Assembly (NCBI RefSeq): GCF_022539665.2
Contig: NC_081334.1
Coordinates: 3,038,001 to 3,102,000, forward strand
Direction of reading: 5' to 3'
DNA length: 64,000 nucleotides
Source of the DNA: Daphnia carinata
Taxonomy: Eukaryota
Made by a program: the position numbers and the translations under genes. The notes under the pieces were generated by a model. The model saw only the letters and a list, made by a program, of their open reading frames with translations. It was not told the origin of the DNA and did no database searches. The first letter of the stretch is position 1, and each line of letters starts with the position of its first letter. This document shows positions 1 through 64,000 of this stretch, piece after piece.

Positions 1-1049
1 CCTCTCTATGCCTGACATCCGATCTGGCTTCGAACCCATACTTCCGGATAGCAGTGCAATCAAGAAGACGGCCGAAGCTCTCGTAAGCGGACCTAACGCC
101 GCTGTTCAACAGTCTGTGAGCCCAGAATTTGTTCGCTTGGCCCCTCCTATATTTTGTCCAGACGAACTTGTCTGGCTCGACCCGATCGGTGAATCCGACT
201 ACATGATCGCGTACGACACCACAGTTTGCATACCTAGAGGGGCTGGATCAGAAGCTCGTCGATTGATTTCGCAAGCCTTTACCGGTTCCTTGACTTTACT
301 TCAACAGAACAGACTGCTAAGTGAATTAGAGAGAGATTCTCGTCTAGTCTATCATGTCGGAATCACTCCAAACAAAGTATGCTGCCACTATTATTTGGCA
401 CGCCTTTTTCTTATTTTTCTTTTTAATATCGAGGAAAATAATGCAATTTTCCTTGCAGCTACCTGCCCTAGTGGAGAACAACCCACTTATCGCTATTGAG
501 GTGCTTCTCCGACTGATGCAGTCTTCCCAAATAACGGAATATCTGAGCGTACTCGTTAATATGGAAATGTCTTTGCACTCGATGGAAGTAGTCAACCGAT
601 TGACGACAGCCGTTGAATTACCAACTGAATTCGTCCATCTATACATCTCGAATTGCATTTCGACCTGCGAAACAATCAAAGATCGCTATATGCAGAACCG
701 TTTGGTTCGTTTAGTTTGTGTCTTCTTGCAGTCACTCATTCGCAATAAGATAATTAACGTTCAGGTATTAAGTTTTTCCATTTTTTGACTTTGTTGGCAC
801 AAATTTTTATGTTCGTTTGCATTTTAGGAGCTGTTTATTGAAGTGCAAGCATTTTGTATTGGCTTCAGTCGCATTCGCGAAGCAGCTGCCTTGTTTCGTC
901 TGCTCAAACAACTCGACAGTGGTGATCAAAGTGGCCTCAATACCACTTCGTCCATCGCTACTTTTCCCGGCCTGTCCTCACTCTCAGCCCCTTCGTTCAA
1001 TTCTCAGGCATCACCTGTTGCATCAGCTGCCAAAGGTAAAGGGGAATAA
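1..1049 (+). CDS. CNOT11: CCR4-NOT subunit 11, 3' part (exons about <1-376, 459-764, 828-1049)
   Basis: Spliced translation gives [23 protein letters not shown]...[98 protein letters not shown], the highly conserved CNOT11 C-terminus. Introns are GT-AG. Confidence 0.95.
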
Positions 1050-1737
1050 AATTGTTATTATTAGCGATGGCGTTAAATCGTCTATTCGCGTCATAAATGA
1101 TGAAACAACAGAAGGCTTCGTACTATGCTACTGAATATGATGTATAAACTATTTCACGAATTTATTGATTTTCTCGTAAATGCATCTAGCCAAAGTCTGA
1201 AAAGCATTGATTTATACTTATTTTCATTGACAAATACTTAGCTAAAAGACAATGCATGTGATGAGAAAGTATAGCACTGTTAGCAGCCATTCTTGCGGCT
1301 GTGCCACCCCAAATAGCAGACGTATGTAGGTACTGTATAAGGTGATTTAAATGAATACATTTGATTAACCTTGTATCTGTTTATTCCATTGTAGAGTTCG
1401 AGATGTTTAAATACCTGTAGGGGGTGAACAGTTGCTCTGGGTCCATAAGGCCTGTAAGTGGAATTTTCAAGTCGTTACCGGCTGATTCCAAGGCTTTCCT
1501 TCGATTTTGCAACGTTTAGCACTTCGCAAAAAACAACTGTTTTCCATTTACCTGGAATCGTAGCAAATTTCTACGTAATGAATTTAGAACTGCGACAAAT
1601 CGTACGCCTTACAAAACGGCTAGAAATTGGTACAAAATAGCTTTCGCCGATTCAAAACTTATTCTTTCGAACGCTCACCTGACAAGTATAACTTGGTCCG
1701 TCGCTGCATTTCTGGAGCTACAAGGCTACATACCAAC

Positions 1738-2040
1738 ATGAAAACAACTGTAAGACTTTTAGTCTGATTATTTTTCGTAATTTGTTACCATACTTCACTT
1801 TTAATTCTCTGTTTGCAGTTTCTCATGGTTTGTGCAGTTTTGTTTTGCCTCTTGTTGCTGTCCTCTCCCCAACCTGCAATGAGCAAGCGTTGTAAAAAGA
1901 TAAAAAGTGGAGACACTTGCTGGGCCACTGCTCAGTCCTGTGGCATCAGCTTGGATCAGCTCTACAAAGTAAATCCATCCTTGCAAGGCGGCAGAAAATG
2001 CAATTATTTGCAGATCGGGCAAACCCTCTGTTGTGACTAG
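1738..2040 (+). CDS. Small secreted single-LysM protein (exons 1738-1749, 1819-2040)
   Basis: ATG AAA ACA ACT|gtaag...ttgcag| leads into a hydrophobic signal peptide (FLMVCAVLFCLLLLSS), then KSGDTCWATAQSCGISLDQLYKVNPSLQGGRKCNYLQIGQTLCC, a Cys-containing LysM motif. Confidence 0.88.
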
Positions 2041-2859
2041 TTGTTAAGCTCAGCAGTTGGTATCTTCTCCGAAAATGATAAATATTTGCTAAAGAATTAC
2101 ATACGTGTTGGTTATATGGCATATTAGTTTAGAGTTAATTAACTACGAATTGCTTTGCTGCTACAAGTGATTTCCCATGTGTTTACATTACACATACGTC
2201 ATTACATCAAATACAATATGTCATGTTCTACACTACAGAATCTTTTTTGTTCTAAAATCCATTTTTATAGCATTGGCATACGGTCCATATATATGTCGTC
2301 ATACGGTATATATATGAGTGTCAGTATTTTTTGGTATCGACGAGGGTCCATTTTGATAAGCATCCATAAACCGTATATGGGGAGACCTACGAACAACCTA
2401 CGTTCAAATAATCGATCTTTAACATAGATGTATAAATGTGTGTGTGTGTTTTTTTTCTTCTGCCATTTAAGCCTCTTTATAGTCGGCTTCTCTCTTCATC
2501 TTCTTCCTTGATGATGTCCGAAGTGATCTTGCGTAATCCGATGAATTGAAGAATCTTGCGAGTCTTGAATGACGTATTGGAGGGGTGGGTGGGAGGGGAG
2601 GGTGGTGGGGGGAGAGCGAAGAGGGTCACGGCGGTATCCGGATGATTACAAAGCGTGGGTGATAACCACTGTGCCAAGACCGCACATTCAAATCAAATTT
2701 TGCTTTGAGTGTCGCCAGTTTAAATAGGTAGCTTATAGGTAAAATGCGTAGTAGAAATATGTCGATGTGTTACAGTTCGCGGCTGCCATGCTGAATTCAC
2801 AGGTTCGATTCTTTATTCTTTAATTTTTTTTTTGCTTTTGGATTTTGAATTAATTTAAA

Positions 2860-4690
2860 AAAAAAACTCTTTCAACTTAAATAAAAATAACAATAAAATG
2901 CCGTAAATGTTGGAAGTTGGTAGATATCCTCCAAAATTCTGAGGGGAATAAGATTAAGAAAATTGCAAAATGGCCGTCGGTTGTCTCGCGTAGTGATCAC
3001 ATGTCTGGCAGACGAACATTGGGAACATTGGAGTGTTGCTAATGTCGAGTTCTAAGGTTTTTATTTCCCTTGCAATTACAATTTTGACTTCCCAATTTCA
3101 TAGTTACTGCATGCTTGACATCTCTATAAAATGTTCTTTATTGCGATTTATTTAATGCTGTTTCAATTTGAATCGGGCTTAGCCCACGGAAAGGCTGCGT
3201 TCTAATACCTGGATTGCCAGAGATTGTCAACCGACCCAAAGCCACATATGATCTGTTCCCAACCGAGCTACATCATTCACACGAGGAGAGAACACATTTC
3301 CAGGTCAGTTGTATTTCTTTATCTTGTTTTATTTGCATTTCGTAAATATGCTAAATTTCTTTTTCAGATTTTGATTTTACCATTGTCTTCATCCCATGTC
3401 ATTTTCTGTTAAAAAGTTTAGAATCCTATTCTAGTTTACACAGTTCATTTTAACATGCCAATGTGTTGTACCATATTGTACTTAACCAGAGTATTGGCAT
3501 ATGTATTTGTGAATTCCACATAAGCCATCAGTTCTAAAATTGCTGGCATTATTCGGAATCATCTCACAATGGAAATGTCACCCTGTTTGCTAAGTACTTT
3601 GTTGTTAATACTTCAACTGATACCATTTTTCTGTACATTTAATTTCCCTATTATAATGGCCTCTAATGGCATGGTTTTGAGTAGTCTGAATATTGTGTAT
3701 TACAAGAATATTAAGTTACCCATATAAAAATAGCTAAATGCAAACACCAATGTCTTTCTATGCTTTAGCCTTTGTTGTAGCAGTAATGACCTGACAATGG
3801 ATCATAAAGATGGTCTCCATGGTAGGAAACCGCATAGACCACCATTTGCTGGGGAACGAGGATCCGCTATCGGCACGGTTTTCATAAAATTGCAAAATGG
3901 CCGTCGGTTGTCTCGCGTAGTGATCACGTGTCTGGCAGACGAACATTGGGAACATTGGAGTGTTGCTGCTGTCGACTTCTAAGTTGTTTATTTCTCATGT
4001 AATTACAATTTTGACTTCCAAATTTCATAGTTACTGCGTGCTCGAAATCTTTATAAAATGTTCTTTATTGGGATTTATTTAATGCTGTTTCAATTTGAAT
4101 CGGCCTTAGCCCACAGAAAGGCTGCGTTCTAATACCTGGATTGTCAACCGACCCAAAGCCACATGTGATCTGTTCCTAACCGAGCTACATTATTCCCACG
4201 AGCAGAGAACACATTTCCAGGTCAGTTGTATTTCTTTTTCTTCTTCTACTTGCATTTCACAAGTATGCTAAATTTCGTTTTCAGATTTTTATCTTACCAT
4301 TATCTTCATCCAATGTCATTTTCTGTTAAAAAGTTTAGAATCCTTTTCTAGTTTACACAGTTCATTTTAACATGCCAATGTGTTGTGCCAAATTGTACTT
4401 AACCAGAGTATTGGCATATGTGTTTGTGAATACCACATAAGCCATCAATTCTAAACTTGCTGGCATTATTTGGAATCATCTCACAACAGAAACGTCACCC
4501 CCCCTAAGTACTTTGTTGTTAATCTTCAACTGATACCATTTTACTGTATATTTAATTTCCCTATTATAATGGCCTGTAATGACATGATTTCGAGTAGTCT
4601 GAATATTGTGTATTTTAAGAATATTAAGTTACACATATAAAAACTAAATGCAAACACCAACAACAAACACTAAATGCAATGTCTTTCTAG
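2860..4690. repeat. About 1 kb unit in two tandem copies (about 2860-3890 and 3886-4690), with a third copy at about 9390-10180
   Basis: Shared strings such as ttgcaaaatggccgtcggttgtctc (near 2962, 3890, 9497) and gaaaggctgcgttctaatac (near 3189, 4116, 9722). Confidence 0.9.
3764..3890 (-). pseudogene. 3' fragment of the secreted PAN/Apple gene
   Basis: Closely similar to 10182-10300 (ttagcctttgttgtagcagtaatgacctgacaatgga...gctatcggcacggttttcat) but truncated where the next repeat copy begins. Confidence 0.8.
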
Positions 4691-4692
4691 CT

Positions 4693-4950
4693 TTAGCCTT
4701 TGTTGTAGCAGTAATGACCTGACAATGGATCATACAGATGGTCTCCATGGAAGGTAACCGCATACAACACCATTTGCTCGGGAAATACGAAGCGATAACG
4801 GCGCTTTTTTCATATAACAAATTCCATGATTATAACTAAAATGATTACAATTCGAATTTTCTATGCAGATACGACCACAGTGTTCGATTGCCAATGTCGA
4901 TACGTTGATTCTCCAATGTTCGAAACCAGGAAAATCGAGGCAATCAATAC
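4693..4950 (-). pseudogene. Degenerate copy of the secreted PAN/Apple gene
   Basis: Alignable to 10182-10430, with indels around 4880-4930 and no signal-peptide region. Confidence 0.75.
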
Positions 4951-5984
4951 CATTCTAGAATTTTGCACTGGTCTATATTTAACGAATTCATAGTTAGGGT
5001 CGTTCATCACATGAACATATTTTTCTTTTAGTTTACTCCAGTGTGTTTGATTTGTAGTGGTCCCAATCCATCCGTGCTGCTTTTTATACCAATGCTCACC
5101 TCAGCGTTTTCAGTTTAGCTGGTGGGATTTAGTCGATTTCTATGGACAGGGGATGTGCAAGCAAGCATTAAGAAGTTTTTTAAATCTTTTTTGGCTTAGG
5201 GGCAAAACCGGTATGGGAGTTTTTTTGTTTTTTTTGTTTTTTTTACAAATGAACTTTAGGTTTTTCATTTTGCGCCACAGGAGTGGTCTATATTAAATAA
5301 AGAGGAAACATGTTTTAGGTAAATCAGACTACGATTTCCAAAATCACGAAGCTACTTCTTCTGAATATTTGAGTTTTCGTTAGGTTTTCCTTATTTTAAT
5401 ATGGTAGTAGATCAAATACCGAGTTTTGACCAAAAAGCCAATCAATTGAAAAGAGATTTCATGGCAGTTTAGGAAATCCCTAATTTTCTTTTGTTTCCTT
5501 GATCTGATATTGTTGGCTAGAGATTTCTCTGTAGGTTGACCTCGGGTGAATCACGTCAGATTGTTGGTTTGTCCCCTTTTGAGGGGCGTATTTTCCTAAT
5601 TGGTCGATGAAATTTTGTGATTGTACCTTTTCAAATACGAAAGGCGAAACTTCACAGAGATAGGCCGGGGATTTCAAAAATCCTTCACCTTGCACTCTCG
5701 GAGTTGATTCTTTAAAAGCGAGTTCAATAACCAGTTTCGAACAGAAAATCTGTTTTACAGTGACCAAATTGATCGTTGAACTGATAGATTTTCGTTTGTT
5801 TTTATGGATACGGATTTTCCAAGCACGAACAAAGAAAATGGGCAGTTTTTCCGAAAGAGATGCGCGGTTTTTTTGCGTAAATTGTGTCCCCAATTTCCTT
5901 TTTGGAGCAAGTTTTGGCACACTAGTTTTGCCAGATCAAATATCGAGTTTTGAACATATTTTTTTTTAATGTCTTTTACATGTT

Positions 5985-6092
5985 CAAGGTAAACATATTC
6001 AACAATTAAGCTAGCACACTTAAAGTTATTTTCTATGCTATTCTATCCAGATGATATCCACAATGCCTTTGAAAGCATGTTTTGCAGTTTTG
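5985..6092 (+). pseudogene. 5' remnant of the PAN-expansin gene
   Basis: aaggtaaacatattcaac...ctatccagATGATATCCACAATGCCTTTGAAAGCATGTTTTGCAGTTTTG matches 8081-8196 and 11472-11587, then breaks off. Confidence 0.75.
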
Positions 6093-6527
6093 AAAAATCA
6101 ATTTTTTCTAAATCAATTGAAAAGAGATTTAATGACAGTTGAGGAAATGCCTAATTTTCTTTTGTTTCCTTGATCTGATATTGTTGACTAGGGATTTCCA
6201 AGTAGATTGACCTCGGGTGAATCACGTCAGTTTGTTGGTTCGTCCCCTTTTGTTTCGTTTTCCAACAGTCTGTTTTTTAAACGATCTAACGTTTTCAAGT
6301 ACGTAAAAAGCAGAATTTCATAGAACTAGGCTGAGATTTCAAAGATCATTCCTCTTATACTATTAAAGTTGACTTTTTTTTAAAAGGAGTTCATGGTCAG
6401 TTTCGAAAAGATAAACAGTACTACAGTGACCTGTAATGACGTGGTTTTGAATGCCTTGAATGATGTGTATTATATGAACATGTACGCCAAAAATGACTTA
6501 AAGTAACGCCAGTATCTTTTTATAGCT

Positions 6528-6887
6528 TTAGCCTTTGTGGTAACAGTTGTGCCCTGACACTGGATCGTACAGATGATGACATGTTAAAAAACCGCATACC
6601 CCACCGTTAGCCGGTTGACGAGGAGTCCATATCGGTACGTTTTTCATATAACAAATTCGATTGTGATGACTAAAATGATTACAATTTGAATTCTCGATGC
6701 AGATACGACCACAGTCTTCTCCAGCGCTAGGTCGATTGCCAATGTCGTAACCAGGAAAATCGCAATTGAACAGCCATTTGACACCGCCTTCTCCTGTGTT
6801 CCAGTCTTCCCAGATTGCTCCCACCAGGCACGGTGATAGAATAGCAAGTAAAAGAGGTATGCACAACAACACCATCCTAGACGTCAT
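6528..6887 (-). CDS. Secreted single PAN/Apple-domain protein, 119 aa
   Basis: Signal peptide MTSRMVLLCIPLLLAILSPCLVGA followed by WLFNCDFPGYDIG...EDCGRICIENSNCNHFSHHNRICYMK...VCG, a PAN/Apple cysteine pattern. Paralog at 10182-10541. Confidence 0.8.
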   Translation of the reverse strand: MTSRMVLLCIPLLLAILSPCLVGAIWEDWNTGEGGVKWLFNCDFPGYDIGNRPSAGEDCGRICIENSNCNHFSHHNRICYMKNVPIWTPRQPANGGVCGFLTCHHLYDPVSGHNCYHKG

Positions 6888-8154
6888 GTTGCTAAGTGAT
6901 CCATGTTTAAACGAAATCTTGGTTAGGCTTGTGTATTGCATGAACGTTATCTTACGCATCAAATTTAGCTGTTACTTAAGTAAAGGGATTACTCGAGTGA
7001 TCAACAATATGCGGCCGATGTTTGACTCGTAGTGGCTGGAGAAGTGATGCGGTGAAAGTAAGCCATCCTTGCTGCTTTATAGATTATACCAATTGTCAAC
7101 ACATTTAACTCAAGAGGGGTGTATTTTCCTAATTGGACGATGAACTTTTGTGATTGTACCTTTTCAAATACGAAAGGCGGAACTTTACAGAAATAGGCCG
7201 GAGATTTCAAAAATCCTTCATCTTGCACTAGCGAAATTGATTCCTTAAAAGCGAGTTCAAGAACCAGTTTCGAACAGAAAATCTGTTTTATAGTGACCAA
7301 ACTGATCGTTAAACTGATAGAATTTTCGTCTGTTTTTATGGATGCGGAATTTCCAAGCACGAACAAAGAAGTTATGCACAGTTTTTCCGATAGAGATGAG
7401 CGGATTTTTTTGCGGAAATTGTTGCTCCAATTTCCATTTTGGAACAAGTTTTGGCACACACACTAGAGTGTTGTTTTAAGATAAAGAAGAATCGTGTATT
7501 ATGCAAATCTGATGGGGATTTCCTAAACCACGAATTCTACTTGTTCTTAATATTTATGTTTCACCTGAAGTTTTTCCTTATTCTGTGTGGCCCTAGCTAA
7601 AGGTTTTGCCAGATAAATCAACAACCAATGAAACGTTTCAATAACAGTTTGGGCAACGCGTTCTACTGCAGTATATTTTTTTAAATGTCTTTTGCATGTT
7701 CTGTTAGTGTTGGCTGGGGATTTCCGAACAAGTTGACCTGTAGCGAGTGACGTCTGTTCGTTGGTTTATCCACTTTTCGTTTTGTTTCCAACGACTTGCT
7801 TACTCGCATAAACGTTTCAACGTAAACTATTTCAAGTACGGAGGGTGGATTTTCCCCAGAGTAGATTAACGATTTCGTAGATCATTCAACGTATACTATT
7901 GAAGTAGGCTATTTCAAGGAAAAAACAAATAATGACATTGTATACGTACAGGGCTAATGGCAACGTGGATTCGACATCCGTTGAAGACTTGTATAAAAAG
8001 GGGGTGCTCAACCATTTTAAGAACATAGCTTCTTCTGCCACTGGGAGAAAATCTTGGAACAGAGTTTCAGTTGATTTTTAAAGGTAAACGTATTCAACCA
8101 TTTAGCTAGCACATTTAAAGTTTATTCTCTATGATATTTACTATTACTATCCAG

Positions 8155-8847
8155 ATGATATCGACGGTGCCTTTGAAAGCATGTTTTGCAGTTTTGTTTG
8201 CCGTGATGTCGATCATTACGGATCCTGTCGGTGCTGAATGGGACACTGGTGACGGTGGAGTCCATTGGCACTTTGATTGTGACTTTAGCGGCTACGATAT
8301 ATGCAAACAAAAGATTGCGGGAGAACAATGTGGTAGACTCTGCATCAACACACCAGGCTGCAATCATTTTAGTCATTTCGAAGGAGTCTGTTATTTGAAA
8401 AATGCGCCGATGGATACTGCCCGTCAGTACAAAGCCGGCTGCGTTTGTGGTTATATTCCAGGTACAAATTTTCCCTCTTTTTTTATCAAGTTCCATAATC
8501 CTAATCAATCCTGTCATGTTTTAAGGAAGCGGTGGTGGAAGCGGAGGAGTCGAGGGAACTTTCTGGGCAGAACAATCGGATGCTGGCGGTTGTCAAATGC
8601 CGCAAGAGACGACGCGTACTATGCAATTCTTGGCGTTGTTAACAGTGGTGGAAGGATCAGTTCATCGGCTGTAGCTGCTGGAGTAGCTGGTCGTCGGAAC
8701 AACGATGGCTGGTTTGAATTCAATGGTTCCGGATCACCACGTTTCACGCCAGATGCTCAAGTTGCCTTCAGTTATGAAGATGGATCGTCGTCTTCTTTCG
8801 CGATTCGCAATTGTCTCAATGGAGGACAAGTGAAAATTTTCCAATGA
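8155..8847 (+). pseudogene. Internally deleted PAN-expansin paralog (PAN exon 8155-8461 intact; exon 2 from 8526 lacks about 300 bp)
   Basis: Compared with 11546-12550, the sequence jumps from ATGCCGCAA to GAGACG and also lacks a further 4 nt. After normal splicing the frame shifts and stops near 8672. Confidence 0.75.
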
Positions 8848-10181
8848 GCTTTTCATTTGTATAATGAACTCAGTTAATGTATTAAACGTAATCGTATTCT
8901 TATCGATTTTGTTTCAGTGTTACTCGAAGCAAATTTAGGTGGTAGTCGTCAACTATAATATACACTACAGTTATTACTTGATTGACGAATTGCTTTGCTG
9001 CTAGGAGTGAACTCAATGGATTTACCATTACCATACTTGGTTCCGTTTGGTCATGTTATGTTATGGATCAAAATCATTTTTGTCCTAAAATCCAATTTTA
9101 TAGCATTGGTGTTGGTGTTTTCATGTATAGGTGTTATACCCTTGTACGCCCTACGGTGTTAGACACGGTAAGGAACCAGCAAAAACTTATTGGTATCGAA
9201 GAGTCACATATCCCGATGATTAGCTGCCTGCATCCATGAACCTAATGGCCATGGGGAGACTTATCAACAACCTACGAAGAGCTACGATTACCTCTTTTCT
9301 ACCTCAGTTTGTGGGTCGATCGTTAACATATGTAGTGAACGGTACCACTACTATTTTTTTTTTTTTGTCTTTTGGATTTTTAATTAATTTTTAAAAATTA
9401 CTCGTCCAACTTAGATAAAAATTACAATAAAATGCCGTAACTGTTGAAAGTCGGTAGATATCCTCCTAAATTTTGAGGGGAGGAAGAGTAAGAAAGTTGC
9501 AAAATGGCCGTCGGTTGTCTCCCGTAGTGATCACGTGGCTGGCAGACGAACATGGGAACATTGGAGTGTTGCTGATGTCGACTTCTAAGGTTTTTATTTC
9601 TCTTGTAATTACAATTTTGACTTCCAAATTTCATAGTTACTGCATGCTCGACATCTTTATAAAATGTTCTTTATTGTGATTTATTGAATGATGTTTCAAT
9701 TTGAATCGGTCTTAGCCCACGGAAAGGCTGCGTTCTAATACTTGGATACTGGATTGTCAGAGATTGTCAACCGACTCAAAGCCACATGTGATCTATTCGT
9801 AACCGAGCTACACTATTCCCACGAGCTGAGAACACATTTCCAGGTCAGTTGTATTTCTTTTTCTTGTTTTATTTGCATTTCACAAGTATGCAAAATTTCA
9901 TTTTCAAATTTTTATTCGACCATTGTCTTCATCCCATGTCATTTTCCGTTAAAAAGTTTAGAATCCTTTTCTACTTTACATATTTCTTTTTAACAGGCCA
10001 GTGTATTTTGCTAAATTATACTTAACTAGAGTATTGGCTTATGTGTTTTTGAATTTTAATTTCCTTATTATAATGGCCCATAATGATATGGTTTTGAATA
10101 GTCAGAATGTTGTGTATTATAAGATTACTAGGTTACACATATAAAAATAGCTAAATGTAAACACCAACGTCTTTCTATGCT

Positions 10182-10541
10182 TTAGCCTTTTTGTTGGCAG
10201 TAATGACCTGACAATGGATGGTACAGATGGTGACATGGAAGGAAACCGCATACACCACCATTTGCTGGGGAACGAGGAACCGCTATCGGTACGGTTTTCA
10301 TGTAACAAATTCCATTATGATGACTAAAATGATTACAATTTGAATTTTCTATGCAGATACGACCACAGTGTTCTCCTGCGATACGTCGGTTGCCAATGTC
10401 GTAACCAGGAAAATCGCAATTGAACCGCCATTTGACACCGCCATATCCCGTGTTCCAGTCTTCCCAGGCTGCTTCGACCAGGTACGGTGATAGAATAGCA
10501 AGTAACAGAGGCAAGGATAACAATATCATTCTAGACGTCAT
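10182..10541 (-). CDS. Secreted single PAN/Apple-domain protein, 119 aa
   Basis: Intact ORF with a signal peptide and WRFNCDFPGYDIG...HCGRICIENSNCNHFSHHNGICYMK. Paralog of 6528-6887. Confidence 0.82.
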   Translation of the reverse strand: MTSRMILLSLPLLLAILSPYLVEAAWEDWNTGYGGVKWRFNCDFPGYDIGNRRIAGEHCGRICIENSNCNHFSHHNGICYMKTVPIAVPRSPANGGVCGFLPCHHLYHPLSGHYCQQKG

Positions 10542-11545
10542 TTTGCTCTGATCTATATTTAAACGAAATCGTATTTAGGGTCGTTCATCACATAAACGTA
10601 TTTTTTCTAATTTAGTTTACTTACCCAAAAGGGATAACTTAGGAAATCAACAACAAGCGATTGATGTTTGCCTTGTAGTGGTCGGAAAAATAATTGTTTA
10701 AAACCAATCGATCCGTGCTGCTTTTTATACTAATGCTCACCTCAGCGTTTTCAGTTTAGCTGATAGAATTTAGCCGATTTGTCTTGCGTAAATTGTGTCC
10801 CCAATTTCCTTTTTGGAACAATTTGTTGCACACACACACTCGAGTGCTGTTTTGAGATAAAGAAGAATCGTGTTTTATGCAAATTTGACGGATTTCAAAA
10901 ACCACGAATACTACTTATTCTCAACATTTTGTGTTTGATCTGGGGTTTTTCCTTATTCTGTGTGGTCCTAGCTGAGGGTTTTGCCAGATAAATCACCAAA
11001 CAAGGAAAGGTTTCAATGACAGTTTGTGCAACCCCTTCTACTGGAACATAATTTTTTAAATGTCTTGTGCATGTTCTGGTAGCGTTCGCTGGGGATTTCC
11101 CAACAAGTTGACCTGGAACAAGGGACGCCTGTTTGTTGGTTTATCCACTTTTCGTTTTGTCTTCCAACGACTTGCGTACACGTTAAACGTTCTAACTATT
11201 TCAAGTACGGAGGGGTTTCCCAACAATAGATAAACGATTTCGTAGATCATTCACCTTATTCCATTGCAGTAGGCTATTTCAAAACGGATTCAATAACCAG
11301 TTTTGAAAAAAAAAAACAAATAATGACATTGTGTACGTACAGGGCTAATGCCATCGTGGATTCGACATCCGTTGAAGACTTGTATAAAAAGGGGTGATCA
11401 ACCATTTTAAGAACATAGCTTATTCTGCCACTGGGAGAAAATCTTGGAACAGAGTTTCAGTTAATTTTTTAAAGGTAAACATATTTAACCGTTTAGCTAG
11501 TACGCTTAAAGTTTATTTTCTATGATATTTACTATTACTATACAG

Positions 11546-12550
11546 ATGATATCGACGGTGTCTTTGAAAGCATATTTTGAAGTTTTATTTGCCGTGATGT
11601 CGATCATTACGGATCCTTTCATTACGGATCCTTTCGCTGCGCAATGGAACACTGGTGACGGTGGAGTCCAATGGCAATTTGATTGTGACTTTAACGGCTT
11701 TGATATTGGTAAACAAGAGATTGCGGGAGATCAATGTGGTAGACTCTGCATCAACACACCAGGCTGCAATCATTTTAGTCATTTCGAAGGAGTCTGTTAT
11801 TTGAAAAATGCACCGTTGGGTACTACCCGTCAATACAAAGCCGGTTGCGTTTGTGGTTACATTCCAGGTACAAATTTTCCCACTTTTTTTTTATCAAATT
11901 CCATAATGCTATTCAATCCTGTCATGTTTTAAGGAAGTGGAGGAATCAAGGGAACCTTCTGGGCCGAGAAATCCGATGCTGGTGGTTGTCAAATGCCGCA
12001 AGGTGATTACGCCGTCACCGACGCTCTAGCTCTTGGACAATCGGACGCACTTGGAAACTTGAAATGGCGACAAGGACTCTGTGGACAAGTTTTGCGAGTC
12101 GATTGCGGCAACGGGCCGGTAGATGCCGTCGTGGCCAGCACTTGTAACTTGAACAGCAATTCATGCGGGGTGGACCTGATCGGCAAGACGTGGAGACAAG
12201 CTACTGGCAACAAACCGCCCGGCGTCGTCGATTGTCGCGTTTCCCTAACCAACCGGAATCCAATCAGAGGCAGCGATGCACTGTGCTATTTCCGACCCAA
12301 TTCGGAGACGAACAACGCGTACTATGCAATCCTTGGCGTTGTTAACACTGGTGGAAGGATCAGTTCATCGGCTGTAGCTGCTGGAGTAGCTGGTCGTCGG
12401 AACAACGATGGCTGGTTTGAATTCAATGGTTCGGGATCACCACGTTTCACGCCGGACGCTCAAGTTGTTTTTAGTTATGAAGATGGATCGTCTTCTTCTT
12501 TCACGCTTCGCAATTGTCGCAATGGAGGACAAGTGAAAATTTTCCAATGA
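11546..12550 (+). CDS. Secreted PAN/Apple + expansin-like (DPBB + CBM63-like) fusion, about 312 aa (exons 11546-11867, 11934-12550)
   Basis: A phase-1 GT-AG intron joins the two ORFs in frame: ...CGYIP G SGGIKGTFWAEKSDAGGCQMPQ...ALALGQ...GLCGQVLRVDCGNGPVDAVVASTC...CGVDL...YYAILGVVN...NNDGWF. These motifs parallel expansin domain 1 (T-F/Y, GGC, CG, DL) and the domain 2 aromatics. Confidence 0.75.
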
Positions 12551-23107: not shown

Positions 23108-26100
23108 TCATACTTCACCGACATCTTTTAGTATCTTTTTCTCGAGATTCTTAAAATCTTCAAAATATGCTTCTCGGCTGTTGTACAGCGACTGAGGTGC
23201 AGGCAGTGGGATGGGTGGGGTAGTCGTACTTGGCTGTAGCATTTGCGCCATTGACATGCGATGTCGTACCTCTTTATCCACAAAAGTTTCAACTTTTGTC
23301 AGCTGATTTTCGAATGTAAAAAATTATGGAACTTGCGTATGTGGGAAAACTATTCCATCGTATTTACCTCTCGAACACCTGGGCATAAACTTTTTGTATA
23401 GAAAGGCAGCAAAGTAATTTTACCCGTTCCGTCCGCATCAGTTATGGCGATATACGTTCCTTCTTCGTCCCGTCCGAAACCAATGGCTGTTCATGATTTG
23501 CACGTGAAATTCATCCTCGTCGAAAACTTAAAAGATGTTTTATACAAACTAGTTAAGTACCCGTAATGGCCGATTTCGAAATGCGCATTTGCCGTTGCGG
23601 TCTCGATGTAGAAATGAGAATATCCCAGATTTCCACCAGACCGTCCGCCAATCCGATGGCTACCACTGACGTTTGCCACGGTGACCAAGCGGCTGATTGA
23701 ATCGTAACCGGCCTTGGAGCCAGTTCTAATACAGGACCTTCCTAATAATTTCATTATTTCAAATTTAAACCCTAAAGAAAGTTAGGAAATGTTTCGTACC
23801 AGTTCGACAGACTTCCAGAGGGCCCAAATCCGACCTCCTATTGATAACACCGTATTCGAAATATGGGGAGCTGGAATGATATCGACGACAGGGCCGTCGT
23901 GAAAGGCGATACACAAATTTGCTGTGCAGGCTTTTCTCGAAATCGTTGGAATTTAAAAAAAAAATTTCGCAGTGAGAAATGTTAGGCTCGCTAACCTGCG
24001 CCGCGTTCCATTTCTGAATAGTTTCTCCAATCCATGATAAAAATCTCGCCTTCCTCAGTTCCAGCGACGCAAATTGGCGGATACACAGCCAACTCTGCAA
24101 GACGCGCTATAGTAGAAAAAACGGGCAGTTATCTTATTTTGACCTCGTAGAATTACTTCATGTTTTTTTTTTAAACATTACAGTGCGCCTTTTTCTCCGA
24201 ATGGTCGATCATCGTGAAACATGTGATGGCTACATCACGTCGTTTATCTTTCACAATGGGAAATATCTACGTCGGGCAAAACGAAAAAAAAAAAATACTT
24301 TGACATTTAGCTATTTACACGGAACATTCGAATTTGTAAACTATTAATGTACCTTAAAAGCGGGTCGAACGCGACTGGGCAAGCGTGGGATGGGAATCGT
24401 AGTGAGTTTGATATTTTCGTCTATCAACTTGGCGTCCCATACAGTCATGAATCCATCATAGCAAGTGTACATTTGCCAGATGTTTCGATTGGCCGTCAGT
24501 CCTACGGGTCCTTTCGTCGAGAACTATATTCAATTGAATTATTGATTTACCATCGACAAAAGGGCCAAGTAGAAAGAGAATCTTTACCTCAACGGAACCG
24601 GTAGTCCATTCGATGCGTCGACTAGTACACGGATAGTTTTCCAATGTTGCAGCAATGGGAATGACGACTGGAGTGGCTTCTTTCGGCCGGACTTGTTGCC
24701 ATTTGTTTTTGGGACCTTTCAAGAGCAATGCGTGAGTCGAAATGTCCCAAACGACGATCATGCCAGAATGGCAAGATGCAGCTAAAACATACGGATGCAT
24801 AGTGTTGAAACGGATGGCCAAGATATCGTCCGGCGCTTCCAAAATTATCTATAACCAATAATCATTGATGCTTGATTCCATTATTTAGATTGCGCACGAA
24901 AAAAGCTTACTGTCGGTTCCAGCAATTGGGAAGTCTTCCAAACGATGCCGAAATGGCGGCCGTTGTTTCGACTCGAATCTCGGAATAGTTGTCTGTGTTC
25001 CATCTGGATTTTAGACGCGTAACCAGCCGCAACGATTCCTAAAGATTAGCCAAAATGCACGTGTCCGCGTCTTAATCCAATTTGAAAATTTGAATACCAG
25101 GGAAAGTCGGATGACAATGAAGAGCCGTAACGAATTTGCCTTCACACAATTCTCCTTGATGCATCAAGCGTCGAGGAGCTCGAGCGGTCCATCGCTGGCC
25201 TTTCACCGGTGATTTTCGAGGGCTGTCATTCGCTCTCATTGGATCCAGACTGTTATCCGAACAAACAAGTTTGCTCACATGATCGTTGAATGGATTGAAT
25301 AGGCAGTTCTCGACCAAAACGCGTTCGACTCTGTTGAAACAAAAATTTCATAAATGATGCCCGTCATTTGATTGATTGTGTTGTGAATAACATTACCGCA
25401 ATGAAGCTTTACTGAGGAATGTTTGAAAAGCGACAGAAGATAAGTGATGATCGATTTCTTGTTGATTAAACTGTCTCGCCTCGTACTGGCTCGTGGCATG
25501 TCTTGGATAACTGCAAAGAGAACAACCGACCTTCGAGTACGGAGACATCAAATAAAGCAACCCATTGGCTAAAACAGGGTAAACTGGTTTTTCCATTAAC
25601 GCAAAGGGAACCCTAAAATCATGTGTTGTTTTTTTCTTTTCGGAACTTCTTTTAGGGAGTACGTGGGAGCGGATGAAAAAAAGGACCTCACAAATAACAC
25701 ACCAATTTAAAAAATTCTAACCGGACCCTCACGGGAGTCGGGAAAATCGCCCAGCGTGGCAGGCGGATACGTGCTGCCGTGCTATCAAATATGTAAGTGT
25801 TTTTTTTTTTGTTTTTGAAAAAAAGATCAACGGGAATGTGGGAAGCTACCATTTAAATTCTTGTGTGTGAAAACTGACGAGTGATTTTGATATTGGACGA
25901 TGTCGAGGTTATCGCTTTGAAGAGGTTAATCGCCAACTGCTAATCGATGTAAAGCAAGCGAAATCGAGTTTACTTGAGCATAGTCTGCGAACTTCCGGTC
26001 TTGGATCCTCCAGCCGCCTGTTTGCAATTGAAAAGAGAGACAGAAATTAGCAATGCGTGGGTGGCAATTTTTAAAGCTGTTCAAAACTAAGAGTCAACAC

Positions 26101-26765
26101 GATGACGACATCAAGAAAAATTATTTGCTAAAGAAGCTAAAAACAAGAAAAGAAAATGGAGAAAAAACAAATGGCGTGATTTTTAATGTACTCTGAATGG
26201 AAAACGAGAAAAGATCGTGAACGACCGGCTCTCGCAGCGCCAGTTATCGACAAATGACCGTTCCGATTTCCCCACGGCTGGAAACTTACACGCACAACAG
26301 CAGCAATGGGCATCGTATGGGATCTGGTGTCACAAGACTCTTTCAGGAAAGTTATGTTTACGAGACATCATAAAAAATAAAGCGGCGTACCAAATGACTC
26401 GGCTGTACGTACACAATGCCCACCATTTGAAAAGACGGTTTGTTTTTGTGTTTAGAAAAAGAAGAAGGCTGAAAAACAAAACAAAAGTTACATCACCTGG
26501 ACACCTCGAGTGCGCCGGCGGATGGGGTGTGACAATAGCTCTGTGACGGTTGTGGGCGGGAATTCCGCCGTTAGTTCAGCATGGTCGGCCGCGTCCTTGG
26601 TGACGAATTTACACGTTCGCGGCAATGAGCTCGTATAGACAATCACTTGCAACTTTTTTTTTCGTTGTCAGGTTCCCAAATAGTAAATTATATTAAGAAA
26701 ACCGTGAAAGATGATTGAAAAGAAATTCGTTTTACCGGACTTTTCGTAGCTGTTGGCTCTTCCAT
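23108..26765 (-). CDS. DNAI3: WD40 axonemal dynein intermediate chain WDR63/DNAI3 (IC140-like), multi-exon; internal boundaries not resolved
   Basis: LEAPDDILAIRFNTMHPYVLAASCHSGMIVVWDIS resembles the WDR63 WD repeat. C-terminus YFEDFKNLEKKILKDVGEV*. Candidate first exon MEEPTATKSP|gt at 26765. Confidence 0.7.
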
Positions 26766-26790
26766 GGCGGTACGCCGAAAAGCTTGTCAC

Positions 26791-26804
26791 GTCGTTATGG
26801 CAAC
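26791..26804. promoter_or_regulatory. X-box (RFX site) candidate GTCGTT-AT-GGCAAC
   Basis: Close match to the RFX X-box consensus, about 25 bp upstream of the candidate DNAI3 ATG. Confidence 0.55.
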
Positions 26805-28106
26805 AACGGACTAGGACGATAATGCAGCGGCAAAGTTCCAAAGTTAGAGGGAAAACATAAAAAAAAAAAAAAGAAAATAAGAAACATCACCAAAACAAAA
26901 AAAAAAAAACCGGTCCACAGCTGCTTGCGTTCCGTGGCGAAGGTGACTCTGGAGCTCACGTTTATCTTAGCATAATATCCTGAGTCAAATGAACGACATT
27001 ACGCTAAGATTCACGAAAGTACAAAGTCACTTTTCCCTTCTTTTTTTTCCCTACGAAAATAACTAAAATAGGAGAAAAAGAACAGATGTAGTGCGTGTGC
27101 GTAAACAGTCGAGTCGTCAGTTTTGCAGTCTGACCCAATATGTATGTTGGCCGATCCAAGCGACTAGGTTTTTATAGGCTTCAAGTGGCCAGTCTGGAAC
27201 GCTAAGAAGAGGGGCGGAGCCATCACCCCTTTAGCTCCGAATCCAATCAACGATGCGAATAAGCGACCGTGCTTTTTCTATTACTTAAATTTAAAGATGA
27301 AAACTGGGTAGAAATATTTGAATGAGTCTAAGTTACGCTATTGAAATTCTCAGCTGCGGGTGGCCGTTTCTCGAGGTGTCGAATGCAATCACGACGGATT
27401 GGATATCGCATATCGATTCAATTTGCGTCTCTAAAAAAAAAAAAAAAAGAAAATTGCTAAAGTGGGAAATGAAAGAGATTTCGTCGTATTATTTAAAAAA
27501 AAACCGTACTGGGACGCAATTGAAGGCGATTGGGTGTAGGTGAACCGTGCGTGTTATTTCAGGGTCAGCTTATTGCTGGCCGGCGAAGATGCAGACCGCT
27601 GTGTGCGATGTGAAATGGAAGAATGCGTACCCAGACGCGGCGACCCGACACCTTCACGGTCCAACTCTTGCCCGGTCCTGAAGGGGGAGAGAGTTCAACA
27701 CACAACACTGCGGCTTCCATTGGACGGAAAAGAACAGATGGGCCACTAAAAACACGCACAGAGTTGCGTGTGCTGCATGGGGGCGCCCGAAATCTGAGCG
27801 ACTATCTTTATCCTGAAAAAACAAAAGGTCGATAAATATGAATTTGAAACGTCGGTTTCAACTCCGTTTACCGATTGTTTGATCACAAGAAGTATTGGTA
27901 TACTTGATGTTGGTATATTAGCAAAGGGCGTCCTTGGGTTGCTCTTGTAAGTGAACGGGTTATTTAATGTTATTGAGGTCCTTCTGGTAAAATGCCTTTA
28001 GGTCATACAGTCTAAAATCGGTCATCGGCAGGGTGGAGAAAGAGGAGTGAGTAAAAAGCTAATGGTATCCATAGCGACACCGTTTGTTGTGATGGAATGT
28101 ATAATT

Positions 28107-28603
28107 TCAACGATGTCGTTTCATTTCCAGTTCCTGGTATACCTTTAAAGAAACAGGAACGTAAAATACGAGATACCTCCCGCCAGTCTGCGGCCTACCA
28201 GGAAATCGTCCGGGCGGAATATTTTCAACATCGTACAGATTAGTGGTCAATACGCCGGAACCGTCCGAGATTTTTTTTTTCTTTCCTGTTTGGTCCATAA
28301 GCCATGCTGTTGGAAATCCCGGGAAGACTTCGTCGTCCGACAAATCTTCATTAACCACAGGTTTGTTTAATAAAAATAAGGTACGCCGAGTACCCATTGC
28401 ACCCAATTGTTGTAGTCAATGGTGTTTGAAATTTGGGTATGGCTGTGATTTAACCTGAGAACGACAAGCAAATTAGAATTCGCATTTCAGTCGATTTTTT
28501 TCGGTGCGTACACGAGGGCTGTATGAGTCAGTTGATAGTTACCTTTGCATGAATTATAAATGGTGTTCGGGAGTCTTGTCCCGCTCTGTTCAATTGTTGC
28601 CAT
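28107..28603 (-). CDS. Small putative spliced gene, head-to-head with KIF17; product unknown (weak PIERCE-like motifs)
   Basis: ATG at 28603 followed by a donor near 28542, and downstream coding-like segments ISNSMAYG and TTNLYDVENIPPGRF. The 3' end is uncertain. Confidence 0.3.
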
Positions 28604-28686
28604 GACGGCGACATATCGAGCGTTCAAGTAACTCGATCTGCCTTCTCTTTCACATTTAGGAATCGAGTGACACAAGGTTAGCACCT

Positions 28687-31600
28687 ATGGCTACAGGATC
28701 GGAGTGCGTACGAGTGATCGTTCGCTGCCGGCCGATGAACGTGCGCGAAAGCCAGCTCAATAGCAAGGTGATTCATACTTGAACGTGTGCTGTAAACAAG
28801 CCCCAGGGTCTGGGCTAATTGAGACATGGCACTTTGGGTCTCAATTGAGTGTTTATCACGGTATCGTTGCGTGACTTTGCTTTGCATGCACACTCATTTT
28901 ACTCTAAGTGGTGTGCTGATCGTCGAGTAACAGATGATCAAATTGAAAAATGATTTTTAACTTCATTCTTACTCGTTTGTGGAGGAAATTAGAATGTGGT
29001 CCAAATTAATCCCTCAGCACTGCAATGTTCTCTTCTCGCCGTACCATCTAGTCACAATGAAATCAATGATACGACCAAGACATTCACTTTTGATGGTGTT
29101 TACGACCAGACGTCAACCACCGAACAACTTTACACAGATTTCGGCTATCCTCTTGTCGAAGTTATAGCTCAATCATAAATAATGCACCCTATTGAAAAAT
29201 TAATTAATTATTACTTTCAATTAGGGAGTCATTGAAGGATATAATGCAACTGTCTTTGCCTATGGCCAAACAGGAAGTGGGAAAAGCTTTACTATGCAAG
29301 GAGTATCGTCTCCCCCAAACCAGACAGGGATTCTGCCACGTGCTTTTGAACATCTATTCGACAGTATTGCTGCTGCAGAAGGCATGAAATATCTCGTCTT
29401 CGCGTCCTATCTAGAAATTTACAGTAACTAAGATGGCGATACCGCATGCCAAATTTACTTCGTTTATCAATTTTTTTTTTGTGCACAAGACGAGGAAATC
29501 CGCGATTTGTTGAGCCCTGATTACAAAAGGAAGTTGGAGTTGAAAGAAAATTCCGATCGAGGTGTCTACGTAGCCCATCTGAGGTAATTCACAATAATTA
29601 ATCGGTTAATTTATTTGCGAAAACTTTAACGTTGTAATGCTTCTAACTTAAGTCAGCATGCTGTAAACAGTGTTGACGATTGCCAAAGACTCATGGAAAA
29701 TGGGTGGAAGGTATCATACAATTTTAAGAACACACGAATTGCAATCTATCTGTTATTTCAAAATGTTACGGAATACAGAATCGGGCGGTAGGGGCCACGC
29801 TGATGAACGCCGATTCGTCAAGATCTCATTCTCTCTTCAGTATCTCTGTAGAGATGATGGAAACATTTAAAGAAGCAAAGGGAGAACAGCAATCTATTCG
29901 TAGAGGGAAATTAAACCTTGTTGACCTGGCTGGTAGTGAACGGCAATCTAAAACAGGTACCTTTACAATAGTTTAAAATAGCAAAAACCAGACATGGCTA
30001 ACTTCTTCATGGGTACTTTTGTGGTTTCAACAAAGTAATCTACTTTCCTTCTAAAATAGGGGCTACTGGAGATCGTTTAAAAGAGGCCACGAAGATTAAT
30101 TTGTCACTTTCGGCTCTGGGTAATGTCATTTCTGCATTGGTTGATGGAAAATCCAAACACATCCCATACAGAGACTCCAAACTAACACGATTATTGCAGG
30201 TAATGAATATTGTTTATCAAACCATAAGTAAACATAATTCTTTAAAATTTGTCTCTTTATTTAAAGGATTCTTTAGGAGGCAATACGAAAACCTTAATGA
30301 TTGCTTGTATTTCACCAGCTGATGACAATTATGATGAAACATTAAGTACCCTGAGATATGCAAATCGTGCCAAGAATATTCAAAATAGACCTAGAATTAA
30401 CCAGGATCCCAAGGATGCAATGTTAAGGGAGTATCAAAAAGAGATCGAGCGACTTAGTCAAATGGTTGATCAACAAAAATCAATCGAGGCCCAAAATATT
30501 AAACCAGGTGAGTGGGTTATGTATAAGTTTATTTGTGTTATATTGATAAAGTCTCTAAATCATGGAAAAAAATTGTAGAATCATTTTTCTTCATAAATTC
30601 CATAAATGTATCACTTTTGGTAGAAATTGTTCTTGAACAAGAAAAAGTCTTGCTGCAGATCGAATACGAAGAAAAAATTCGCCAACTTCAGAGGGAGGTA
30701 GAAAAGGAGCAAGAAACGAACGCCAAAGCAGCTTCTGAGATGGAAAACGTACGCCGAGCTTATGAAGCTGATTTGCAGAAAATTAATAATTCGAAAAAGG
30801 TATGAGAAAAAAAAATCAAGTTGCAATCAAAAACCCTGTCCAGCAAACAATTTTATTTCAAAACTGTATAGAAAATTGAATTGGATGAAGAGGCTCAAGA
30901 AACCCTAAAGAGGCAAGTAGCTAGTCTTAACTCCAGACATCATAATCTTCTTTGTTTACCTTTTCATATCCGCATTTCCCGCCTTTAAAAAAGCCATCTG
31001 GCGTCTGCTTCTGAAGAAGCATTAATTTTAAAACTGAAAAACTGAGAAAAATCTGGTGAAAGAAATAACAGCTGAAAAAGTGTTTCTATTAAGGCTGAGG
31101 CAAATCGAGGGCAACTTGGTAGGAGGAGAGAAAGCCAATGATCCAGAGTTTCGGGAGCGGTACTGGAAGCGGAAGAATCAGTCGGAACGTCGGAGAGCTT
31201 TGCTAGCGCAGCTTTTGGCTAGAACAGAGGACGAAGATGGGGCGCTTTTGCGAGTATATGATGACATCCAACATGAAGTCCGAGTTAAAACTGAAGCCAT
31301 CAAAAAATACAAACTGAAAGTAAGTTAATTGACATTTTGTGTAACAGCCAAATCAAATAATTTTTTAATGAAAACAAAGCTACGTTCCCTGGATCGAGAT
31401 ATTCAAGATTTGCAAAGTGAATTCGAAAGAGAAAGATGCGACTACCTCGAAACGGTTCGACGGCAAGAACAACAGTTAAGACTGCTCCACGAAATTATTG
31501 CTAAAGTTCAACCTCTTATACGGAAAGATTCCAATTACAGGTTTCAGCCCATACCCCTATTTAAATTTTGCAAGCCACTTCTAAAATTTTCAATCTCTCG

Positions 31601-32098
31601 TAGCGATCTTGATCATATAAAGCAACAATGCATATGGATTGACGAAATACAGCGTTGGAAACTACCAGAAGTCACCTATAAGCGAACAAAACTGCCACCT
31701 GCCAGTGAATTATTTACACTAGTGGAGCGAAACGTCGATATCTTACTAATTTATCGTATTTTCTGTTACTGAAGATTTTACTGGTATGTCATCTTACGGC
31801 CAGTACGACGCAACGGCTGAGACTGATGAAGTGGACGACGTACCTCATGAAGACCGTTTGTTACAGGTGACAACTAGAAACGTAAAGACAACCATAGTAA
31901 ATTGTTAATTATCAATTTCCAATGTTGTTAAAAAGAATTAATTCTTTTCAATTTGCAAATTTATAAATGTGTGTTCTCTGCAAACAGAAGTTGAAAAAAG
32001 GGGAAGCTGAAAATTTAGCTGGTCGGTACTTCGCCTCCAACCGGGCCAAGGAGATCGTCATTCGTGTAAACAACGATGTACATCGAGCTAAACGTTAG
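28687..32098 (+). CDS. KIF17: Homodimeric kinesin-2 KIF17/OSM-3 (multi-exon)
   Basis: [92 protein letters not shown]. The tail [20 protein letters not shown] is typical of KIF17. Confidence 0.9.
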
Positions 32099-32269
32099 TA
32101 TTTTAATTTTCCCTTCTAAATAGTATATGTCCGGCAGCCACTAACAGATTTTGTGGACGAAAAATTGGAAGGAAAAGAAGCCAAAAAAAAAATTGTAGGA
32201 AGAAGACTCGATCTGTGTCGGTGCAGTTTGCAAACACGTAGACATAGCTATAAAGTTTGATTGTATATA

Positions 32270-32359
32270 GCCGTAATCGTCTAGTGGTTAGGACCCTACG
32301 TTGTGGAAACAACGTACAGCAATTCCGTAGTAACCCAGGTTCGAATCCTGGTTACGGCA
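32270..32359 (+). tRNA. tRNA-His(GTG) with an 18-nt intron (32307-32324)
   Basis: GCCGTAA...TTACGGC-A acceptor stem, anticodon arm CTACG-TTGTGG[intron]C-CGTAG, T-loop GTTCGAATC and a downstream T-run terminator. Confidence 0.88.
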
Positions 32360-34043
32360 CGATCTTTTATTTTTTTTTTTTTGAAAGGTCTAGCTTTTTC
32401 TACTTTATCATTATTTGCCTACCACCCTTTATAATAATTAAATAATTTACACAACAAAATATGATCAATGAGCTCAAAAAGGCTAATTTTAATTTTTATA
32501 TTCTTTTTTTACGAAGTCTGCATGATTTTTCGTCCCAAGCCAGAAGGCTCTGCAAACCAGGCTGAGACAGATATATTTATCGATTATCGAATATCGATAT
32601 CAAGTATAATATCTTCTACTTAAGAAGTCATTGACTTATCACGTACAAATTCATTTTTTGTAGTTCATTTATAGTTTATTTACTTATTTTATTTATTCCT
32701 GGCAAAGTTAGAGGAAACTGAATAGAATCTTTTATTTTCGTCAAACTCATTTGCAAGTTCCTAAAAATGAAACAATTTGCCCCGGAAGTTTAGATCCTGC
32801 AATGAAGGGAAATTCACTAAGTCATTCATCGCTCAACCACTTCCCGTCGTCAATGGGATCTTCCCCAGAGTACATGACTGGTTCTGGAAATTCGTACTTG
32901 ACGACCAACGGACCAATGCTATCTTCATGGAGTGCACCAAACGCTTTATCCGGCCAACTCAGTGGCTGGACATCAGGTCAGGAGCCTTAGCTCTTCTCAA
33001 GCAGGTAAAAAATAAAGATGATTTTAACGACTTAATATCCATTTACAGAAGCGGTTTTTATGAACGGAAACGTCAGGAAGCCGAAACGCTTGGAGTCTTT
33101 AACAGTCGAGGCTCCGGGGGGAAGACCCATGCCCTCGATTGTCAACAATAAGACCAATCTACCTGCCTATGCGCCATCAGTAATAAAATTCACCTGACAA
33201 TCGTTAATTTATTTCATATTGTTATCATCAGGAATCTTCAATGAAAACAAATATTTATAAACCATGTTTTAAACAATTTCAAAAATTCTGTTAAAGTGGC
33301 AAAATTATAATTTAAAGTGCTACAAGATAAGGTTTTAACTTTTTAAAATTTGGAGAGCATGGATCCCTGGTATAAAAAAGCAGTTGTAAACCACTGCAGG
33401 CCACTCTACTATTTGGCTGTAAACATTTCATCATCTTTTTCGCGTGGTCACTGTCGCAATTTATTTGAGAAGTCACGTAGTGAAATTATGTGGGTACATT
33501 CAGGAGAAAATAGGAAGGCGCTACACCACACGATTTCCAATGACGAATTCAGCGAAAAATTCAGGTCATACGAGAGCAAGCTGAGAATTGCAAATTCAAT
33601 GGTTACAGTTATACACGTTGTTGTAATCGACCGATTCCGAATAAAGAAAGTGTGCCATGTAGGTGCAATTTAGTTTCTTGACATGATATCTGCACCTCTA
33701 GTTTCTTGGCCAATAAAATTGTGAAAGACAGGTATGTTTACTATAGAAAAATGTCAAGAAAACTGGAATTAGACCAAATCTCTGCCTTTCGAGCATGTAC
33801 AGGAGATAGCAGAAAAATGTGTCAGATATAGCAAACAATGCATAGGGAAATTCCTTTCCATATTTTTCCGCAATATAATGCAAATGGCGGAGGGAAAAGC
33901 AATGTGAGACACGAGAGGCCCCGCAGTAAGAATTCCAAATTACATAATAAAAAATTTTGTATGCTCAATGTGCCTGTTAATGGTGTTGCTGTGTAAAATT
34001 GTCCAAGTATTTCCCATATGTTTGGATTTTCCCTGCCTTTCCT

Positions 34044-34057
34044 ATCACCATAGTTAC
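34044..34057. promoter_or_regulatory. X-box candidate ATCACC-AT-AGTTAC
   Basis: X-box-like 14-mer about 30 bp upstream of the BBS2 ATG. BBS genes are classical RFX targets. Confidence 0.45.
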
Positions 34058-34085
34058 CATCAGACGCCAAAACGTCTAGCACAGC

Positions 34086-36647
34086 ATGTTGACACTCGTG
34101 AACGTTATTGAACTAAACCTCTCTGTTTTTCCGGGACAATTAACTATCTGCAAATTTAAAGAAAATGCTGATACTGGAATTACATCCAGTTACGTCGGTG
34201 CCACTAGTGCCAACAAGGTAGGGTTGTTCTGTAACAGATATATTGTTTCTTATAGCCATAAATGGAAAGGTCAAAATTGGTTCCTCGAAGGTTTTTGTCC
34301 GACATACCAATCCGGTACAACAAGATCAAATCCAGTATTTGAATATCGATCAGAGAATTACAGCACTCTGTAATCATCCTGTTTATCATGCTGCAGTTGT
34401 TATAGGCACAACATCACACTTACTTGTATATGACATAGCTGAAAATAGAACTATGATGAGTAAAGAGGTTATAACACTCAAAGATGTTCGCTACTGGCTT
34501 GATCTAAAATGTTGTATTTACTTTGGTTAGATTGAAAATGGTGTTGGAGCTGTATTGATTGGGTCGTTCAATGAGGAGGGTGAGATAAATGTCATTATTG
34601 GTGGTAACTGTTTCCTCCAGTGTCTGAACATGGAGGGCAACGAGCGTTACTGGAATGTCATGAGTGACCAGGTTTCCGCATTGGCTCTCTTCGATTCTGA
34701 TGGCGACGGCCACAATCACGTAGATTTTAAACTTTAATAAAGCTATATAAATCATTTATTCTAATATTTGGAATTAGTTGATCGCTGGAACAGATGACGG
34801 AAATCTACGTCTGTTTAAAAATGGACGCATGACCTCTGAGATCAAAGAAACGGACGCTGTCACGTACCTAACAGCCTTGACAGATCATTGTTTTGGTTAT
34901 GCTTTAGCCAATGGAACTGTGGGTGTTTACCACAAACGCAACCGCCTATGGAGAATTAAAGTAAGGCCTTTCGTTAACATGAAATAGCTATTTTTGTTGT
35001 TGTGTAGACTGATTTTTTTATTGTTTGTTTGGAAAAACAGTCCAAGAATCATATTGTGGCTCTGGCATCTTTCGATGTGGATAATGACGGCCATCCGGAA
35101 TTGGTATGTGGATGGAGTCACGGCCGGTTCGATGCTAGACATTGGCAGACGGGAGAAGTTGTTTTCAAGGAAAAGCTTGATGCTCAGCACTCTATTGCAG
35201 CCCTAGTCGTAGACGATTGGCTTCAAATGGGACACGCACAGCTTATTGTATGCTCACAGCTTGGTCAAGGTAACTTAATTTAACGAGAAACTATTTTTCT
35301 ACTTTATTCTGTACCGGTGGAGGTTCGCAAAATAGTTTGGAGTTATCTGCCGAGTGACTTGGAATCAACTTCGCTTGACCGGATCAAGGACGAGTATGCC
35401 ACTCAAGCAGAGGAAGAGGCCATCCGGTTGTTACTCATTGGTAAACAAAACCTCTTAGCTGAGCTGGAACATATCCGACAATCTGGACCTTCTACCGAAG
35501 TGGCTGACGAAGAAATGCATTTGACATTGACACATAACCAAGAAAATGTACTACTTCAGTTAGAAGGAGGCGGCATGATTAATGCTGTGATAGTCTTTGC
35601 CGAAGGCCTGTTTGCAAATGGAGAGAGCCACGCACTCCATTATGACCCCCCGAGGACATCAGTCGGAATTCCCCTGCCGGTTCAACGAAACTTGGCCGTC
35701 GATTTGCATGTGAATGCTATCTTCGGCTCCCCCAACAGTGAACTACTTAAAGTAGTTGAAATTGTTCATCCATTGCCGACTTTCTCGCGCTTCAAATCCG
35801 TTTCATGGTCATCTGCGGAGAATCCCTCAGCCCTTCAATTCCGTATAACGGCTCGTCTTCAAGAGCGGATACAAAGGGTATAGTTCTCTTGTTCTAGTTA
35901 CTTGCTTGACCATCATACAGAAAGCTATTTTGCTATGCAGATCGGGTTTTGGATAGCTCAGAATTTCATTGTGTCTCCGGAGTTGCTTAACAGTGACACA
36001 TCAATAGAATTGGCCTTCGAAGTTCTCCCATGGCGAACACCTCTAACAATGATTTTCCGTAATGAAGGCTCCTTTCTGATCGAGTCAGATCGTCTTGACC
36101 ATGTGTCAGAGTTGATTCAACACCTGGCTAAATTCTTCAATGTCCAACACTTGGGAACCGAGATTGAAATTAGGGATGATCATCGAAAAGAGCTACTTGA
36201 GCTGATGGAAGGTGTTCGCGGATACCAGGCTATTCGGCAACGCCTCACGGTAGATATGGCTGATCAGGTGAATGAAATCAGGAATTGGTATAATGAATCA
36301 GAAAACGCCCGTTTGATGAACGACATGGTGGAAATGAAACGTTGTTATGCCGCCATATTGAGCGGAAATCAACAACTTGTCGACCAACAAAACATCCGTG
36401 ACTCCAATTACAGCGAGCTAATGAAGCGCCTCAAGCAAATCAATCTTCATGTTCAACATTCCTCTAACTGTCGCGGTAAAAACAGTTTCCATTGGATACC
36501 TGTAAATTCTAATATTTACTGTGCTTTTTTTTTTAACTAGTGGGGAAATATCAAACAGACGTAATTCAAGCTAGTCGACAGGCTATTAAAGCGGAAGACT
36601 TTGAACAACTTATCAAGATCACTTTGCATGGCATTGAAAATCCTTAG
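34086..36647 (+). CDS. BBS2: Bardet-Biedl syndrome 2 protein (multi-exon)
   Basis: IIGGNCFLQ, ERYWNVMSDQVSALALFDSDGDG, FGYALANGTVGVY...RLWRIKSKN, ELVCGWSHGRFDAR...TGEVVFK, IVFAEGLF...GESH and QRLTVDMAD are all BBS2 motifs. Confidence 0.92.
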
Positions 36648-37918
36648 AAAACAACTATTCATTTGGTTTTGATCTAAACTTGTAATCTTTTGTAACTGAC
36701 CTAACCAGTCTTCTGCTATCAGTTGACTAGATTACCTGTAAATCTATTCAACTTTGACTGAAGATCGCAAATGATTTCTCGAAACCAGTTTCCGAACGTG
36801 TGGCAGATGTTCCAGATGTTCATCACCAAAAGTAAAGGGGGAAAAGAAAAGAGAAAGGTAAAGTCAAGGTAGTACTTTCATCGTTCTTTTTTAGATTTAC
36901 TTTGTGCACAAAGGTTTAGGACCTCAGAAAGTGAAAGTTTTTTTTCGAAACCCTCTTGGTAGGCAGACACATGAGGGTACTATGAGACGATAGCCAACAC
37001 GCTTATGAAAATTTTTTCGGTATAGTCTTACAGCAATTCAAGATGACAAGGACCGGAGATTCTGAAAAAAAAATGCTTCATAAGAGAATTCAAAACTTTC
37101 AGAATGAAAGATTTTACGCTTACGTAGGATGGTTTAAACCGTTGCTTCGCATCAACTTCTTAGTTATTTTAAGTGAAAGTTGTCGGCGGAACTTTCTCTT
37201 TGCTATGAAATGCTGTTTAGTTTTCAGTTAAAATAACCATATCAACCAGCATTTAACAAATGTGCGCATTCCTACAAAATTTTTAGTATTTTTATAGAGA
37301 TAATACGAGAAAAAAATGATTCTCGATAATATTATTTTTCAATTTGATTCTAGAAATAACAGGGAATATAGGTCACGCAGTTGCGGGAACTTATGACAGA
37401 CTGAACAATCGAATATCCATTTGTCCTTGACGTTGCCTCGCTCCAGTGCTGCTCGGTGCGCGTTCACCTGAAAGAATGGAATCAAAGATTGCCAAATTCC
37501 CTTACAATACTCACGAGCGCCTTGCCAAGTCATAGCAGTAAGCTGGGAGAGCTCTCGGCATCAACAACGTTTGATCGGGAAAGTGTGCGTTGGTTTTTTA
37601 ATACAGAATAATGGGCATGGCACCCCAGCTGTTTTCCTTTTCGTTTTACCACGGCAGCAAGTGTCCTCCGTAAAACCAAAAGTGAAAGTTTCCCAATTGA
37701 CTCGCCAAGTGGCTTCGTTATCCAACAACCAGACTGTACTGTTAATTGGAACAAAGCAGTAATATCTTATACCATTTTATCTTTTATCGTTAAGTTCACG
37801 GTAAGTTTCATACAATTTTGAGTAATATTTGGCTGGTTGCGTATTCTATTTGAAAATTTGCTATAACATATTGTAAAGTGGCCATATTCTACTTTTTCCA
37901 AAGGCTTTCAAACTGGAG

Positions 37919-38491
37919 ATGAATGGAGCTCTCAGATTCTTTGCCATTGCTTTTTTGCTGGCACTTTGCTATCACTGGCTTGGTGATGATGACTGGACAG
38001 ACATGGAAGAGGACAGTGAAGAAACTCAGGAAGACCTGATAAACAAGTTCTCTCAAAGTTTCCATCGCAAAACTGGTGATCAGGTTGTGAAAGGAGAAAA
38101 TGGAAAGTTCAAAGCAGATCTGGAAGAACTACACTCAAGTAAATCTTCGTTAATAATTTTTCCTGATAGATTACAATGTTTATCATGTTTGTTTACAGGG
38201 CAAATATTGATCGAAGAAATCCGACACTCTTGTTTACCCAGATTGGTGTGTGAATTATTTGCCATGGAAGATAAATCTTCCTTAACAGACTCAGAATTGT
38301 CTTTGATGTCATTGATCAGTCAAACCAGTCTTGGAACACGAGGAAGTTCTACATCAAACTATCATTTTGCAGCCCATATGGGACAACTTCTTGTTGGGAT
38401 TGATGGCAATAGTTGTCAACATTTTTACCCAACCTGCCCAATTTCAGGCCACCAAGCGTTAGCGTTGGCTAGAAAGATCAAAGTTCGCTAA
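37919..38491 (+). CDS. Secreted or membrane-anchored arthropod protein, DM4/DM12-like (probable 60-nt intron 38139-38198)
   Basis: N-terminal hydrophobic segment and the pattern CLPRLVCEL...YHFAAHMG...CQHFYPTCP. Confidence 0.6.
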   Translation: MNGALRFFAIAFLLALCYHWLGDDDWTDMEEDSEETQEDLINKFSQSFHRKTGDQVVKGENGKFKADLEELHSSKSSLIIFPDRLQCLSCLFTGQILIEEIRHSCLPRLVCELFAMEDKSSLTDSELSLMSLISQTSLGTRGSSTSNYHFAAHMGQLLVGIDGNSCQHFYPTCPISGHQALALARKIKVR

Positions 38492-39121
38492 ATTGTATGG
38501 AGATTGATAATGAACGTTAAGTACCTCATGAACGAGAAAACGCACGAACTCGTAAAACAAATAGCGAAACATGTTTATTAGATGTGTGTAATTTCACCTT
38601 TGTCCATGCGCCAACTTCCGCGCACCTTTCCGTCCGTTTGAATTCATGACTGGCGTGTGAGTTTGTGTAACAAATATTTACTAGCAAACTCATGTCTAGT
38701 CAGTTACCCTAAACTATAGTTTGATTGAAAAATGAAAAGAAATCCTTTATTTTGGTTGTGGAAGTGGAGACATGTTCTCTTTTGCTTACATTGTAGAGTT
38801 TACTGCTGTGAATAGGGAAACGAGTATAAAATTCTTTTGTCGATTATAATTTTTTTTTTTTCGTTTTAATTGAACTGAAATGAAATTATCATCGGAGTGT
38901 GCCAGTGTTACTATATTTATCTAAAAAGAAAACCATTTTTAAAAATATTATTATTATTATTTTTGGCTCTTCAGTATGGCAATGTTGGATGGCGAGTATA
39001 CAATGGCGCTAAGAGTCCTCTCGACGGGAAGATCATCATTGTTGAAGCGGAATCTGTCTATGTGATTTGTGCTTCTCTTAATATTTATTTATTTCAGTTT
39101 GATTTTGATTTTTTACTTAAA

Positions 39122-41853
39122 ATGAGCAAACGTCGTGCAGATTCTACGTCTGGTAGTGGCAGTGGAAGTAGTAGTAGTAGCAGTAGCAGTGAATCGGATG
39201 CCGAATCGGTTAGTCCAACTACAAAATGACTTGCTCTTTATCCGTCAAATTATAAAGAAGCACCTTCATGTTGTAGGGCCTGGTGACTTCACCAAACAAA
39301 CGCCAACGTACTGGGGTAGCTGCAAACAGTCCACCACCAAAGCTGATAGCAAATGATTCAGATTCAGAAACATCAGATTCTGATGATGATTGGGATGCTA
39401 GCGGTAAAAAGAAAAAACCCAAAAAGAAAAAGGCAAAAGCAAGTGCTGGGAAGATGAATCGAAAACCATCTGGTGGAAATGATAGCCATTCTGATCCTGA
39501 AGAAGGTTTAGTAAACAACACTGTGTTTTAGTTATTATTTAATTTTAACCTTTTTTTTTGGAATGAAGGTGAAGTTTCAGACAACTCTGATTCAGATGGT
39601 GGTGCTAGAAAGAGTGGGAGCTCCAGTAGCTATTCAAGTTCTGAATCTGAAGAAGAATTTAATGATGGGTATGATGAGAACCTTATGGGGGATGATAATG
39701 ACCAAGCACGCCTTGCTTCAATGACAGAGAAAGAAAGAGAAGAGGAGCTGTTTAATCGAAATGAAAGAAGAGAAGTTATGAGAACACGGTAATAAAAGTT
39801 TTATTAATATGAGAATGCTTGTCGTTTTAAAGTAGTACTTTAGGTTTGAAATTGAAAAGAAATTAAAAGCTGCTAAGCGTAAAGAGCAGCACAAGAAAAA
39901 GTCTTCAAGCAAAAGCAAGAGTGATTACAAAGACAAAGGTCTCAAAGATTGGGGGGATAAAGATCTTGATAAAGATGTGAAAGAGAGGAGTAAAGAACGC
40001 AAAAAGACAGTCGAAGAGAATAAAGGAAGAACGGACAAGAAAGCTCAAGCTATGAACGCCCTGAAGGCTCGTCGAGAGGAAAAGAAAGAAAGAGGTACAA
40101 ATTGTCAATTGAATAACATTGAAGAATTGGGTGATAATATTTAGCCCTGGCAAACAGAGGAAAAGGAGAAACAACGCATGGAAGACCGTAAGAACGATGA
40201 CAAGGATGGAGACCTCGACGGTGTCTCTGCCGATGCCAATAAGAAGAAACTAAAAGCATCAGACGTCTACTCTGATGATAGTGGCTCAGATTCCGACACG
40301 GGGTCTGATTTTAGCACGGAAAAGCATGGTGTAGCCAACAAATCTTCGTTTCCTCCGTCAACCAAGCGGCAGCAGAGTAGCAGCAGCAGTAGTAGTAGTG
40401 ATTCTGATGTAGGTTACAGTGTTAACAGTAGACAAATTAACTTAAGCTTAATTTCCAAAATTATTTTGTCTTCTTTTATAGGATGACGAAAAAAGTAGCA
40501 AGACAAAGAAGCCAGTGTTCGTGGAATCCAAAGAGCAATTGGGTCGTATTCGTCTCTCTCGTCACAAGCTTGAGAAATGGGTCCACGCCCCTTTCCTCAA
40601 GCGTGCGGTTGTAGGTTGTTTTGTCCGTATTGGCATCGGTATGAACAATGGTAGATCTGTCTACCGTATTGCCGAAATCATTGATGTCTGCGAAACGGGA
40701 AAAATTTATCAACTTGGCCCAACCAGAACAAACAAGGGGCTGCGGCTCAGACATGGTGCTCAAGAACGGGTGTTTCGACTTGAATTTGTTAGTAATCAAG
40801 TACTTTCTTCTTTATAAAATCTTAAACTGGTGTTTTGCACTAACATTTTTAAAAACTAGGATTTCAGTGATTCAGAGTTTAAAAAGTGGATGGACGATTG
40901 TAACACTCAGGGCACATCTCCTCCCACCTTAGAGGACATTCAGAAGAAGCTAAATGATATAAAGGAAGCTGCCAACTTTGAATTCAACGAAGAAGACATC
41001 AACCAGGTAAAGATAGTGCGTGGTATATGCGTAACATTATGAAAAAGTTGTATTTTTTATGTATATCTTTAGATGTTAGAAGAAAAAAGTCGATTCCGAA
41101 AGACACCTTATAATTATGCCATGCGCAAAAATCAACTTATGAAGGAAAGACAAATTGCCCTAATAAAGTATGTCGAAATTTCTCTATAGCCACAAATTGG
41201 ATATTGGTAATAATATCAATGGCCTCAACAGAGGAGAGGAAGAAGAAACAGAACGGCTCACAAAAGAATTAGCTGAATTAGAAGAGAGGGCAGATGAATT
41301 AAGCAAACGATCTCTTTCATCGACGTTATCATCGATTTCATTTATCAACGAGCGAAACCGTAAGCGTAATGTGGAAAGAGCTGAAGAGGCTATTCTAGAG
41401 GAAATTCGGGCTAGTGGAGGCCAGAAAACGGAAGATCCATTTACGCGAAGAAGCACGAGACCAGGGAAATCGGGAAGTTACCGTCCAAACGGCGAAACAC
41501 TACCGTCTACGACTGAAGTTCTCTCTGCTCCAACCAGCAAGGTTCTAGAAGGCCAGGCTGCTGCATCAAATCATGAAATTAGAACAGAACCAAAGGACAA
41601 GGGTAAAACCCTAGTTGCTAAACCCAAAACAAGTGATTTGTTTTCAGCGCATGATTTTGATATCAAGATCGATCTAGAAGTCCCTCTTCCATGTAAGTAC
41701 TTGAAGTTTATGACTTTATATTGCATTTTTTAACTTTTTTGTTTTGTAGCTCAACCTGTTGTTGTTACCCCAAAACCAGTGGCAAATCTAAAAGAACAGC
41801 CTCGTCGTTCTCTCAACCTTGAAGATTACAAGAAAAAGCGTGGATTAATCTGA
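39122..41853 (+). CDS. RTF1: Paf1C-associated elongation factor RTF1 (Plus3 domain), multi-exon
   Basis: [10 protein letters not shown]...[29 protein letters not shown]...[45 protein letters not shown] and [16 protein letters not shown]. Confidence 0.95.
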
Positions 41854-42025
41854 ACTGTAAGAACCCTTTACTCATATCGACATGCAAACTGATGGACTGC
41901 AAAATTTAATACCTTAACACATTCAGGGTGTGAAAATGCAAAGCAACAAACAAATCAACTTTGTATTCCTCTGATTAGTGTTAAGTGTGTATAATACATT
42001 AAGCCAATACACAACCTGGCTTATG

Positions 42026-42501
42026 TCATGTAATATATGGAGAGTTGTGTACCATCAGGTCATCAATTGAGATTGAAACAATGTATTTCCCTGGTACCAT
42101 TGCCAACCCCAATACACGTGGTTCTTCGGCAACATTATCTGTAACATCCATTTCTTAATACTTTTTCAGAATTTTATTTGTCAAGACAATTACCATCTGG
42201 AGGAGGATATTCATAACAGGAACCCAGAATTATATTGCAGTCTCTGTCTGTACATAGAAACTGGCCAACCAAGGTGCGACCATCTTCAATTTCTATTTTC
42301 ATACAGGCGTTCAGCCATGATTCCAATTTCAATCTTCCAGGAGATTTAACCTTTGGTAACAATGAAACAGTAGGCATCAATACCAAACTTTACAATGAAG
42401 CTTTCTTTACGTACTTTCGTAGTTAATTCTTTTTCTTTTGATGCTTCTTTTGATATATCAACCATTGCAATGTTTTCAAGCTTAGACTGACATTCTTCCA
42501 T
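42026..42501 (-). CDS. NAA38: NatC auxiliary subunit, Sm-like LSMD1 (about 3 exons)
   Basis: [44 protein letters not shown]...[19 protein letters not shown]. Confidence 0.88.
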
Positions 42502-42797
42502 TTTTTCCAATTGTCTAAATGCTTCACTAGTAGAAAACAGATGGCGTACAATGAGCACGGATCTTTAAAACTATCGTTTTTTTCTGTTTTACTGCTATCG
42601 TCATCTATCGGTCACATTTCTAGTTAATTCTCTACATACACTCACCGATATTTATGCTGCATCGCGCTAGCGCTGTAGTGTACTACTGCCATACCCGACT
42701 AAACAAGCCCGACTTTTCTTGGTCGGACAGAATAAGCCCGACTTTCCATAGTCGGGCTTAAAGTTTTTTTCTGTAAACAGTGACACTCTCTCTTAAT

Positions 42798-45402
42798 ATG
42801 GAGTTTTTAATTATGAAGGGGAAACCAGCCAGCAGTGCCGTCAGCACAGCTATTCGGATCTCTACGTTTGATTCCTTGCTCCCCAAGAAAATTTGTTTTG
42901 ATTCTAGTGTTGCAGAAGAAAATTCTTTCATAGCTTACTCTTCTTCATATGTGAGAAAAATGTAGCTGATTCATACAGTCAATCATTTAACAAGTCAGCA
43001 AAGGTAGACATGACAGCTCAGTATGAACAAAAACGTTCGGAGAAGCAGGCAAAAATTCTTGAATTGCAACAGATAATTATTCAGGCTGTAATGAAATTTA
43101 GCACTTTACCGACAACAAAAGATCAACTTGGTCATGATCTATCAAACCTGAAACATAATTGTAGCACAAAAATCAAGCACTATGAAGATAACATTGAAAA
43201 CCTTCAGGTAAGCCGACTGTGTCTCGTCATAGTTTAAACAACTCCTAAAATCATTTACGTTAGATTGAAATCAGGCGTCTCCATCTGAAAAATGACCGCC
43301 TTTCTAAAGAAAACATACTTATGAAAGAAGCAATGAACCAACTCAAGCTAGCATGTGCTGAAGAAAAGATATCTTGTAGCAAAAAACTATCCAGAGTAGA
43401 ACAGAAAATGATTGACATGCAACTAGAATGTGAAGATAAAATTCGAGGATTAGAACAAAACCTAGAAAAAGCCCTATGGGAGGCAAATAAACATCAAATG
43501 GAGGCTGAGGAGGCAAAAAATCAATTGAAACTGAAAGAAAGAGTGGCCAGCCCACCATCCGATCATACAACAGTTATTGAACAGCAGAGACAAGTAATAC
43601 TTGAACTGGAAAACACACTGTTTGCCCAAAGAGCATCTTTCTTGCAGTCGCAAGAAGCAATGCTTGCCAGAATACCTCAGGTACTTCATTAGATCCCCAT
43701 AGGGTGTCCTTCGTTCCACTGCTAATGTATTTCTACCTTATTCAGTTAGAAAAAGAGCTTACACATTTACATGCTACCAATCAACTATATCGGGAAACGG
43801 CTGCAAATGAATTGCTGCTAAAGGAGCAAATATCGGCTCTGCAAAAAAGTGTCTAAAGGTACAAGGACCAATGTCAAGCCATTCCTGGTTTACAGGTAAT
43901 TATTCCATAACTTTTTTTATTATATATACTTGTTCCTAGAACTTTACGAGCTATACATAGGGAGAATTGAAGAAATTAGCCTCTCACCTCCGAGAATGGG
44001 AATCCATGGCAGAGCGCTTATTTGATGAAAATAGTCTCGTGTGGAAACTATGCGGAGAAGACAAATCAAACTGGTTGATGATATTGGTAATCTACAAGTA
44101 GAGCTAAACTCGTTGAATAGGTATGTTATAGCACAATTGGCTCCATAGATCAATATATTTAGAAGCAGTATTTGACTATATATATTTTTTTTTTATGTTT
44201 TAAAATTTAGGACAAATTTAACCTTACGGGACGCAATTGAAGCCCTCAATGATGTCTCAAAAACAAAATTAGATCTCGAAGACCGCGTGAGGAAACTCGA
44301 AAGGAAATTAAGCGTGGTTCAAAAAGATCGTGATGACACGAGTTGGAGGTATACGATTCATTAGCTAACATAAATCAAATCGCATTTGCCATTATCGAAC
44401 CATTTTTGTATTAAGGCCCAGCAACAGTTTCAATGGAGACCAAGCAAATCAATGAATTGGAACGGCTTTTGGAGGAATATCGTGGATTAGGCTCAAAAGT
44501 CGATACCACGCCGAAGGCTAACCAAGAAATTGTCACCAAATTGAACCAGGAAAAAGAACAATTGACAAAGGAAGTTGCTGAATTGAACCAGACAATCAAA
44601 CATTTAAAGGCTCAATTAGAGGTCGCCGAGTCGAAGGTACCAAATGCGTATGTTGTACCGATGCCAATCTTTCGAGGTTCTGTTCTCAATTAATTAGGGG
44701 ATAGCTTCCGACATCCGAGTCCTCCACTTCACCGACAATCCGCTGGATAATGTTCGGCGCAAAACATTAGAGCAGCTTTCTCAGTTAGAAAAAGAGAACG
44801 AATCACTACGAGAGAGGGTTCGCTTGATGGAAGCAGGTTAGACCAAAAATCTTACTCTTTTGGTTGGAGATCACTTTGAACAAGGATGTACTCCCGAACG
44901 TCTCGGAGGTAATCATTGTAGCTTTCAACTAGGTTCTAAATATCTACAAAAACTTTTTTAAACAGATCTAGAAGAAAAACTCAAATCGAGTGGAATGAAG
45001 AATCAACGAGTGGAAGAAGTGTTCCGAAAATACTGCTCTGAATTCCGCCGAGGAATATTTGAACTTTTCGGTTATCAGGTGGATAATGACGAATGCGGCA
45101 ATTTTAAACTCACATCTGTGTTTTCCGAGTGCGGATTATCTCTCTTTTAAAGTAATTTCGCCACTACAATTTTTAATTTATCAAAATTCTTATTTCTTTT
45201 CTTTATTCCTTATTAGTACGTTGGTGACGGCCTGATGGTTATGGATAGTCCATATCTTCATACCATTGATGATTTAGTTCCGCTTCACATCAATAACCAA
45301 AAGTTCATCCCCGTCTTCTTGTCTGCCCTCACAGTTGAGCTTTACCCTCGTCAGTCTATTAACTCATCCGCCTATCCATCAGTCTTGGTTACTCCAAGCT
45401 GA
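42798..45402 (+). pseudogene. MAD1L1: MAD1 (spindle checkpoint) gene with disabling mutations
   Basis: Coiled-coil exons, IRVLHFTDNPL, EFRRGIFELFGYQVD and IPVFLSALTVELY. In-frame stops TAA 43854-43856 and TAG 44839-44841, with apparent frameshifts near 44040 and 45130. Confidence 0.78.
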
Positions 45403-46213
45403 ACTTAAAATTGGTAACTATATATTTTTTAAAAAGGTCGTGGATGTGAAATAAATTGATTTTCCTTATAAATTAATTTCACGTCTTGCAGCTGGATCAA
45501 CGCGTCGAAGATCGTCGTCGGAAGAGCAAGGACATTAGTTACGCATCTTCTCCATCCTATGACGGCAGTCAGCCATTGATCCCTTCCAGCAACATCAGCA
45601 GCGGTAAGGAGAATTTCTCATTTTTCTTTCATTTTGTATGGGGAAGAGAAAAAAAAAACAAACAAAGAAAAAGCCAAGTTTTAACGTTCTGTTGTCGTGC
45701 AACGTGGCTGTGTATGTTGTGATGCACGCTTTTCGGCTTAGATAAAAATGGCGGATTTTTCCATGTTTGTATTGTTCTCTTTGTAAAAAATTCAAAAATT
45801 CCTGTTTTCTTTTTTTGTGTTTCACAAACACACAGCGTTGTCTGAACTCTATTTTGTGCTGCGGCAATTGTTTATTTCGACGCTAAATGCGTCATTGCCA
45901 CCACAGGCAACTGGCAAGTCGGGAAAACGAAAAAGGAAAAAAAAAAGAAGTCGGTTCTGTCAAAAGAACACCTGGGAGGAAAATTATGGATTTCGATGTA
46001 CAACCGATGGGGTGATAGAAAAACCTCCGGCAGAGAAAAAAACGGGGAATCGGGTACCTTAGGTATTGGTATTCGGAAAGGCAAGTGGCCTGGGTCTTGG
46101 CTTCGATGTTTTGAGCCAGTGAATGGTCAGGAAACAAAAACGAGGCTTGCTTTTTTTTTCCAAGTCCAAACCGTATTCCTAAATTCACTATTAGTAATAG
46201 TAGTATCCAAATA

Positions 46214-46285
46214 TGTGAAATAGCTCAATGCTAGAGCATCGGCCTCAGAAGTCGAAGGCCTAGGGTTCAATACTCAGCTTCGCCA
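46214..46285 (+). pseudogene. tRNA-like pseudogene (CAG in the anticodon position, short variable arm)
   Basis: A-box TAGCTCAATGCTAGAGC, stem TCGGC/GTCGA and B-box-like GGTTCAATAC. Acceptor and T stems are imperfect. Confidence 0.45.
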
Positions 46286-46396
46286 GGCAAGTCTTTTCAT
46301 TTTTGCACACGTTTATTTGCCGAAGTAACGAAAAATGGCAATATAAGCAAAAATCCTTTCTTCTCGACGCTCGTATCGACTACGTATCCAGAATTC

Positions 46397-48420
46397 TTAA
46401 TTTTCTGAAGTAGTAGTGGGCGCAGGCTGGCTTGTTCGAATGATGTTATGTATTAAGGTCTTTTCCTGTAACCTAAAGCAAACATATAGATATTTTATCA
46501 TAAAATACAGTTTCAATGAATGGCTTACCAGGAGAATGACTTCACCACAATTGTTAAAGCCTTCCCCACAGACAATGCCCTTCATCAGTTCCTTTTCATT
46601 GCATGTCACAGCTTCCAGAATGTATTGTTCATGCAGCTTTCCATCTTCAATCAATTCATTGAATAGTTTCTGCAGTCTTTCGAGGTGTGGCCAGCTTCAT
46701 GACACTAAGGGTAAAACAATGGAGGTAAGTTTGAATACATATTTCCATACTTTTACCTTACTTTGTTACTCCACTACCACCACCCCATCAGGCTTGTGGA
46801 CACTCACTGGTAAACTACCCCTCTTGTCCACACTGTTGAATAAAACCATATTAAAGTAAGCAAACTTAAAAGGCAAGAAAACACTAACCTTGTGACAAAT
46901 CCGATTGCCGATTCCGCCATCACCACCACCTCCTTTCCACCACATTCCCTGTAAACATGACTATCTTCTCCACACTACAAGAGGCATTCAGAATTAATTC
47001 AGGAAATATTCCTATTACGCGTTTACGTATGGCAATCCGTTTTACATTAAAAAAAAAAAAAAAAAATGGCGGAAAAAAAAAATCGCGAAAAAAAAATCGC
47101 ACTTTTTTCTTTTTTTCCGACACGTAGCCATCTACCGCTCAGACTCATTATTACTGGCGTAGGCAATTTCAGTCCATTGGATGCCATTCGCAGTTTGTTC
47201 AGTAGCGTGGATGGAGAATAACGCGTGGCTGGAGGAACAATTGAAAAATGGATAAGATAATACAACAAAAGGATGGTAAGTATAAAGATTATTATATTGG
47301 TTTTCAATTATTAATTATTGTTTATTAGATCAAATTATGAAGCTGCAGGCCCAATTATTGGAACAACACAAAATATTAGATAACAGCAATGCTAAGGATG
47401 GTAAGGCCTAATACGTAATGATTCTATTTATTTGCTTTTATTCATTTGTGTTTTGTAGCTCAAATTTTGAGTCTACAAGGTCAGGTAGGGGAAAAGAACA
47501 AATTGGAACGGAACAGTTTCCAAACAGTGAAGGAGGTTTTTCCAAACTCATCCCTAACTGAACATGAGGATGAATTGGCATTAGGTGAACACAGTCAGGT
47601 ACCTAAACTTTTCAAATAAGAATTCAAAATAAGTATAGAATTTTAACAAACAATTATTTATTGTTTAGTTATTCAGTCTACCACCTGACAGTGTGTTGAA
47701 GTTAAATTCTGTTAGTGCTGCACTAAAAGAATTGTTAGTAATAAGTCCATGCAGCGAAGTAAGTGAACAATTGTGGGACCGTATTTGGGCTGAAAATGGG
47801 TGTGGTACGGAAACCCAGAAATAGCACGAGTTCAACATAAAACATGAATTAGGTACTTTTCGGTTTTTTGTCTATCGAAAAAGTATTTTTAATGCTATTA
47901 TTTTGCATTCACAGAATTTTAGTGGGGGATCAAGTCAAGTCTGGAAGTGTTACAGGATGGAAAAGTGAGCCTACAGTTGAAAAACACTGAAAGTGCATTA
48001 CCATTAAGGTATGAGGTAAAGTAATAGAGTATGCAAATTGTCTAATGAGAAGTACCATCTTGTGTGAATGAATCCTGTGTAACAACAATCCTTTATAGTT
48101 CTGTCACAGCTAGAAACCTCAAATAATTCTGCTTCTCTGTCTAAAGAACAACTTGTCCTTTACGTTCAGAGTGTTGGTGAAGCTGGGTACTTAAATGGCC
48201 CTAAAGATGTTTTAATTTTGCTGCCATTGCAGAGATGAACATCATACATGGACTCTTTAGGTATGAAAGGATTTTTCTTCAAATAATTTTGAATTTATGA
48301 CGAAGAATTTCTCCTCCTTTTTGCCAACCAGGTCTAATCTACCAAAACAAATTTTATCCAATAGGAAAGGATTTTCATGTACTGGGAACACAACTATCAA
48401 CAATGCAACATTGTACAGGT
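46397..48420. pseudogene. Divergent pair of degenerate multi-exon relics of unknown identity (possibly transposon-derived)
   Basis: Exon-like blocks with GT/AG boundaries and internal stops, on the minus strand (46397-46920) and the plus strand (47211-48420). No family recognised. Confidence 0.3.
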
Positions 48421-49257
48421 GCTAGTTTATCAATCAAGAGCCTTATACAATGATGTTAATCTGCAATTTGTATGTCCTTCCCCAAGCTTCCACCAGAAGT
48501 TGAATCTATGAGTCATGTAAGTTACATGATCAACAGTTGATATGTTTAACGGTGTTGTTTTTCTTTTCTCAATATAGGTTAATAGTAACATTGGATCTGA
48601 AAAAATTCTTGGTTGGGGCAAGACACTGAATAAATTGTATTGATTGGATGGATGACATGACATTTCTATACTTAATTCGGATTCCCCAGACGGTATTTGA
48701 TATTTAAAAAATTGAAGTGCATATCTGGGCTCCCTTCTTTTCTGAAGCCCCGTTTCCCCTTGACTCGTAATAAGCCCGTAGGGGGTCATGCCCCTACTGT
48801 ACGGTATATATAAAAACAACATATACCGAGGTTTGGAGGGCTCTGGCCGGAAAGGGGACGTGGGGTGCCGCTTAGTCCGATGATGTGTTCACGGAGGGCG
48901 ATGTGGCTACCCACAAATCCGAACTAAAGGTTAATCGCTCCTGTAAAAATGTTCCAAATCTTCAGCTCTTCTTCCGGCTTCTCTTAGCCAATCACCGGGT
49001 AATCTCCCCGGTGGGTCAACAAGGCAGTGTCTCCCCCTGCCTGGGTTGACGGCAACTTTTGAAAGGGCTATTGTGCCTTTTTAAAGTTGCAAAAATAATT
49101 GTAATGTGCAGAGAATTGTCAATAAATTTTTTTTATAAAATATTTTATCCAAAATTTGTTTCTTTCATTGTCTGTGTTAGCTGTGTTCACACATTACATT
49201 TATCATTTTTTTAAATTTAGGTTGCTAATTTTATCCTTATTGTTTTCAACCTTCCAA

Positions 49258-49496
49258 TCCATATTACTACACTGGGATTTGAACCACAGACTTCTTGTTT
49301 CACAGGCCAGTATGCTACTGTTATGGTATAGCCGTTCTTGATAATATTCTTTAGGATTGTGATACCTATATTTTGATTTGCAATTCCCATTAGCTTATTA
49401 TTGAATGCACATTAGTTGATCATATGTTCATGGTTGGAATAATGGTAAAGCATGTGGTTGTCACGCTTGAATACTAGGGTTCGATCCCCATGTCAG
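49258..49496. pseudogene. Two degenerate tRNA-like relics (minus about 49260-49333, plus about 49425-49496)
   Basis: B-box-like GGTTCAAATCCC (minus) and GGTTCGATCCCC (plus). Stems are poorly paired. Confidence 0.35.
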
Positions 49497-50125
49497 TTAA
49501 TGTGTAGCTAAATAAAAATACAAAAGTAAATACTGTAAAGTCGTTTTTATTGTCCCTCCTTCCACCCACATATCCACCACTATTACATACATTTCAATAT
49601 ACAGTACACAGCATACAATACATACACAAATACACTTAAACTAACACGTTGGCTGCCACGCCACCTATCTACAATCGCTACTGTCGCTATCAAAGGGATA
49701 GCGACCAAGGGGGCCGGGTGGGCCGGGCTGAAACGACGACGAGACCTTTACGGGAATGCACACCCCAGGTCTACATCGCCGTCTCGTTCAAGGGATTCCC
49801 TATGGTGCATTGCCTTTGGGCCATTCGGCCAATCTTGGGCAGTGGCGCTGCTCCACCCCATGGCAGATAAACCATGGAGCAGAACAGCGCGGCCCGTCCC
49901 TGTCAAGCTACAAAAAAAAGGGGATCAAAGTGGGTGGCAGCCAACGTGTTAATTTGCAAAACATAATACAACATAAAACAAAACACAACCATACCACGAA
50001 GACCAGGCGACCACGAGGTGACGAAGGGGCGATAGGGGAGGCGATGACGGCGTGACCACGAGGCGAAGGCGGGGCGAGGCGAAGACGGCGCGACCACGAG
50101 GCGAAGAAGGGGCGACGGGCTAGGT

Positions 50126-50313
50126 GAAGACGGGACGACGGGCGAGGCGAAGACGGGACGACGGGCGAGGCGAAGACGGGACGACGGGCGAGGCGAAGAC
50201 GGGACGACGGGCGAGGCGAAGACGGGACGACGGGCGAGGCGAAGACGGGACGACGGGCGAGGCGAAGACGGGACGACGGGCGAGGCGAAGACGGGACGAC
50301 GGGCGAGGCGAAG
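50126..50313. repeat. GC-rich 23-bp minisatellite (GGGCGAGGCGAAGACGGGACGAC), about 8 copies with degenerate flanking units
   Basis: Directly visible, and the ORF translations repeat every 23 aa (69 nt, three units). Confidence 0.95.
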
Positions 50314-53300
50314 ATGGCGCGACCACGAGGCGAAGACGGGCCATACAACAACATTTTGCACGATGTTCCACGATGATCTCCTACATGCCACTGCTTATTT
50401 ACTATTCGGCATTCCATCACTTTTTTTTTCATTTTGCTGTCATGGCGCTACCTAAATAACAAACAACGATATTACAATATTACATTTGAACGGGCAAATG
50501 GAAACTTACGTTTACATGGCTTGAGAGAATTAATACTTAGAAACTGGAATCTTGAAGGTCTTTTTACATGGGACAAAAAAGGAAAATGCCCTAGCTCTAA
50601 ACGGTAGAAGTAAAAGTAAACTGTTAATTTATGGGAAAGAAAACTTTGTTGGTGAAACTGTAACAGAGATGGCTATTTGACTTACAGCTGTTAACCGAAG
50701 ACGAAAAAGATTGTGGGGCCAGGAATTACGAAGAAGAAAGTAAAGACTTGGCAGTCCTATGAAGGGATATTAAATGTAAAGAAAAGTCATATTATACTAA
50801 GAAAGAAACTTAAAATACCACAGGAAAATGGTTTTTGGGTCCATGTCTATGTGTGTTGGTTGGTAGGTAGGAATGGCAGGAAGATTGCTGAAACGGTGGT
50901 GAGTTTTGTTGGCCACACGACACAGAGGTATAAAACACGTTTGTCAGATCCGAACTGACAGTTGATGAAGGGATAAAGTGCTGCAAAACCAGACGAAGAT
51001 ATTCTAACGATAACACTTATGTCACTGTCACAGCCTCTATACTTTGTAAATAAAGTTTCATGAGTTATCCCTTGAAAGTAGAATCATACTAATTGGATTC
51101 TAGTATCAAAATGTAAGCCTTATACCTTTAAATGAGTAATTGTATCACATGATTGAATGCAAAAGCCAGAGTATGCTACCAGGCTTTGTGTTTGACAGCT
51201 GGCATAGCTGATCTCGTTAAACAAGAAATAATCCATTTCATGTGGTTGACTTCCAAAACACAATCAAAACACTTAATAGTCGGTAGCACACCATTTTTAG
51301 TATCTTCTGTTGTATATGGCAATCCGTTCACCTCCTCCCACCCCAAAAAATATCGTTTTCTTTCTGTTTTACTGCTATTGCCATCTACTGGTCAGATTTC
51401 TAGTTAATTCTCTACATACAGTCGCCGAATATTTCTTGGGGGGGGGGGGGGGGGGGGGGTAAAACGTATAACACGCCGCGCAATAAAACACAACCAAATT
51501 TTTGGAAGGGCGCTAGCGATAGTTTTTTTGTTAACAACCTAAGCAAAAGCGAATCAAAAAGGAATTAGGGTACAACTGTTTATTCAAAAACCAAGATATT
51601 CCCATGAAAATACATGGTTGGGTTTGATAATTTCAAAAGGGTGTCGGAATTCAACGGAGACAGTCAGTCAGATGTTTCGTATTCTCTTATTGTCGTTTAC
51701 GTCCGATCCGTGGCTACTTACAATTATCAGCAACTCAACAATGTGTATGCACATTGAAAATCAGGATCAAAACAAAATCGGGATTATAACCAACAGGCGG
51801 TTAACCATTTCTACGTTCACCCACAAATGCCTTACACTCCTCTGGTTGTTGGGTTGGCTAGTGGCACCTTAGAAGCGAGAAATCGACTGTAAACAAACGA
51901 AGGTAATACAATTAATGTTATTCCTTATGGAAATTTCTCACGCATTGCTTTTTTAATGATAAATTTTTTAATTTTGCCATTTCGTGATTTTCGAAAGATT
52001 TGAATCTTTAAAACTTTTAATATATAATGGCAAAATACCACAATATTGTAATCAATTAGCTTTCTATGGAGTTACGAACCAAACTTTATAGAAGCAATGA
52101 GGTAAGAATAATTTTTCTGCAAATAACATGCCAGACCATTAGCCAGAGAATCATTATCGAAAGGCAAGGTTTCCAAAGAATCTAAGTGTGGGGAAACTGA
52201 TCGGTAAAATATTTGCTGTTTTTACTTATTCTACTATGTTCAAAAAGCTCATATTTTACCGAAGGAGATCAAAATTATACCAGTTTCTGCGTGTTTCTTT
52301 AGCAGGCTTTCTAGGATCTTTTGATAAATGCAAAGAACTTCTGATTATTAGCGAGGGATAATGTTGTTCGGAAAACCAGAAGACGACTTTAGCACCAACA
52401 TTTGTTTTCATGTTTTTTTTTTTAGCAGATAATAAATTTTCTTTGCGGCGGTTTTTAATGTGATACCTTGCCCAAAAGCTCTGGCGAGAGAAATAAATGA
52501 CAAGATTGAAACAACACATAGTCTACAGAAGAACGGTAATCGAGTAAATCCATCGTTCAGTCTTACCGTGAACGCGAACCATCGGCGCGAACAACAACCT
52601 TGATGCAGAGGAGACGCCATAACAAACATGAAAATACAATGTCAACAGATGCAATCTAGAATCAATATCTGGGATTACTTAGGTGAAGAAGCTTCTGGAA
52701 TGCTGATGGATAAAACAACATATTACCTTTTAATAGAAAATTCCCTTAGATCTAGGGAAAAATCGAAACATCTGCCAGGTCTTATGAACCGACTCCGTTG
52801 TGGCTGCTGGTGCATTTTTTATAGAAGCTTCAATATTGTTAACATGTTGTAAGTGCTACAAATACTAGCTGTAATTGTTCCACTATAATGGAAGTCAATA
52901 GACATTAAGTAACCTGGACAAAAAAAAAATTCATATCAGAACAAAACAATCTATTACTTGGATAGATAGACCAAAACAAAGATGGATGTCTAATGTCAAT
53001 ACTACAATTTTAATCTTTCGAAGACAACAAAATTTGTCCTCTCAAAATTTATCAAATATTAGTATCATCTCTTGATTTGCTAGTCAGGAATCACAGATTA
53101 CAGTGGACAATTGGAAATTGAAATATGTAATACATACCTACAAGGTGAGTAGAAATCCCGATGATATTCCTGATCCATGCTGATCCATACACGAAACTTC
53201 TCATGTTTCTAAAAAAAAAACTAAAATCGTGTCAAAACTTTAAATTGTTTTGCATATCTTTATGTTTTCTCTCATTAGCGTACCTTGAAAACCGTTGAAA

Positions 53301-54448
53301 AATGAGTAAATGAAATGCCAAAAATCGCCAAAACCACGAGGTCAACAAGCAAATGTAGCGAGGAATGTACACAACAGAATGCACGCGTTAAGCAAATCTA
53401 GAAATATGCCTTAAAAAAAACTGCCCGATGAGCCACAGTTTAAGGCGCCTCTTGTGGTCGCAAAGGTCACTACGAAAAACTGTATCCGTCACAAACTAAA
53501 TGTTTTTAAACAAATTTCAAGTAATCATCCAAATCAAGATTTAACTTAAAAAAGCAGAAAAAAGCGTAATACTTACGGAAAACACACATAATTTCTTGCT
53601 CCTTTTCTTTAGTTTATTCCAAAATGGAGTATGATGAATTTTCGTCAAGGCCATCCAGCTTCTCCGGTACCACCAGATTCACACATGTCTACCTGACGAT
53701 TCACTCCAAAGCCTTCCGCATGCTTCGTCCACAGAAGACACCATTTCGTGTAAAGTTCGTATATCTTTAAAATAGTTCGGTGTTTGCGATGCTTGTTCAC
53801 AGATGGCGCTGTTTTCGTTTGACACCCAGCACCACCGCGACGGTGTTATTTGGCCCGTTTTCAGACGACGGGTGGGCGGGAACACCCCGTCAGTTTTGTG
53901 TCCATCTCGTCCGCAACTGTAAGCTACCAGTTTTTCGTTTGTGGCTGACGAAGGAAAACATAGTGCTTCCACCGTGGAGTTCAGTACGTGATCAGGACTA
54001 CGCTAACGTGGTACGGGAAAACAACAAGCGGAGGGTTTCTCGTATATGTTTTTTCCGGCTTAAGACGCATCATCATCATCGAGCTGTGAAATGGCAGATG
54101 ATTTCGGCTGTTTTCGCCTGGCCTGGACCGGTAATTTTTAAATTGATTCTGAAAAAATTTCATTAACAAAAAAAAAATTAAAAAGGTTAGCAATTTTATA
54201 AAAAAAAAGTAAAAAGTGTGTTAAAAAAAGTATGTTAAAAAGTTGTCAACGCGTACTGTTTCATGCAGCCAAGCGGGGGTATGTAGGTTGCGCAAACGAA
54301 ACGGACGAGGACTTTGAACAATGTCATCGACATTTGGAACTTTTCCAGTTCCTATTTTATCTTAGTGATTAGATGTTGGCTTCTGAGAACAAACCAACAA
54401 GTCAAAAATGAATAAAATGTGAAAAATGTTTCGTTTTTTCAATTCCAG

Positions 54449-57400
54449 GTCTTGTGCTGGTGATGATCAAAACGGCAATGATAAGTGATTGCGGCACGTG
54501 CCAAGATGATTTTTACTTTCGAAAGTGGCCAGTGAGTCCTCAGGGCATCATCCGGACAGGACAGAGCGTCGAGTTGGAGTGCCGCGTGTCCGCCGAGGAT
54601 CGCATCAGCATCAGCTGGACTCTGAATGGCGAACAACTCATCAATTCGAGCCGGCGCTATCAGAATGCTACAACAGGCGATTTGATCATCCGCCGAGCGG
54701 ATCATCGTCTTGACTCTGGCCATTTCGCTTGCACAGCCACCAACGTCTCGTCCGGCTTCTCCATCGCATCGCAGCCGGCCACGTTAATGATTCACTGTAA
54801 GTACGCAGCACTGCTGTGCCCAACTTATTTTTATTTCATAATCTAACCCCTCCCCCCTCCGAAAGCTTTTTTGTGTCCACAATTCCAAAAATCGCTTTAA
54901 CGCGTAGCTAAACAGTAGTAGGCGCTATAACATTGCGCGAATATTATAGTAGGGGGATTTTTCTTTTTCTTTTTTTACGATTGCCGTAAATCTGTCAAAA
55001 ACTTCCCCCTTCACTTCTGCCGCACCCACAGGCCGGCCACCCTCTCATCACACGCGCTGAGGTTTCTGGCTTTTTATTATTATTTTTTTTTTTTGCTGGC
55101 CCACCCTCTACGCCATCCGTCCCTTTCCTTGTATGCTCCAGATATTCACTTTTTATGACCTCTAGTCGCCAACTGCTGCGTTTTTATTCCTTTTCATCCC
55201 TCGACAATACGGGAGCGTGCCTATCGTTTGACACGATCCCTTCTTCGGCGCTCCACACACACATTTGTGATAGTGTTGCATCCGCTACGGATGGAAAAAG
55301 CGTTCTCTCGGAGGCAAAAATACAAAAAGCCCGTAGCAACAATTGCACGCAGGCTGTAAAGCTGTCTGGCCGCTTTTGCGTAAGGGACAAAGAGAGCTGA
55401 GGGGAGGATATGGCTTGTGTACATTCATAAACAGTACAGACATGCAGACGGATACGTACATTGTGTACATAAATTGCATTTAATCCCCCCCCCCCCTCTC
55501 TCTGTCGTTCTACCGACCCGGCTTCGTTATCGCGTGACATTTAATGTAGAGCTAGGGCGGCAAAAGGACCGACTGCTATTCGAGTCTTGCTTCTTTTTTT
55601 CATTATTTATTTTCTCTTTATTATTTTGTTCGCTTCTCGCTTGTGAAGATGAAGTCGTCCCGCTTGAGAAAAAAGTACAAAATCACGCAGTCACACGTCA
55701 CTTGGCTTGTCTTGTTTTCAATGGAGTGCACAAGGGTGTAGGTTATAGAGTTCCACGCTATTTAGGCTCTTGTTCCTTTCTTCTATTTCCTTCGTTTCTT
55801 CGTATTTGGGAACGAATATACAGTAGGGCTTCTGTTGCACTGCAGTCAGGAGAAAAACGAACCCACATGGCTCTCTAGTTCTGCCGTTCGCTCTTTTTTT
55901 TCGGTGCGGTGGCCAATGGCCCCACCCTTCATGTGTTTTTCTTTTCCACTATGTTTTCCTATCGCATGTTATACGACACTCGAAAAACAAAAAAAAAACA
56001 AAAAAACGAAAGTTTTTCTGCGTCTCAGTTGCCCTTCTCTGACCGCTTTCACGTCGTAAATTTCTTTATGGACCGATATCTTTTGTTGGATATATAACTT
56101 GTGATTGTCGCGTCTACTTGTGTATGTTTGGACGTGCAACAAAATAGTGGTATTCAGCTTTTTTTCTTTGCTTTCCATCTGTTCCCCTTTTTTTTTCTTC
56201 TTCTTTTATTGCTATACTTTGCGTATAGTCTATTTATCTCCCGAGATATACGTCTATACGATCGTATCACACCGGAACTTTTGTGGCCGTGTTATGAGAG
56301 TTGTTGCAACATTATTTTTTTGTTTTTCGCTCTCACGGACATTTTCTTGAGTTTCTTTTTAGAGACGTGTTCTGTGTTTCTTTGACGTTGAGAATCCTGT
56401 TAGCAGTTGTCGTTTCAAACCCAGCAGGGGATAAGAAAACGAAGAGATATCTGGGTCTGTTTTTGACTTTCTTAAGGTTTCGGTCATAAGGGGAAAACAC
56501 CTAAAAAAAAAAAAAGGAAAAAAGAGATCGTTCAAATATTTGTATCTTGTATGCACAAGACTTGAGTTAGGTTGCAAATATTTACCGCCACAAGTTGCCA
56601 GCCATGGGTCGTAAAACACGTCGTTTGGGATTCCACACTTTGCTGGTAACGTGCCGACTTTTGTGCTTGTGTGTATACGACGTCCTTGCGATAGAAGCTC
56701 CAGCTTTCGGGAAAGAAAAAAAAAGTTCTCTTCCTCTTTCCCCTCCTTCCTTTTCTTGTTTTTTTATTTTTTTTTCTTCTTCTGGATACCCTATCGTTGA
56801 TGTTTTTGTTTTGATTTTTTTTCTTTTCCTCCTCTTGTTGGTGCTTCCTTTTTCCTTATTTCCGTCCGTATACTTCTTCACTTGTGTTCGGCTTACGTTA
56901 TGGCTCCTTTTTTTTTATTTTTATTTTTGTGATGCGGCGATGATAGGGGAAGTTGCTGCTTTAACCGTCGGCGTCGAATTCTTTTCCCCCCCCCTCACGT
57001 AATAACACGTTCCCTCTTAAAAAAGACTCTCGCACTCTGGTTCGAGAGTCTTTTTCCTTTTTGTTCAAACTGAAACCGGTAACCACCGACTGTACTATAT
57101 ACAGACACACACACAAAACCCCAAAAGTGTTTAAGAAACATGTACTTACCCCAGTATGCGCGGGGGCTTGTGTGTGCGGTGCGATGTTTATTCATGCCGC
57201 CGTGTTTAACAGTTCCGAAACGCGCCATCTCCGCTGACTCCGGGTGCGCGTAAATTCGTTAACGGATGAGTTATTCTTGCACTGAAAATATATTAAAAAA
57301 GCCAGGCTCATCTTACCAAGAAAAAAAAAACAAAAACAAAACATAAACAGGCAATTTTTATAGTTATGAAGTGAGAAAGGGGAAAAAAAAAGAAGGAGAG

Positions 57401-60400
57401 AAGTTAAAACAGTTACGTTCTGTCAACATTATGATTGGGTGCAAACCATAAACGACTCGTGTTCTGGTGTTCTGGCAGGGATCGGTCATTCGACCAGAAT
57501 CAACTTGCAGTCCTTAACGACTGGTCGGCACAATGTGGAAGACGAACTATCTGGTCTGGCGCTAGTCGAGATGGGCGAAGATGTCGCCCTCTACTGCCAT
57601 GGCGAAGGATCGGGCGAGTTGCAGTACGACTGGTTCCACAACGGCCGCAAAATACCTAAAAATAAAACGAAAAAAATTTCGTTGCATTCATTTTCGGCTT
57701 CGGAGATCGGGACGTACACCTGCTCGGCTAAGAACGGAGCTGGGCATTCAAAATCGAACGTTCCTTTCATCCTGACTACCGGTCAAAGCCAATTGATCCG
57801 GTTCACTAAAGAAACTATTGCCATGGTCGATAGCACTGTCCGGCTTCCATGCGCCTTTCAGCCTATAGCTACGGTTGAATGGCTTTTTCGCGGCAATATC
57901 CTCGGCCAAACATCGCAGTATGAATCTTTTTTTTTTAAATCCTAAATAATATCAAATTTTTCCTTTTACTTAATTAGGTGTTATTAACTTACAGGCATAC
58001 CATTGAAAGTGATGGCCAGCTGGTCATCTCCAAAATCAACCAACAGAGCGAAGGTTGGTATCATTGCCGTAAAAGCGATGGAGACACTGTCGAAGAATAC
58101 GGTTCTCATTTAAAAGTTGCTTGTAAGTTAACAAAATGCTATCACAGATAGTTTTACTTGATTATATCTTACCTTATTATTTTTGGTTTAGTTCTCCACG
58201 ATTTTGCCAAAACGGCCATTGACCCACCACCACCGTTGTCCAATGGACATCACTATTATTTCGCCGAGTACTCGACAGCTGAGTTATCTTGCACCGCACC
58301 CGACGGCCTACCGTCCCCCACCATCTGGTGGGAAGGGCCTTCCGGTCAGGTGTTAACCCCTCCATCAGAGAAAGCCGATTCCGTGCTGCTCCTAACTCGC
58401 GTTCTACAAGAGGATGCTGGAACGTACAGATGTCGGGCCGGAAACATCGTGCGCAATGTATCCATTCACCTTAATCTGGTTGTGACCTGTAAGTTTAAAT
58501 GAATAACAGCTTATCATACAACAGATTTACTGATTGAAGGATTTATTTTTACGTAGCTCCGCCGACGATCCAACAACATCCTGTGAGCGCCTCCGTCAAC
58601 GAAGATGAAACGGTGTCGATCAGCTGCGCATTCTCAGGATCGCCCTCACCGGCTACTACCGTCCAGTGGCTGAAAGACGGACAGCCGCTAATCGATCCAC
58701 CAAAACCAGTCCACGGGCTTCGCAATTCCACTTTAAATTTCGTTGCAGCTTCCAAGAGGCATGTTGGCAATTACGCGTGTCGGTTGAGAACCATCGGTCA
58801 CCTTCCAGTTGATTCACAAACTGCTACGTTGCACGTCCGAGGTATTACCGCTCTATTGTTAATTCAAGATTGTATCAATCAAATTAAAATTTAAAAAAAA
58901 TTTCATTGTAACAGAAAAGTTAAAGTTTACGGTGCCACCCGTAGCCAAGAGTTTAGAGCTGGGCACTGTCCGTAAGGTTTTGTGTAAAGCTCAAGGCAGC
59001 CCAGCTCCTATTGTGCGATGGGTGAAAGAAGATTTAAAACCGTTGCTCACCTGGCCACCGCACATTGAAGACATTAATGGAACGCTCGTCTTCCATGGAG
59101 TACAAGATGCCGATGCCGGACAGTACACCTGTATTGCCACTAACTCCCAAGGCCTTATAAGCGCTTCCGTCATGATCAACGTGACAAGTAAGAGATCAGT
59201 ATTTTTCCTTTGAATCGCCTCGCATAAAATCGAATGTTGTCTCATTGCAGTGTCGCCTCATTTCACGTCCCTGCCCAACAACGTCACGTACTACAAGGAA
59301 GGTCAAAAAGTAGAGTTACATTGCAAAGCAAACGGCCAACCGGTACCTACGATTCAGTGGGACAAGGATTCGGTTATGGATGGATTCACATCCGATCGGT
59401 AGTTGCACTTTTCTTATTCCTATGCGAAAGTTCAAATTGAAAATTTAATATTCCGGTTGTTTAAACAGGTTTTCTGTTAACCGTAATGGTACCTTGATTA
59501 TCGAAAATGTCCAGCAAGCCGATCAGGGATTTTACGGATGCACGGCCGGCAATGCAGGCGGATTCAAAAGAGCAGAATTTCGATTGGTTGTTCAAGGTAA
59601 TTGCTATTTTTGAAAAATGTTAATTATTATACGAAAATTAAAAGATGTGGTTTTTCCATACAGACTGGGAATACCAATACGGTGATTATGAAGGGGCTGA
59701 ATCGATTACCAAGACGATAATAATCACACTGGGAGCTGCGGCAGCCTACATCTTTCTGTCAGTCGGTTTGTTGATTTGGTGTCGTTTGAAACGTCGGCAA
59801 CGGAAACTGCAATCGCCAAACGATGGCGGTAACGCTGAAGCTCAAGTCGCTGATGTACAAACTGCCTTATGTGAGTCCGTCATTCTCGTTGTTTGTACGC
59901 ATCATTGTGTTTCTAATTTCGTCCTTTTTTTTTTCTTGACCAACGGCAGTGGCTAAGGAAGACCAAGGTGAAAATGGACGCCAATCCCCAGCTATTGACA
60001 AATTGAATGTTCCTAGCTCGGCCATCACTAAAGGAGCATTGCAAGGCAAAGGAAGGTTTGGAGATATACTTGAAGGCTTAGTTACGGGTAAGGTTCAGTA
60101 AACAATAGTCAGGATTTAATCCAATTGCAATTGTTTTAATTAAAAAATTAACTCACTCATTTTATGTATAGGTCTCAATGATTCAGAGGGCACCACTCGA
60201 GTTCTTCTCAGGATACTAGCAACTCGAGACGAGGATCTGATTGTAGAATTCCGCCGGCAGGTAGACATGCTGCATCGAGTCCGTCACGCCAATTTAGTGG
60301 CTGTTTTGGGCTGTTGTCGTGATTCTCCTGACGTTCAAATGATTTTGATGGAATACCATCAGCTTCTCAATTTAAAATCGCATTTGCTGTCGACTTCATC

Positions 60401-61014
60401 TTCTCAACCGTGGTCCCTAGCCCAGATCCACAGCGCCACGTTACAAATTGCGAAGGGAATGAACGCACTGGCCCAAAAGCGTTTCGTTCACCGTGATCTC
60501 GGTACGCGCAACATCCTGGTTGAATTCCACGGCAAAGATAATCAGCGAGTATGTTCCATTCCCTTGATGGCACATTATCAAAGAGACTTCAATTTTTTCT
60601 TTTTGTTTTCAGATCTCTTTGAAAATCGGCAGCTTCGGCATGGACAAACAGCCGTTCAACAAAGATTACTTTGTTTTCAAGCATCAGCCCATCGCCCTGC
60701 GGTGGCTCCCGCACGAAGCCGTGCTGGAAGATGAATATTCAACCAAGTCCGACGTGTGGATGTTTGCCGTCACGATATGGGAGTTGTACAACGCAGCGCA
60801 ACAGCCCCTTTCAAATCGCTCTGATGATGTCGTCCTGGCCGAACTGAAGAAAAAGGGTAGTCTGTGGGATGCTTCCTTCTGCAAATCGAACGCCATGTCC
60901 AGTTTGCTCAACAAGTGCTGGTCGCACGATCCTCTTCTCAGGCCGTCTTTTGACGAATTAGTGCATTGCGCAGAATCCGCTGCAGTGCCAACAAGCGAAT
61001 CAAAAACTCGTTGA
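54449..61014 (+). CDS. PTK7: PTK7/off-track receptor pseudokinase (Ig domains, TM, inactive kinase); first exon not located
   Basis: Several Ig exons (VELECRV...WTLNG...DSGHFACTATN and others), TM IIITLGAAAAYIFLSVGLLIWC, and a kinase fold with FVHRDLGTRN, SFG replacing DFG, LRWLPHEAVLEDEYSTKSDVW and RPSF. Confidence 0.9.
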
Positions 61015-62103
61015 AAAGTTTACTTGGTTGCGTAAAGTCTGTCTCAATGGTCGCACTAAAAATTCAAAATTTTGTAAATAGCATATTAATCTCACCAACC
61101 GAATTCTATTTTGTAACACCTCCTTGTCGATGTCGTTTTGCTAGACCATTTCTTTTTTTGTTCCTCTCAGCAGCTATTTGATTTCCGGTTCGTAATTTGT
61201 ATACCCGATGATCGTGTAACACGTTGTTTTCGCTCCGCTGCTGAACATTCTTCCTACCTTAAATGCAACACGTTCAGGTCATTTGACATTTCGGTTTGCC
61301 TCATATTTAGTTTGATTTTTTCAAAAGAAAACGAGAAAAACAAAAATCTTACTCAGTTGAATGTCATTAGTCATTTTGATCACGATGGATTCCTGGTTTG
61401 ACATCCTTTTCAGATGTCCGGCTGAAATAAAAGATGTAGCGTTTTTTTTAAATAGAAGGTGTAAATTTCTAATTTTCTTTGTCCAATCTACAGTCTAAAG
61501 ATTGTTAAAGTGAGGACAATCAAAGTAAGTGGTTTTTGGATAATTTCTGAATAACTATCGATTGCGGGCCGTTGCCCTCTACGGGATACCTTTTAGAAAA
61601 TGGGACACCACAATGAGCAATGCCTGGATGCGTTAAAGGTGTCCATCTCCGCGTCAATTCCGCATGGTGACTGCTCCAATTTGTCATTACTAGCGAGCAG
61701 CAGCGTCGACCATTGCCGCAATAAAGTATAAATACGATATTGGATACTAAGTACGTGCAGGACAGATTGCGGCAGCTCCTATATAGAAAATTTTAAATTG
61801 TCAATGAGTGAATTTTGAATGTGCGAAATGAAATTTTTACCTACACCGAACTCCCGTTGACATGCCAGCAACGGTACACGTAAGTTTTCTTCTCTTACAT
61901 CTGTATTAAGAAATTTGACTGTTATAACAAAGGCTAAAGATAGTAGATAAGTGGGTAATCAATTGTTGCACATAAGTGAGAATATACAGTCATCTAATGC
62001 AAATTACTTACCAGGGTAATGTTTCCGGATAATAATGCTTCTGGTGAACTTTCTCAGATGATTCTCGGGGCACCATTCACTTTCGTGGGCACAAATTTTA
62101 TAA

Positions 62104-62176
62104 GCATCTGTAGTGTAGTGGTTATCACGGTTGTCTCACACACAACAGGTCCTCAGTTCGATCCTGGGCAGATGCA
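62104..62176 (+). tRNA. tRNA with CAC (Val) anticodon and an atypical acceptor stem
   Basis: Acceptor GCATCTG/CAGATGC-A, Val-type D arm TAGTGTAGTGGTTATCAC, anticodon arm GTTGT-CTCACAC-ACAAC and T arm CTCAG-TTCGATC-CTGGG. Confidence 0.75.
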
Positions 62177-62569
62177 CTTTGTTAATTATTTTAGCAAATA
62201 AGAACATGAAACAAACGCAAGTCGTTAAGTCCTATACATCCATGTACACATTTTTAGAATACAAAACACTGAGCCGTAATAATGGATGGAAATGCTGTCA
62301 ATTATTAGCAATGAAATAGCGGATAACATCACCATGTTTTCGAGTTTTGTTTTCTAGCTAGCTTCCAGACCCTTAGCGGTATTCCATTTCGACCTCCTAG
62401 AAATCAAAGACCCATCGAAATATTCTGCAATCATTATTAGGAAAACAGGCATAAGATTGCAATATTTGAAGACGCGTTCTATCTGTTCTATACCAAATTT
62501 GAAAGATCTCTATAGATAACTTCCCCAAAACATGTGGAATACCACCCCGTTTACTGTTTAAAAGATAAA

Positions 62570-62640
62570 TGCATTGACCGGGAATCGAACCCGCATCACG
62601 TGCGTGGGAGGCACGCATTCTACCATTGAACCATCAATGC
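62570..62640 (-). tRNA. tRNA-Gly(CCC), one T-stem mismatch
   Basis: Reverse complement GCATTGATGGTTCAATGGTAGAATGCGTGCCTCCCACGCACGTGATGCGGGTTCGATTCCCGGTCAATGCA. Confidence 0.85.
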
Positions 62641-62848
62641 GCTACAACTATCTATTAGGACAAGAAAAAATTTCTAAGCCATGAGATAAATGTGATTAAT
62701 AACGAGCGATGATTGGTAGATTTAAAACCATATTGTTCTCGAATAACTAACAAAAAGCAAAGAAATTAACCCATGATGCTATGCCGAATTGTGTAGGTAG
62801 ATAAAATATAACTTAAGATCATTTGTGATTGAATGGGCTACAATCAGA

Positions 62849-62913
62849 CAAACGCCTCGACCTACGGAACACTTGGACAGCCAAACGCCTCGATCTACGG
62901 AACACTTGGAAGC
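62849..62913. repeat. Two-copy direct repeat of about 33 bp
   Basis: caaacgcctcgacctacggaacacttgga and caaacgcctcgatctacggaacacttgga. Confidence 0.8.
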
Positions 62914-63693
62914 ACGAACTTTGAAAACGTGTGTTGAACATCTTACTTCCACTGTGGCTTGCTGCTTAAAAAATGGCAGCCCAGACTTTAAACACGTCAC
63001 CAGTCACTCACTAAGCTTTGTTAAATCGCACCACGAATCAATGACAGAGCCCAAACGAAACGATGAAAACAAAAAACTGACCTGTAAATCCGTTTTCTCT
63101 TTGTGTGGACGAGGAGTCGTACAGCTGAATTGTTCAGTAATGTGGAGAAGGTCACTCTTTAAATCCCACATCTCTGATCAGCATTTCCGTTCCCCACGAT
63201 CAATGGAAATAGGAGACATTATTAAAAACATCAACAATTATTAACACTATGCAAAATGTCGATCACAGATATAGAATACAACTAGAAGTAACACACTGTG
63301 AGAATTTTGAGTTGCTAGACACACTTCAACCTTCCAACATCGACAAACGAATGTCTGTTTGTGGTACATATGCCCACCAGCACAGCTCTGCAATCGACGG
63401 CCATTGCGCAATTTTCGTTCCCCTGCCTCCTGGTTTGCAATGGAGACGCAGGAGAACGGATATCAAATGGAACAACCAAAGGAAGGGTAAGCATCCGTTT
63501 TTGTTTGTTATACAAGTTGCTATGAAGTGATTGGCCAGAACAAAACATTGTAAATGAGCATAGATGATGCTTTCGTTGAGGATATCGTGATGCAATTTGT
63601 AAACGATACGGAAAATTCCCTTGTAGTTCGCTTTTACCAAAGATTTATTTTAAATAGTTTACGCTCTTTTTTCTACTACTATTTAATTGTATG

Positions 63694-63764
63694 GCGCTGA
63701 TGGTTCAAAGGAAGAATGCTCGCCTCCCACGCGCGGGATCCGGGTTCGATTCCCGGTCAATGCA
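63694..63764 (+). tRNA. tRNA-Gly(CCC) variant, possibly a pseudogene
   Basis: Same body as the neighbouring copies, with substitutions in the acceptor stem, D loop and anticodon stem. Confidence 0.7.
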
Positions 63765-63885
63765 GTTGAGATTTTATTTGATTGTTGGAACCACCAGAGA
63801 AACAATGAACGACTGAGGACGATATTTGGAACACAAACGGGGCTTTCCTTTACCGACTCGTTAATCGCCAGCAAAATTTAAACAA

Positions 63886-63956
63886 TGCATTGACCGGGAA
63901 TCGAACCCGGATCATGCGCGTGGGAGGCGCACATTCTACCATTGAACCATCAATGC
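63886..63956 (-). tRNA. tRNA-Gly(CCC)
   Basis: Reverse complement GCATTGATGGTTCAATGGTAGAATGTGCGCCTCCCACGCGCATGATCCGGGTTCGATTCCCGGTCAATGCA forms a normal cloverleaf. Confidence 0.9.
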
Positions 63957-64000
63957 TGAAAAAGCTAGCTAGAATTGAAATTATTTGTTAAAGGAGAAAC

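What the first reader, a model, noticed from the sequence alone, without database searches (positions are those of the whole stretch)
11546..12550. PAN/Apple-expansin fusion protein hidden by an intron
Seen: two separate ORFs join exactly in frame across a 66-nt intron that lies at the domain boundary, followed by a short Gly/Ser linker. Exon 2 has GTFW...GGC, CGQVLRV and GVDL, then YYAILGVVN and DGWF. Established: two-domain expansins occur in plants, some bacteria, fungi, oomycetes and amoebozoa, and expansin-like proteins are rare in animals. Inference: an HGT-derived expansin-like gene that gained a PAN targeting domain by exon shuffling from the neighbouring PAN family.
Basis: partly seen in the sequence, partly recalled or inferred. 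Interest (0 to 1): 0.78.

Follow-up and report, generated by a model that had tools for sequence, protein, structure and literature searches.

The report
Water-flea expansin-like protein with PAN domain
A water flea (Daphnia) gene encodes a predicted secreted protein with the predicted fold of plant and microbial wall-loosening expansins plus a likely sugar-binding PAN domain; it belongs to an unnamed family also found in gall midges, a rotifer, chytrid fungi and protists, and likely helps the animal attack the cell walls of its food.

Summary
ATG 11546, a 66-nt phase-1 GT..AG intron (11868-11933) and stop 12550 give a 312-aa protein: signal-like N-terminus, PAN/Apple domain, Gly/Ser linker, 200-aa C-terminal part. 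Contigs from 4 of 5 runs of a close relative cross the intron, and Daphnia database models already join the exons. The C-terminal part has no Pfam match, but its AlphaFold model (pLDDT 97) hits only expansins in the top 12 (BsEXLX1 E 3e-9, TM 0.68). The key Asp and two of three binding aromatics align; the Asp71 equivalent is Ser. It belongs to a sequence-distinct eukaryotic family (Daphnia, gall midges, Adineta, a nematode, chytrids, rhizarians, Pirum); no prokaryotic member was found. Horizontal origin is likely but unproven. Likely role: wall-polysaccharide binding and loosening during feeding; a slow glycanase or antimicrobial role remains open.

The parts
11475..11545 (+). Likely 5'-UTR intron ending just before the ATG
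   Evidence: GT at 11475 and AG at 11544-11545; relative's contigs skip this region in 4 of 4 runs, with diverged letters, so the donor is inferred
11546..11641 (+). Signal-peptide-like N-terminus, with a 15-nt tandem duplication near 11604
   Evidence: Hydrophobic stretch, 11-residue Kyte-Doolittle mean up to 2.4; no signal-peptide predictor was run; relative lacks the 15 nt
11642..11867 (+). PAN/Apple domain (rest of coding exon 1)
   Evidence: PF14295/PF00024 E 0.0022, below cut-off; model of ortholog P0001 matches factor XI apple domains, SML-2 lectin and a fungal copper oxidase
11868..11933 (+). 66-nt phase-1 GT..AG intron
11934..11944 (+). Short Gly/Ser linker, about 12 nt shorter than in the paralog and the relative
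11945..12253 (+). Expansin domain 1 (predicted double-psi beta-barrel). Asp at 12173-12175 (D81 of the exon-2 frame) aligns with the expansin key Asp; second conserved Asp at 11975-11977 (D15). Boundary approximate
12254..12550 (+). Expansin domain 2 (predicted CBM63-like beta-sandwich) and stop. Y130/Y131 at 12320-12325 align with the Trp-Trp pair; W161 at 12413-12415 is a conserved aromatic. Boundary approximate
8155..8847 (+). Tandem paralog of the fusion gene with about 303+4 nt deleted inside exon 2 and a frameshift; PAN identical to Daphnia carinata LOC130695010 (151 aa)
10182..10541 (-). Single-PAN gene (signal-like N-terminus, PAN, short tail), head to head with the fusion gene; 55% identical PAN
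6528..6887 (-). Second single-PAN gene, head to head with the paralog
4730..4950 (-). Third, degenerate single-PAN copy (first PAN motif lost from the frame); a further fragment at 3768-3888

Best explanation
This is a spliced Daphnia gene for a predicted secreted PAN + expansin-like protein that likely binds and loosens the cell-wall polysaccharides of ingested algae or fungi, so that the animal's own glycanases reach them. Shown: one gene with the intron at the domain boundary, amid ordinary animal genes, conserved across Daphnia. Predicted with high confidence: a double-psi beta-barrel plus CBM63-like sandwich. Inferred mechanism: Y130, Y131 and probably W161 stack on a beta-glycan chain, D81 with T8 distorts it as Asp82 does in BsEXLX1, and the PAN domain holds the protein on a second glycan. 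Inferred origin: a eukaryotic microbial gene family taken up by arthropod ancestors; the PAN fusion is older than the genus Daphnia or arose repeatedly, and the neighbouring single-PAN genes are more likely copies of its first coding exon than its donors. Odds: expansin-like fold about 0.95; acts on a wall polysaccharide about 0.8; non-lytic loosening of food walls in the gut about 0.5.
For: Splicing. Fold: pLDDT 97, pTM 0.92; all 12 Foldseek hits at E<=0.001 are expansins. Remote sequence signal: NF041144 expansin_EXLX1 in 63 of 104 members, best E 1e-5; profile alignment to a Clavibacter expansin domain spans both domains (E 0.00075, probability 25%); the Plasmodiophora member is named 'Expansin-like EG45' by its source. 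Conservation in alignment A2: D81 92 of 102 filled rows, T8 61 of 68, aromatic at 130 in 90 of 102, at 131 in 86 of 102, at 161 in 95 of 96. A member from Leptophrys carries CBM1 in the place of PAN (E 3e-12), pointing to a cellulose or chitin target. PAN is paired with wall-binding modules in oomycete CBEL, which binds Gal/GalNAc (PMC3532174, passages). D. pulex secretes cellulases, mannanase and glucanases and eats green algae (PMC2678976, passages). Host context: CNOT11, kinesin, BBS2, Plus-3 and Ig/kinase genes in the window.
Against: No activity, binding or tissue data; contigs cannot give expression site or level. The Asp71 equivalent is Ser (75 of 101) and the Tyr157 equivalent aligns to D159, not an aromatic, in a low-probability alignment. 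Foldseek rmsd to expansins is 4-5.6 A, so domain packing may differ. Below every curated cut-off (Pfam 0 hits, NF041144 17 bits against 100). A second conserved acid (D15, acidic in 60 of 69) allows catalysis. A Romanomermis member (recalled: an insect-parasitic nematode) does not fit algal digestion. Neighbours are LysM and Hydrolase_2 genes, which hint at peptidoglycan or chitin.
Confidence: 0.5

Rival explanations
1. The barrel domain is a slow endo-glycanase (GH45-like), with D81 as acid and D15 or E12 as base, so the protein cuts xylan, glucan or chitosan rather than only loosening walls.
For: D15 is acidic in 60 of 69 rows and E12 in 38 of 62, in the loop after the Thr-aromatic strand. 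A fungal expansin-related protein cleaves xylan using the conserved Asp plus a second Asp three residues after the conserved Thr (PMC12846793, abstract and passages).
Against: D15 lies seven residues after the Thr, not three. The Asp-Asp distance could not be measured (no coordinates). The top fold matches are expansins; no entry titled GH45 is among the rows shown.
Confidence: 0.2
2. The protein acts in defence or self-remodelling: it binds or weakens peptidoglycan, chitin or beta-glucan of bacteria, fungi and oomycetes, or the animal's own chitin, within a cluster of secreted wall-directed genes.
For: Next gene is a Hydrolase_2 cell-wall hydrolase (E 1e-19) and three LysM-like genes lie within 10 kb. 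BsEXLX1 binds peptidoglycan (PMC5072189, passages) and microbial expansins bind chitin to some extent (PMC11040781, passages).
Against: Neighbourhood in an animal genome need not mean shared function. CBM1 fusion in the family and the aligned aromatic pair favour a crystalline beta-glycan.
Confidence: 0.2
3. Origin rival: the family is old in eukaryotes and was inherited vertically, with loss in most animals, rather than transferred horizontally.
For: Members in chytrids, the ichthyosporean Pirum and three animal phyla; named animals as one clade are not rejected (p 0.19) and arthropods group together (92/98, not starred). No prokaryotic or viral member found.
Against: Daphnia is as close to the chytrid Powellomyces (59%) as to a gall midge (60%). 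Adineta and Romanomermis sit on a separate long branch (100/100). Named animal holders are few. Recalled, not tested: bdelloids and gall midges are rich in transferred genes.
Confidence: 0.3
4. One reading: a PAN-less expansin gene in the Daphnia lineage captured the exon of a neighbouring single-PAN gene at the phase-1 intron.
For: Neighbours and Daphnia fused PANs form one clade (99/97). The PAN and expansin trees differ in shape, and the expansin data reject the PAN-tree grouping (p 0.001). PAN presence changes 10 times on the 74-row tree (24 with, 31 without, 19 unknown left out). PAN-less paralogs exist in D. magna and D. sinensis.
Against: The PAN data do not reject co-inheritance with the expansin domain (p 0.11 and 0.09). 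The closest expansin relatives already carry PAN without the boundary intron. The singles nest with magna-type fused PANs inside the fused set (90/90). No intron separates signal peptide and PAN.
Confidence: 0.2

Closest known systems
Microbial expansins EXLX (BsEXLX1 3D30, Clavibacter 4JCW, Xanthomonas 9MS4, Talaromyces 7WVR)
   Same: Predicted two-domain fold in the same order and size (TM 0.63-0.68); key Asp and the first two domain-2 aromatics align.
   Different: 15-19% identity; below NF041144, PF03330 and PF01357 cut-offs; eight Cys; Asp71 equivalent is Ser; third aromatic not aligned; extra conserved acid D15; N-terminal PAN instead of CBM1, CBM2 or GH5; animal host.
Plant expansins (EXPB1 2HCZ, Phl p 1, GhEXLA1)
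   Same: Same fold class, Cys-rich domain 1 (E 3e-6 to 6e-5).
   Different: 10-13% identity, lower TM (0.54-0.58); no His-Phe-Asp motif (motif recalled).
Animal expansin-related proteins: nematode expansin-like effectors, Bemisia EG45 protein
   Same: Expansin-related genes in animals, ascribed to horizontal transfer (10.1101/637728 section 5; PMC11800479 passages).
   Different: Nematode proteins have reversed domain order and the whitefly protein is barrel-only, per those papers; this one has canonical order plus PAN and a free-living grazer as host.
PAN/Apple modules on wall-directed proteins (oomycete CBEL; Colletotrichum copper oxidase 6RYX)
   Same: Apple fold appended to a secreted carbohydrate-directed protein.
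   Different: Partner is an expansin-like module; no PAN-expansin protein appeared in the listing or passages.
GtEXPN_133317 and GH45 glucanases
   Same: Barrel with conserved Asp and a second N-terminal acid.
   Different: Single-domain; second Asp at different spacing; activity untested here.

Membership tests
Expansin superfamily (EXLX) | N-terminal double-psi beta-barrel followed by CBM63-like beta-sandwich | tested here: met
   Predicted model; 12 of 12 hits at E<=0.001 are expansins aligned over about 200 columns; barrel-only (kiwellin, barwin) and domain-2-only (Phl p 2) hits follow
Expansin superfamily (EXLX) | Conserved Asp equivalent to BsEXLX1 Asp82, with Thr12 partner | tested here: met
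   D81 aligns with Clavibacter D78; 92 of 102 rows. T8 61 of 68; its equivalence to Thr12 is inferred from position
Expansin superfamily (EXLX) | Asp71 equivalent in domain 1 | tested here: not met
   Ser in 75 of 101 rows, Asp in 9
Expansin superfamily (EXLX) | Aromatic triad on domain 2 (W125, W126, Y157) | tested here: inconclusive
   Y130/Y131 align with the Trp-Trp pair; the third aligns to D159, with conserved aromatic W161 two residues on; coplanarity not measurable
Expansin superfamily (EXLX) | Passes curated profile cut-offs (PF03330, PF01357, NF041144) | tested here: not met
   No Pfam expansin hit in 104 members at E<=0.1; NF041144 17.4 bits against 100; control Clavibacter domain passes both Pfam models
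Expansin superfamily (EXLX) | Non-lytic wall creep or cellulose weakening | not testable with these tools
   Needs a bench assay
PAN/Apple domain | Apple fold with conserved Cys pattern | tested here: met
   Ortholog model matches factor XI apple and SML-2 (rmsd 1.9 A over 66 columns); Pfam weak here, above cut-off in P0064
PAN/Apple domain | Carbohydrate or protein ligand binding | not testable with these tools
   Needs a glycan array
GH45 or catalytic expansin-related proteins | Acid plus a second acid or Asn about 10 A away | tested here: inconclusive
   D81 and conserved D15/E12 present; distance not measured
Exon-shuffled module | Domain exon flanked by same-phase introns | tested here: not met
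   Phase-1 intron on the 3' side only; the upstream intron is in the 5' UTR
Horizontally transferred gene | Nests in a donor clade, host monophyly rejected, embedded in host DNA | tested here: inconclusive
   Embedded with introns among animal genes; AU p 0.19; donor unresolved

The most novel reading that the evidence does not exclude
An unnamed branch of the expansin superfamily, missed by Pfam, runs through chytrids, protists and several animals; water fleas and gall midges use it, often PAN-tagged, as their own wall-loosening or wall-cutting protein, and its second conserved Asp makes it a natural two-domain catalytic expansin bridging expansins and GH45.
Probability: 0.25. Interest if true: 0.78.

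Novelty: new variant of a known kind. Interest (0 to 1): 0.58.

Why it matters
A 2019 survey found few animal expansins and left open whether they are real genes or contamination (10.1101/637728, section 5). Here a canonical-order expansin-like gene has introns, animal neighbours, orthologs across Daphnia and spliced contigs, so it is a real animal gene. The family is invisible to Pfam and gives a testable handle on how grazers open algal walls, how gall midges may act on plant walls, and whether expansins can be catalytic. The PAN-expansin architecture and this family did not turn up in 10 literature searches; most results were seen as listings only, subscription journals are not covered, and Supplemental Table 3 of the 2019 preprint (animal expansins) could not be seen.

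Tried and rejected
No whole genome is held, so genome-wide copy number was not checked. Single-sequence PDB searches gave nothing significant. VIA-align and the ESM Atlas did not complete, so the fold rests on Foldseek alone. Prokaryote scans: 0 relatives among 30 and 8 pattern matches; these need exact short motifs and are weak evidence of absence. Plasmids: 3 weak hits, E>=0.03. Viral contigs: 1 of 20 matches, 23 residues, E 4e-4, rejected as noise. BFVD: 0 hits at E<=0.001, barrel-only matches. The longer-protein PAN search returned only 4 of 9 candidates, so other Daphnia PAN partners were not sampled. No run from the window's own organism was found (best word share 0.05); contig depth was not used for expression. 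Contamination rejected (introns, synteny, orthologs). Separate transcription of the two ORFs rejected (contigs of 883-1014 nt span both). A PAN swap in Daphnia was considered but not established. P0211 and P0210 were dropped from the second PAN tree (long branch; identical to the paralog). PAN trees rest on about 80 columns. No complex prediction was run, as no binding between proteins is claimed. Three look-ups in earlier scan findings returned nothing.

Full report
Observation. The gene starts at ATG 11546, has a GT..AG intron at 11868-11933 (66 nt, phase 1) and stops at 12550, giving 312 aa. Frame alone does not single this intron out: 25 donor-acceptor pairs keep the frame open. Contigs of a relative about 87-90% identical join 11867 to 11933 in 3 of 4 runs, and all 4 runs show the joined form, two of them with exon 1 mapped on the paralog. 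In all, 4 of 5 distinct runs from 4 studies; these are assembled contigs and only X17 is on record as RNA. Single contigs of 883 and 1014 nt span both exons. Metagenome contig L002 carries a 77-nt phase-1 intron at the same site and the near-identical L003 lacks it. Database models of D. magna, D. sinensis and D. pulex already join the exons, without a functional name beyond 'Apple domain-containing'.

Host and locus. The best named relative is D. magna (91%), and the paralog's PAN at 8155 is identical to a D. carinata protein, so the window is very likely Daphnia. CNOT11, kinesin, BBS2, Plus-3 and Ig/kinase genes lie in the window. The locus is a tandem array: single-PAN genes on the minus strand (10182, 6528, a degenerate copy at 4730) face fusion genes on the plus strand (11546 intact; 8155 with about 307 nt deleted from exon 2 and a frameshift). 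A Hydrolase_2 gene and LysM-like genes flank it.

Fold. Exon 2 has no Pfam match, nor does any of 104 aligned members match a Pfam expansin model. The AlphaFold model from that alignment has pLDDT 97 and pTM 0.92. All 12 Foldseek matches at E<=0.001 are expansins, led by BsEXLX1 (E 3e-9, TM 0.68, 16% identity, rmsd 5.2 A); kiwellins, barwin, loosenin and Phl p 2 follow as single-domain matches. The full-length model of the D. magna ortholog adds apple-domain matches. NF041144 expansin_EXLX1 is hit weakly by 63 of 104 members; the window protein scores 17 bits against a cut-off of 100.

Residues (exon-2 numbering; add 107 for full length). Profile alignments to Clavibacter expansin place D81 on D78, the BsEXLX1 Asp82 equivalent, and Y130/Y131 on the Trp-Trp pair (E about 0.001, probability 22-25%). 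PMC5072189 (passages) names Asp82, Thr14, Asp71 and Tyr73 as important in domain 1, with Thr12 assisting, and W125, W126, Y157 in domain 2. In the family D81 is kept in 92 of 102 rows, positions 130 and 131 are aromatic in 90 and 86 of 102, and 161 in 95 of 96. Against strict membership, the Asp71 equivalent is Ser in 75 of 101 and the Tyr157 equivalent aligns to D159. A second acid, D15, is D/E in 60 of 69 rows. PMC12846793 (abstract and passages) shows that a fungal expansin-related protein with such a second Asp cleaves xylan, so catalysis is a live rival. It works like an expansin by fold; it is not a member of a curated expansin family by score.

Distribution. The search found 55 relatives among 669 candidates and 123 cluster representatives at E<=0.001 among 1.84 billion. 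I looked up 30 proteins for names; with the names, every organism named is a eukaryote: Daphnia, Contarinia, Sitodiplosis, Adineta vaga, Romanomermis, Cyprideis (partial), five chytrid genera, Plasmodiophora (named 'Expansin-like EG45'), Leptophrys and Pirum, plus MMETSP transcripts. Most hits are unnamed environmental proteins. Motif scans of prokaryote genomes found none, nor did plasmid, viral-contig or viral-fold searches give a credible hit. N-terminal partners vary: PAN, CBM1, somatomedin B, linkers or none.

Origin of the fusion. In the 74-row expansin tree the Daphnia fusions sit in a starred 19-row clade, mostly PAN-bearing, next to the gall-midge clade. Three of those relatives (L004-L006) have PAN fused without a boundary intron but with a phase-2 intron inside PAN; L007 has a phase-1 boundary intron. 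PAN presence changes at least 10 times (24 with, 31 without, 19 unknown left out; partial PANs labelled by eye). In the PAN tree the two neighbouring singles group with the Daphnia fused PANs (99/97) and nest with the magna type (90/90); a fused-only clade is not rejected (p 0.22). PAN data do not reject co-inheritance with the expansin domain (p 0.11, 0.09), although the expansin data reject the PAN grouping (p 0.001). Signal peptide and PAN share one exon. So the fusion predates this locus or is recurrent, and capture from the neighbours is possible but not favoured.

Horizontal transfer. Patchy animal occurrence and 59% identity to a chytrid protein favour it. With 23 named rows, arthropods group together (92/98), Adineta and Romanomermis lie apart, and animal monophyly is not rejected (p 0.19). 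I put transfer from a eukaryotic microbe at about 0.7, donor unknown.

Mechanism. Shown: gene structure, host context, conservation. Predicted: fold and residue equivalence. Inferred: secretion, binding of a beta-glycan on the domain-2 aromatics, distortion by D81, anchoring by PAN (precedent: CBEL, PMC3532174 passages), and action in the gut beside the cellulases, mannanase and glucanases that D. pulex secretes (PMC2678976 passages). Nothing here shows tissue or substrate. The Hydrolase_2 and LysM neighbours and the peptidoglycan binding of BsEXLX1 keep a defence role open.

Novelty. The 2019 survey (10.1101/637728, section 5 and passages) calls animal expansins few and unconfirmed and discusses CBM1, CBM2 and GH5 fusions; 'apple' and 'rotifer' do not occur in its main text; its supplementary animal table was not available. 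The whitefly protein is barrel-only (PMC11800479 passages). PMC5294986, PMC11040781 and PMC13357843 (passages) do not describe this family in the passages seen. A search for six Daphnia and Contarinia identifiers returned 0 papers. Verdict: real; a new variant of a known kind; interest 0.58. The intron itself is ordinary; the value lies in the unrecognised expansin-like family in animals.

Noticed in passing
window 13058-13791 (+): Two-exon gene with signal-like N-terminus, acidic linker and a Hydrolase_2 cell-wall hydrolase domain (E 1e-19), a family recalled as bacterial and phage; a likely transferred antibacterial enzyme. One contig of the relative covers both exons (X24).
   Followed up: partly
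window 1768-2040, 16439-16759, 19346-19687 (+): Three small secreted-looking LysM-like genes; the first passes Pfam LysM (E 9e-10), the last two lie in a 1.9-kb duplication.
   Followed up: partly
window 8155-8847 (+): Paralog with an internal deletion and frameshift; annotated as a 151-aa protein in D. carinata; the 3' part of exon 2 is still 84% identical at protein level.
   Followed up: yes
window 2800-12700: Array of 0.3-1.3 kb duplications (76-92% identical) with head-to-head pairs of single-PAN and fusion genes, possibly sharing a two-way promoter; one relative contig of 1026 nt covers the intergenic stretch (X22).
   Followed up: no
P0019, P0020, P0024: Plant-feeding gall midges carry the family with PAN (Contarinia) and without (Sitodiplosis); role on plant walls untested and not found in search.
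   Followed up: partly
P0167: Cyprideis torosa model with a partial family domain inside a long CUB-like protein (CUB by eye); may be a merged gene model.
   Followed up: no
window 49900-50450: Short tandem repeat of about 63 nt with open frames on both strands.
   Followed up: no
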